DNA of 64,000 nucleotides from assembly GCA_965285935.1 (NCBI GenBank), contig OZ260662.1, positions 79,050,001 to 79,114,000 of the forward strand, read 5' to 3'. Source of the DNA: Ophelia neglecta (Eukaryota). The translations under genes and the position numbers were made by a program. Numbering within the stretch: the stretch's first letter is position 1; the number at the start of each line of letters is the position of its first letter. Positions 1 to 64,000 of this stretch are shown one piece after another. The notes below the pieces were generated by a model. It was not told where the DNA came from. It saw nothing but the letters and a program-made list of their open reading frames with translations, and did no database searches.

Positions 1-161
1 ATGTGTGCAGTAAAAACATTCACGTCCTTGACATCAACCCAGAAGTCTATAAACAGTCATTGAAAAGTATCCCCGTCAGAAATAGTCCCGGCGACGTTCA
101 TTGCCAGTTATCACCTGGCAACCCCGTCAGATATTCTTGCGCACTCATAGATGTCCGCCAA

Positions 162-428
162 TCAGTTCATGGCTTTCAGACTTGTGCTGAAGAGTTCTGT
201 GAGCCCGGAACCGGAACTGCTTTGATCGTTGTTGTCGATGGAGGAGTTGTTTTGGAGTTCGGAGAGAGAAGGCGAGGAGCTGACATCGCTGAGCGCAGGC
301 GAGCGGGCGTTGGACAATTCTGTCAACGTGTTTTTACCGCCCTCCTGACTGCCGATCCCGCCATTTTTATCCTGCTCCTGTTTCAGTAGGTTCCGTCGGT
401 ATTTAGCTCTGGCATTCTGGAACCAGAC
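162..428 (-). CDS. Lhx2/9: Lhx2/9 terminal coding exon: homeodomain recognition helix (VWFQNARAKYRR) and Ser-rich C-terminus
   Basis: Acceptor tttttattttgcag|GTC TGG TTC at the classical homeobox intron position between residues 46 and 47. TGA at 164-162. The C-terminal ELSNA and LTELF motifs resemble vertebrate LHX2. Confidence 0.96.
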   Translation of the reverse strand, partial: VWFQNARAKYRRNLLKQEQDKNGGIGSQEGGKNTLTELSNARSPALSDVSSSPSLSELQNNSSIDNNDQSSSGSGLTELFSTSLKAMN

Positions 429-3400
429 CTGCAAAATAAAAATTATTCTTTGTTTAGCTGGATGTTAAGAATGAAATATACACATGGCTTGATAACAAGG
501 TAACTAGTGGTTTGGACAAGTCATCTTTATTAAGTGTAATTTTGTCCATGTGATATCTCTAAAAAAGTGTTTGCAATTAACAAACAATTAAACAATTGAA
601 ATCATTCGTCTTAAAAACTACATAGGTAGTCCATGCATTTGATATCCAAACGAGGCACTTTTCATTATTTCTACTAACCCACGTCCAGATCGAATATTTT
701 GTTTCGTTTTATTTAGTAGGCATAGTTTTAGTAGACTCGCGTTGAATATCAAATACATAGGCCTTCACATTTTTTTCGGGATGGGTTTCCACTGACTACA
801 AATGAGGTGGCGCGCCATCTAAAGGAGTTGAGGAGTACTAAATATACTGAGTCGCCTAAAGAACGAGGTTTCTACGAAGTTAACATAACTTGCAACTCTA
901 TAATGGAGCTAAGCTATCCCAAATCCTTCTCTATTTGTACGTTTGGGTACAGACCTGAAGGACTCGTTTGGAGAGACCTGTTTTCTGAGCCAATTCTTTC
1001 AAATCCTTGGCATCTGGGTTGTGATTCAAAGCAAAGTACATCTTCATTGCACGCAACTGGTGGTGCTTGAAGGAAGTGCGCATACGTTTTTGTCTCTGCT
1101 GTAGGGTGCCGGGGCTCATGGCGCTCAAGTCGCACAGGTCAGATTCGTGGAGACCCATCCCTTAAAGACAGAACAAACAAATAATTAACTTTCGGGCCAT
1201 TGATGACGTACCTGAAGGACGCGCTTATTCAAGCCAGATTTCTGTGCCAGCTGTTTCAAGTCTTTGGCATCAGGATTGTGATTCAAAGCGAAGTAGGATT
1301 TCATTATCCGAAGCTGGTGGTGCTTAAACGACGTGCGCATGCGCTTTTGTCGTGGCGGTTGCAGGTGCATACCATGGCTTAAACCAACATCATTTTCGTT
1401 ACAGCCTAAGCCTGGAAATATGGATACAAAAGAAAGTTTTATTAATGTAATGGGCAAGCGAATGAAATACGACACAACCGGACATCCGCTGTGACATGGC
1501 ATGATGTTCCAGGTTGCCGATGATGTCATCAACCGAAGCTGGAAGTAGGTCAGGTCCCATGCATAATTATGTTAATGAACAAAAGGATAAGGAACATAAA
1601 AAACTTGAAGTCACATTGACCTAGAAATGTAAACTATTGTCAATCCGTTTCGAGACAGTTTTTGCTTAGAAGAAGAGTCTAATTGTTAGGCCGCTGGCAG
1701 ACAATCTCGGTTCTTGGCGGCCAGTAATCTACCCATCCATCATACTCAAATAACGTCAGTTTGGCCGACTCAACTATGAATTATCCGTAACTTGCAGTCC
1801 GGCACTGGTATAGAGCCCTATCCCGATCCCATAAAACATCATATTATCGGCCTTCAGTTCAAGACTATAATTTAACCTAGTCGCAGGCGGTTAGTGATCG
1901 ATTTCCTTCAGCCACTTTCCGTCCATCATTTTTAGTCTGTATACGTGACATGGGTAGAGACTATGACCGAAATAAGTAATTTAGCTGGGGCTGCATTTTC
2001 TAAGCCGTCAATATAGCGAATCTAGGTAAAGTTGTGGCACCTGTTTTAGCTGGTCAAAGTTACAAGTGAAATGTGTTCGCTTTGGTCTATAGTACCCTGT
2101 AACTGGAAGCAGAATGTTGTTCTGGCAGTAAAACTGATCACTTTGTGAGTGGATCGGGTATCGCTAAGTTAAATCTTTTCCGCGTCGTTGTCCGTCATCG
2201 GCAATGATTGATTCAGTGTGGTCGCCTTAACTTCAAAGTCAGGAGGAAACGACGAAACGGGATCGGGAAAACGGAACAGGAAGAAGGTGGGGATGGCTAA
2301 AATCAGGATCTGCTGTGCGCCGTCCAGAAAATGACGAATATCTTTCATCGATGAGCCTATGAACGAATGAAGTCGGAATGTTGTTGGCGACTGGCAGGGG
2401 ACCACACAAGCAAAACTATGAGCAGGTTATCTGCCATCTTTAAACTATTCTGATGCCTTGATTTCTAAAAAAAAGTGCGGGTTGATTTCTAGCCAGGAGT
2501 TGTCAGTACTTGGGGCTCAATTTCACTGATGTTTAACAGCGATATTTGTACAAATACGCCTAGAGGTTTGGAGTCCTGCTAAGACTTAAGGACTTGTTTA
2601 ACTTCCATCTGCACGCTGCTGATTTTAAACAACGGTTACGCTGAACAGAAACATGTCAAGCTGTTTCGCAAACTTAGAACTGAGCTGCTAAGAGGCCCTT
2701 ATCTGTCACTGGTGACCACGGACATATGATTATTAAACCGAACACAATCAGCCGATTCCCCGGATTATAATGTTATTTAATCGAATGTTAGACCAAGAGC
2801 GTGCACTTTTTTTGGACAAAGTAAGGGAATAGTCCGCTTATGATTTGTTATAATAAATCTGAACATCAAAAGAAATTTTATCCTCTCTAAGGGGCTAGTT
2901 GTGTTTTTCGAAGTACAGGTTTTCTTATTTGAAATAATTCCAGTAAACTGACGCACGATGGGATGAGAATGCAACATTACCCACAAAATAGATGTTCGTT
3001 GTTCGTCCTCTAAGATCATATGTGAATCAGACCTATATCGGTAGATTGATCCAATGTTAATTAAGTCGGGCGGACAATTTCAGATCATATAATTCACAAA
3101 TGCAGAAAACGGACAAATAAATGCTTTGTTAAATTGACGGCCCGGGCTTCTGATTGCAGCACATTGGCAACTGAAAAAATCCACTTTGTATGCCCGAGCA
3201 ATACCTCATGCCTGTGTTAACCTTTAGCTGTGCCAGCGTCACTCGGTATCCTGTTGTTTTATCGCCCACCCGGTCGGACAGAGGGCATGATGATTCGGGT
3301 TGGGGCCGGGCCCTCTTAGGGCGTTGTGTTCGCCTGTGGCACGTTGGCCATGAATCACTGATAACCCGAGGCCCTCTGGAATACCCCCTAATCCCCTTGG

Positions 3401-6400
3401 CGGCAACTCCAGCGGGAGGCTCACATCCTAAAGTTAAAGAGATCCCAAATCCGGTGGATACTTAAATTAACTTTGCGACTTAGGAATCTACGGGAAATGG
3501 GGAAGGGCATCCGTTTCTTTCAGCCAAGAGACTGTTATATACCGACAACATTATGAAACATCAATTCCGTTGTATTTCTACTTTTAAGAGCCTAATATAT
3601 AACACCTCCCCTTGCAGATGCTTTGACTGCGTTTCTTTTATAAAGAACTGTAGCTGTAAGGTCCAACGAACATACTGGACTTTTTCTCGAAGTGTAAGCC
3701 CTGGATCGACTAAAATTTATCTACTCTGTCGGAAAGCGTAATGCAGGCATATAAAAAGCTGCTGAGTTTGGCACGAATCCCGTCAGAATATTAAAAAAAG
3801 CGTGACATGTGTGTCAATCGGTTTCAGGTCACGTGAGGCAGGGCCCGACATTTGACGGGCACTCGGCTGATTGGTAAACTGCATGGTGTCTGCTCCGAAC
3901 TAGCGAAAGTGTGCCGAGTGGAGCAAACAGTAACGTCTGCGCCTCAATCGTAACTCTGTGGGAATTTTATGATTTGAAGGAGGGGTTAATATACTCAAAT
4001 ATGATAAACATTATTACGGAAACGAGAAAGCTTTTTTAACGCTTATTAGCTGTATTGATACACGAGGCCACAATACACCTTGGGATGGACTTCTTAAAGT
4101 GTTTCCCTGTAGCCATACACGAGAATCTCGACCTCTGTCGAACCTTAGCCCATACGGACGATGTTTACAAACACTTCGGGTTGAATTTGATTTGTTTGAG
4201 TTCCAATGATTCCTATCTGGCCTCACACTACGCTGGTAGGTAGCAGCACGCGGCCGACAGCAGATACACATCTCAGACATCGGCAGTACTTGATCTCAGC
4301 TCTCTGCTCGAGTGTCTTGTCGACATCCATACGATAAGACAAAGGTAAACATCGCCATCATCCCAAGTCAGCATCCTACCGATCGTCTGCTTGAGGCTTG
4401 CCTCGGGCTCAATACACACGTAAACCTCTGAGATAATGAATATGTGTCCGAAGAACGTTGGCCGACCACAGTGTCACAAAATGATGTCAGTAATATAAGG
4501 ATATGACCATATATAGACTAAAAGAGTCAGTTTTAATAAGTCTAAGGCCAATCACAATTTCAAAGTTGAACTAGTATTTCCAAATGTCAGTCGAACGTTT
4601 TTGACCGGATCGTTCAACGGTATAAAAATATTTTCAAAATATTTTCAAAATGTCGCTTGCCAATCGCATTTATCAAGGTCGACCATAAAATAAAGTGACA
4701 GGAGATTCGCCTTATAGGTCCGCCATATACAAAGCTCGTTACATTTTGATGAAATATAGAAGGAAAACGGCTCTAATTACAATAGAGATTTGATGTTTTC
4801 AAAATGCTGTCATAACATTGAGAAAAAAGTTCATTGTATATAAAATGGTCAGACCCTGAAGATTTTTAGTTGGGACGATATGCAACATACTCCTAATCAG
4901 CTAGTTTATTGAATGAAGAGCATTGATATGCGAAATTATGGATTCTCAGTACGAACATTGGCCAAAAGCCCTCGGTGTGTACACGTATATGTGCATGGCC
5001 TATATTGTTTTCTAAATGAGCCTATGCCGATATATTTTTCTTCCATCTGAGCGTCTCGTTATAGACATGAACGAAGTCAACTTTTGACCTCCATGATTGA
5101 ACAATTAGAAAAAAAGTTGAGTTAAAGCCCCAACTGTAAGCCAACGCCGGATGAAAACATTTCGAGAAAATTCTGTCAAATAAGGTCAAATCAGGCAAAA
5201 CAACAGAGCTAAGCAGGTAATCATACCATTTCAACGAGTATTTGTCGGTAGGAGTGTGTCACGAATGCGTCAATATGTCAAGATAATTAGGCCTAATTTA
5301 CCCAATCCTATCATAACCGCACCTCGAGGCTGAGGCTGTCACGTCTACCGCTGTCAGCAGACGACACGACTAGGGAATCGCGAACCAAAAAAAAGCAAAA
5401 ACCGACCACATCCTTACTCATTAGTGGGGATCAGTCGCATTCAAGCCGGATACAGAAAAAGTCAAAAGATCGCGCAACGTATCTTGGGACGTTCTGGTGT
5501 CCAGCTTTGTCGACAGCTATGTCATTATCAATTCCAAGAAGATTTCTGGCTGAAATTGAAAGGAAAGTAAAGCTTCCAGTAGAACTTGGGCATTCGTTCT
5601 TTAGGATCACATACTTGAGAGTTTGCCGCTTTTGCTTTCATTTCTTCTTACATGCAGAAATGCGTTTATGTGTGTATGTGTATATGTAAAAAATGCATTC
5701 TTTGCAATAATTGCCATGATTAAGACAGTCTGGCGTCGAAGGTACTGTACTAGCAAAGGTTCCATCTTTCCCCTTGTCCATAATAAAAGCTACTTAATTT
5801 CGATTTACAGTTTATTTTTTCCCTGGCCTAAAAAAATGCAGATGTCTTTCCCATCGCTACAGATCATTCTATGAGTTAATTGCCTTTTTTTTATAATTAT
5901 AGGCATAATAACGTATAAAACGAAGTACGTGGTAGGCCCTTGTTTAATGTCAGTTCTTTGGCAAACACAAAACGCTTGGAAGGGTTTATTTAAAATTGGA
6001 GAGTATTTAACGATTACTTTATTCTAATTGGGAACAACATATTTTAAGAGTTAGGGCCTGCATGTCATACACGTATACAGACCAAGCAGTAAATTGTGGA
6101 AAGAAACATGGTATATCGCATAGGCAGCGTTATAAAAAGTGAATTTTTCTGGATTTTGAAGTTAGATAATAAGTTGAAGATGTTAGATGGAGATGACTAA
6201 CTCTTTGTTCTTTCGCATCGATTCATGTAGAACCTAGATAGCCGTTGCTACACGTTAATTTTGGTTCGCTGACGACCGCAGACGATTTAAAGGTGTTTTC
6301 CACCCAATTCACGTTGTTCCAGCCGTTCTTTTGGCAAAGTTGGCATGCTGCGGCGGATTTTCTGGCCGGACGACTGGGCTGAAAGAGGACGGGATCCCCC

Positions 6401-9400
6401 GAGGGGTGCAGGGGAGTCCAAGGGCGAGGGGATTCAAGGCGATAGGCCCCGCATAATACTAGGCAAACCGCGCTCCCACAATGGCATCGACGCAGGTTTA
6501 GAAAGAAGGAGAAAGGTGTGGCGCGGCCATGGAGAGCGGGATTCTCCTCAAGGCTTTCATCGCAGCAGGTTACAGGCCTGGCATTATACGGACCACAGGA
6601 GCGACCTCTACCTTACAATACAAGTCAACAGGAATACCGCTCCTTTGTCACTGGAGAGTACCATTATCCCCTTTAATCCCTGTATAGGCCTCCCTATAGG
6701 TGGCTCCAGTCAGCAGGCGGCAAGAATGGGAAGTGCTGCCCATTCACTTTCATTGCATTCGCATTTCATCACTTGTAGCTTGAATTGTAACGATAGTGTC
6801 AAATAAACTTGTAATAACTGACAGGCCCTTGGCCTTGGAACATATATTGTAGATCCTGGCAGAATGACTGTATAGTGTTTCTACGCGTTTCCAGATTTCC
6901 AGCAGACGAGAAGGCAGGAGTTCGCGCCAGCTGTCAAGTTGGCGAGGCGCGCCTGCAGATTTCCCGGCATGCCCTTCGACCTCTTGTCACTGAGGAAAAT
7001 GTAACGAGCAAGTTTGGTTTCCTTCATCGGCACCTGTTTCAAATCGGCTGCCGACTCAAATTTCAAAATGCACCCAAACAAAACCCTGCCAAATAGGCCT
7101 ACCCAATGCGAAATATTTCAAGAGGAAGAAACTTTGAAACAAGTTAGAGCGAGCTGTTGGCAGGCCTTAAAGAGCACGCGAGGATAACTTTGACCTAGTC
7201 CTATATATCTAAGCCTATAACGATGTATATGCATAGGCTATATGCCTATAACGGCCTATGAAAAGACATCATGGGGGTGGTGGTGGGGGGGGGGCATAAT
7301 CATCCAGATGGGAAGCAGGAAGTACAGTCGTGATTTCCGGGCAAAAAAAAAACAAAGATCATGACAACCAAATAAAGATATCTATCCATTCAGTTAAACT
7401 TGCTTCGAATAGCGATTGCTGGCAATGAGCCCCCTTTTTGCTTCTGTTTGCTATCTCCAAGGTAAATGCAGTTGATTATCATATTCAGCTGATCTTCGTC
7501 TCCATCCCAAGGACTACGTCTGCTAAGACGCCCCCAGACATCAAACCGGCACCCAAACCGGCTCCAGATGCCCACATTCTGCCTGAGGGGGCTGCGAGGC
7601 ACGTGGGGCAGGGAATCCGGACCGGCTAAAACGGCAGCAGTTGTGTAAATCCGAGGTTTGGCTGATACAAACACCGGGTATACAGCACGCCCCGTAATCC
7701 ACACCGCAACACACCGGCAGCCGACATTTTTTGTCGGGGACACCTTTGCGCGAGTTTTCTTTTGAGCAGTTTCCCATCAACACTCATGAGCTTTGATCTA
7801 CGCTGTCTGTTGACCAACAAAGACCCAGCGATATTTACCGAAAGCTACCGGTGAAAAAAGACCTGCGCCGATTCCATAAAACAAGCCGTCTTAGTCTAGC
7901 GCCAGAAAGGAGGCTCACATTTCTAGTGTTACACGTCGCTGTTTGTTCACATTCGAGGTGTGTCTTCGAACAACAGCGAGAAAAAATGTCAACACTAAAA
8001 ATCACTGACGGGCACAACGTGGAGATTGAGTGGAATAAATACCGGGTCTGCGTCAAAATACTGGAAAGCACAGAAAGGCTTTGGTGGTCTTCAACAGCAT
8101 GAAAACTAAAGAGAATATATAGTAGACATGTTTGTAAACTTTGACCTTTTAATAACCACGTGTCGTCTGTGCAGTATTGCCACCTACACAAGAGTTCCCG
8201 TGGTGTTTTTCTTCGTACGGGGACAATGCCTATTTGGACGGGGTAATTTGTACCTAATACACCCCAAACAACACACATTAACACTGCAATGCTGCTTTCA
8301 AAAGTAACTTTGAACAGAACCATAGCTTCAAAGGGAAATAATAATCAAAACGAAACAAAACAATTGAACCCCATAAAGTGAAACGGTTAAGAAAGATGTA
8401 ATCTATTTTTGCGTTTAGGTGAGACATTGAAAGAGAAGAATACAGGTATTTCAATTAAATAAAAAACCTTTTTCTGACAACACTGACAAGCATCTTCGGT
8501 GTCTGTTTTAGAACTTGGAAGTGATTGAATTGGGTGGTTTGTGGGCAGGGGTCGCCCAGGTGTGAATTTTATCAGTTAACTGATCGTCTGCGCGTGGTTC
8601 TAATGACATGGCTTTCACTCTTTGCCTTCAATATTTCCCAATCACAATTATTCACATGTTAATACATAAATGCTCAGCAACTGTAGGTGATTGGCACATA
8701 ATTTCACAATATTGATGATGAGTCTACCAATGGAAGAATTTATAGATCAATTATGGTTAGTATAATGTTTTATTAACAACCTGAAGTATTCGTTGCTGCC
8801 GATTGGACTTGTGTAGTTCTGTATGCATGGGCAGATCATTTTAACGTGTTCACCACTTAAAGAAGCTGTTATAGTAATTATGTTGTTGTACCGAACGTTG
8901 TATATTAAATGCTCATAAATTATGGGGCCTTCTGTAGAATTAATTGAAACATGTTGTTTATTAGCACTTAGAGAGAGATTAGTTAGTTAATGAGTTACAG
9001 GACCTGACAATTATGTCTATGAGCTGTTAAGATTTCATTATGCTCCGTGTTGGATGCTTAAATGCGATGGTGGAGAGGTTAAATGGGAGGCGTGTATGTG
9101 AAACAATAGACATGTCAGTCCCTATCAACTCCAACTGCAACGGGATGAGCCGAATCTGGGGAAACAAAACATTAAGACAACGGCGTTAAATTCCCGTTTC
9201 TCTCGTCCAGTCACTCGTAAACACGAACCTTAAGTGTCCGTGTGAAGCTATTGTTTGCTGTAGACACCTGAAAGATTCAGTCGAGCTATACAAATTGATG
9301 TATTATTGTTTTCAAACCCCCTCCATTGTTTTAGATTCACGCCAATAGGGCGTCCGCAGCGGGTATTGTGTGCGATTTTAAGGCAGTTGGACTTGTATGG

Positions 9401-12400
9401 GGCTTGGGGGCTCTCCAGCCCTGGGGAGCTGGAGAGAAGAGCCTGCCCCCCACGGGGGTAAACATGTCATTGGGGCCCTACCCTATCACCTCCTCGGGTG
9501 CCAAGAATGTCCTTCAAGCTTTCAAGCACACTCAGAGAAACTTGCCGGTAACTTTTTCCGGTGTGGTAAATGAATCTTATTGATATAGTGTATTTTTAAC
9601 ATCTTCGGCTTTACCGCTTTCTCATTGCACAGGTGCAGACGGCAGAATTGGCACATGTTGAGAACTATCCGACGGTTTTAACTGGCTGCCACTCCACTTG
9701 AGACTCGCCGATGGACGTATCAAACCATTTGCGTTCCTATATCGGATCTACTTCAACTTGTGAAATGTTAACAGTTGACTTGATTGTCTTCTTACAAATT
9801 CGAGAACCTGTTTTCAAGTGGCCGGTTTCATTGAGCGCAGTATTTGCCAAGGACCTTGCTATCTTTAGAGTAAATAATTACTTTCCAAATTATAGCCTTT
9901 GAGTAAGGCTAAATGGTGTTTTCAAATAGATTTGAACACTTAACATGTGATTATTTAACTTCGACGAAACTCATTCAATGGAATTTTAGTATAGTTTAAA
10001 AGACATCGCTGAGGGCAAACCATTCTGTTTCAGAAAATGCTTTTATATATAGTTATACGTTAAAACAAATTATTAGTGTTCTTTGACAATAATCTGAAAG
10101 AATCCTTGGTATAATATTCCTGTACGGTTTGTCTAGGCCTATTATATATGTGCAGTCTTGAAATAAATTGACAAGTCGTGTGCTTAAGGGCGAATTTCCA
10201 CATATTTTGCAGGTGCGTAGATCTTGTATTTGCACACTATTCACCGGGTTTGCTTTTATTCGGAGGTCAACTCTTGAGTTGGTCTTTCTCGAAAGTGATT
10301 ATTTGAACATACACGCGATGAGACATTTGGGAAAATATTGGCGTAGACTTGCTAATGTGAAAGGTGTCAAAACTTTCAACATTTAGCCGCGACACAAAAG
10401 ATTTATGTTGTAAAGTTAAACTTGGTTTGAGTGGTCTTTGTCGAGCCGTGTGTTTCTCCGGCTTAAAATGCAAACAGCCGAGTTTTGTGTAGACTTCCCA
10501 CCTATAATACACCAACAAATTCTTTATTTGTTCGCCAAGAAAGTGAAAAGTTCTCCACCGTGCTTTGAAGCGGCATTCTCTTGTTGTATGCCTCAAAACG
10601 TGCTCTTTGAATTTCACTGAGAAGAATACGATTGAAGGTCCTGCTTAGTGTATTAAAAACGCGACAAACTGCTGTCCGCTTTATGTCAGTCATGAGGGTC
10701 GCCTTGTTGATCATTCAGTGCAGCATCTCGAGCAGCACTCGGGATATCTTCAAATCTCACTTTACAGCAGGTTCCATAATAGCGCCTAATGGAATCATTT
10801 GATACAATCGAGACAGATACATTGATAGATAAGGTAATTAGAGGGCTGAAACGTTGTACCCTGGAAGGCCCAACATAGATGGGTCCTTGAATACCTGTTA
10901 AAGAATCTGACAGGTGTGACTAGGCTACTGAGATCTCTCCATTTACCAGGCCGCTCATGTGAATCAAAACTCGAACTGAAATCACAGCATTCCCTACCAC
11001 AGCTGCATTCACCCGTTTTACTATGTTTAAGCTAAAGATCTAGCATCCATTTTATCGTGCAATCTACCTCAATCTTGCGATAGGTGAACTCCCGCTTTTT
11101 CCTTGGCATATCCAAGGTGTGTTCGAATCATTGCGTGACTAGACAATTGCTGTCTGTATTTTCTCTTCCAATGAGGTGGGATTTAAGCCGAATCAATTCA
11201 CTGCAGTGCAAACCAATCCTCTTTGCGGGGGCAAAACGCCGTTACCAGCGAGCATTCCATGATTAAAGGTTAAATATAATGCTTTTGTCACAAATGAATT
11301 GGAATATTGTCGCACAAAAGACGCACACTGTAATAGCCTAATGCGATTTGCGACCGAAAACCCGAAAATTACTCAGTTGTTCAATACGCGATTAAATTAA
11401 GAAAAGATGATTAGCGGCGGGAAATGACCCATGGGCAAAATGGTGTAGGGGTGAATTGCCCTGACCTTCGGTGATATATTGAGAAATGGCGGTAATATAC
11501 AGCTCCCCGGGTTGCGCGCTCAGTACAGGGTTTATAATCGCTCAGACCACGTTTCTAATCACCGCACTGTCCGCTAGGCTCCGGTACGACGTGGCAGAGA
11601 TTACGGTCTGTCAGCTTCGCTCGCTCTGATGTATTGAAGCAATTTCCAACCTCATCCCTAGTTTAATTCGGATTTTAATTGCGATTTCCTTTGTTTGTGG
11701 ATAGCAAGGCTAGCCGATTTCCTATAGATTTGAGCCGTCTTCCCCGAAAGTGATTACATCTCGCGAGCGATGTTTTGATTCATGAAGTCATCTATAGCTT
11801 TTGGCATATTATGGCCTAGAATCTCAAATATAAATCCTTAATAGAATGTCACGAGTGCATTAATCGTATGTTTTACCCTAGTTTGAATACTTGTCTTGAC
11901 AATTTAGGATGGGAGAATATTCATGTCCATCATCACCGAAAGATATCATCATGTTAAAAGACATCAATATTGTGCTTTATCATAGAGGGTTTGGTTTGAC
12001 AATAATTATGCATTGTTTTCAAGTAGAGATAAATTTTAACAACGTTACTTCCTTATGATATTCTAGGGATAGTACACTGATAAGACGAGTCTTCCTTATC
12101 AAGTAACCATGCGTTATGTGGCTTCACAGTTGCGCACCCCTGTTCCGTTCTCGAATTACGTGAAATGTTCCCAAATATAGGCCTACCAGCACCCTTTCAT
12201 CTTTATAGCAGTGCAGCGCCGGTAATTGAGATGAATTAGGGAACAATGGTGTTTGATTTGATTGTGGGATTTGATAGTTACAGTAATACGATTATTACAC
12301 TTATCAATATTGTGGCGCTCGTTAATTTGGCACCCCAATCCGAAGTACCATCTTGTCTAGATTAGGGCTGCACAAAGGGAATCCCCATGACGTCATCTGG

Positions 12401-15400
12401 ACAGGCCTGTAATTGCCCTTTTGAGGAACATCACGCAAATGGCTGGGGATTGTGCATTCCATGTCGGATCAGTTCATATTTCCTATTCATCTCGGTGCAT
12501 CAAAGAGGATGCGGTCACGAACAAAGTTCTGTTTATGAGCTGATCTATTAATTGAGGTATAATAAATTGCTAAAGACATGAGCATCGTGCAGTTGGTCGT
12601 TGCATGCAAACGTTGATTATGTTGGCTTAAGAACACAGGCCAGGAACAGAAATTGAGGAAGCCTGAACCATTCTTATTGTGAGTTACGTCGATGCCGAAG
12701 TATGGCTCAACATTATCAACCTGCAACATCATGTCATAAACAAATGTATGCTGGAAACGACAATCAGAAAAATGACCGTTTATTGGCATTCAATTTCGAC
12801 CTTTATGTAATTAAAATGAAAGAAAATACATTCACCATTTTGTTAATGCAATATCATAGGCCTGCATGGTTTTACATTTCATCATCACTTTGTTCAATTT
12901 AGGTTTATAATACACCTCTAAGTCAGCAAAAGGCAATCTTTCAATATGTGAAACAGATGTGCTTATTAAAGAAATGATTATTGTGTCATATTTTAGATTT
13001 CTATTCATGATTTTAATACTTTTTTTTTTCAAATATGACAGTATGAAAACAAATTAATTGGATGATAACTTACCCAATGATTGTGAACAATGGTCCGAGT
13101 CCGTCTCCAGATGTGACTTCCGTTTCCGGGGACGTCCCTTCTGTACGGCGCCCACGCCGTTGTAGAACGGCACGCCGTGCGAGGGCGCGTTACCGCCATG
13201 ACTGTCCGAGAATTCGTCGCCCATGCCGTTTGGAGGCATGAATTCCCCCTGTAGTACCAGTTCGTAGTGTATTCGACAGTAGATCATATTCTCCTTCATG
13301 CCGAAATGTTCTCCCGTCGTTAACATCTTATTACAGGAGGCGCATGTGAAACAGTTGAGGTGGTAGACGAAGTCACGTGCTCGCATCACCAACTCGTGAG
13401 CAGAAATACCCATGTGGCAGCGCGCGCATCTCTTCAGAGCAAACCTTCTGGAACGGAAGCGGAAACAGTGGTCAGTGACTCATCAGGCACCGATGACAGT
13501 ATAAAGATGAAAAAAGAATGCACTGCAGAGTGAAAATAAAACTAACACGATTCTAAGCCCATTGAATTATAATTATTTTACTTTTCCGGATACAGGACAC
13601 TTCAATTGAAAACAAAAGGTTACATCGACGTTCGTTTAGCCTGTTCATATATCAATATTAGGCACCAATGCATGTGATGACTAAAGAAACACAAGACTAT
13701 CATTTCGCAGCAAGCACTTGAAGAAAACAATAGGACGAAGAGGTTGTTTCTCTGGCTACCAGAGGACCTATTAGTTATCTCAGCACGGCTATTGATTTCG
13801 GAAGGAGTCATGTTAGCAAATGTTTATCTACGACATTAATCCTGTCCCAGTCGATAAGCGTGACAACGTGCAAATCGGGACCTGTTGCCCTCATACAATG
13901 TTGGTATTGACCGGCATCTTGACGTGTTTACATGGTCCAGAAGTCAGCAACCAACAGCGGGCAAGATCCCATGCACGCTTGGTACATGATGAAGCTGGGA
14001 AGGGGATGGTGGGGATGCGGGGGGGGGGGGGGATGTATGTACTAATATAATTCTACCACATCACATGTAGGCTCAGCACCTTTATATGGAAAATTATAAG
14101 GGCCGAAAACTAGAAGTACAGTCACTTTGTGCAACATATAACTGCCCCTTGATCTCAGGAACGTCGTTTAAGGCAGACGACAATTAGCGTCACATCGGCA
14201 GGCTTCCCGCTCTTGTCGATTTCACGCGTAATGATACCGTTTAGTTAGTTCTGGGTGATTATCCACCCGATAATGAGCATGCTTTGTACGTGTCACGTGG
14301 CAAATAGTTTGTCGAGCCTATTTAATCAGGCCCGTCAATATTGGTCATGTTTTGTGCTTCGATCGCCAGCGGTGCAGGGTCAAAATTGATTTTCATTATA
14401 TACATAGGCCTAACTACAATTAAACCGTATATTATGATGTTCTGTTAATAAGTCAAAATAAACACCAAATTGAATCACCCGTGTGAATTTTAATGGAATT
14501 TTCTTTTTTTTTTAATCAAAAACCAGTTAAGACATCAAGGCCTACCATAAGTAAGTCTACTCCATATTGTTTCCAGGATTAGAACTCTAAATTTAATATT
14601 GAACTAAATTCCTCTCATGATCAGAGATTCGACTGTGGTAAACTGAAAAAAGTGCTTGGAAGCCTGAAGAGGGGTGTAATCTTGAGGACACACATATAAA
14701 TATTTTGACCGACTACCGTTCTGGTAAGAGCGCCTGCCTTGTGTAGACACTAGGACTACATCACGTTTAAGCGAGTTGTTCGCTCTGTTTACGCATCAGA
14801 AATCTATTTGGCTTTCTCACCCGCCTTAAATTTTCCGGCTAGGTAATTTTGAATTCAATCTTTTCTTCGCCATCTTGTTGCGCGCTACTTACCAAGTACT
14901 TAGAATGTAATCATTCTATGGCCGTCTTTGTCGGCCTTTGAAATGTTAGATTTCAATACAGTCTTTCAAAGCGCGCGGAGTCTTTCCGATGCGACTCCTT
15001 GTAACCAGATATGCCCGCAGGAAGTTAGCCGGTCTATTTCCAGCCCACGTCCCCGATATGCTATCCATCGCCTATCGGTTAACAGATTTTTTGCCAGCGC
15101 CACAATGGATAACATTTTGCCCCGGGGAGTGTTGTTGATGGTTGAACAATGGCCAGTCCATCTGTGTGTTAGAGAGGGGGCTATTACGCTCCCGAGTCAC
15201 CCCGACAGACAAGCTATTACATGTATGGCCTAGGGCGGGGAGCGAATTGGCGTAAATTCTTTTACATACGACCACAACGCGAGCTGATCCTCGACCTCTT
15301 GAAGAAAAAGGGAAAATGATCTTATTTTAGACCCTCTGCATGCTGTCGTATCGAGCTTGAGGGAGAGCTGAGAGCAGCTCAAAAGGGAGGGAAAAGGTTT

Positions 15401-18400
15401 ATGTGATAGGAGTACAATATCATACACCACTAACAAGCTATGATGAATACGACGGCAATCCAATTATTATTACCAACCTCAACATGCTCAAAGAAGAAGC
15501 ATCCAGCAGGATGACAACTACTCAAAAAAAACGTACAGACATAGACTCTAGTGAGGCAATGTGGGGTAGGCTACAGGCCACCATAGCTAGTAAATTAAAA
15601 TTTTAAGGTGTACGATGTAGTTTATTCCTGCACCTTATTTGGCATCCTTTGGACAATTCGAAATAATAAAATTCTTACCGAACTGTGCAAATGTACAAGT
15701 AAGACAAGAGTTCATATACAGAGTGGTTAACACAATGATACCGGAATTAATGTAAAATAAAAACTTGAAATGGTCGTCTTATAGGCCTATTTAAGATATA
15801 TTCATCCAAATCTGAAAAGACCAAATCAAATTAGATTTGACTTGTGTTTAGCATAAACCTCTCACTAACCTCTCTCGATGCAGATCCCTGGTGTGTAAGA
15901 CACGACAGAGAAAGAAAAATGAACTAGCTAGGCATCATTCTGAACTAAAGCCTAAATATATGAAATTAACATTGCAGTACCATGCAATACCGGAAGTGCG
16001 TAACTCCAGTTGAAAAAGACAGAGAAAACAATGACATGGTCAATGTTATGTTTAGATCCCATTCGATGTTCCAGAGATATATTCAACTTTACAATGTAAA
16101 AGGCACGCGTTTACTTGACTTAAAGGCCAAACCAGCAGATAAATTGGGCTAATTTGAAGAGGGAGACCTAATAGTCGACGTACAACATGCCGAGGACAGA
16201 GCTGAATCCTTCTCCATTCATATCCATTGAGATGTCGCCTGCCTTCCATGTCCCCAGTAGCCGAGCAAGCCAATTGGACGGAGCGCCATTCAGCTGTGTT
16301 ATGTACACCAGACATGTAGAAAGACAAAATAACACACATATATCAGCTAGCCAAGAGATAGGAAAGTCACCCGGCTATAAAATAACACACTCGAATATTC
16401 TTTAAACTATTTCAGCTGCAAGTTCATTTCAAAGGGCAGTAAGGGACAGAAGAAGAAGAAATAAGAAATCCCCGACTGTAGTTCGGCTAAATGATTTAAA
16501 AAAAGTTAAAAAATCTTCAGCTGGTCAGACATGTCACTGTCCGCAATATCCAAGGTGGGAGGGGGAAGCCCAGCTGTCAAATGGAGGCCTTGGCCCGGGG
16601 CGGAGGGGCGGAAAGCACCCCTACCCAGAGGGGACCCCTCACACCCCGGTGGGTGGGTGGGGTGTATGCGGACAGCTGACGCCCAGGGGCGTGGCAGCAA
16701 GAGAGAAATCGAATTTTAAACGGCAGCACATGGACATGCATAGATACGACAACCGTTTATATACCACTATCAGCTTTGACGAGTTTTCCACGCTGAAGGA
16801 TAAAAACAGCTCGATTTACCTGATATCGGATCATCAGTCTTTACCTCGAGTCCAAATATATAGATCAATTGCTTGGAAAAAGGCCTATGCGTTTAACAGA
16901 TATATGTAGAGAATCACAATACATAGGCCTACTAAGAATATAACTGAGTAAATGCAATGCTTCTTTTAGTTTACCAATAGTTTTCAAATGTACATTCATC
17001 CCGATATTAAGGAGTATAGGAGCAATGTACATCTTGGGCTTTCAGGCATCAGACAGCTGATTAATGTGAAAATTCTTTATCAATTAATTTACATTCAATT
17101 AGTTTACATAATATGCAATGTCAATGCTGGCTGGCGTTACATATAATTAGGAGCTTTCAATCATCAGCCAGTTGATTTATCTGATTAATCTTTATCATTA
17201 AATTTACATATGAAATGTCACCACTGTTGCTAGACCTATATACCTAGATAGGATTACTGAAGGGTGTGTGAATTTGACAAGTATCGTAGTGGTCTGGATA
17301 ATGAAACCCCATCGGTATTCCCACGTGAAAATGTCACCACTCCCGCCTGACTACAAATTCACGTATCAAAACCTATATTTGCTAGTTTTCAAGTGAGTTA
17401 CTTTCCCATGCTCTATGAATTTACTACAGCAGTAAGCTTCACTATTTTAGAGGGATTTAAATGCCCAAGTTTTCAATGCATATTTGGGTAGTTTGCCGAT
17501 TACAAGCGGATTATTTACTAAAATCGCTTGACATAGAATAGATATAAACAACATAACAATTGCGCTGCCTCGCCTCGCTTGGCAGTCTGGCCAGATAGAG
17601 GAATAAACAGCGTGCAATCTCGGTTTGGTCTGCCCAACAAAAGCAACCAAGAGCAAAGCTTTGAAAATATATCAAGTTAATTGGATGCATATAAACTTTA
17701 CTGAGATTAAAGTAGATTTAGGCAGTTTCCCACAGCGTTCTGTTAATCGGCCGATTTGCTGTTAAATATACCCGCCCAGTTTTATTTGTCGACTGAATGG
17801 CGGAATAACATAATGACCGGCAGTCTAGTGTACTTATTGAGCTACAAATATGTATCCATGCGCACCTTTTATGAGCGATAATTGGATAAAAGTACATAAA
17901 TCCCTCTTGACAGTTTGGATAGCTGGCTAGCTCTGGGTGGTTTAACAGCAGATGACATGTACTGCACATATGTAGGGCGAAATATGATAAAAAATGGCTC
18001 GTTTTCTATCAGACTTGTTTATAATGAAGCGAATAAAAGGCACAGAAATAGCACGAAAACTGTACAGGACGACAATTATCGGTCATTGAAAAATTGGTAC
18101 CAGGGTTTGGAACTTGCCTGTATTGTGGAACATATTGTTTGATGTCACGTTCAATTGTTAAGGACCCGTTTCAGACAGACAAAACCGTATTTTGAGGTCC
18201 TATAGCGCTGTTAACAAGACTGTTAGGAGTTCTAAAATTAAATACTATTAACTTTGATAGTCATAATGACTATTGTCCATGTAAACACATAGCACTGGGT
18301 ATCATTTCACTAGGCCCATTCTCCTCAGCGCCAAACGTTGCCTAAACCCATATTTTCCGCCATTTGCTGTGGAAAATAACAGAGTAGCCATAGCTTGGTT

Positions 18401-21400
18401 GGACCAAGTGCAATCAAACCCTTTCACCTGAATGCTGGCGAAACATTTACTGCATGGTGGGTAAAATAAAAGATTTGAACGGCCTGTTCAGAAACTGGTA
18501 CCTTAGCTCTGCAGGGTGCCTGGCCCAATCTACAATTTCATTTTGTCTGGCCAATTTCAATAGAAAAGATTACATAGCATGTTCGGTCCCATACAGGTCG
18601 CTCGTTGCATTGACAAGTCCGAAAAACTGTCAGAGGAAAGCCCCTTTTCATAGGGATTGGGACGATTTCGCTGACATTTGACAAACTGAAGACTAGAAAG
18701 AAAAAACCACAAGCAAGGGTCACATCGGATTGCTCCGTCTTAGGGCTCCTTTCCGTCTTAGAGGCCGATCTTTAACAAACTGATATCAGATATGAATTTA
18801 GCTGTTTAAATTTAAATTTATTTAAACATGTAAGTTCATTGTCGTCGGTGTAAGAAAAGAGAGTATAATAATGTCAGCACATTATTAGTTAACAATGAAA
18901 GGTTCATGCACAATCACGGGAACTTGTCAGGGGCTCGTCACCAGACGACAGGCTGGAGGAATTCTCCCGCGCCATTCTCTGCAGACGGTCTCGGGAGCAC
19001 ATGACATTAGCACGGGGTTAGCTTAATGGGCCCTAGAGACTACTAAGGTCTGTGAGGTACACACAGCGGCCATGGGAATTGTCATAAGAATTTTATGCTT
19101 AATTTACTCGCCAGTTAATATCGCCATGTGATAGAGCTTGCCCTGGTGTGCCAATGGCGGGTTATCTAAATTCGATTAGTGCCGTTAAGTGAAGAACGTT
19201 TAAAGTGGGTGCTGAGCATCAGTATCTGCGGCAAATGGTGGCCGTCTTACGAAAGCACTGATAACCCACATTTGAAGGATGGTGACTTTTGACTCAAAAG
19301 AAATAAAACTTGTTTTACAATGCGACACAGAGTCTAAAACCGGACTGGGAAACGTATTGCTCCGTCACAACAAGACCGCACAAAGAAAGATAAAAGAAAA
19401 CAGTGCAGCTTGACAAAGCTCAAGGTTATTTGTCACTACTACATCCAAATATATATCAAGTACAATTAAGGAAACGCTCATATAGATATACGTTGTGCTG
19501 AATGAATAAGTGAACATTCGTCAACAAGTCTTAGAGAAATAAATTGTTTGGGCCGATGTTTTACATTGCGTTGTATATACAGCAAAGAATTTATACTAAA
19601 CATCAAACCCATTTCTTATTTGTTTCGTTCATTGGCCAAATATCTAATTTCACAGTTAATTTTTCCTTACTAAGACAGTGTTTTATTAACTAATTGCCTT
19701 GCTGCTAAATTAAGACCGTGTGAACTATATTTCCTATAAGGAAATGAAACCTTATAAATTGAACTTCCGGTCCTAAGACGACTTGCTGGCTGCACTTCGA
19801 AGATATGTAACTTAGCAGAACGTGGGCGGGTATATTTTTGGATATGAAACTAATACAACATGACCAGAAATGGCCGTTAAACGCAATGCAAAGTTGATTT
19901 CAGTGGGTGGGTTAGTTGGGGGAAGTTGCCTATTATAGGCCCCTGGTGTACATGGTCTTAGCTCAAAACCTGGAAGACGCTGGGGTCGGAAAGGACTTGG
20001 AAGGACCTTCCACGTCAGAAGATGATTATCACAATTAAATTGATATAAGCAGTTGCGGAAACAAGAATTTTTTTTCCTTTTTTAATGAATACCGACATTC
20101 ATATATGTGCCTTTTAATGCATACAGGGCTATGTATCTGTAGGCTATATATAGGGAGAACACGAGATAACAGAGTGATATGCCTATTATAGGCTAATAGA
20201 TTTAACTTGAACATTTTGACTGTTCTTTCGAGCACGCAATCATGAATAACTGCTTCAAAAATGTAATAAAATCGAGCCTTCTGGTGCCAACAAGTTAAAT
20301 ATTTGTCAAAGTTAGTAGCACCCATGCATGTGTTCACATTCAAAGTGTGTTTCGTTGCCATTAAGAAAGACATTAAATTAGATAGATATATTCCAAGGGT
20401 GTTTCTTCGCCTTTAAGTAAAGTATATATTGTTTGTTAATACAAAGCTTTAAACAATATACGTGTTTAAGAAAACCTCACCATGTATTATGTATATATAC
20501 CGAGTTAGGCTGTTTGGAATTGACGGATTCATGCAGGGAGTCGCCGGGGGCGCTATACCTTCCTTTGTCGTGGAGGAGAATCTGGGGAACACCAGCCAGA
20601 ATGGGAAATCTGCGTCGTGGCTATTAAACAATAAAACCACTTATCACCCTCGAAAACCTATAGCGATCCTCTTCATGACAAGAGGATGCATGATTCATAT
20701 ATTGACCTTAAATGGTGCTAGTATGGTGGTGGCGTAACATAACTCACTCAGTGAATATATTAAGTATATGAACTGGGGGAAGGATTGAGGCCGAACTTGC
20801 AAAGTGTCTGACATCTTAGTGATTGCTGCAGTGTATACACTCATTTACAAAATGTACACACCTCTTCTGGTCTCCTTAAGACTCCTCCCGCCCTCCCACC
20901 ATCAGCCGCGACCCTAGCTAACATGTTTATAGGCTGGGCGCTGACAAGGTCCGACAGCCTGGATGGTAGGGCTATATAATTTACACTAAAACTGGAACAA
21001 GACCTCGGCATACATGGCCGGCGATCCTGGAGGGAACTTAAAACCTAGAAGTGCAGGGCAGCTAACAATCCATCCTTGGCATTGCATTAAGCAAGCTCGA
21101 AATTTGTCATCTAAAAGCAGAAAACCGGTGACAGACTTTGATAATTTAGGGGTCTAGCAATGGTTTACGAGACTGGTCGAGTAGTGTGTAGAATTGAGGC
21201 CAGTCGCTGTTATTTCCTCGACCACATTGGTGAGGAGCTTCCCGCGAGTGGTGGCTGCTCCAACCGCTTCCTGCGGCAGCCATTCTGCATGTTTACGACC
21301 TGTTCACTCCCGCATCTCATGCGAGCTGCCTCAATTATCAATGGTAGAGGTCTCTCTGAATGGACTCCGCCTGCCAAAGGTGAATGGAAAAAGCTCATAC

Positions 21401-24400
21401 GGCGAAAACAACCAAGTAGCGCCCATCTAATTTACAGTGTCGACCCCCATCAAAATACTGCCCTTTCCCTCATCCTACTCTTTCTACGTCTTCCGAACAA
21501 TTGGGAGGACAGACCACGGCAAAATATAAGTCGTAAACACGTACAATCTGGGAGCTAACGATGTATTGAATGGGTGGTTTTCCCTTTTTGTTCAGCTTGA
21601 GATGCAGTGGGGTCTTTATGACTTTCTCATTACCGCACGCGGCCTCCTTTCTAGCTCATGCTTCTCTTTAAGGACAAAGGGCAGACGGAGGTCCGACATA
21701 TTTTGCGGGCAGGAACGTGGTATGCTCAAACAGACATTCTCGTGGCTTCCAGGAATAAACGATAATTGTAAGACAAGGAAATACCTCGATTCCTCTGATG
21801 TCCTGCCATAGATTCGGCTTTGTATTCGCCAGTATCTAATCGCTTGGGGCTTGAAATACCGACATCTTGCCTGTGAACAGATCTGCTTCTTATCATGGTG
21901 AATTTGATCTTATTTTAATTCAGGCTCCGGGGCTTAATACTTGACCGTCTTAACCTTTAGACGCTGTAGCTTGTACCGCACAGCACAGGCCAAATCAGAT
22001 CCAGAACGATGAACATCTGACAAAACAACAAACTCTCTCAGAAATAAGGCAACTGCAAGTTTTGAGAGGAAATCTGCCACACAAGCCTCAGTAACCGTGT
22101 ATACTGTGTGCTATATGACGTGGGCCTCAACGTTTCTTACCCACGCACTGCGGGACTTAATTAATACCATTTGATAAGGCAGACGTGTGGATTGTCAACA
22201 AGGCCAGCAGATTGAAGGCTCGTCAAAGGCACTGCCGAGATCACATCTCCACTCCATAAACATACAATGAACACAATATTTATAGTTATCAAGTTGTTTA
22301 TAAATCTATTATTCATTTATTAAACATGTGCGCATATTTGATATAGGAATATACCTGTTATCCACCCCAAAAGAAAATATTTTTGGGATAGGTTTTGAAC
22401 CTAAAAAGGCTAAACCATTACAAGAAATACAGTTTCGTCCGGGACACAATTTCACACCGCGAATCCCATGGCTTTCGTGAGAGCTGGCCAAACGCAATTC
22501 AAGTACATGTATTTGACCTAGTCATATAAGCCACCCTCAAAATAAAATTTGAGTTGAAATTTAAGCATGCCTAGAATTATATTTTGAGGTGAACATTTCA
22601 GATAATATTGCTCGGTGGCGTGACAGGTGCCATAAAGCCGATCGGAGGCCAGAGGGGATACACGACCGAGGTCTGAGGGGGTAAGACGCCCCCCGGTAGC
22701 CGGACATCCTTCCCGGGCCGGGAGCCTCGTCCGCCCTGGAAGGGAGAACACCTGCTCTCCTAGCCACTCTGCCTGGGACAGAAATATAAAACATGTGTAC
22801 CGCCAACCAGTACATGAATACTGAGTACTCTATCTGACATGCCATAGAATATAGTTTGAGTTTAAACATGCAGAATAATCTATAGTTTATCTGCCTGCAT
22901 AGCTTAGACATCCTTATATAGGCCTAGGCCTACATACCTGGCTTCATGCATTTAATATAGCCTCGCTGCAAGTATAATAATAGGTATATGGTTCCGAGGA
23001 CGTGTAGGCTATATCATGAATTTCATAAATGTTAATATATAATTAAGCTATATAGTTTAGGCTATTGACCCCTACGCTATGATCAGTGAGGGGGTTTTAT
23101 CAATGGGTTTACCATATTGTCCCACTCAGTCAAGTTGTGATAAGCTGGCAGATTTCGTTAAGCTAAAGCCTAGGCCTAATGCCTATAGGCATCTAGGCAT
23201 ATGACCTGGATGTGTGTGGGATCATGTCAAAATTGTACAGAAACTCTCAGAGAAGCGTGTTTTGGGCTTTTTTTTGCGTCAAAGTGTTTACAATTAACAC
23301 TTACATAATTTTACAGTCACTGCACAAAATTAAAGGTGACTAATAACTCGGACGGGTTGGCATGGGACGTTCAAAGAATCTCTGTGTCTATGCGGCCACA
23401 GTTCTCTGTTCTGGCGTAAGAAGGGCGACACTACCCAGGTATAGCCGAGTGTTATCCTTTCACTAGGCCTACTGCATGGCTGCCTAATAGGACCTTTCCC
23501 TCGACTTACATATCACCTTTACTGAGATTTATTCTCAGATTTTATTCATGGACCCCACAACAGATTAGATCTGTGGGGCGTTCCGCGCTAAAGAAGTTGA
23601 CACGGGTCCCATTGTTCGCAGGGCGGTAATTTTCCAGGCGTCTGCTGGTGGTTTTGGCCCTGGGGCAGCACTCTGACAAGATGACGGCCCCTCAATACAA
23701 CTGTCTTAGCTGCCACCAGCTTGTGGCCGACATGTCCTTTTCTCCTAACGTCCTTTGTCGTATGTTGTCCGTCAACGGCTGATATGCGTCTTTGTTCTAC
23801 ATTATCCAGAACCCCCTACTGCCCCCTTCAAAAATAAAACCCAGCTATAGTTAGGTCCATATTCCATGAACAAAACAATCTACCTCTTCAAAAGCCGCTT
23901 CTCTTGCCGGTGATTTCAAACCAACTAAATGGCGGTTTGTTAGCTGTGCTTGTTAGCGGATGTCAAAACCGAACACAGACAACGGGATTATAAAAAAACA
24001 AGGTGGAAAGCGGGGGTAGGTCGCGTGCCCACAAACTGAACTAATGAACAGGGAACGGAGCATTTCTGAAGGTTGGCTTTCTCTACTTCCTTAATTGGAG
24101 AGTTATTGTTCTGATGAATATCGTTGCAATACGTTCCGCCTTCTTCATCTTTTGCAGTTCAATTGTCGTTTGGCAAACAATCGGACGTGACATTTCGTGA
24201 GAAGTGATTAACATTCTTGCGGTATTCGACTTGAAATTTATCCGCCAAATGAGATTAAAACATTTGTTGCGACTATTGTGACTGTCCAAGCTTTTTTTAG
24301 ACGGATCATGACATTCAAACAATTCTCTGATATCAAACACGTGCCCATTCTTGGCTATAGTTTAGTCAGGGCTATATCCTGTAAATATTTGACGACGATT

Positions 24401-26886
24401 AAATTTTGTTCACTGCCGACCCTTTCAAAATATGCGTCGTTAGTTGGTACACGGAAGAGTTGAGAATATCTTTGTTGGCCTAATTTGAGCCTTTAAAAAT
24501 GTCAAATATACTTGACGGACTAAAATCTTCAAGTGTCTATATATTACATGCAAGACTCACATACTGTAGGCTCTATTCACTAATTTACCCGGGTACACCG
24601 ATAGCTGTACACGCAATTCACATATAGTAACATATACGTATGCTTCCATGTTGTACGCGAACTGATTAAGAGACTAATTAAACCTAGCAAAACGGGACCG
24701 GACCTTTTTTCCATTTATTTAATAGTTCAAGAGCGGCAAGTGGATAATGGGACTCAGGAGGGGACTGCATCGTACCACGATCACATCATATCACGATCGC
24801 TAACATGATAATTAATTGCTGACCGCAAAAAGGTGCAATTAATTGATTGCTTGGTGCAGATCGAGTTACTTCGCGGAGCGGACATGCCAACGGGAGGCCG
24901 GTCATAGAACACGAGGACGGGCTACATGAGGCCTAGCAAGCAAGTCATGTTTGAACATCAATCATCAGTTATATTATTATCACCGAGGTTCTGTTTTACT
25001 AACAAGTCTTTCTCACAAAAGTATAGTATATATAGGCATGTGTGTGTGTGCACACACTTGCTGTATTAGGCCCTATATATAAATGGATAATTAAATTATT
25101 AATTCAGAAACATTGTGATTTGACCATTAATATGAAAATGCAGATTCTATTTACAATATAATAAGACCACTGGGATTGGGAGGTTGACGGCTTAAATGGG
25201 AACAACGCCTTAAACGATAGAAAATTATTTACAACAACGGTGAATGTGTTAAGGTTGTACCATTCTCGTAGATTTGACTTCAAGGCAAAAAAACGACAGT
25301 CGCCAGTGTGGTAAACAGCTGTCCGATTTACTGGGCGATGAAATGGTTTATCTCAAGTTTAAGACGCTGCGGAAATAAAACTTGTTTTATTATCAAAAGA
25401 TTTAGTAACGGGACGAAAGAAAAGCACTAGCTTTTATTTTCTCAGCTGCTTCTTGAAATGAAGCTTTAACAACATTCCAAATGTTGTTTTCCGGTGTTTG
25501 TATCCTGTCTTGGAATAATCTCCGATCATATATTTAACCTCATAAGACAGGCCTGGTGCGCAATAATCAGCAGAGTTCAGAATCGAGATTGTGCAGCACA
25601 TATTTTACGGTAAATATAGGACGAAAGACAAAATCGTATCGCATGGTTTGCCAAAGGTCAAAGAGCAGGGTAATCGAAGGCAGACGCCGTTGGTAGCTGG
25701 GGACCGATTGGTCAGGTCAAACGCCCACGGCCATTAGGTCAATTCCCGCGACACAGCTGGTGTAGCAGAGATTGTATCCCTCGCAAACAAGTCCCCGTCA
25801 ATAGTGTAGCATGCCTAGCGACAAAGGCCATGTTGACCGACAACATTGCTGTATTTGTTGAGGTTTGAACATCAGGAGTTGGTTTTCCCGGTTTTCTTTA
25901 TTTAGTTGGCAATAATAGCGATCTAACCACACATTAAGCTCCTTAAAGCCAATCTTTATTATCGGCGATTTTGTTTCAACTGGCTTATCATTTGTTCGGG
26001 TTGTTTGACCGATAATTAAAGCAATGTTTTAGAGGAATTCTTTTAATAAAATGGCATAGCTTGCTGACAGTAATACCCATCATTATTGGATATTTGTAGA
26101 GGGATAGAAATTTAGAAGTTTAAAGTAAGAGCAATTTCCCATAAATGAATGTAAATGAGGCACACATATGAAACTTCAACGTAAATTTATGACAATAAAA
26201 AGACCTGCTCCACCTTCCGGGTAAAAAATTATATTTCCGGTCTGTGCTCGAAATTAAATTGGACAATATACGCTGCCGAGGCCAGACGGTTAGATATATT
26301 GGAAAGAAATGAAACAAGGGGAACTTTTACCATTGCAGGTGTATGAAAGTATAGTCCTACAGCCGCGTTTTTATCGGAATCATCAGTTCCGAGAAGCTGG
26401 TTAACGAACTCATCCTGTTTATCGACAGCAGGCGATATAACGCGATATAAAGCACCGCCTTGAGTAGGTCGTGACTTAGTTTGAGCAAAACGAAATATCA
26501 CATCTCACAGGAGAGCTGGGAGGCTCCGGGAACAACAACAGCAGGGATAAATAACTAATAGGCCTTTTATAATTAATAAACATAATATCATTACAGATCC
26601 ACATTTGTCTTAATAAGCTTAAGCCCTATCATATTGATTTCTTTTCAAAAATCCTGTATAAAAATATTGTAAAGCCTTGAACAAAATCTTACTAATGAGG
26701 TTCAAATCCTGACAGGTATCTGTCTACAAGTACATTAGACCCATTGATCCTAATTAATGGACTTATTGTAAATCGTTGTGAATATTTATGGAACTGGGGA
26801 TGGAAAAATTAAGTAGAACATCTTGGTTTATCAAGCTTGATATGGCTTATGTCTTGTCGCAACTCGGAATTCATAAGACTAAAAGT

Positions 26887-26969
<83 letters not shown>

Positions 26970-29900
26970 TCCCCTTACCACTTGCATTGAATAATCAAGA
27001 AATCTGATCTTTATGCAGTGCCAATCACTAAGGCAGAAGTCCTATTGCCAGTAAACTTCAATCACTAGACAAAACTCGCTGCGCCTATCAATGTCGCCCA
27101 CATAATCATCGCATTTCCCTTATTGCTGACCTAATCATTGTCGTTTTATAAGATGATTTGATATATTTGTTTCTAAAAAAGACACTGTGTCTAGATCTTA
27201 CCTGTAATAATCCTCTTTGCAATAGATGTTGCCATCCTTGGCGAAGCAGGTGAGCTCGGAGTCGAGGGGGAGCTTACATTCGGAGCACTTTAAGCAGTTC
27301 ACATGCCATTGTTTGTCGACGGCCAGTAGGTAATAACGGTCTATGATCTTACCCCCGCATGCTGCACATTGGCCAGGCTCCGCACCCTCACTGTGTATGA
27401 CAGGCATGGTCTGCAAACAACGGAGAAAAAACATTATATTTGGCTAGCAGACTCTTACTATCAACAGAAAATGTGATTCCATGCATGGTGAAACAATTTA
27501 TTTTTCGCTTCAGGCAACGATTCATCTCAGTGAAAAGAAATCGCAAGACGAATAAGACATTAATGTAAAAAATTGCCATCGACGTGTGCGAATTAAAACG
27601 TTCTGAATGCTGCATAATAGACTTATGTCTATATATTTATTTATTTATTAAACAAGTTTATACGGGGTAGATTATACTAATGACCCCGATGTTGAAATAT
27701 AAAGTGAAATCTTGCTTGAAGGCTACCTCTGTACCCGGACCACCTGTCAAGTCAGACCACTAATATGCAGAACACTCTCACTGTAAAATAAGATAGCATC
27801 TCCATAATCAGTCCGCTATTTAACTGACTGGAAAACACTCACTTGTTTGGCCCAAGCGTAGGATGAAAAAAAGTGAAGTAAGCGCACGTTCGAATTCAAC
27901 ATTGAAAGTATTGGAAGGCCATGGGTCAGTCAATATTGTCATTTCAGAGGCGTTCCGCGATGCATGTTTTATCAGCCGGAAGTAGAAATCGACACTGAAC
28001 GCGGAGAAGAAACCACAGCACCAAACTGACAATATCAGGCAGCTGTTATAGAGTTGTCGGGGAGGAGAAACCTTTTTTGATTAAACTATTTGACAATGCC
28101 AACTCCTTCTTTACTGTAAATTCACAAAGGCAGCCCCAATAGTATGTTGTGTTTTATTGGTAATTATAATAGGTGGCAGCCTTCCAAGGGCTGATCTTGG
28201 CAGTACATATTGGGCGCACAAGTAATTATTAAAAAATAATAATAATGCATGCTTATTATATTGGTCAGTGTAGGCAAATTATATAAATCTCCCAGGAAGT
28301 AAAATTCACGATATTGCCCTCACATTTGGTAAAAAAAATCTCCATCTAAACATGCATGAATGCTCATTGACATTTCAAAATCAGGAACAAAATATTTCCG
28401 ATTGCATTAGCTCTAGAGTTCGCACTGACGCATGGACCATTTCTAAATGATTGACCCTTTTATATGGGGTTCGCATGTATCGCTATATTAACCATAATTA
28501 TACAATGAGAAATGATGAGAGGCTCATAGAACAGGTAATACTTGAGGTAACACTAATCAGATTATTTTACATTGTTAGACAGGATAATCTTTCCTCAGAT
28601 AAACCCTTCACAGCGATTGTCTGCCTAATTTGAACGATAATTGGGGTTAATCCTAATTGCCCAACAATTAATTCTACCGGCGGCCTTTGTACACGAAATA
28701 ATTGAGTAATTGCTTATTCAATGCTCCCGCTGGGGATTTCAATGATCCTGGGATGAAAGCAAACATTTGTCTTGCGCAGTTCAATAAAAGCATATTTGTA
28801 TAAAACATTGGGCTTTTTCCACAAAAAAGTCATTGTAAAACAAGAATAATATTACCATTATTGATTAACATATAATGTATCAGATAAAGCAAAGAGGGTG
28901 GCGTTTTATATAAGATTGTTGATTCTAGAAACGAGAGAAATTCAATAAACAACAACTGTGGGGCAAAAGTTTTAATTCCAAAAAGTCGTTGATATATCAT
29001 TATGTTTGAAAGGTCTTCAATACGTGTTGGAGCCTGTTCACTTTAGATCGACAGATCACCAAGAAATTGGACACCGCTCAAGTAAAAAAAATCTCTTTCT
29101 ACTGTATCCCCGAAAAGGTGGCGTTTTATATTTCCCTCTGCCCAGTAGTGGAAGGATGTGGTCGAGTGAAGGCTGGTGTTTTTTATGCCCCTGTCACCCG
29201 ATATTATTCCATATGATCTCTTTTGTGGTCCCTTGTCAACCGAACACGACGCCAGAGCACGCATGAATTAAACGGCTGAATAATCCATTGAAAAATAATA
29301 CAATATCTCCGTCCTTAAATGTTATCAGCGACATGTCAACAAATTCATCGGACGTGTCACTCAAACTGCTTAGAGGCCCCACTCCCTCTCTGATGACATA
29401 TACGCCCCAGGACAAATACATGTAACTATGGTTACAGCTATAGATATAATTTATGTGCTTCATTCTTAATACAACATACTTTGAATTTTTTTTTTTACAT
29501 CTTATTATGTAGTCTGATCAAGTGCCAAAACTTTCCTAGAATTATTTAAATAATAAAGGCTTGATTGATTACTATAGGGTAGAATTTGACCCACAGACGG
29601 AAAACAAACTAAAATTGTACAAGTAAAGTGAAAAAAAAACCGCAGCAGCAGATTTGAACCTTAGCAAAGAAGGAACAAGGAAAACAATTTAAGAACTTGT
29701 ATAAAATAACATGTGGACGAGCACCCATCATCGGGTCAGTAAGGATAGGCCTGTAGGCCTTCTGTAGGCCTACAAGTAACCCACGTCACTGCTTGTTCTT
29801 TGTCTCTAGGTACATGTATGTAACAGAAGTAAAGCTTCCATTGAGGGATGTAATTATGGCTAGGCTAACTCAGTTTGTAGGTCCAGTGAGAATCGGGTTG

Positions 29901-32900
29901 TGATTGTACTACTATAGTATATGTCAAGGGGGTGCAAGGGTATAGTGGCCTATTTTAAGTACCAGCCAGTGGAGATGAACATGTGTGAGGAAATTAGTGA
30001 GAGCATATAGGCTTATCAGAAAAAAAAGACATTCGATTATGTTTCCCAAAGTATGTTACTTTTCCTAATGGAAATATGAAACCGTGTGCTCTTTGTCTAC
30101 AAAGTTGAGTACTTTGATAAGAGGGGTTTGTGCAGACGGCCTGGCCAACCGTTCACAGCTTTTACGTTGAAAAAATATCACACTTCTGAGTAGACAACAT
30201 ATTTTATTCCGATGCATACGCAATGTTTCTGACTAGATCGTTGTATGTGTTTTATTCCTGTCAAAGGGTCTACTTGTCGAGCGGCTCAGACTGGCCGGGC
30301 ACGGGGGAGATATCTCCGGGTGCGATGGAGGGGAGCAAGCGAGCGGTCTCACCGCCGGGAGCCATCACCGCCCATCACGCGCTGTAAATCGTATGATGAA
30401 TGACCTATCCCCTGCCTAGCCCCCGGCTGCGCGCGCAGCACGCCAGGGATGTATCCAACCGGTAAGACTGAGATAGGAATAATTTTTTCCGGAATGTAGA
30501 AAATAAATATCTCAAGATCATGCATTATAATTCGCAGTTTAAACCGGTAAAAATGATGCCAAAGGACCACTACTAACCCCAACCTCCCGCAAACCCCAAC
30601 CCCATCCCACCCCCAAACCCCAGCCCCGATCAACACGCCCATAAGATAAGTTTAAAGTACTGAGAAAAGCGGAAAAAGGAGGCGATTTCATCCGACAAGT
30701 GTCGAATTGATGTCTTTCTGAGCCACAGGTGTCAATGCCCTCTCCTCCCTGACCGACCCGCCATCTCCACATCTCACGAGCATGGCTCACCACCCCAACA
30801 GTACAGAGATCCAACTAGACCTCACAGAGAATATACTCTGAAAAATGAACGGGCCGTTAGGGCTTTGCCCCGAATATTCAAACCTAAGGGATAACAAGTC
30901 ACCTTATACACTTACCCCCGAAAAAACAACATTTTGTGGAGTTGATGTCAATTCAGAAGAGAAATGTATACTTACAGCTAGTCGACAATTTGCCTGTCAC
31001 AATTAATAAATTATTTAATTCTTCATCTTATTGAGCTAGCTGATTCATCATGAGAGGATAATGCTTGGCTATTAAAGTCTAGGCCTTCATAGACCTAGTA
31101 GTCAGCACAGGCCTGTTGCAAGCCCGCGATATTCTGCCAAATCTATATGTATATACAAAGCTCTTTTCCATACATAGACGCTCGGGCCATATTTTCATCG
31201 GAAATGCGATGTTGAGGATAATGCAAGCTACTGTAGGAGCCTATATCGAATGGCTCCATCCGACATGGATTTAAAAACACTAGAGCTTTATAGTTTTCCT
31301 TGTTTTTGAGTGACGGGGTACTGATTTATCTGAGGTAAAGCCAGCCAGGTGGGGAGGTAGTCTGGCCCGGCTGTACCCTCGGTTATTATCACATCGTCAT
31401 GGTTTACAGCTAAGCTGATGTGGAATGTAAACCAGCTGAAAACCACCATTCACAACTCTCAGTGGGTTCTTGGGCCAAAATCCCTAACAAATGTCTGAAA
31501 CTGTTGACAACGAGAACTTTATCGCAGCCGCCCCCCTTGCCAAATCACGACCGTAGGTATAATATTCCACCCACAGGCCTGCTAAAGTAAAGCAGAGTCT
31601 TAAACCGAGAGGCTTTGAATCTGAAACGATGTTATCGCCATCGAGAGAGCGCTCGACTGGATCTAATCTCCCACGAGCTGTGAAAAGGCGATCCTCAATT
31701 CCTGGGGTGCTGAATACTGGCCCAAGTCGGTGTCTTTCTTACTTCTAGTATCGAATGGACTCGACACGAAAAAAGATAGCGATGAAGAAGATATGGGGGC
31801 CAATAGCCGATGACAGGCGGACAAATGAGCAACTGACAGACGACACTGCCAAGCGCTAAAGAACGCGCCTATTTGGTGTCTGCTTAGTGTCTCGCACAGC
31901 GGGTTGGCAAACGACACGGGGAGCATCATATTGGCAACATAAACGGTCAACAGAATCACTGACAAGTTTACGCTTTTTCATTCGAAAACGCATAAAGTCA
32001 CTTATCCTAAGTGGTGCTAATCTTGATACAAGTGCGCATGCCTCGATGACTGATACTGTGCATGTCTCTGCCAGTTTGAGAACAGTATCCTAAAGCTTCG
32101 AAGGACAATTCACAGGCGCTGGGTGCTGAAAGGCATTATAATGTTCACGTTTTGAAACGTCGTTTTTATGTACTTATGTTTTGTGTGGCCTATTTACCAT
32201 TAGATATAAGTTATACCAAATGCTGATCAGGCTTTGGTAATATCAGATACACGAGTCAGGGGATTGGGTACATATAGGAGGCCGTTCTCTCTTCGTTTGA
32301 TGCGCCCACTCGACACATTATATTTCAGAATTAGTCGTCTTATATAGGCAGTAATTATATTAACTTTTCATATAATAAAGGATCACTGTTTCCTATAACA
32401 TTTTTCTAAGTAATACATCTTGTAAACTAATCTCATCACAGGCATTTATTCTTTTAAGTCGTCGTTCTTGATCGTTTTAGGTGTCTCATAATTATGTGAA
32501 CATGCCTTGGCCTTAAGTAAGTCTTTGTGTCAAACGCCAGAGATTTACACCTATAAAGGCAGGCGACACATCTTCTCACATGCATGCATATTTGAGACAA
32601 ACGCCGACCTTCTTGCTATTCAAGAGATCAACACGACAAAATCTGTGAGCCGACTTCTTAGAGGGAGAATCTGTGGTAAAACATGGCCGTCAACACACCG
32701 GCCATGCGTCACTCAATATAAGCCTTTCAGGCGAAGATTGAACCGCCTGGCAACGTTTGTAGAACTTTTGTAAAAAGACAGAACTGTGAAGAGCGCGGTA
32801 CTTTGTTCGACACATGTTCGCCATACGGCCGAACAAGGCCACCGGAGAACCTCGTGCATAGTCGTCTGCGTTTGCGGCATTTCTGACAAACCGTTCGTTT

Positions 32901-34501
32901 GGTTTTGTAGCCGCCAGACGCCCCTGACTGAAGTCGCTGTGCCTGTGTATGTCGTGCCATGACAGTTGGCAGCTGTTTTATCGCCCCACCACACCGAGAA
33001 ACAGGCGTCGGATCTCTCGTCAGCCGCCCTGAAAGCTTCTGAAAGCTGTCTCAACCAGTTCAACATGGTTAGAGCGGACACAGGTTCTTGCTTCTACAGT
33101 AAAGCAGGCCGCATAGACAGGTTTTTCTGATTTGTAAACGGCAATAACATGAACGTGAAGTCAAACCACATTGCAAACACAGGTTTATCAATACTAACCA
33201 AGCCAATGGGCCCCTGAAAGTGGTCGAACGAAATCCCGGAGAAGAATGAAAACTCTTTACTACCCTTTATATTGAAATTTAAAGACGCTTTCAGATTAAT
33301 CAACTGATTTGCTTTAAACCATAAAACAGTCAGTCAGGGGGAAGGCGGTAATCAACTCAGTATTGGCGAAATTCTTAAAAGTAAACTTATACTTTTTGGA
33401 CAGTAAGGCTCGTATATATTTAAGACTTAACTTCGTGGTCGTCTCTTATTTATGGGCATATTTAAAACCTGGATTGATGTTAGATCAAACCTAGTTCAAT
33501 TGAGTTTCAATAGTAAAACGGACATAGTTACATTTGAGTCTTAGACCTTCTGTATATCTATTGTAATTTGTCAGAGGAGTGTTTGTAAATTGTTTTGCTG
33601 TCAAATGTTATTTACAGATGTAGGCCTAATGAAAAACTCACGTTCGTTTGAGTTCAAGTTAAAGTCACTCCACTAAATAAACCAGCTATAGGTTTTTTGT
33701 GGGAACAAGTGACAACGACTTAATCACACAAGCTGGTAGTGTGTCTATATAATCTTCGAGCTAAATGTCCTCTATATAGGCCTACACCACCTAAAATGCA
33801 CCCTAACCCCACCCCAGCCTCCAGCCCCCTTCCACCCCTCCCCCTCCCACCCTACCACCGTCAACAACACATTCTTTAATGGTTGGCTCCAATGATTCAG
33901 ACCTAACTTTCATGATTACATGATGATGACTATTTCCACAGTTTAAATCGGAAAATAATATTATTAAGACAATACAGTGAAACCTGACAATTAGGGACAG
34001 CCAAGGGACTGGGAAATCCGTCCTCTTTTCTCAGTTGTCCTTATTTCACAGGTTACTTTACATGTAAAGTATTACAGCTCTACTAAAATCAATGTCCTTA
34101 ATATAGTCAGTGTGTCCCTAATTGTCAGGTGTCCTTTAGGCCAGGTTTTACTGTATATACTTTAAAGGTATATGTATATTAGGCACAGCAAGTGGAGCTC
34201 AGTTCATTCAACTTACCGTAGATTCTTGATGGATGTAGCCGTCCCTGTCACCCCCGAGACCCTGGGGCCCCATAGGGTCCGGTCCGGGGGCGTTCGGACC
34301 AATAAGGGGGTGGCATTCGGTCATCCCTAGCATATCAGCAGGGTGGCCCAGTCCGAAGTGTACGGGCTCGGCGGCTTCAATACTTAAATCCTCCGAGCCC
34401 CGAAGGTGTCCGCCCTCCAGAGAGTAGCCGATACCGCAGCCTGGATGGGGCGAGGTACCGGGTAGACTTTTACTACCTATGGTGGTGGGTCTGAAGAGCA
34501 T
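162..34501 (-). CDS. Lhx2/9: LIM/homeobox transcription factor of the Lhx2/9 (apterous) family, spliced CDS: join(34501-34217, 27410-27202, 13447-13074, [1411-1212 OR 1160-955], 428-162); 444 aa or 446 aa
   Basis: Two LIM domains, linker motif YNGVGAVQKGRPRKRK and homeodomain KRMRTSFKHHQLR...NHNPDAKDLK...KRVLQVWFQNARAK, all diagnostic of Lhx2/Lhx9/apterous. All introns are GT-AG with matching phases (0,2,1,0). Exon lengths 285+209+374+200(or 206)+267 are multiples of 3 in total. Confidence 0.96.
955..1160 (-). CDS. Lhx2/9: Lhx2/9 exon 4b (downstream duplicate): linker GMGLHESD plus homeodomain residues 1-46
   Basis: Acceptor ttgtttgttctgtctttaag|GG ATG (phase 1), donor CAG|GTCTGT (phase 0, weaker), 206 nt. 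Encodes QKRMRTSFKHHQLRAMKMYFALNHNPDAKDLKELAQKTGLSKRVLQ with an intact frame. Confidence 0.88.
1212..1411 (-). CDS. Lhx2/9: Lhx2/9 exon 4a (upstream copy): linker GLGCNEND plus homeodomain residues 1-46
   Basis: Acceptor cttttgtatccatatttccag|GC TTA (phase 1), donor CAG|GTACGT (phase 0), 200 nt. Encodes QKRMRTSFKHHQLRIMKSYFALNHNPDAKDLKQLAQKSGLNKRVLQ. Confidence 0.93.
13074..13447 (-). CDS. Lhx2/9: Lhx2/9 exon 3, LIM domain 2 plus basic linker (KGRPRKRK)
   Basis: Acceptor tttccgcttccgttccag|A AGG TTT gives YYRRFALKRCARCHMGISAHELVMRARDFVYHLNCFTCASCNKMLTTGEHFGMKENMIYCRIHYE. Donor TTG G|GTAAGT, phase 1. Confidence 0.97.
26899..26970. repeat. (CT)n microsatellite in Lhx2/9 intron 2
   Basis: ~36 CT units with one interruption, preceded by a poly-C run. 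Confidence 0.97.
27202..27410 (-). CDS. Lhx2/9: Lhx2/9 exon 2, LIM domain 1
   Basis: Acceptor ttttttctccgttgtttgcag|ACC ATG CCT. Encodes CAACGGKIIDRYYLLAVDKQWHVNCLKCSECKLPLDSELTCFAKDGNIYCKEDYY. Donor AG|GTAAGA, phase 2. Confidence 0.97.
33975..34153. mobile_element. MITE copy 1 (179 bp), Tc1/mariner-pogo-type ends, TA target duplication
   Basis: TA|CAGTGAAACCTG ... CAGGTTTTACTG|TA terminal inverted repeats, subterminal ACCTGACAATTAGGGACA / TGTCCCTAATTGTCAGGT inverted pair, central palindrome TACTTTACATGTAAAGTA. Near-identical copy at 42444. Confidence 0.9.
34217..34501 (-). CDS. Lhx2/9: Lhx2/9 coding exon 1 (MLFRPTT...HQEST), 95 codons
   Basis: ATG at 34501 with an in-frame TAG shortly upstream. 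Ends ACG|GTAAGT (consensus donor, phase 0), matching the phase-0 LIM1 exon. The MLF start and the EST|TMP junction echo vertebrate LHX2 (MLFHS..., DTETTMPSIS, recalled from memory). Confidence 0.8.
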
Positions 34502-35175
34502 ACAGATACTGGACTAAAGTATCCTCTGTCAGGGTCAGCTCCTTCCAGAAGTCTATTGGGTGTATTCCTCGGACCCGTTTTTTCCCTTGCCTCTGACTTT
34601 TGATAGAAATAAACTGGACTGATGATTCATCTAATCACTGCCTCCCCTGTCCTAGCCATGTGCTGGCGGCTAACTGCTCTGGCCCCGATGAATCAAATGC
34701 CCTAATTTCCTAATGCTCTGTGATTTCCTGGTTTTAACTAGTCTTAATTCCTAACCGGGTATACTACACGTCCTCTGATGTTGCCCGAACGGAACTTGGG
34801 CAGCCGTTTTCAGAGCAGCTTCTGTCGAACCACACAGGATCCACTGACATCAGTTACAAGCATGCAATCAGGGTATTCGGCTCCCGAAGTACTCGGATCT
34901 TAAGCCATTGCTGCCATGCCCTCCTGCTCCAGCACAGATGATAAAGTCTTCGATCTCGACTTGGACAGCATTCAATGAGAGAAGCGCACCCGACTAGGAG
35001 CTGGCATGCCGTAAACTAGCCTCTGGTTGGCCGTGCGTTTTCAATATAAGTAGAGATACCTCCTTGACGGGCGTGTAAACAGGTCTTGATGCCAGTTTAA
35101 TGGACTGGGAGGGTTCGCCGCGTTAATGATGCTAGCTGTAGCTGTCTATTTGCCGGCAATGTCACGCTGCTGTGC

Positions 35176-35187
35176 GCTGATTGGTTC
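35176..35187 (-). promoter_or_regulatory. CCAAT box (NF-Y-type) in the putative proximal promoter of Lhx2/9
   Basis: Minus strand reads GAACCAATCAGC, matching the extended RRCCAATCAG consensus, in a GC-rich patch ~680 nt upstream of the ATG. The transcription start itself is not determined. Confidence 0.45.
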
Positions 35188-38100
35188 CGCTCGCCCATTG
35201 AGGCGAGAGCGAGGCGGAGTTAACTCGGAACGCTGGGCTGATCACCGATTCTGGTGTCTATTTTACCCGTATCTGAATGCCTTACTGCCGTCTGTCCTAG
35301 CGACTGCATTGACTGAGATTTTTTTCCAACCTGCAGGACATTTCTGTATACGTATAGCTCTATATGCAGCAAACAATAACCCGCCACAGATAGAATAATC
35401 ATATTTACACACCTGCCTATACAGAAAGATTTGGTAAACACACATAAGAGAACCTTGTTCTGATAAAAAGCAAATATCGATTCTTGGCAATATTTGAAAA
35501 CCATACCAATGTATTGATCAGTTTATTCAAAATCGCTGTTCACATACGACCAAACATCCTGAAATTCAAATTTCTCGTTATATGCGCTCATGTAGGCCTA
35601 GTGCATGTGTTCAACGTGTAGGCCTAATGGTCTTCTTGCACAATTTTCAAGAAGAAGAGTACGGATTGTACCAGTACGTGGATCCGAGCAAACAGTTTGC
35701 CAGTTCATATCAGAGAGTATATTTCACTTTAGGCTGTAGAAGAGGGAGAGTTCCCAGGGTGACAGACATGGACGGGGATATTTCCTACCTAGACACCCCG
35801 CTAAGGCCTTCACCCGCCATTCTTTTGGACAACATTCTATCTATTGTTTTCTCCATGCTACAATCACCTTAGCATGCTCTTTATCTTCGGACAATATAGC
35901 CTACTACATTCTCTGTTGCTGACTAGGCAAAGAGAGAACTGGGACAAATATGTACTTATGGCCAATTCAAACTCGCCGCAGGAATCCATAGTGTTAGCTT
36001 GGTAAGCAACAGCCGACTAGAGAACGGAAGAGAAAATGTTAGGCAATGCGATAGTCCATGTTTACTTATATTGTAGACAATAGCCAACAGAAATAGTACG
36101 CTCTCTTTCTGTTTGTCCGTGTTTCCTATGCAAAATCCTTGGTTGTATACTTAAGCAACGGGTATTTGGGATCATATATGGCATCGACAGTGCCTAATGT
36201 GTGACCTGTGGCTTCCTAGCACCGAGGCAGATAAACTTACAAACACAAAATATGTATTTAATAACCGTCGGCACTGGTGTGCCTGTAAAACACTGTTTGT
36301 CAGCCACTCAAATGCGGATTGCGAGGCCGTGTAAAACGCAATTGATTCTGACGTTATGCAGACACTGGCTGTTGACATTGACGACAACAATTAAACCCTG
36401 AACAAACCAGCAGGTGTGATTTCATTTATTTTGTTTTGTGTATATCGCTTTTTGAGTGCGGTAGAGTATATTCTGGTTGTAATAGGAGACTAATACCCCC
36501 TGGCCAATTGTACTTTGACAGCAACCATATTGGTTAAAGGTACCCTTCTGAGGGCTGCCGAGCTCCATCCCTGGCCTCATGGGAAACTTCCACAAACCTG
36601 CTGCCCCTGTTCTAACAGGCCGATAGGCCTATATATTTTTAATTCACAATTTATTTTGATCCAAATTAAATGATTCATTCCTTAACTTATACTCGGACAA
36701 CGGGCTATACCAGAGACCATATGCAGGGCGGGGGAGGGGGGGGGGGGGGAGGGTCCGGGAGCGAGGATGTCTTATATATATTGTTGTTTTATCCTAGTTA
36801 AGGGTCCCTGCGTTACTTTGAAACAGACCACACTGTACATATAAAGACTACATTATACACACCGCAATAATAAACAGACCGCACTATTATACAGCTCAAT
36901 GCATTGAAACAAAAGCTAATCAGCCTTTGACTGGGATTGAAGTGGAGAGCTTTGAAACCGGACGGCACAGCCCGCAGAAATAGCGCCACCTTGTGACAAA
37001 CGTGAGGGCCCCAAGACACTTGGCAAATGATAGATCTTTTGCTTGCATGCATTTGTCTATTGATATTTAATACAATTTAATGGAAAACATCGGATTTGAA
37101 GTACCAAACCTTAAATCTACAGTAGGCCATATCTGGATTCACTGGGACGAAAATGTGACAAAATTTGCTTGAATAAGCAGATAGGGTGAAACACTTGCAT
37201 TTGGTATACAGGCATATAATGATATGAAGTTCAGAATATTTTGGGATGGAAGACATTTTTTAATTTCGCTTGGGCACAATTATAATTAAATCGATACCCT
37301 GATCAAATCATACTTAAGGGCAAATATAGGTATACTCTTACTAAGTTAGCCAATATGTTAGGATACTACAGCCCCCAACAGGTTAGGATACATTCAGCGG
37401 TTTGTATGGTAACATATTTGTGCACATATTCACAAACGTTCCCATTCTGGGATTTAACTTACTACCATAACCTACTTGGTCCCTTTAACTTGCATAAAAA
37501 TGGAGAACAGTGTTTGTATTTCGTGGTACAACCATAGAATTTAGCTTACAGAGCCCAAGTCAAGAGGCTTACTTATAGGCATAATAATACTTGCATGGCA
37601 GGTGAAATGACTTTGATGTCTACAATAGTATTGTTGTGCTATTTGAATTGTAACGAGAATAACATTCAGCTACGGCATTGAGAAACACTGCTAATGAAAC
37701 ACAACGTCCGATGTTGGGCCTTTATTGTGTCATTATTAAGTTATGATAGGATATAAGGCGACCTTCTCTCAATAGCTTTTCATCAAATGAATCATGTCTT
37801 GTTTTATGTTCATAAAATTTACGCACATGTTTTTTCACTAATTGGCTTCAATAATTTAAAGATAGACATTTCTCATATTTAGTGTTGAGCTAACCAAAAA
37901 CAAAAAAACAAAGCGGCGTAAGACTGTAAATTTTATCGGCATGGACAAAACTTTTAAATATTAGGTCTATATAATATGCCTATACTATAGGGTCGGAAGT
38001 AGAATTTTACTTTTGCATTTGGCCTATAGGCTTACATTAAACTGGTACATAGGCCCTTTGCGTCTGATCGAGCGGATAAATTTCATCTTACAAACAAGTC

Positions 38101-41100
38101 ATGGGTGTAACGTTAGATAGAGTTATATCCCTCATATGTGTCTTCTAATTTGCATGACGTAATATCCTTGGCATGGCGCTTTTCAATTTTAGTTTGGGTT
38201 CAAAATTCCGTCTATCAACAAAAAACGTCTTATTTTCTTTCTTGGTTTTGCAGTGGTATGGTTTCCGAAATATTTTTTTGTTTATATATTGTCGATGTAT
38301 GATAAATGACGTGAGCCCAGGCGATGAACTCAGAGCGATGTTCAGGCTGTGAGGGCAGTGGTCCCTCCGAGCTTCTGAGGCAGGAAGTCGTTTGCTTTCC
38401 TCCGTTTGGCGGGAAGATTTGTGATCTTAAACATGAACCTTTGACCATTGCAGTAAACTTTGCACACGCATTTTGCGGGTAAACTGCAGGAAATGGGCGC
38501 ACAGTCGGCGTTTGTTTCCCTGTGAAAGCATCGACAAGTTCCGAATAGTCTTTTTAGCTGTAGAAGACGCCTTCCTGGGCCATGTGGTCTCGCATTGCGG
38601 CAATGTTTTGCGCGTACCCCACCTGTTGGCGAAAGCCGATACTATTTTCGTAGCTTGGCGCGCCCAGCTGTGAGGTGTTATGATTCCTCTTAAGATTCTC
38701 ACCCCCTCCGCATCCGACATTCGGGGCGTTGCGCGAATTCGGAGCACTGCCTGAAACATAACTTGTCAAAATATTGACAGAATCATTTTTGGGGTTGGCT
38801 GGTGTGTATGTACAAGTGGTGTCGGGGATATTTGAGCCGGTAGTTCTGCCGGCGACGGTGGGGGGTGCAGGGGGCTGGAGAAGGCCGCCAGGGCCAGGGA
38901 CAGGATCCCAGCAGGATGGGCCACTGCTAGCACCCCTCGCTATTTAGCGAATATGATTTCAATTTGGTCTGCCAGGCCTCCGCTGCTTTCAAAGCGGTAT
39001 GCGGACGAGAGGCGGACAGGCCCCTTTCTCCCCGCCGAGATAGGCGCTCCAAACCTCCCCGGCTCGTGGGAGAATGTCAGACACTACTAGGATTTCCCCA
39101 TACATGCAAACCAATCTAACGGCACATTTGCCAAGACTGCCGATACACGATTTTCAGTCATCTGAGCATGCCAGTTAAAATACATGATAAACGAGTCGTT
39201 GTTTTGCTGCAAATCATGAACGTAGCGCATGGAAGACAAGCCTAGGTATAAAATAAAATATGGTCTGAGTTAGATAGTCAACCCACCACGAGCTGCACAC
39301 CATAGTGGATCACGAAAGAAGTAACTTTAGACAGCTTATAATCGCAGGCAAATGTCCCCCGCTTTTTTCCCCCGATTTTAAGTTGAAATTAGTGCTGTTG
39401 GATCGAAGGCAGTATATATAGTGCATGGTAAGGTCTCGTACAACAGTTTGTACTATCCAGTAGACCTAGGTTTATTGATAATTGTATCTCGGTTGCCTTT
39501 AAGCTGCTATTGCATTTATACAAAGTGTGTGCCAGTGTAAAAGGGTAATTGTGATATAGGCCTAACTACGCACCAATTATTATGAACCGTGTTTTAGGTC
39601 ATATGTCACATACATTGGGAATGGGATAATATAAATAAAAAGTTTGCGCTACAGAATATAGGTGCATTTGACCTTGCTGTAAATACAGAAGTCGACAAGG
39701 CTAACCATGATAAGGCTTACCAGCAATAGTCCTAACACCGCCGCTATGGCAGGGTGATGCTTGCCCTGGTCAGCTGATGACTTTCCAGCAGACAATACGA
39801 TATCGGGAACAAAGCAGACGGCCTTGCCGTCGTGGGGGCTAGACTCTAGTTCTGACACATCATGATACACCGGCCTACAGGAAAAAGTCGGTGAATCATG
39901 CTAACTTGCATGACTCTTTGAGTTGGTAATAGGCCGATAAATCGCTCTTTTCTACTGAAAAATCCAGACTCTCCGAACTGTATATATGAAATACATCCGT
40001 TGACTCATATAATTTTATTAGCAGTACGCTGCCTTAGAATCAATGATGTTCTACTAAGCATAGAGATAGTAACATTCTTTTGGCCACCAGAAGTTGTATA
40101 TTCATATAGTTAGGCCTAATAGTGGTACGTGTACATGTAAGCATTTGACGAGGTGCTCATTCACTTTCCGCAGGACTCACGCAGTGACCTTCGTCATGAG
40201 ATATTGTTGGCGCAGACGATTACTTTCTGGTCCTTCTTCGCCTTGTTACAAATGAGAAAACGACTGATATATAGTTGATTATTTGTACATAGAAAAACAG
40301 ATTAATAACGTAAGGCCATGCATGTCTATTGGCCGGCTCCATGATTCAAATTAATCCCTATATAGCCTATAGCCCTAATAAAATTGCTTTCCCGAAACTC
40401 TGTTTTTTAAACAATTTTGCCCGAGTACCACGTATTTGTGGCGTGTTTTAATAAGCAGTCCTTCTTCATTCTCTCATTCAAGGCGGAAAACCTGCCAAAG
40501 CGGGATGTAATTTAAGACCAGTCCATGTTTCGTGGAATTGAGGAAGCATCCAGCCACAATATGGTAGAGACAATGCGTCTGTCACGTTTGGACTGACAAC
40601 CAATCGTGCCCAATCGGCTGAAAATTAATAATCCCAGTAAGTTGTAATTATAGACTGGTTCTCACGTCTAATTGTTCCTGTTTCGTGCCTGGCCATGGCC
40701 GAGGAAGGGCGGCCCGCTGCGAAGCTAACCTGGCACGTGGATGGCAATTCAATGTATTTCATGCTTCATCAGCGATTGGTGCACAGCCAAGGGCTGCAGC
40801 AATCTTCAGAAGGAGAATTATTAGGTTGCACTCAATATAACTAGTGCTTGAAACGGCCAAACAACGAAGTGCGATTGATTGCCAGAATTGGGTGTTATTC
40901 TTGGAAATTGATATTGAAATAGCTAAGTTGGAACTGAGGTCAGCATGTCACGGAAAACTCGAGACCAAAGACATGGTAACCTTTAGTTTGTGGCCAATAG
41001 TCTTGACCGATCTGCACCCGATCCGCTACAAATAAGTTTCGTTTCCTCCCTTAGTTATAGCTGAACAAGCTGCTTAAGTACTTTTTGAACACAGTTTCTT

Positions 41101-42443
41101 CTAAAATCTTGGTTCTTTATATCCTTATTTGACTTCTTGTTCTCTTTTCTTCCTTTCTCACTGTTTGAACAGAGTTGAGTAGATGTACAAATCTCGGCGA
41201 GGCCATCCGATTATCACCGGATTAGTTGGATGATCTTATAAAATATGTATTACCAACCGAGATAATATTTTTATATCATCAACGCGAAGTACAAAGGCGC
41301 CGACGTCAGAGAAGACAAACTACGCAACTGATGTGAAAGGAAAAAGATAGATTTGGGCTTAGAAAAGGGAGCCGATCCATAAACATCCAGGTCGAATGTT
41401 ACTATGGTAACCGACAAGGCAGACGAGATGCTCAGCTGATTAATTATTCTGTAATATCTGCCGAGAAGTGAATGCGACGCCGCCTGACAGCGTCCATCCA
41501 TCACTTTGCCCCTTCGGAAGTGGAGAGTTCCACAGATGGTTTCCGGGCTTAAGCATTCTGGGACATCTAGGAACAGGGTCGGCTGGGACTCGGAAAGACA
41601 GGGCCGTCGAATGACCCTCTGTCTACTGTCTCCTAGCTATTCATATTTCTTTGCCATCGTGGAAAGACACTTTGAGATTGAGTTTCCTGAAGGAATTGGG
41701 GTTCGCCTCACAATCTCCACTCAAAAACTATCATCCCAGCGCCAGTGGTTTGGATCCGTTTGGATCCGATATTATATTAATAGTTTGGCACAGAATAACC
41801 CTCCATTGAAGTTGATCATCACTGCCCGCTAGCATTGATAGGTTTATACGTAAAACTTTGGGTTTCATCTTATCTATATTTGGGGCCGTTATGGGCGCCA
41901 TTCGAAGGTGAAGATGCTTAATGCATGTCCGAAGGAAACTAACAAATTGAAAACTTGTATGATTTTGCTAATTCAACATCAAATAATATGAAATGTAGGC
42001 CTCAAAGGACTATGAATGGATGATACCGACCAGGATTTATTTCTTTGCCCTTGTTCATGAGCCAAAAATGGCTCCCTTGCCACTCTTACCCCGCCTCTGC
42101 CCTCCAGCCGCAAAAGTGGGGTATTCCCACAAGAGGCATCCCCCCAGGAACCGCGTTCCCAAGGAAACTCGTTTTCAGGCATCACTTATTGCGGCTAGCA
42201 TCATTTCTAAAAAGAAGCATGTCCCAAAGGAAGTGGGTCATATGAAGGGAGAAAACTACCCTAACATAATCAATTACGGAAGTTCATTGCGAGTGATGGG
42301 TTTTGAAATCAGCGTATTCCGCAGTACATATACTGTATATATATATATTATATATACTCGGAAGGAAGCGCGGTCTAACGTACAAGACAAAAGGCATGTT
42401 CCAATGAACCTCGCTTCGCGCAATCCACATGCTATTGCTGGTA

Positions 42444-42620
42444 CAGTGAAACCTGACAATTAGGGACAACCAAGGGACTGGGAAATCTGTCCTCTTTTCC
42501 TAGTTGTCCTTATTTCACAGGTTACTTTACATGTAAAGTATTACAACTGTACTAAAAGCAATGTCCTTAATAGTCAGTGTGTCCCTAATTGTCAGGTGTC
42601 CTTTAGGCCAGGTTTTACTG
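42444..42620. mobile_element. MITE copy 2 (177 bp), same family as 33975-34153
   Basis: Same TIRs, TA flanks and internal sequence, with only a handful of substitutions and a 2-nt indel versus copy 1. Confidence 0.9.
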
Positions 42621-45600
42621 TACATGCACTCTCCAATGACAGAAGCACCATCCGTGGAGGAAGCTTCCTCTGAAGGTATATAGCTGAGGTATTAAGGGGG
42701 CATCTTGTAGACAAATGTAGTGTTTGGCCTATACGAAATTTAAGACCCCCCCCCCCCCCTGCTCTCAAACCTCAAAATTTATACAAAAATGGGTAACAAA
42801 CTTCTCCCTTTAACGAGTTGAGCACGTATTACAGGCAAACCTTTTGCGTTTGGGTACTCAATACTAGCTAGATAATTGTACGCATGCGCCAAATGAAAAG
42901 GACTTTAGGATTTGTTTTGGTAAACAAACGAGATCCGTTAGGGTCCTCGGACTAAAAATATGGCCTTGACCTGTTTGCTTAAAAATCTATATTTAGGCTT
43001 AATTTTCACGGTAACCTTGAGCTTGAAAAATTATCACTTAAATGCGTATTGTGCCTACTATTGGCCAATAATGACTAATTAGTAATATGGTATGCATATG
43101 TTAGGCCTAATAAGAACCATCAGTGCGAAGAACGCATGCTCGCGGGGTAAAATGAATTGATTCATTTTCACTCGAGAATTATTATAAGTAATTGGGCGTA
43201 GTAAATCACGGGCCGTGTAACGCTGAAAAATTGATTGATCCTCCGTGAAGAAAAAGCCAAGCTCCATTCAACAGCAAAATAGCAAAAGTTAGAAAAGGTA
43301 AAATAGTGCAGCCTGTGTGTCTTCAGTTGCTATCACTCCTTTTATTCTCATTCCAGAAATGAAACACTTGTTTTCAGCCAGATCGCCATCCTCCAACCCC
43401 GAGAGTCGTTCAGTTCCAGACGATAAAACATTTAAGGAACACAAAATAATTTCCTCGCTATTTACCTCAATGAGACTGTCTAATCGGGTGAGATAATTAC
43501 AATTATGAAAGCCTATACTGGTTCAGGAGCGGTTTGATTTGGGCTTGTAAGCGTAACTGGGAATTACTACAATATTAAAGCTTTACTTTGTCGCCTACCG
43601 ATAGTTCAACCTTCTTCCCGTAAACGTCAAATTAACTCGTAAAAATAAAAATGAAAGCACGACCTTCATCTAGAGATAAGCCACTTTTCAACTCAATATT
43701 CGTAAATGATTTCAAAAAGTTTGTGAGGTAATTGTGAATATGTCCAATGTCGACAAAGTTCTTTTTTTTTATATTCAATCCAAACATAATACTATGATTA
43801 AATGAGTAATCTATATTTCGCATGCGAAAATGACAATCACGGGATTTCAGCTGCCACATACAGGCCCAATAATACACAACTGTTAAAGCATAAAATGAAC
43901 CCGCCTTTAGAGACTAAGCAAACAGGTTTATTTTCACATCGTTTTTGTTTGTTCTTACTTTATCCAAAACATCTTTCAAAAAAATCATATTTCTCTCGGG
44001 GTTGGCTCTGATGCATTGAGGTGAACCCGTGTGGTTGAGGAGGACCGTAGCTCGCAGCAGTGGCGGGAATCTGTCGTGGGTTGACGGAATAATATACAAT
44101 ATCACGGCAGGGGGCAGACTGGCGGATACTGGAGATGTTTTGTCAGCTTGTGTGCCACCGGCCTTGGCCGTACTTTGTTTGCTTATCGAAGGAGTCTGAT
44201 AAGATCTTCTGCCCGTCGTGTCGTGGTAGAACTCTCGCCACCGGGCGACCGAGTCCTCCAGGGACGGGCTCCCGGGTGAGGGGGGAGCTGGTGAGGAGGC
44301 TGTTAAGCTTAAACCCCTAGGCCTTTGAACAACGAATTTTGTCGCCAACAGATTAATGCTAGTAGTGCTCACGGTTTCGTTATTGATAACACTTTTAGAA
44401 AAAATCGTCTTTTTAAATTTATAGAAGCTACTCGACTCTGAAAAAATATCGTTAAATGCTCAAGCACCTAATTCTGCAGTCTAGATTGCAGTGTCTCGAA
44501 ACCTCTGAATCTTTGCACCCATCCCTATCCCACCATGTCACTTGTTTGCACAGCCTCCAAGCCACTCCAACCTAGCCCCCTAAAATTAATATCCCGAGTA
44601 GTATACAGACAGTCTCTGTCCGCATATACCCCCTGACACCCAATACAATATTATAGACCTCCCCGTCGACGTTCTTCAATGGTCATAGCCATTCCGCCTG
44701 GTCCCCTCGCAGCCCCAAGTCGACAGGGCCCCTCGACCAGGCACGGGCCCCGGGGTCAAGAGCACAGTTCTCGGGGCAAAGCTCCCCGCCGAGAACCGTT
44801 TATTTTCCCATGCGAAGATGGAATTTTGCCCCATAGCGCTGCGCCTGAAGATTGTTTTCTTTCGGCCGCCCCACGGATGAATGTATTTATCGTCGCATTT
44901 TAAACTGTTTTCATTCAGAGCACTTGTCAATGATTTTCCTCAATAGTAGCTTTATCGTCGATGCTTAAGATCGTCTCCCGCCAACTTCTTTTGTTTGGAA
45001 TCGTTGTCAGTCGGCGCTGTCACTAGTACACGTTTCGTCGGCGCTTGAACGTGTTGTGGCTAGTTCGCCCAAGAAAAAATGCACCAGGCAAGGTTAGATG
45101 AGTATCTTACAGTGTCGACAACATCTTTATAGATAAAGAAAACCTAGTTATCTATAGTCTGAAAGCCTACACTTAAGTTGTTACACATAAGTTTTTAAAG
45201 AGACCTCAAGACCTTTCTAGTTTTTAATTTTCTTTGCCAAGTACCGATCTGTCTGTGAGGTAGACTTTTTGCATGACCAAAATTCATGTTTCACATAAAT
45301 TACACCTCGTGAATCATCTTCGCCAGACAGTCGTGTTAGCGTAAAAGTATGATAACAACAATAGAATACAACATAACATTAATTATTTGATCAGTAATTA
45401 ATTTAATGCGAGTCCGAGTGAATGATTAATGTTAGTAGCAGTCATTGATGTCCTAGTAATAATCAGCTGCCTATCAGCCAATACACATACACAGATCTAT
45501 AGCGCCTCTTCTTCTCTGCACCTGTCGCATTGATATCACCAAGATCCATTTTAATTGTAATAAAGGAAAGGAGATCATAGGACATATATAAATGTCATCT

Positions 45601-48600
45601 AAAAAGGCATTTTAATAAGGAGCATGGAACAACATCCTTATTTTACCCTAAATGCAACATGAGTGTTATTGTTCCGGCCAGGAAACGTAACTCTACCCCC
45701 TTAAATTAGGATGTCACAATAATTGAATTAGATATATTCAGTTTTATATTGCGATCGAGCAGCAAAAGCCGTGAGAGTTAATGAGAAAAACGCGCCAATG
45801 ACAAAATATTGGCAGGAAAATAACTTTAGTTATTAATTAGTGCAGTCATACGAAACTCCACAAATCTATATATGAAATTCAAACTTTCCATAATTATCGC
45901 ATACCTTTACAACTTAATTCGGGTTCAGAGTTAGACTTTCCGTCAGGGAGAGAACCGGGAGTCTAGCCCAAGCTGGTAATAAAAATCTGTCTAGCGATTT
46001 CGATATTCCTAAAATTATATCATCTATAAGGATAATTATTGACCAAAATATTTAAAAAAAACTTCTTTAATATTACACTTGAACCTGTAGCAGGCAATGG
46101 CAAAAGTAATTGTCTTAAAGAATAAAAGTAAACTATAAAATAATGCATTTTGTCACTGGCTGGATGTCACGGAAAGAAATGTGACATTTAGCTGAAATGC
46201 AAGTTGACCAAACCATCAATCAATCCACATTAATCTGATTATTTCAAGCTTAAATAGTGATGGTTTGTTTTTGTAATAAGCCGGCATTAAGAAAATCGCC
46301 TGGGTCAATGATTCTAGACCAATCAATCACGCTTCAAGCATTCGTCCGTATCGCTCTTTCTGAGAGTAAGAAATAAATTATAGCATAGATCTATAAACAT
46401 ATAGGGATGTATCTGTTATAAATACTTACCTTGTGTAAATCACTCCCAAATATCTTTTAGCCACCCTTTGCATCAGAAAAATATGAAATTTTAACAGATA
46501 TAGGAACTAACGTGACACCGTCCTGCGTCACTTTTCACCTCTCGCCTGACCCCCCGAAGCCTTCGGATTGGCTCTAGCTAGCTATCTCGAAAATGCATTC
46601 TCGGACCAAAAATAAAACTAGACTTACGTTAATCGTTTATGGTGGTTTCAGATCTAGTTGTTGGGATGTATGATTATATTAGTCTGTCGTCCCCGCTCTT
46701 GATTGTTTTAATCTTCGATCCTGCCGCTTTTGATGGAAATCATCGTTCGAGGCACGTGCATCCCCAAGTTCCCGCCAAAATATTGCTGTTGGGCGAACTC
46801 TCTTCTGCCTTGTTTGTCCGAGAGGCACGTGCGCAGCCTGTATGTTTACAGTCGACGGAGCCCTGGGGCCGAACTATTTGTACTTCTCCGTGTATACAAT
46901 TGAAGAAAGATCCACTCATTAGCCGAATCAACTGTTGCCGGGGGTAAATTGTGAGAATATCAAAGCCGCATTAAGCGCTTCCTGTCTGGTCTGTACAGTG
47001 TCACATCCACATCTTGCCCGGAGATCGCGGAGTGCCAGGAAGATGCCGCTCTGTCAAACCGAGGGTAGGCGGTGGGCTGTCGAATAGCACTTCAGCAGTC
47101 AACTCAACCACATTATGCAGGCCAAACCATCGCATTAATATTATATCACTAGTGCCGGCACAATGTGATTGGAGATGGAAGTCTTGTTATTTGGAACCAG
47201 AGAGATAATCTGAGAACGGCACTGCGAATAATATATACATTGCATGTATATATATAGAAAGTTGAAGCATGAAAGCGTAAACAAACAAGGCAATTAGGGT
47301 TATTCACATATATATTAAACTACATCCATGCATGAATTGATATTCAACGTGGATTAGAACAACTGAACTTCGTCGTCTGTATCAATATAGGCCTATATGC
47401 CCTGTAGCATTTTCAGAATTATTCTACGTATGAAGATTTGGATTGTAAGACAACAGTTCTATCTACTGTGTCAAAGCTGACAAGCAGTAGCTTCTAGGCC
47501 TGTTGAAAGTGCTGGAATACGACCAAAATCTGGTAAAATGTCACTGAAACGGCTCAATATTAGGGACACGTATTGTCATATAATTGAACAGTGTCGCTTA
47601 ACCGCACAATAGTCCTATGGGGGTTTGATTTAACTATTGCAAATACAGGCAGGCTTCAGCGAAATTGGTACATTAGCCTTAGAACGTTTTCAAAGTATCG
47701 TTTTAATCATTACTATTATATATAATGATACTAAATGATCGTATTTTCAACTTCCAATGTACATTTTGCAGGCGGAATGTTTTATTATTTGCAAACTGAT
47801 GGTAGCTTCAACAGAGCATATTAGGCCTATAATTGAATCTCAAATAACTGGATGTTAAGAGTGCTGTTATTCTAAACCAATTTCCGTGCTCTAGCACAAT
47901 GTTTACCTATTGTCTATGCCTGTTATGATCTTATTTGCTACTTTAGATGAGATCTAGAACTGGAATACTCGGATGTGTGGCTTATTACACGAATCTCAAT
48001 AATACAGATGCCTGCAATTAAGTATTTGGTCTGAGCATTGAAGAATTACTTCAATCAGAAATGTCCAAGCTCATGGTGGACACGTTTCACATTGTTACCG
48101 GGCACGAATATAGTCGTCGGGACAGGGTACCAACGTGTGATGCCACGCCGACCTGCCCACTTGCCCCCCACCCCCACCCCCTCTTCAGAGGTGATTTCAC
48201 GCGCCATTGACGTCGGCGCAGGTGAAGTCAGACTTGCGCAAGGTGTCGTAGGCATGGTTTGGTGAATGTCGTCTGTTAGTTCCGTTGAAGTTCCAGCAGG
48301 TGCTAGGGCAAGCCGACTGGGGGACACGCGACCCTGCCGAACCCGTCGCCGCCGTCCCTTGACCCTCCGTGACCTTCATTTGATAGGAAGGACGCCATTA
48401 TCCCCACAGACAACATTTATCTTGTCTTGTCGATTGTCTCGCATTGGCGAGATGTACGCACACTTTTGTTTTTCCTACCCTACTGTCACAACCAACGCAT
48501 TCTTTGTCTCTTCTTCTTTTTGTTTTCCTTTTTTTGCGTGTGACACTCACTGGACCCTGGCACTCATATTATCGCCCATTGTTTTGCCAAACAATTAGCA

Positions 48601-51600
48601 AGGTCGGAGGCCCAGTCACCAGTCAACTGCCAGTAGCCGGTCATTTCTCTTCGCCATTTTGGCATGTTTTCATATGATAAAGCTCGCTTTTTTTGTAATA
48701 AGGGTTGCCAGTTTATGACCATAAGGTTACATTCAGAACAAAATAAAACTAAATACCCAAACCATCTGCCTAAATGTGCATGCATGCATTAGTAATCTTC
48801 GTGGGGCTATTACTGGCCCTTCAATCAATTATTTTTGCCCACCACATCGTCTGCGTTTTGTAGCATTGCAGCAGACTCCGGAGATTTGACCGTCACTAGC
48901 ATTATTCCCAAGCTGAGTTGTAATAACTAGACATTTACAGAAACTTGATACTGACATGCGACAGAGCACGTTTTGTCTCACGGCATTTGCAATTGGCTCT
49001 GTTTTGATTGTAGTCTCATACAAAAGTTGCAATAATCTGGCTGACTTGACTTGGCTTTGGCACTCAAGAACGCCCAGGTCAGATTTGTTAAACCTGAAAA
49101 TAATGAGCATCGGTCCCTCCCCCGGGCGCCAAGTATCAGGGAGTGTTCTCATGGGGCACAATTATACGATTCTATAACATCGCAGGAGATTTGATTAGGA
49201 CTTATCCAAGCCCTGTGAAGGGACAAGCACCGTGTGTGGAGGGTTCGCAGACCTGGGCTTCAAGGCTGACAGCAATGGCTGGTAATTTCCGTCATCAGAC
49301 ACGTGACTGACATTCGCCAAACCGACTTCCCGTGACAGTCATGCACCCTCTAGAATACGACACACACTTTTTATGCGACTCACCGTAAATTATTAGCCTA
49401 GCTAAAGGAGATAATTCGATATAAATCGTCAGTCTAAAGACGAGCATCAGTTTGACACGGGTTGAGATACCAGTTCAACAGTAATGGCATTCCGTAAAAC
49501 ATATTAAGTCTGGTTGCAGAATGGCAATGATAGACTTCCTCTTTATACACAGAATTGGCACAAGTTTTAAAGAGAAACATTTTCTGATATCACTGGTTTC
49601 GCTCGTGAAGAGGTTCATGTATATTTTACTGTACAAAGTTTCTACCTGCTTATAAGCGTCCCGATCATAGGACTTCCATGCATGGCATCTATGTACCAAT
49701 TCAAAATGCCCATTTATTTAATGTTATTTGATATAGCTTCTTGTATACCAAATAAAGATGTCCATCAATGTCGAATTAAGCACAGGCATATACGTGTTAT
49801 AGTCCTACATCTTCCGCCCGTCCTGGTATTATATTAGCGTAAACTGTGCTGTCAAGATGATACACTGACATAGAGTCTTATTAAATAAACATTAAATATT
49901 CTGGCTAGGCAAATGTATGTTTCAAATAGTCTGTGATGAAATTTGTGGATATGCCTTGAAGTGATTAAAATAATAAAATAGGGCAATTATACAATTTTCT
50001 CTGGGTGCAAAGGCTCTTAACGGAGCCATTGCTGCGCTACGTTCTCTGGGTACGTGCATCGGCCCTAGGCAAAGAGCCGAATTGTATTGTTTACAAATGA
50101 ATATTATACCTATACAAGGATGAGATGTTTGAGGATTAACAACACATAAGCACGATGTGGGCAATTTTTTTTTAGTGCCTTTTATACCTATACAAGCGGC
50201 CATTAAAGAAATATTGAGTTTTGTAGATCGCCTGTATGAAAATATAGATCTACAGGCCTATAGGGTAACATGTAGAGCATATATGTTTGTTTTGCAACAA
50301 CAGCGATTAATCTTTATAACCGCAGATTATTCTGGACGTAAAACTTCTGTACCTATGACAACGGTTCTCTCACAAAGTCGTTGTCCGTGCTTCTTTCTAT
50401 TTTCGTATATTTTGTATAAGCCTAACAATTTGATATCAAACCGGGGTTAGATGGTTCAGGGTGCTGTTTGTTTATTGCGTCTTGTGTGATAGGCTGTATA
50501 GTGGATGAAGTCACCTGTTCTTACAAGCTGATCACATGGCAGAGAGAATGGGCTGTGTGGGTTGGGTCCAGGCCGGCCAAAGAACGGCGATCTCTGCCAA
50601 CAAGTTTCAATCAATGAATGTATTCATCTGTTCTTCTCTTGAATCAAGAAGCTGCATATCGTATCAAGTTAATGTAGCATCTATGTGGCCTATGACAGGA
50701 AAGAAACAAAGCTTTACCGCGACACAAAACCTAGACTCCGGAATCTCCGCTGGAGATATCAATCTACAGATTGGAACGGCGCATGCGCGCGGACACTGTC
50801 TCAGCATGTTAGCAGCCAGCCACGGAAACACTCGAAGCAGTGCCCATTACCGAGGTCAGGTAAAAACAATCGAACGCTACTCTCATCCATTACCAAAAGG
50901 ATCTCATTGAGAAACTTTGTAGGTTGTCAAGACGATGTTCGCAATTCTTGAAAAACTAACCATGACCAAACAATGAATTCTTTTAAATTGCCCGGCAGAC
51001 GGCGCGTGACACAAAACGCTTTCATTTTATCGCCCATTTAGCGTTGTGTCAGCCATTGTTTTCCACCCATTTTCCCGCAGAAGGAAAAACTAAATATGTC
51101 TTAATTGTGTGCCTGCTGTGCGAGATAATATCGTGCGCTCCCTCCTGCCGAATGTGCCATATGATCGTTGTGTTTTAATGTTAGCTAAATATGCGTGATT
51201 GACAAAAGCAGCACTCCAAAGAGGCTTGTTGAGTAAAGTCCCGGACAGGCTCTCAGCAGTAACAACGCGTCGATCATCGGCCAACATATGTCGTCTAATC
51301 AGAATAATTATAATTTGCCCATCTTTCTGAATGGCCAGTGATCGGATGTCGGGTCAATTCCCCGGGTAACCGGACACCCAGGGTTGGCGAGGGAGGCATG
51401 GGACGAACCTCCCCTTCGTCCACGGGGCCTCTTATTACCACTGGAGAGCCGGGTATCACATTCTCCCCGTCCAGCCACAATGACCGATTAAGCGTAAAAA
51501 GATCCTATGGTCACAGACGATAATGAATGGCCCACATTGAAAGAATGGTAGAAAAGCTAAAGCCATGATTCATCTAATTGAACAATGTCAAAACTTGCCT

Positions 51601-53017
51601 CATATTATAGAACTTTGTCCCTAACTACAAAGCTGGAGTTGATCTTATGGTCGTGCTTCCCATCATTCATGTCATCTGGCGTGTGACGATGGTTATTTTG
51701 TTGTTGTGTAATCTATATTCATTCGATCCACAAAGGGATATATACAATTAAGACACCCAGCATCGCTCGGCCTACCTACAATGGCTTACTAATTGACTGG
51801 AAAGACTTGTGTCTTTTCAAAATATATTCTACTGGAGCAGCAAGCAACTTCTTCTGCTCTGTAAATAGAAATGCTATAGTTACTCTGAAATATTGGCCGC
51901 ACTCTGTGTGGATTTTTTTAAACTGCTGTTTCCCCGACACAATCTTTCGCAAGCCGACACTTTTTTGTTTTTATGTAGGTGCATGGAAGACGATTTCAAC
52001 TGGACGACTTAGTGCAGGTTTCTCATTCTGAGTATTATTTTAAGATGCCTGTTTTCCACCATCTACCACTTCATGCAAGCGGCTCTGCCTCCCGTTCAAA
52101 GCCCGATTTGTCCTGTAAGGTCTATATGTCGTAGTCTGCCGAGGGCTTTGATGCGACCCAAAGTGTGTAATTAGTGCCTAATGATGCTAGTTTGGTGACG
52201 TGAGACGAGAGGTGGCGAGATTTCAAAGACGCAGAGGCTTCAGGAACTGTGGCCATATATATGGGTAAGCACGAGACTCGCCGATAACTAGATTCGTGAT
52301 CGATAAGACCAGCCCCTATTTTGGATATAGACACAGACTTTTCCGCATATTGCTCTGGTTTTCTGCTTCACTGTAAAGGAAAAAGAAATGGAACTGCGAG
52401 CCAAGGGTGTTTCTCCTCCATCACATATCTATATACATGGCTGGTGGCTCATCAGTACGAGAGTCGGCATATTCTGCCATATTTGGTTCGATACAGTAAA
52501 TCAATACTATTAGAACATGCATGTAGGCCTTACTTAATACTCCAATATTCACCCGTTGCAGATAAATATGTATATCATGGTTATTTACCATAATATAGGC
52601 TATAGGCCTATAATAGGCCTATGTAGAATTATGTGATTCAGGATCTTTTGTTATGACGAGCTCACAAAAATGAGCTGTGATTAGGCTATATAAGAGTGTT
52701 AATTATATTTTATATTATCAGGTTTACATAAAATTAAACAAAAATATGTCATGAAAAATTTAGTAGAATATCCATTTCAAGACCACAAGTTTAATGCAGT
52801 AGCCCCGCTCAATTGTTCCAGTTCCAAAAGCAATCCTTTCAGGGAACACATTATTAACGTTACTAAGACTAACATAAATGCCTATACTAAAAACAGTGAT
52901 TAGGTGATACCAAAAGTTTATAATATTCCTATGATAAGCTTTTTGTAATACCTATCCCGTTCGCTCCTTTCGTTCTTGGCATCGTACTGAAGCTCACACT
53001 AACAAAATTAATATCCT

Positions 53018-53044
<27 letters not shown>
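53018..53044. repeat. (TA)n microsatellite
   Basis: Direct inspection. Confidence 0.92.
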
Positions 53045-53051
<7 letters not shown>

Positions 53052-56000
53052 AATGTTGCAGGGCATATCGATTATGATTCTCAGTGCAAGAACTTCCCTC
53101 TACCAGAGCATGGCTCCCAAAATGTAGTTTAAGTGCAAGGAAACCAAAGGAGGGCGCTTGCTTGAAAGTACTAGAATAAAATTTGATCTGATACAAAAGT
53201 ACAAGGAATACTGATATCGATCGCGTAGGCCTGTTAGAATCTGTCTTAAACTCGGAGAGGTTATGATGTGTTGAGTGCAGATCTCGCGTTGTTATCTTGG
53301 CCCATCTCACGTGATAATATCGGCGATTGACTCCACGCCACCCGATAACAATGGAGTGTCAAGATAGATTGCTAGGGACCCAGGCTGTCGAGTGTGGTCG
53401 CGCTGTCATACCCAATTATCTAATCAATTAACCATCTGGGAGCGCGACCATATTCTAATGGACGGTGCCGTGTGCGACATGGCCACAATAGTGTCTCCGG
53501 TTGTACAAAAGCCGGCCGTGACTGTTGCATCGCCTGGAGAACACTTACATGAAAGTTGGCCTCCAAATCTCGGCTCGGCATTTCCCAAGAACAAAACTAC
53601 GTCTATGGCGGAAGGATATCTTGCCCAACGCTATGACGCGGACTGCTTAGGATGATATAACACAACGGAAGAAGGTGTGCGATTTCGCTCGTCTTTCGGT
53701 GGCCCTAGCGAGTGCTACATTCACCCTTCCGGCCCCCATTATCGCTCTCCCCTGGCCATCAGGTGACACAGGCGAGAATGTTAACGACCACTAAAAGGTG
53801 TTATTTATCATCAAATCGGGCGGTAACCTCTTTTCAACCATATAGGGCCAGAATAATCGTCATGATAAACCAGACTGCCAACTTAAAAGCTCCGTCCGAT
53901 GGGATTGAGCTTAACTTAAAGGTCGACTGCTAACACTTAAAGACGACGTGAACTCTATAAAAAGCACACATTTAACACTTTGTGTTCATCGCAGCCGTAT
54001 CTGTAATCTAGGGCACTTTGCATGCATGATAATACCAAATTTATCACTATTAAATTCTTTTGAATTGCACGATTGGTGCATGGTTTCTATACGCCTCAGC
54101 CAGCTTCATTACATAGGCCACACACGCACACATATATATATATATATAATATATTATGTACCCTAACATAAGTAAAGCCATGTAATGATCAGCAGGTCGT
54201 TACGTAGCTGGCCACACTTGATATACTACGTCTTATCTCACCTACTCTGTCTTCCTACACACATCCATAAAGTAGTAATAAACTCTGGTAATTTACTTCG
54301 CAATAAACATCCATAGCTGCCAGCCTCTAACAGGCCAGGGGCCCCACAGCAAATGGAATATTGAGCCACAATAATTGCCCATGTACATAGACCTGACGTG
54401 CTAATATGTTTTAACATTGATGAGCAAAAAAATAGGTAGATTATGCTGAAATAAAATTGATGTAATAAAACAAATTTAGATATAGGACAAACTATGGTTA
54501 GTATAAAATCGCTATCTCAAAACTGCTTCATTGTAACCTATAGGCCTAGCTACACGAATGAGCCTGGCGTTATTTAAAATGTAGTCTAAAAAATACAATA
54601 ATGTGACACAGCTGCCATCGACTATGTCATCTGGCCACATCTAGTTCCGGTCCGCCCCTAACACCACGATGACGCAATGATAACGTCATTTCTGTGCAAT
54701 ATTGCTAGTGTCCAATTAGGCATAAACATTGGCAGGGCTGGTGAGCTATGCCTCCTATGGGGGGACGCTTTTATTACAAAACACAACCACTTGTAAACCT
54801 TTCATGAGCTGGTTCAATTATTTCTATACCTAGCCGTGGTGGGAGAGACCAAGGGCCCTCCGAGGGTGCAGCACTCCCGGGGGCGGTCCGCCTGTGTCCT
54901 GGTGACATAATGGTGGGCGGCCAGGTACTTGTCCCCTCCGAGTTCTCCCATCGCCGCCGGCGCTACTCCAATTACTGCTGAAAAACCTGTGGTAAAGCCT
55001 CGGGGTGGTGGTTGGATCTGTAAGATCCTGCAGGGAAACGTTCGCACCTTTTATCGCCATCTTTTGGTCTGCTCCTGCCAATCCAGGAGGCACCGGGAGA
55101 AAAAACGGAACTACTGACTTTTCTAAAATGTGCATTAATAGAACAGCTTCATTGCCCAGCGTCTTAAATTCTCTAATAGGCATAGTACATTCTTGAAAAA
55201 AAAAGCTTTAAAAACTCCGTAGTTTCCTTCCCTGGTCAAAACATGTTTAATTTATTCGAGTTAAAGTGTGAAAAGAGGAAGGTCTGGCGAAGAAAAGAAA
55301 CATTTCGCCTCGTAGGTTACTCAGAGTACATCAAAATGGTTGACAGAAGTCGACTGACAAATGGTTGATAGAAATTGCTCATATATATGTTGTAGGTATG
55401 CTTTCCCTCCCTGGTTGAAATTGCCCATTAACTAAGAAATTAAAAACATGAAAACAAACCATTTTCTTTATAATCATACGAATTATGCAGAAGCATATTT
55501 AACGGATATAACAAGGCAATTAATGTACTGCAAATAAGTTGTTAGTCGCAAACGGCTCTGTCCTTTAATAATTGCGATGGGTTACCTTTGCTCACTCAAT
55601 ATCTGTAAACTCTAAAGCAATAACTTGCTTCTACAGCTGTTTTCTACCGCCATTAGATACCTTTGTTTGAAATGTACATGCTATATATACTTTTATAACA
55701 AAACAAGGAAAAATTTGGAAAAAAAATACATAACAATTTATCTTTTCAATAATGTCTTTGCTAAATAAGGAATTACTTCTTAGTTAAATAGAATTGTGTT
55801 ATTATATTTGGTATATTCTGAAGTTATAATTTGAATTGTGCCCTCAAGTAGCAAATTTAGGTGTCTCAAATATTTAATGTTTAACTGCGATATTTTGCTT
55901 GCACATTTTGCAGCTATTTATTGATCGTTAACTAGATAATTTTGATTATTAAACCCATAAAAATAGTGATGTATAAGCCTTTATCATTTGGTTGAAGGGA

Positions 56001-59000
56001 TGTTACTTCTGTTACCCACATTCATATATCTAGTACCATATGATAGAAATAGAAATATGGTTAGATTCTTGGTTCGCCATTGATTTAGACCCACATCATT
56101 CAAGCTACGGCTGAGTATGTACATAAGTATCTCATTAAAAGGTTGATACTTGGTGTCAAGGAAGCTGTCAAAGATGGTATCTTATATCCACACACTCGGA
56201 CAAACCTTTCCCCACCGTGGCTGCCGATAATTGTTTTCGAAGATAATTCAAGCTTGTTGTCCGAAATAGAAACAATATTGCCACTTGCCACTGTTCAGTG
56301 GCATCTCGGCAGCGGTTACGTCACCGGTGTTGTTTTCAAAATGGCCGTGATCGCCATTGGCAAGTGCCATCCAATATTATCACAACATAATTAGCATACT
56401 TCCCCCACTCTTTAAATGGATAAATCGGGTGTTGGGTCCGCTCCTTATCTGGATCTTGTTGATAGTAAACGAACTTAATTTGTAATGATATAAACATTAT
56501 CGACATTTTACGGTCAACTGTCAATAATACAGTAGCAAAGAAGCTTATGTAATTCCGCATGAATAAAATAAGCAAATAATGGACCGGTGTAACCGTTCAA
56601 AAACAACTTTTACCTAGTCCGCGTTGAATCTTTGACATAAAGAGCAAGGAAATAAAATCACGTGTAAAACTATTTAAATTATTATGTATCCAAATCCTGT
56701 GTTGCTTATGAATGGTAGTTTCATAATTGTGTTAATATATAAGTTGAAATTTTCTGTTATAGTTGTGAAGTAACAGAAAAAAAGACTACATCGGCAATTT
56801 TTATTGCAGTTAAAAAGACAATTGTGTAGGGCCTACGTATTTCATAATTATGGGCTTGCCAGTTGATTTCTCAGTCCTGAGGGTTATACAGATCTGTCTA
56901 ACATAAAACTATCTCTTGGACGACTAAACTTTTTATCGAATATGAACTGAAAACAGGCTGTCCGCCTTTGTCTAAAATGTTCCAGCTAGAAATAATTATT
57001 GTGTTCTAAATCACCTATATTTAGAAACCATATTTTGGGGTGGCATAATTTTCCGGCGACTAACGAACTATAGTGACTGAAATAATGAACCAAGGTTACG
57101 CCTGGTAAAGGTATTGTCAGTCATGCTCTGTATATGATTAGGGTACAGCGTGAACCCGGAGCCAACTCGATGTTCCTGAGTGTCAGGCTAAGTCGCTCAT
57201 AAACAATTCACGGGCTTGTAATATAGAGAGAGAGGGAAAAAAGAGGGAGTATGCGTGCCACAGCCCACTCCCGCAACATATTGCAACCCTGTCAATTAAT
57301 AGAAAGAAAAAGGACAAAACAATTATTAAAGTACAAAAAACATGGACTAAAAAGGACTTCACATCAAATCGCCCGCTGTAAAAAATAATGCCTCCCATGC
57401 ATCATTGCATACAATAGTATAGCGCCTATACATCTCTTTAATTGAGGGCTTTGCTGGTTTTTGTTTTCGTCTCAACCATGCTGCAGAATATAGAGGAGGT
57501 AAGGCAAAGGTCCTGATGATGATAATGCTGCATATCTATGTAAAAAAGGATATGAGGTGTATGTTAATGATTAAATTCACTATACTGTTTGGCAGTGCGA
57601 GGTGTTTGGGGGAGAGGGACGGGTGGGGGTAGCAGGGGAGTTGAATATTGGCGTTTTTATCTATTATCTACTTTGGATCTCTCCGATACCATGCATAGCC
57701 AACATGTATATGAATAGCGTTTTAATCTATTATATACATTAAATACATCCTCTAGATATTTTCTACTCTCAAATGATTATGTTGGGTATAATTTCATTCG
57801 GCTATTGTAGAGAATCGATCAGCCTATATCTCGTAGGAATGGATCAAGGATGGAGGTTGTTTTAAATTGAGTGCCAATTAGACCAACCCCGGCACGGTCA
57901 CTAAGTAACTTGGTGGAACAATGAATAATTGAAATTAATGAATTGCTTTCACTTTAACAATTATTTTTACATAATAACTGCATTATGTGAACAATACAGC
58001 AATACGGTAGTATTTGCACATTATATATAGATACATGTATTGGATTTGGTTAGAAAATCACTCGTTAACCTTAAAACATAATTAGAATATATATTTGTTG
58101 GAATGGCAGTTGGCAGTTCCTACATCCCGTTTTGAAATGAGCATACGCCAGGGTCCAATTTGTATTCACGTCGGTTCTGTTGTTTAAATTCAGGAAGCAT
58201 GCAGCGGGATGGGGAAAATGAGGGGTCTCAGGCATCAGTAGGCCTATATAGCTTATGTGTAGAGGAGGGTGTACTATTGGTCGAGGACCGAGCAAAGGGG
58301 CGAGTTGAAATAGCGAGGCGCGAGATGAAACGAGGAGCGATTAATACATAGCGATGACAAGAAAAAAGTACAGGTACATGTATTACGTAAAATTCAGTCA
58401 ATGCAAGAAGAAGAAAAATAATCTACCACGTTGAAAAAAACCATTTATATTAGATTCTGTTAAGAAATATTTATGATATTACATTAGGATATAATTGTAT
58501 AGTAAAGAACGAAAAATTACCCACCTACAACATCTGATGTACGGAGTAGGCCATGTGAAGGGAATCCATTGCCTTAATCATAGAGTAGGCTTGTAACTAT
58601 GACACTTGTGCCTAATAATATAAAGCCAAGTAATTTTAATTTCAGCAAACATGTGATGAAGCAAAGTATAAGTGTAAAAATAGACCAAAACCTATGCCGT
58701 CTTGAAGGGGATTCAAGAAAAACAAAACACACAAAAAACAGTGGTGCAATAATCCTATTGTAACGACTGTGCCACAGATGCCGTTTAGTTCAAGTAGATA
58801 TAGTATGCCGTCTTGTGAGTGGAATACTGTGCTACTCAACCAGTGTAGAAGGAACGATGTTAATAAATAGCATATAGCCAGGCTAATGCCAAAATGGCCT
58901 CGGTGACATTCCATAGTTTTCAGATAGCAGCAAAAACTGATTCAAATTATTGATTATAACTATAAATTTGCATCGTTTTCACATGTAGTGAATTTTTAAG

Positions 59001-59115
59001 TCCCCGATTTCAAGGAATGAAAAAAAATAATTGACATTTTTTTAATTTGATTTGTCCACGTCTTGGAATTCCAGAACCAATATACAATATATCATGTAAG
59101 TCACAGGATTTTATT

Positions 59116-59297
59116 CCCAGAATGACCTAAGTAACACAGATCTCAAGATCCAAAATGGTCTTAGTAACACAAATCTCAAGTTCCAGAATGGTCTAAGTAA
59201 CACAGATCTCAATATCAAAAATGGTCAAAGTAACACGTATCTCAAGATAAAAAATGGTCTAATTAACACAGATCTCGAGATTCAAAATGGTCTAAGT
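59116..59297. repeat. 33-bp minisatellite, ~5.5 copies (GTAACACAGATCTCAAGATCCAAAATGGTCTAA-like unit)
   Basis: Units start at 59131, 59164, 59197, 59230 and 59263, head to tail, with a partial copy before. Confidence 0.9.
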
Positions 59298-59494
59298 TGT
59301 ACCGACCATTAAATCTTAAAGGACCTAAGCATGACCTGTTTAAGTATTGGCAATACACCCTTTTTAACTATTGATTTTTGTTTGTGCAATTAGTAGCATG
59401 ATGGAGCTTGGTCAGGGAGCCATTTCGATAAACAAAACTATACATATCGGCAAAATGATACTTAAACCTTTTGTCATTAGTCATTAATTGAATA

Positions 59495-59672
59495 CAATGA
59501 AACCTGTGAATTTAGACCACCTAAGGGACTGAAGAATACTGGCCTGAATACAGAGGTGGTCTGTTTACACATGTTATTGTATATTTCAAGTGTACACCAC
59601 AGTCTTCTAATTTGTGGTCTGAATATTGAGGTGGTTGGAATACAGAGGTGGTCTGTAAGGCATGTTTCACTG
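59495..59672. mobile_element. MITE of a related subfamily (178 bp), TA-flanked
   Basis: TA|CAATGAAACCTG ... CATGTTTCACTG|TA, same length and the same AAGGGACTG block as the other two, but internal repeats are GAGGTGGT/GACCACC rather than GTCC/GGAC. Confidence 0.75.
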
Positions 59673-60064
59673 TAGAAGCATCGGACACTTTGGCCGATCT
59701 ATAATCTGCCCTTTCATAGACCTGTACATAGGCCTATTATAGCAAAGACCGGAATTAACTGTGCAACCAGTCGGTTTTAAGCACGAATGTTATAGCAGAG
59801 TAGTGTTGGCACTTTCCATTTATTTGATTTCAACATTCACAGGCTGGCCTCTTAGTCCAATACCAATTAGCTACAGGGGACGAGGGTAGTTGTGTAATTA
59901 ACTCGAATTATATATAAAATCTGTTATCACATACAATAAGAAGTTATCGACAGTTTTCCATCGTATGGGTCGAACCCCAAAGAAGGTATCCGGGTTCGAT
60001 GTCGAACAACGAATAAATATATCCAAAGTACTTCCATATCTTAAATATATATATAAGAAATGTC

Positions 60065-60196
60065 TTGTTTATGTATTGTTTTTTTTTTTTTTTTTTTTTG
60101 TTGTTTTGTATTTTTTTGTATTGTATTTTTTTTTGTATTTTCTTATATTTTTATATTTTTATATTTTTTTATATATTTGTATTGTTTCCTTTCTTT
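60065..60196. repeat. T-rich low-complexity tract (poly-T plus TTTTGTA/TTTTATA-like units)
   Basis: Direct inspection. Confidence 0.85.
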
Positions 60197-61413
60197 GTAA
60201 TCAGTTTTAATTATGGCTTGATATACGTTATATTGGATTTGTTACTGGTCTTTTTAAGTCTGAAGAGGAAACAGTTTAAATATCCTAACTTCAATGCAAT
60301 CAAATTATTTTTCACTTTGAATATTGGACCAGTCACGCTTTTTTGCCACAGAACTTGTTTATCATACGATGAAATATCAATATGGAGCAGCGGCATATGA
60401 CCGGGTCCAGAATCAATATTGTCATTTATAGCTGTATTTCAGTTTCCTGTTGCGAAATTGTTAAAACAGGGGCGACTTGAACAAAAGAAAGCCATTGATT
60501 GGGCATTGAGTCACCCTAAGCCCTCTGTAATCTTATATAGGCCTACTATCCCGCAAGTCCTCAAGGCTTGTGTAACACTTAGATAAACTGGCAGATTATA
60601 ATGATTTCTGCGTTATTTTAGTTTTCAGTCCTACAAACGTTAACGTTAACAGTTGCAAGCGATGAAACAGCGTTGGCAAATCAAGCCTGTGAATATAAAT
60701 GTGCCGTATTCAACTGCTTAGTGTTTATACAGTTTGTTGTTACTACATGTCATTGAGGACAATGGGCTCCAACCAAGTCAATGAAAGTAAATTCTCATCT
60801 CATCAGTGTATGTATGAATTGGTATTTCATAAAGACATTAAGAGAAAGTATGCTTGAATTCTGGCAGACGATATGACAACGGCGCTCAGGATCTATAATT
60901 ATCTGATAGTTCTGTTTCATTGATTTCCAGCTAGTTACCATTGGATTTAGCTCGGAATGTGTGCTATCACTGGTTTATTATTACTGAACTAGTGGGAACC
61001 AAGTTTGACATCAATAAAACTACTTCTCGTTTTGTGTGAAGACATACAATACTTACCATCACGTGTTTGGAGCTCTTCTTGACTTAATATTAATATGACC
61101 CGATGCTAAGTGTCTGATGACTCTTCAGCCAACATTGATCCTTGCTGGTTAATACCGATTATTGACATACTTCTCTGGCTCAGTCATTTTTGAATATCAT
61201 ATGTTCTCGAATCTATATATTCATGCGTAGAATATTGCGGAGCTTTGACTAATCCTGATTATGCATTAATATCATGAATGTCAAATGGAACGGCTTCATA
61301 GCCAGAAATTGGCAGAATAGTGAATGGTACTGAGGGATAACACTTCAAGTCAAAACGGAGCATCGGAGAGATAAAGAGAGCATCGCTCTTCTCGGAATTA
61401 TAGCATATTGGGT

Positions 61414-62466
61414 ATGGAGCATATTGTCACCACAAGTACACCAGTAAGAGAAATGGACCAAGTGGGCTCTTCTTTTGTTCATTTTGAACCGCCAAATTTT
61501 GCTAAATATTGCCTGATATTACTCATGTGTTTTGGACTTATTGGCAACACTGTTGTAGTGGTGCTGTATCTAAGAGCGAAGGAGCTCAAGTGTCCGGTTA
61601 ATTTGTTAACTGTGAATCTCGCCTTAGCCGATAACGGAGTTCTACTTTGCGCAACCGGAAAACTGGTCAATATGATCACGAAGAAAGGAATGGTCCCTGA
61701 AAGCGGAAGCTTGGAATGCACCTCATTGGGATTCTTGACGTCTTGGACTTCTTCCTCTTCCCTGATATCCATGACAGTCATCACATTTGCGCGTTATGTG
61801 AGCATTGTCCAAGTACATCTTAAGCGATTTTTAACTTGGAAATTCTGTTTGATGGCGGCTATGTTTGTGTGGTTTTATTCTTTGGCCATTCTTTCTCCTG
61901 TTCTGTACGGATGGTCTCGAATTATTCAAAACCCAATTGCGTTTTCCTGCACTATTGATTATTCATACAGGAAATCATACCTGGCTTTTTTAGCAGTCTT
62001 CGGATACTGTCTACCAACAGGGGCTGTGGGTTATTGTTATGTGAAGATTTTCCAAGTGTTTCGAAGCAGCAAGAGGCGAGTGTTGGCCAACACTCAACTG
62101 CAACATCAGCAACTCCAGCAAAGAACTGTGAACCCTAGTCGTAAAGAGATGCGGTTAGCTGTCCAACTCTTGGTGATCTTCCTCGTGTTTGCTCTGTGTT
62201 GGGCGCCCTACGCCATGTTGAGCTTCACAGACCCAACTGGCCAATTAGGTCCGGGACCTTACATGGCCACTGTAGTTCTGCTTGCGTTTAATTCCTCCGT
62301 CAATATCATCATCTACCTTGCACTCAACAAGACATTCAGGAAAGTAACAATTGAGAAGTTCTTGCCGAAGAGTTTGTGTCCACACTTGAAGACAGTACAA
62401 TCTATGCCTACCCATCAGATTTCTGTCGTGGAAACAAGTGGGACAAATAAAGCAGAGCAAAAGTGA
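61414..62466 (+). CDS. Intronless class A (rhodopsin-family) GPCR, 350 aa; melatonin-receptor-like/opsin-related orphan
   Basis: Seven hydrophobic segments with GN (TM1), NLALAD (TM2), Cys at the top of TM3, ARY at the DRY position, CWAPY (TM6), NSSVNIIIY plus NKTFR (TM7/helix 8). First ATG after the in-frame TAA at 61372 is 61414 (the track's start at 61408 is TTG). AATAAA at 62474-62479. Confidence 0.93.
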   Translation: MEHIVTTSTPVREMDQVGSSFVHFEPPNFAKYCLILLMCFGLIGNTVVVVLYLRAKELKCPVNLLTVNLALADNGVLLCATGKLVNMITKKGMVPESGSLECTSLGFLTSWTSSSSLISMTVITFARYVSIVQVHLKRFLTWKFCLMAAMFVWFYSLAILSPVLYGWSRIIQNPIAFSCTIDYSYRKSYLAFLAVFGYCLPTGAVGYCYVKIFQVFRSSKRRVLANTQLQHQQLQQRTVNPSRKEMRLAVQLLVIFLVFALCWAPYAMLSFTDPTGQLGPGPYMATVVLLAFNSSVNIIIYLALNKTFRKVTIEKFLPKSLCPHLKTVQSMPTHQISVVETSGTNKAEQK

Positions 62467-64000
62467 CGGGTGAAATAAAAAACAAGTGTGAGGGATGAAC
62501 TAGATACCACAGAGATATAAAGGGGGTCGAGTGGCATATCTACTTGATATGTTATTCAGTTCCTGATCCTTTCGGCTTTACATATTTAGATGATAATATC
62601 GTAGCAAATGTATCCACTATTTATTTTTTATAGAGTATAATTTGGACAAAATTAAAAACTATTCATCTGCTTTATGTCCTTACGCCCTCACATTAAATTT
62701 TACGGATTTTTCGGGGTAATTATTTTGCTAGGTCTGCCTGGTATTCACTCCCGTCTATACCTCGCATGCGTTTGTTACCGGTGTTACCATGTCATGTATT
62801 AAGGTATATATGCCACACATTTTTGTCGGTATGGCACCTTTTGTAATTATCATCACAGATGGGATTACATTTTTATCCTAGAAACTAGTTAATGTAAGTT
62901 AAATGTCATTGAGATGTAATTCGCCTGACATTGAGACTTATTACTTAGTAGTATAGAGGAGCTGTTCCTGAAAAACAATGCCGATATACTAGAAACTTTA
63001 TATTTGACTGAACAATCTCACAGGTACAAGTTCCGCTTGATCAGCTTGTCTCCTTCTGACGATTTTCAAGGGGGTTGCACTTGAGTCTTATTCACTGGGC
63101 ATGCCTCATATATCACGGCTGGGTTATTATTTTAATTTCCAATATAGCAAACTATAGCACGCGATGCCTTCTCCAGTCGTTCCCTGGGTGCAACCAGAAG
63201 TGCAGGCAAGCCTCGAAGTCCGACGGCAATAATCATCACAAAATATTTCTAAATACGTATTAATTAAGTGATTTGACGTCCACAAAGTTTCCTGACCAAA
63301 GCAAGACGTTTTTCGTGTATCTTTTAACATTCAATACCTTTTAATTTCACATCAAATAGCCCTATAACTGTGAATTTAATTGCAATTAGGTAAATTTGGT
63401 ATTTCCTAGCTATTTAAAATATCCAACGCAAGGCCTAGTTTAGAAAACTCCGAAATGAGGAAAGGACGATAGTGATAAAGATAATATGGTCGGGCACAAG
63501 AAAAATATGACCAAAAGGAGTATTTATCCCGAAAACTTCAGCGATTTCCTATCATTTCCTGACTGCCGACGCGCAAAAGTGGAGCTATGCCTGGGAACAG
63601 AGGCTGTTTGCTTTGCACTTACAGTAAACAAAACGTCTGGAGTTGATACCCGACAGACAAACACAAATCAGCGACCAACAGCACTCTATTTAATCGCGGT
63701 ACAAATTCATCAGACATCATCAACTGCAGGCCAAATGCCACATAAATTTAAGTGTAAAAACGTTTGTATGAACTAAATACGATTGGAATAATGCATCAAA
63801 TCGGACATCACATGCAACTAGAAGAAATTAATAGTTTTCCCTTATGTGATAAATTTAAACCACAAAAAAGAAAACTACGAGAGCTGTGAATATATAGGCA
63901 TATAGATGTCACTATCTTCATAAACAGGGTCTTACATAGGCTATTAAAGTCTGTACTGTAGAAGGTGAAGGCATGGTTGACATACTACTGACGTCAATTG

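What the first reader, a model, noticed from the sequence alone, without database searches (positions are those of the whole stretch)
1161..1211. 51-nt spacer gives a built-in double lock against joining the two homeodomain exons
Seen: the spacer (minus strand GTACGTCATCAATGGCCCGAAAGTTAATTATTTGTTTGTTCTGTCTTTAAG) is 51 nt, whereas the gene's other introns are 0.5-14 kb. The best branch-point-like motif (GTTAAT) lies only ~25 nt from the exon 4a donor. Joining 4a (phase 0) to 4b (phase 1) frameshifts to GWVSTNLTCAT-stop upstream of the last junction. Established: a donor too close to the next branch point enforces exclusivity sterically (alpha-tropomyosin exons 2/3), and frame incompatibility with NMD is a second known mechanism. 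Inference: both mechanisms could operate here.
Basis: partly seen in the sequence, partly recalled or inferred. Interest (0 to 1): 0.7.

Follow-up and report, generated by a model that had tools for sequence, protein, structure and literature searches.

The report
Either-or homeodomain exons in Lhx2/9
A developmental regulator gene (Lhx2/9), likely from an annelid worm, carries two intact copies of its DNA-binding-domain exon only 51 bases apart, shorter than every ordinary intron measured with confidence in this genome, so the cell likely cannot splice both in and likely uses one or the other, a known splicing trick not found in print for this gene.

Summary
Observation confirmed. The spacer is 51 nt, between homeodomain exons 4a (200 nt) and 4b (206 nt) of Lhx2/9. 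Joining them frameshifts to a stop 170 nt before the last junction.

The size lock is well supported. None of 457 myosin and dynein introns of this genome is under 80 nt (13 doubtful single-reference calls dropped), and 255 of 268 introns shortened to 51 nt were recovered as a control. The spacer stays short elsewhere: 53 nt in a close relative, 49 nt in tubeworms. Meis (63 nt) and Pax2/5/8 (47 nt) exon pairs in this genome are built the same way; COQ2 (2.65 kb) is not. Both exons look functional.

The NMD lock is only a back-up. The frameshift follows from the exon's phases, the Pax pair lacks it, and keeping the spacer creates no stop before the end of the second copy in either relative lineage.

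No RNA data, so exclusivity is inferred. Verdict: new member of a known kind; interest 0.45.

The parts
27202..27410 (-). LIM1 exon of Lhx2/9
   Evidence: Pfam LIM; spliced alignment
13074..13447 (-). LIM2 exon, ends in phase 1; tandem NAGNAG acceptor (exon start 13447 or 13444)
1212..1411 (-). Exon 4a: linker plus homeodomain residues up to 46, 200 nt, phase 1 to 0; acceptor 82nd and donor 93rd percentile of genome sites
1161..1211 (-). 51-nt GT-AG spacer, below the 80-nt floor of the ordinary introns measured; in-frame stop at its 9th codon if retained
1184..1189 (-). Candidate branch motif GTTAAT (A at 1185, 27 nt from the 4a donor); predicted, not mapped
   Evidence: compatible codons kept in P0127
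955..1160 (-). Exon 4b: different linker plus homeodomain residues up to 46 (42/47 aa as 4a), 206 nt, phase 1 to 0; acceptor 61st and donor 41st percentile
1125..1127 (-). Premature stop reached if 4a is spliced to 4b, 170 nt before the last known junction
1147..1161 (-). Upstream arm of a predicted 14-bp stem: last base of the 4b acceptor AG and first 14 nt of 4b
778..792 (-). Downstream arm of the predicted stem, in the intron after 4b; single-copy in the genome
162..428 (-). Shared last coding exon, begins with recognition-helix residues VWFQN

Best explanation
Exons 4a and 4b are an old tandem duplicate of the Lhx2/9 homeodomain exon that is likely spliced either-or, mainly because the 51-nt spacer is likely too short for this organism's spliceosome, with a predicted RNA stem likely tilting the choice to 4a and NMD as a likely back-up only. 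Shown: both exons are intact with normal splice sites; each alone restores the full frame; the spacer is below all retained ordinary intron calls; short spacers recur in relatives and in two other transcription-factor genes of this genome. Inferred: U1 at the 4a donor and U2 at a branch point about 27 nt away cannot assemble together, so each message uses LIM2-4a-5 or LIM2-4b-5. Predicted: pairing of 1161-1147 with 792-778 hides the 4b acceptor and loops 4b out. The two proteins would share the recognition helix and differ at homeodomain positions 15, 18, 33, 38 and 41 and in the LIM-homeodomain linker. By established homeodomain numbering (recalled) none of the five positions contacts bases, so partner binding or affinity is the likelier difference than target motif.
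For: Intron floor: 0 of 268 myosin introns under 80 nt; control recovered 255 of 268 shortened to 51 nt. 189 dynein introns backed by at least 2 of 3 references have a minimum of 99; pooled 457, minimum 80, median 258. Conserved short spacer: 53 nt in P0127; 49 nt in all 14 tubeworm-type read-through proteins, including the Lamellibrachia satsuma and Ridgeia piscesae models. Both exons under selection: 4a vs 4b pS 0.82, dN 0.10; against P0127 the 8 visible changes in the 4b homeodomain are all third-position. Same genome: Meis pair 63 nt, Pax2/5/8 pair 47 nt with 3n exons. In-frame cryptic acceptors in 4b score at the 3rd percentile, apart from the exon's own end. Stem: pair probability about 1.0; 2 of 1000 shuffles by energy and 0 of 1000 by Watson-Crick score; 0 and 1 of 248 control exons.
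Against: No transcript shows use of 4b, exclusivity or the branch point. The intron sample is two motor-protein families with paralogues, not the genome. 13 single-reference dynein calls under 80 nt were dropped; 7 were inspected and lay in conflicting parses, 6 were not inspected. Other annelids splice very short introns (Capitella median 57 bp, PMC7854359), so the machinery may be able to. No intron floor was measured for tubeworms or for the P0127 species. COQ2's tandem pair is 2.65 kb apart, so a short spacer is not required. The stem was found after the fact (8 site-by-intron tests, corrected p about 0.02-0.03), has no upstream counterpart and has no covariation data.
Confidence: 0.7

Rival explanations
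1. The spacer is spliceable and exclusivity at the protein level comes only from NMD of the frameshifted double-inclusion message.
For: The stop lies 170 nt before the last junction; UPF1 is present; both spacer splice sites score well; Capitella and Dimorphilus have median introns of 57 and 66 bp; 14 of 19 non-3n C. elegans clusters rely partly on NMD.
Against: 0 of 457 retained intron calls under 80 nt; the Pax2/5/8 pair keeps a 47-nt spacer with no frameshift to catch.
Confidence: 0.1
2. The working product is the spacer-retained message: a homeodomain lacking helix 3 here (like vertebrate Lhx9a/b), and an in-frame one-and-three-quarter homeodomain protein in tubeworms.
For: The 49-nt spacer is in frame and stop-free in all 14 tubeworm-type proteins, and two GenBank models read through it. 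Vertebrate Lhx9 has translated truncated-homeodomain variants. C. elegans bet-2 retains its short intron.
Against: Only in-frame read-throughs can be found as two-homeodomain proteins, so the sample is biased. The spacer's frame differs between lineages (49, 51, 53 nt). Both named models lack LIM domains and are predictions. Here retention gives a stop 230 nt before the last junction.
Confidence: 0.08
3. The RNA stem, not spacer size, is what enforces exclusivity, as in Drosophila serpent exon 4.
For: A strong, single-copy stem over the 4b acceptor. In P0127 the four codons under the arm are unchanged while the next 6 of 6 differ. Downstream pairing is needed for serpent exon 4.1.
Against: No competing upstream stem or second selector was found, so with the stem open nothing else blocks double inclusion. 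The tubeworm second exon starts with a different sequence. The statistics are after the fact.
Confidence: 0.07
4. Exon 4b is a dead or almost unused duplicate and the short spacer is a leftover of the duplication.
For: The stem would silence 4b; its donor is the weaker one (41st percentile); all 4 reference proteins aligned to 4a.
Against: Silent sites are saturated yet dN is 0.10; 8 of 8 visible changes against P0127 are third-position; the frame is open and the acceptor is at the 61st percentile.
Confidence: 0.05

Closest known systems
C. elegans mutually exclusive clusters with a too-short intervening intron (egl-15 5B/5A 14 nt, let-2 9/10 30 nt, bet-2, gly-5, gly-6; PMC4165533, passages read)
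   Same: Exons separated by a GT-AG spacer below the species' minimal intron size.
   Different: The floor here is about 80 nt, not about 40. All five worm clusters have 3n exons; this pair is non-3n, so a frameshift back-up exists too. Exclusivity here is not shown by RT-PCR.
Steric branch-point exclusion: OGDH 4a/4b (PMC7969005, passages read); alpha-tropomyosin exons 2/3 (recalled)
   Same: Donor-to-branch distance (27 nt predicted) is under the proposed threshold of about 50 nt; OGDH branch points lie at 25-41 nt.
   Different: Those use a distant branch point in a longer intron; here the whole intron is 51 nt and the branch motif sits at a normal distance from the acceptor.
Drosophila serpent exon 4.1/4.2 RNA pairing (PMC4691838, abstract and sections 5, 7 read)
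   Same: Transcription-factor exon duplicate; a downstream pairing loops out the second exon and favours the first.
   Different: Only the downstream stem was found; its upstream arm is mostly exonic and covers the acceptor; conservation and function are untested.
Capitella teleta Meis exon 9 tandem duplication (PMC3140891, passage read; supplement not available)
   Same: Mutually exclusive duplicate exon in an annelid homeobox gene with 5 residue changes; this genome's Meis has a homeodomain exon pair differing at 5 residues.
   Different: Different gene; the passage gives no spacer length or mechanism.
Vertebrate Lhx9a/b truncated-homeodomain isoforms (PMC9310833, abstract and section 2.1 read)
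   Same: Alternative splicing that changes the Lhx2/9 homeodomain region.
   Different: Those swap in a new C-terminus; here two complete homeodomains are possible.

Membership tests
Lhx2/9 (apterous) LIM-homeobox genes | Two LIM domains followed by an Lhx2/9-type homeodomain | tested here: met
   Pfam LIM twice and Homeodomain twice; only PDB hit at E 1e-8 is Lhx9 2DMQ; best hits named Lhx2/Lhx9
Mutually exclusive exons from tandem duplication | Homologous neighbouring exons, same phases, each restoring the frame | tested here: met
Mutually exclusive exons from tandem duplication | Both copies under purifying selection | tested here: met
   pS 0.82, dN 0.10; 8:0:0 changes by codon position against P0127
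Mutually exclusive exons from tandem duplication | Transcripts hold exactly one copy and both copies are used | not testable with these tools
   Needs RNA reads of this organism; none were laid
Steric (too-short intron) exclusion | Intervening intron below the species' minimal intron size | tested here: met
   51 nt against a minimum of 80 in 457 retained calls, with positive control; two gene families only, 13 doubtful short calls dropped
Steric (too-short intron) exclusion | Mapped branch point under about 50 nt from the upstream donor | tested here: inconclusive
   Every A in the spacer is within 50 nt; best motif at 27 nt; not mapped by lariats
Steric (too-short intron) exclusion | Lengthening the spacer allows double inclusion | not testable with these tools
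   Minigene experiment
NMD-backed exclusivity | Non-3n exons; double inclusion gives a stop over 50 nt before a junction | tested here: met
   170 nt; UPF1 present
NMD-backed exclusivity | Double-inclusion message rises when NMD is blocked | not testable with these tools
   Needs knock-down and RNA
RNA-pairing (docking site/selector) exclusivity | Competing or two-way pairings, one for each exon | tested here: not met
   One stem only; no second selector or upstream stem above chance
RNA-pairing (docking site/selector) exclusivity | Pairing conserved with compensatory changes | tested here: inconclusive
   Only the upstream arm is visible in one relative, through its translation; no DNA for the other arm
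U2/U12 spliceosome incompatibility | One flanking intron of U12 type | tested here: not met
   All four donors are ordinary GT sites without the U12 consensus (consensus recalled; donors)

The most novel reading that the evidence does not exclude
This lineage repeatedly diversifies the DNA-binding domains of master regulators (Lhx2/9, Meis, Pax2/5/8) with one device: a duplicate exon locked by a sub-minimal spacer. In Lhx2/9 a stem over the second acceptor sets the ratio. The roughly 50-nt design arose twice in annelids or survived since their deep split, and in vent and seep tubeworms the unspliceable spacer has become coding, giving a tandem-homeodomain Lhx2/9.
Probability: 0.2. Interest if true: 0.68.

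Novelty: new member of a known kind. Interest (0 to 1): 0.45.

Why it matters
Lhx2/9 (apterous) is single-copy in this genome. An either-or homeodomain exon would give it two versions without gene duplication, and gene models miss it: the two named tubeworm models read straight through the spacer. The locus puts three known exclusivity devices (spacer size, frameshift, RNA stem) within 700 bases, so one minigene can rank them. The Pax2/5/8 pair in the same genome is a natural control with no frameshift. The mechanism itself is established, which limits the surprise.

Tried and rejected
No RNA holder listed; the three runs laid appear to be DNA contigs of one sample and show no joints.

Assembly artefact rejected. 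Further homeodomain copies rejected: only two in the window and genome. U12 incompatibility rejected. Cryptic in-frame acceptors in 4b that would give a 113-227-nt intron score at the 3rd percentile. Local folding of 1260-1110 is weaker than shuffles (z +1.49).

Metagenome scan: 96 loci, mostly clitellate-like by my reading. None has a second full homeodomain exon; L111 has a partial internal repeat; 65 of 96 had at least 300 nt on both sides. The tandem is therefore not general, though copies over 1.45 kb away could not be seen.

A tree of 30 exon peptides did not settle one origin or two. AU p was 0.23 for 4a+4b, 0.17 for all downstream copies, 0.048 for all upstream copies and 0.02 for both tubeworm copies together, with long branches and 69 columns.

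The LIM2 search was filled by vertebrates, with no annelid isoform pair among the 120 listed. The representatives search found no further read-through relative. The Atlas added nothing. Near-identical internal repeats in bird, moth and fish models (P0001, P0002, P0004) were not followed up. No tandem exon was seen in one 10-kb Argonaute stretch. An upstream pairing for Meis 9b (2 of 200 shuffles) involves a G-run with a low Watson-Crick score and was set aside. The Neanthes apterous paper has no mention of isoforms or splicing. The supplement of PMC3140891 could not be read; it may hold the Capitella Meis exon coordinates.

Full report
What is there. The window holds a minus-strand Lhx2/9 (apterous) gene: LIM1 exon 27410-27202, LIM2 exon 13447-13074, two homeodomain exons and a last coding exon 428-162. 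Exon 4a (1411-1212, 200 nt) and exon 4b (1160-955, 206 nt) both run phase 1 to phase 0, and each alone gives the full protein. They are the only two such exons in the window and the 762-Mb genome. One contig per run spans the region at flat depth in 3 of 3 runs of one sample. The organism is likely an annelid. That is an inference from Capitella-like residues in 4a and a Meis exon pair like Capitella's; the LIM2 search listed no annelid among its best 120.

The observation. The spacer is 51 nt as quoted. Splicing 4a to 4b reaches a stop 170 nt before the last known junction. Keeping the spacer reaches a stop 230 nt before it. Skipping both exons stops 26 nt inside the last exon, so that LIM-only form would not meet the junction rule for NMD. 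The best branch-type A is 27 nt from the 4a donor. The motif class is enriched at the expected place in this genome's introns (119 vs 69 of 277).

Is 51 nt too short here? The doubt was real: Capitella and Dimorphilus have median introns of 57 and 66 bp (PMC7854359, passages). I aligned proteins to genomic stretches with a spliced aligner that allows introns down to 25 nt. In 19 myosin stretches all 268 calls were 80 nt or longer, median 258. When those introns were shortened in silico, 255 of 268 were recovered at 51 nt, 263 at 50 and 261 at 52. In 17 dynein stretches the 189 introns backed by at least 2 of 3 references had a minimum of 99 nt. Fifteen single-reference calls under 85 nt (13 under 80) were dropped; the 7 inspected lay in conflicting parses of poorly aligned loops, and 6 under 80 were not inspected. 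Pooled, 0 of 457 are under 80 nt. This covers two families with paralogues, not the whole genome.

Relatives. An unnamed ENA protein, P0127, runs from a 4a orthologue through a 53-nt spacer into 4b read in another frame. Its spacer keeps codons compatible with the branch motif at the same distance from the acceptor. All 8 visible changes in its 4b homeodomain are at third positions. All 14 tubeworm-type read-through proteins, including models from Lamellibrachia satsuma and Ridgeia piscesae, imply a 49-nt spacer. These are near-relatives of each other (modern vestimentiferans diverged about 65 Ma, PMC9921365, passages) and can be found only because they read through. There the upstream copy is the divergent one. 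Between 4a and 4b silent sites are saturated (pS 0.82) while dN is 0.10, so the duplication is old and both copies are maintained. A peptide tree could not decide between one origin and two. None of 96 metagenome loci, mostly clitellate-like, showed a second full exon; 65 had room to show a close one.

Same genome, other pairs. Meis has tandem 77-nt homeodomain exons 63 nt apart that differ at 5 residues. A Pax2/5/8-type gene has tandem 198-nt paired-domain exons 47 nt apart, with normal splice sites and no frameshift on joining. The COQ2 pair is about 2.65 kb apart. So 3 of the 4 pairs found are below the floor. The pairs were not picked blind: Pax was looked at because of an earlier AI note, Meis and COQ2 because of papers. 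The Fisher value therefore overstates the case.

The double lock. The size lock holds up. The frameshift comes with the exon's phases and needs no selection. In C. elegans the five too-short clusters all have 3n exons, while 14 of 19 non-3n clusters lean on NMD (PMC4165533, passages); the Pax pair fits that pattern. UPF1 is present, but whether NMD follows the junction rule in this animal is unknown. If the spacer cannot be cut, the likelier leak is retention. That is caught by a stop here, but there is no stop through 4b in P0127 and the frame is kept in tubeworms. NMD is best read as a back-up.

A third element. Positions 1161-1147, covering the G of the 4b acceptor and the first 14 nt of 4b, pair with 792-778 in the next intron. 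There are 14 Watson-Crick pairs and one mismatch, at -27.8 kcal/mol, with pair probabilities near 1 in a 1,051-nt fold. It was matched by 2 of 1000 shuffles by energy and 0 of 1000 by Watson-Crick score, and by 0 and 1 of 248 control exons. It was found after the fact, and 8 site-by-intron combinations were tested, so the corrected p is about 0.02-0.03. The intron arm is single-copy. In P0127 the four codons under the arm are unchanged and the next 6 of 6 differ, which protein or splice-site constraint could also explain. The stem would hide 4b and bring the 4a donor near exon 5, as the downstream stem of serpent does (PMC4691838, sections 5 and 7). No counterpart favouring 4b was found, so it is a candidate bias, not a lock.

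Mechanism. Shown: anatomy, frames, splice-site strength, intron floor in a sample, short spacers in relatives, selection on both exons. Inferred: steric clash, either-or splicing, use of 4b. Predicted: branch point, stem, NMD. The two proteins would share the recognition helix and differ at 5 homeodomain positions and in the linker. By recalled homeodomain numbering these positions do not contact bases.

Novelty. The mechanism is known (C. elegans clusters; OGDH, PMC7969005, passages; alpha-tropomyosin, recalled). A mutually exclusive exon pair is reported for Capitella Meis. Five searches (listings only) and the Neanthes apterous paper (passages) showed no report of a duplicated homeodomain exon in Lhx2/9; the library lacks most subscription journals. 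PMC6071210 was seen as abstract only, PMC9310833 as abstract and section 2.1, and PMC12403961 as passages. Verdict: real feature, new member of a known kind, first reading partly supported, interest 0.45.

Noticed in passing
L155:1207-1423 (G000:C1:94100706-94100922, +): Meis gene with tandem 77-nt homeodomain exons, a 63-nt spacer and 5 residue differences, as reported for Capitella Meis exon 9.
   Followed up: partly
L167, minus strand 536-978 (about G000:C8:76388023-76388465): Pax2/5/8-type gene with tandem 198-nt paired-domain exons (57/65 aa identical) and a 47-nt spacer; joining them would not frameshift.
   Followed up: partly
L164:4431-7343 (G000:C7, +): COQ2 has two homologous exons like the e/a pair linked to rhodoquinone synthesis, about 2.65 kb apart.
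   Followed up: partly
P0005, P0198 and related proteins: Tubeworm Lhx2/9 gene models read through a 49-nt in-frame spacer into two homeodomains; the upstream copy is strongly divergent. Probably mis-annotated alternative exons.
   Followed up: partly
window 428-403 (minus): Skipping both 4a and 4b gives a LIM-only protein whose stop lies in the last exon and would escape junction-based NMD.
   Followed up: no
window 13450-13445 (minus): Tandem NAGNAG acceptor of the LIM2 exon, adding or removing one arginine.
   Followed up: no
window 713 and 531 (minus): AATAAA sites in the intron after 4b could end a truncated-homeodomain message; expected by chance in AT-rich DNA.
   Followed up: no
window 1178: A single-base variant inside the spacer in 2 of 3 runs; it creates no AG and lies outside the branch motif and the stem.
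   Followed up: no
window 61375-62463 (+): Single-exon rhodopsin-family 7TM receptor (Pfam 7tm_1).
   Followed up: no
L006 and L125-L126: A non-muscle myosin II-like gene with a 1,908-residue open frame and a dynein heavy chain with a 2,953-residue open frame, in an otherwise intron-rich genome.
   Followed up: no
L026-L121: Clitellate-like hosts carry at least three divergent Lhx2/9 homeodomain exon types, none in close tandem; one type shares the Q33E change with 4b.
   Followed up: no

What the first reader, a model, noticed from the sequence alone, without database searches (positions are those of the whole stretch)
955..1411. Tandemly duplicated, apparently mutually exclusive homeodomain exons in an Lhx2/9 (apterous) gene
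Seen: two complete copies of the exon encoding linker plus homeodomain residues 1-46, each with a polypyrimidine/AG acceptor in phase 1 and a CAG|GT donor in phase 0. Either copy joins the LIM2 exon to the terminal helix-3 exon in frame. A manual codon alignment of the 46 homeodomain codons gives 22 identical, 19 synonymous and 5 non-synonymous, so the duplication is old and both copies appear to be under purifying selection. Established: vertebrate Lhx2/Lhx9 genes carry one such exon, and tandem exon duplication is the usual origin of mutually exclusive exons (tropomyosin, FGFR IIIb/IIIc, Dscam). Inference: this one gene makes two LIM-HD proteins with switchable homeodomains, an intragenic alternative to having two paralogues. 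I cannot confirm whether this has been reported in this lineage.
Basis: partly seen in the sequence, partly recalled or inferred. Interest (0 to 1): 0.92.

Follow-up and report, generated by a model that had tools for sequence, protein, structure and literature searches.

The report
Two alternative homeodomain exons in Lhx2/9
The only Lhx2/9 (apterous-type) LIM-homeobox gene of this invertebrate, probably an annelid, carries two tandem copies of the exon for the first 46 homeodomain residues; three species keep both copies as coding sequence, so the gene very probably makes two protein versions by either/or splicing, though no RNA data were available to show it.

Summary
On the minus strand, exon A (1411-1212, 200 nt) and exon B (1160-955, 206 nt) each encode a linker plus homeodomain residues 1-46. 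Both are phase 1 to phase 0 with AG/GT sites, and a 51-nt intron separates them. The 22/19/5 codon count is exact.

New evidence: two related species (L018, L013) have the same A, mini-intron (50-53 nt), B arrangement. Both copies evolve as coding sequence (pN ≤0.009; variable sites mostly at third codon positions). Exon B has 3-7 times less synonymous change than exon A or the terminal exon, which is usual for a regulated alternative exon.

Including both exons gives a stop after 11 codons in all three species; skipping both breaks the frame. B can therefore be translated only without A. The five homeodomain differences (positions 15, 18, 33, 38, 41) avoid base-contacting residues, so the linker and the helix 1-2 surface switch, probably not DNA specificity.

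Seven other sampled loci have one such exon. Siboglinid tubeworms have a separate tandem pair. No RNA runs exist here, so splicing is inferred. Precedents exist (C. elegans unc-62 exons 7a/7b, Capitella Meis exon 9); I found none for LIM-homeobox genes.

The parts
27202..27410 (-). LIM1 exon of the Lhx2/9 gene (acceptor ...ttgtttgcag|ACCATG, donor AG|gtaaga; ends in phase 2)
   Evidence: Sequence; Pfam LIM E 1.5e-17
13074..13447 (-). LIM2 exon (374 nt). It ends with ...GRPRKRK...HCSQSL plus one G of a split Gly codon, so its donor is in phase 1
   Evidence: Sequence; Pfam LIM E 2.2e-16
1412..13073 (-). 11.7-kb intron between the LIM2 exon and exon A. It contains collinear conserved non-coding blocks shared with the relative L013 (for example 10578-10204, 8030-7700, 11426-11256)
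   Evidence: blastn, 66-86% identity over 43-384 nt
1212..1411 (-). Homeodomain exon A (200 nt, phase 1 to 0): linker LGCNENDVGLSHGMHLQPPR plus homeodomain residues 1-46 (I15, S18, Q33, S38, N41). Its synonymous divergence is ordinary
   Evidence: orthologues in L018 and L013 with pS 0.53-0.99 and pN <=0.009
1161..1211 (-). 51-nt mini-intron between A and B (50 nt in L018, 53 nt in L013). GTACGT, GCCCG, TTAATT (fits the branch-site consensus yUnAy) and the last 19 nt (TGTTTGTTCTGTCTTTAAG) are invariant. The putative branch A lies about 26 nt from the 5' splice site
   Evidence: The flanking introns do not align with L018
955..1160 (-). Homeodomain exon B (206 nt, phase 1 to 0): linker MGLHESDLCDLSAMSPGTLQQR plus homeodomain residues 1-46 (A15, M18, E33, T38, S41). 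It has weaker-looking splice sites (AAG acceptor, GTCTGT donor) and strongly reduced synonymous divergence
   Evidence: pS 0.07-0.33 and pN 0 in the homeodomain part; 17 of 21 variable sites at codon position 3
429..954 (-). 526-nt intron between exon B and the terminal exon (homeodomain position 46/47)
   Evidence: 437 nt in L013
162..428 (-). Terminal coding exon: homeodomain residues 47-60 (VWFQNARAKYRRN...), a C-terminal tail ending ...LTELFSTSLKAMN, and the stop codon
   Evidence: 83% amino-acid identity to L013, pS 0.73

Best explanation
This is a pair of tandemly duplicated, mutually exclusive exons in the single Lhx2/9 (apterous-class) LIM-homeobox gene of a spiralian invertebrate, probably an annelid. 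The LIM2 exon (phase-1 donor at 13074) is spliced either to exon A or to exon B, and the chosen exon is joined to the shared terminal exon at 428. This gives two LIM-homeodomain proteins. They share the LIM domains, the N-terminal arm and the recognition helix. They differ in the ~20-residue linker before the homeodomain and at five positions on helices 1-2 and the turn (15, 18, 33, 38, 41). Shown here: the anatomy; conservation of both exons as coding sequence in three species; the frame logic; and the extra nucleotide-level constraint on exon B and the mini-intron. Inferred: that both isoforms are made, with A as the default exon and B as the regulated one (weaker sites, constrained synonymous positions pointing to exonic splicing signals). 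Also inferred are two safeguards for exclusivity. One is steric: the 50-53-nt intron places the likely branch point only ~26 nt from A's donor, as in alpha-tropomyosin exons 2/3. The other is the frame: A+B transcripts reach a stop after 11 codons of B and would be open to nonsense-mediated decay. Because no base-contacting residue changes, the isoforms more likely differ in partner binding or regulation than in DNA specificity. For example, an S-P site in the B linker is conserved in all three species.
For: Anatomy and codon counts. Two LIM domains and two half-homeodomains. Single Lhx2/9 locus. Real DNA at normal depth. The same A, mini-intron, B arrangement in L013 and L018, aligned. Homeodomain part, three species pairs: exon A pS 0.53/0.83/0.99 with pN <=0.009; exon B pS 0.07/0.29/0.33 with pN 0; Fisher p 3e-4, 1e-4, 2e-8. 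The terminal exon between window and L013 has pS 0.73, so B is the outlier. Variable sites by codon position: A 12/4/47, B 3/1/17, p 1e-5 for an excess at position 3. B read after A hits a stop after 11 codons in all three species. With L018, the block from about 1420 to 931 aligns but the flanking introns do not. Precedents for alternative homeodomain exons: PMC3585033 and PMC3140891.
Against: There is no transcript evidence. No RNA run holds this stretch, and no spliced B-containing product appeared among short proteins. That search cannot see full-length proteins, so its blank is weak. The steric argument rests on limits measured in mammals and flies, recalled from memory. Many invertebrates splice ~50-nt introns, and the minimum intron size of this genome was not measured. 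No competing RNA structure or docking/selector pair was found. The reduced synonymous rate of B could have another cause, such as an overlapping regulatory element. Only three species carry the pair, and their identities are unknown.
Confidence: 0.72

Rival explanations
1. Only one of the two exons is ever used in mature mRNA. The other is a silent duplicate kept for a non-coding reason, for example as part of an enhancer or a splicing-control element.
For: No RNA data are available. The locus is rich in conserved non-coding blocks. Exon B is conserved at the nucleotide level beyond what coding requires.
Against: Both exons change mostly at third codon positions of the homeodomain frame (A 47 of 63, B 17 of 21 variable sites). 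pN/pS is about 0.0-0.1. Both keep open frames and AG/GT sites in three species. A purely non-coding element would not show this periodicity.
Confidence: 0.08
2. Exon B is the first coding exon of an internal-promoter transcript that encodes a LIM-less homeodomain protein. Its frame opens with ATG at the third base of the exon (MGLH...), and this is conserved in all three species.
For: The ATG is conserved at 1158-1156 and at the matching places in L013 and L018. Truncated LIM-homeodomain isoforms that change activity are known in the family (Lhx9-alpha; from memory).
Against: The 19 nt just upstream (polypyrimidine tract plus AG) are invariant in three species, as expected of a used 3' splice site. 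'G-MGL' also opens the same internal exon in scallop and Haliotis Lhx2/9, where it follows LIM2, so the Met is inherited linker sequence.
Confidence: 0.08
3. Exon B acts mainly as a poison exon. It is included after A, which gives a premature stop, so Lhx2/9 output is tuned by unproductive splicing and no second protein is made.
For: A+B gives a stop after 11 codons of B in all three species. Poison exons are often very highly conserved at the nucleotide level (general knowledge).
Against: B is constrained as a homeodomain reading frame: pN is 0 in the homeodomain part and changes cluster at third positions. A poison exon needs no such constraint. The 50-53-nt intron with a branch site ~26 nt from the donor makes A-to-B splicing the least favourable join.
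Confidence: 0.07
4. The second copy is an assembly or haplotype artefact.
For: None found.
Against: The copies differ at 24% of homeodomain bases and have unrelated linkers. One contig spans both at normal depth in three read sets. The same pair occurs in two other species.
Confidence: 0.01

Closest known systems
C. elegans unc-62 (Meis/Homothorax) exons 7a/7b
   Same: [quoted passage not shown]
   Different: It is a TALE-class gene in a nematode and is shown experimentally. Here the gene is LIM-class, the evidence is comparative only, and the linker to the LIM domains is swapped as well.
Capitella teleta Meis exon 9 tandem duplication
   Same: [quoted passage not shown] Exons A and B also differ at 5 homeodomain residues.
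   Different: It is a different gene class. The paper mentions it in one sentence and gives no conservation analysis.
FOXP1 exons 18/18b
   Same: Mutually exclusive exons inside the DNA-binding domain of a developmental transcription factor switch its regulatory programme (reviewed in PMC11701043).
   Different: The domain is a forkhead domain, and the switch changes DNA specificity (from memory). Here no base-contacting residue differs.
Alpha-tropomyosin exons 2/3 (steric exclusion)
   Same: Adjacent alternative exons are separated by an intron whose branch point lies too close to the upstream donor for the two exons to be spliced together (from memory: Smith and Nadal-Ginard 1989). Here the intron is 50-53 nt and the candidate branch site is ~26 nt from the donor.
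   Different: This was not tested here, and the minimum spliceable intron in this organism is unknown.
Vertebrate Lhx2 and Lhx9 paralogues; Lhx9-alpha splice form
   Same: Same gene family. Vertebrates get two proteins from two genes, each with one exon of this kind (for example the GCNENE... linker in P0142). Exon A keeps that linker motif.
   Different: Diversity there comes from gene duplication, and from a helix-3-lacking isoform (from memory), not from alternative copies of the homeodomain 1-46 exon.
Siboglinid tubeworm Lhx2/9-like gene (Lamellibrachia satsuma LSAT2_026508; L010)
   Same: It has two tandem exons for homeodomain residues 1-46, both phase 1 to 0, separated by a 49-nt intron and followed by a shared helix-3 exon.
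   Different: The divergent copy comes first (179 nt, about 10 homeodomain changes including S7I) and the canonical 200-nt copy second. The mini-intron stays in frame and is read through in the deposited gene model. It is probably an independent duplication, possibly in a paralogue, because the C-terminal tail differs strongly from that of Ridgeia and of this window.

Membership tests
Lhx2/9 (apterous) class LIM-homeobox gene | Two N-terminal LIM domains followed by a homeodomain | tested here: met
   Pfam LIM in the exons at 27410-27202 and 13447-13074; Pfam Homeodomain in exons A and B
Lhx2/9 (apterous) class LIM-homeobox gene | Homeodomain closest to LHX2/LHX9/apterous rather than to other LIM classes | tested here: met
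   The best named hits are all Lhx2, Lhx9 or apterous. The best solved structure is the human LHX9 homeodomain, 2DMQ, E 1e-22. The next LIM-homeodomain locus in the genome is only 44% identical.
Lhx2/9 (apterous) class LIM-homeobox gene | Intron splitting the homeodomain between residues 46 and 47, and a conserved C-terminal ...L(T/S)(E/D)LF motif | tested here: met
   Exons A and B both end at ...KRVLQ and the terminal exon starts VWFQNARAK. The tail ...LTELFSTSLKAMN resembles those of Ridgeia, nemertean and mollusc orthologues.
Mutually exclusive exons from tandem exon duplication | Adjacent homologous exons with the same phases, nearly equal length and intact splice sites | tested here: met
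   200 and 206 nt, both phase 1 to 0, with AG/GT kept in three species
Mutually exclusive exons from tandem exon duplication | Joint inclusion or joint skipping destroys the reading frame | tested here: met
   Each length is 2 mod 3. A+B gives a stop after 11 codons of B in all three species.
Mutually exclusive exons from tandem exon duplication | Each copy is under purifying selection as coding sequence | tested here: met
   pN <=0.009 against pS 0.07-0.99; excess of third-position changes in both exons
Mutually exclusive exons from tandem exon duplication | Transcripts contain one or the other exon, never both or neither | not testable with these tools
   No RNA run holds the stretch. The single read-laying run could use DNA contigs only.
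Mutually exclusive exons: steric-hindrance type | Branch point of the inter-exon intron too close to the upstream 5' splice site | tested here: inconclusive
   The intron is 50-53 nt and the conserved TTAATT lies ~26 nt from the donor. The organism's minimum intron size and the true branch point are unknown.
Mutually exclusive exons: competing RNA structure (docking/selector) type | Conserved complementary intronic elements | tested here: not met
   The fold z-score is +1.8, less stable than shuffles. None of 70 predicted pairs shows a compensatory change. The best reverse-complement match is 15 nt, E 0.7.

The most novel reading that the evidence does not exclude
Lhx2/9 has evolved 'internal paralogy' at the same homeodomain exon at least twice in annelid-like spiralians: the A/B pair here and the siboglinid pair. 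Each time a ~50-nt mini-intron enforces either/or use. This parallels the vertebrate Lhx2/Lhx9 gene duplication. Exon B would be a very highly conserved, regulated exon that gives the selector protein a second linker and helix 1-2 surface, and so a second set of partners, without changing its DNA code. A bolder version says the pair is older than the sampled species suggest. Ala15 of B is one base change from the ancestral Thr but two from the Ile of exon A, and single-exon relatives share that Ile. B's SPG..QQR linker also recalls arthropod apterous. On that reading, other lineages lost B.
Probability: 0.3. Interest if true: 0.7.

Novelty: new member of a known kind. Interest (0 to 1): 0.58.

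Why it matters
Lhx2/9/apterous is a selector gene for brain, sensory-organ and appendage patterning. LIM-homeodomain proteins work through combinations of partners. A conserved either/or switch of the LIM-homeodomain linker and the helix 1-2 surface would add a layer to that combinatorial code within one gene. It would also give a natural experiment on subfunctionalisation by splicing versus by gene duplication (vertebrate Lhx2 and Lhx9). The strongly reduced synonymous change in exon B, together with the invariant mini-intron, marks out a compact ~260-nt candidate splicing-control module that could be tested in minigenes. The second tandem pair in tubeworms suggests that this exon is prone to duplicate and be kept. 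It also shows that at least one deposited gene model (Lamellibrachia) reads straight through such a pair.

Tried and rejected
1. RNA evidence. The run search found only three DNA read sets from one sample. Laying them confirmed the DNA but says nothing about splicing.

2. Spliced products in protein databases. The exon B query returned genomic exon-sized reading frames only. Full-length relatives are outside that tool's length window.

3. Joined models. So there was no full-length search and no structure prediction of the two isoforms.

4. Competing RNA structures, known RNA families and antisense reading frames over exon B: nothing found.

5. Identifying the organism. A mitochondrial ND3 fragment gave annelids as the best named hits, at only 55-70% identity. 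I report 'probably an annelid' as tentative. The Lhx2/9 exons are about equally distant from mollusc, nemertean, brachiopod and annelid orthologues.

6. Ancient origin of B from its linker. B resembles arthropod linkers (SPG..QQR). But SPG also occurs in amphioxus, and the opening 'G-[LM]GL' is shared by both exons and other spiralians. I rejected this as evidence and kept it only as a lead.

7. Orthology of the siboglinid pair with A/B. This cannot be resolved from 46 residues, and the order of canonical and divergent copies is reversed.

8. Literature. Eight searches found no report of alternative homeodomain exons in Lhx2/9, apterous or any LIM-homeobox gene. The library lacks most subscription journals.

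Full report
**What is in the sequence**

The gene lies on the minus strand.
- The LIM1 exon is 27410-27202 and the LIM2 exon is 13447-13074. Both match Pfam LIM.
- The LIM2 exon ends with one base of a split Gly codon, followed by gt at 13073-13072.
- After an 11.7-kb intron comes exon A, 1411-1212 (200 nt; acceptor ...tatttccag, donor CAG|gtacgt).
- A 51-nt intron follows.
- Then comes exon B, 1160-955 (206 nt; acceptor ...tctgtctttaag, donor CAG|gtctgt).
- A 526-nt intron follows.
- The terminal exon starts at 428 (VWFQNARAKYRR...LTELFSTSLKAMN, stop at 164-162).

Both A and B run from phase 1 to phase 0. Each encodes a ~20-residue linker plus homeodomain residues 1-46 (Pfam Homeodomain positions 1-45 in both).

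The whole genome (762 Mb) has only this one Lhx2/9-type locus; the next match is 44% identical. Contigs rebuilt independently from three read sets of one sample span 1-1655 at the depth of the flanks. The pair is therefore real DNA.

**Comparative evidence**

An exhaustive profile search with exon B, followed by exact look-ups of the contigs, found two other species with the same arrangement.
- L013 is an ENA metagenome-assembly contig. Its terminal exon is 83% identical in protein.
- L018 is a 1.2-kb Logan contig.

Both have exon A, a mini-intron of 53 or 50 nt, and exon B, with all splice sites kept (alignment). With L018, the alignable block runs only from about 10 nt upstream of A to 25 nt downstream of B. 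The neighbouring introns do not align.

Nei-Gojobori counts over the 46 homeodomain codons, for the three species pairs:

| Exon | pS | pN |
|---|---|---|
| A | 0.53, 0.83, 0.99 | ≤0.009 |
| B | 0.07, 0.29, 0.33 | 0 |

- The difference in synonymous change between A and B is significant in every pair (Fisher p 3e-4, 1e-4, 2e-8).
- The terminal exon between the window and L013 has pS 0.73. Exon A behaves like an ordinary exon, and exon B is the outlier.
- Variable sites fall at codon positions 1/2/3 as 12/4/47 in A and 3/1/17 in B (excess at position 3 in B, p 1e-5).

Both exons are thus evolving as protein-coding sequence in the homeodomain frame. B carries an extra constraint on its RNA or DNA sequence, as regulated alternative exons commonly do (established knowledge).

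**Why use must be either/or**

Each exon length is 2 mod 3.
- Skipping both exons shifts the frame.
- Including both puts B out of frame, with a stop after 11 codons in all three species.

B's coding constraint therefore makes sense only if B is joined to a phase-1 donor without A. The LIM2 exon is the obvious such donor.

The mini-intron is 50-53 nt. Its conserved TTAATT fits the branch-site consensus and sits ~26 nt from A's donor and ~24 nt from B's acceptor. In mammals and flies that distance is too short for U1 and U2 to assemble on the same intron (the alpha-tropomyosin exon 2/3 case, from memory). I propose steric exclusion, backed up by nonsense-mediated decay. This step is inferred. 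I found no sign of the other known mechanism, competing RNA structures, and no Rfam family or antisense reading frame that would explain B's conservation.

**What the switch changes**

Standard numbering applies (F8, W48, F49, N51, R53).
- The N-terminal arm (QKRMRTSF) is identical in A and B, and helix 3 is shared.
- The differences are I/A15, S/M18, Q/E33, S/T38 and N/S41. These lie on helices 1-2 and the turn, not at base-contacting positions (established homeodomain knowledge; the nearest solved structure is LHX9, 2DMQ).
- The linkers are unrelated in sequence. A keeps the GCNEN motif seen in vertebrate LHX2/9. B has SDLCDLSAMSPGTLQQR, with an S-P site conserved in all three species.

I therefore expect the two proteins to bind the same DNA sites but to differ in cofactor contacts or regulation. 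This is inference.

**Distribution**

A single homeodomain exon was found in eight sampled loci:
- Bulinus truncatus (L011) and L012;
- L014, L015 and L016;
- L022 and L023;
- Owenia fusiformis (L024).

The five loci L014, L015, L016, L022 and L023 share exon A's unusual Ile15.

A separate tandem pair exists in siboglinid tubeworms. In L010 the arrangement is a 179-nt divergent copy, a 49-nt intron, a 200-nt canonical copy, then the helix-3 exon. Several related sequences show the same pair. In the deposited Lamellibrachia satsuma model LSAT2_026508 the in-frame mini-intron is read through. Because the divergent copy is upstream there and downstream here, I favour independent origins, but 46 residues cannot settle it.

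**Organism**

The assembly's mitochondrial contig gave an ND3 fragment whose best named matches are annelids (Pectinaria, Thelepus, Marphysa, Pista and others) at 55-70% identity. This assignment is tentative. The Lhx2/9 exons are about equally distant from all named spiralian orthologues.

**Comparison with what is known**

- Alternative exons for the N-terminal half of a homeodomain are established for C. elegans unc-62 (exons 7a/7b, tissue-specific; PMC3585033).
- A mutually exclusive duplicated Meis exon differing by 5 residues is noted in the annelid Capitella (PMC3140891).
- FOXP1 exons 18/18b are the classic case inside a DNA-binding domain (PMC11701043).

Eight literature searches found nothing for Lhx2/9, apterous or LIM-homeobox genes. 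I class this as a new member of a known kind.

**Limits**

- No transcript data could be obtained.
- Full-length isoform searches and structure predictions were therefore left out.
- The identities of the L013 and L018 species are unknown.

**Verdict**

| Item | Assessment |
|---|---|
| Observation | confirmed |
| Confidence in productive either/or use of both exons | 0.72 |
| Interest | 0.58 |

Noticed in passing
L010:9161-9588 (also proteins P0001, P0151-P0154, P0168, P0179, P0180): Siboglinid tubeworm Lhx2/9-like genes carry their own tandem pair of homeodomain 1-46 exons (179 nt and 200 nt) separated by a 49-nt intron. That intron stays in frame and has no stop in four sequence variants. 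The deposited Lamellibrachia satsuma model LSAT2_026508 reads through it, giving a protein with one and a half homeodomains; this is probably a mis-annotation.
   Followed up: partly
protein P0002 (XP_061722997.1, Cydia pomonella 'Lhx2-like', 155 aa): This protein contains three tandem partial copies of the same homeodomain segment (MKSYFAVNQNPDAKDLKQLAQKTGLSKRVLK...). It could be a repeat array or a faulty gene model in a moth. P0003 and P0004 also contain two near-identical homeodomain stretches.
   Followed up: no
window 1412-13073 (for example 10578-10204, 8030-7700, 11426-11256, 9600-9289): About a dozen collinear conserved non-coding blocks in the LIM2-to-exon-A intron are shared with the relative L013 (66-86% identity over 43-384 nt). 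They are candidate enhancers of Lhx2/9.
   Followed up: partly
window 1178: A C>T difference appears in the contigs of two of three read sets from the same sample, so it is probably heterozygous. It lies in the mini-intron at a G (minus strand) that is invariant in all three species.
   Followed up: no
window 61408-62466 (+): An intronless 352-codon open reading frame encodes a rhodopsin-family 7TM receptor (Pfam 7tm_1, E 9e-34).
   Followed up: partly
G000 contig C223 (17,755 bp; loci L019-L021): On the mitochondrial contig, nad1-nad3-nad2-cox1-nad4L-nad4 lie on one strand, while nad5, cox2, cox3 and cob lie on the other. If the tentative annelid assignment is right this is unusual, because annelid mitochondrial genes are nearly always on one strand (from memory). 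A mis-assembly was not excluded.
   Followed up: partly
protein P0190 (Ridgeia piscesae) versus P0168 (Lamellibrachia satsuma): These two vestimentiferan tubeworm Lhx2/9 proteins have very different C-terminal tails. Ridgeia ends ...LTELFSTSLNAV, like this window. This suggests siboglinids have two Lhx2/9 paralogues, only one of which carries the tandem exons.
   Followed up: no
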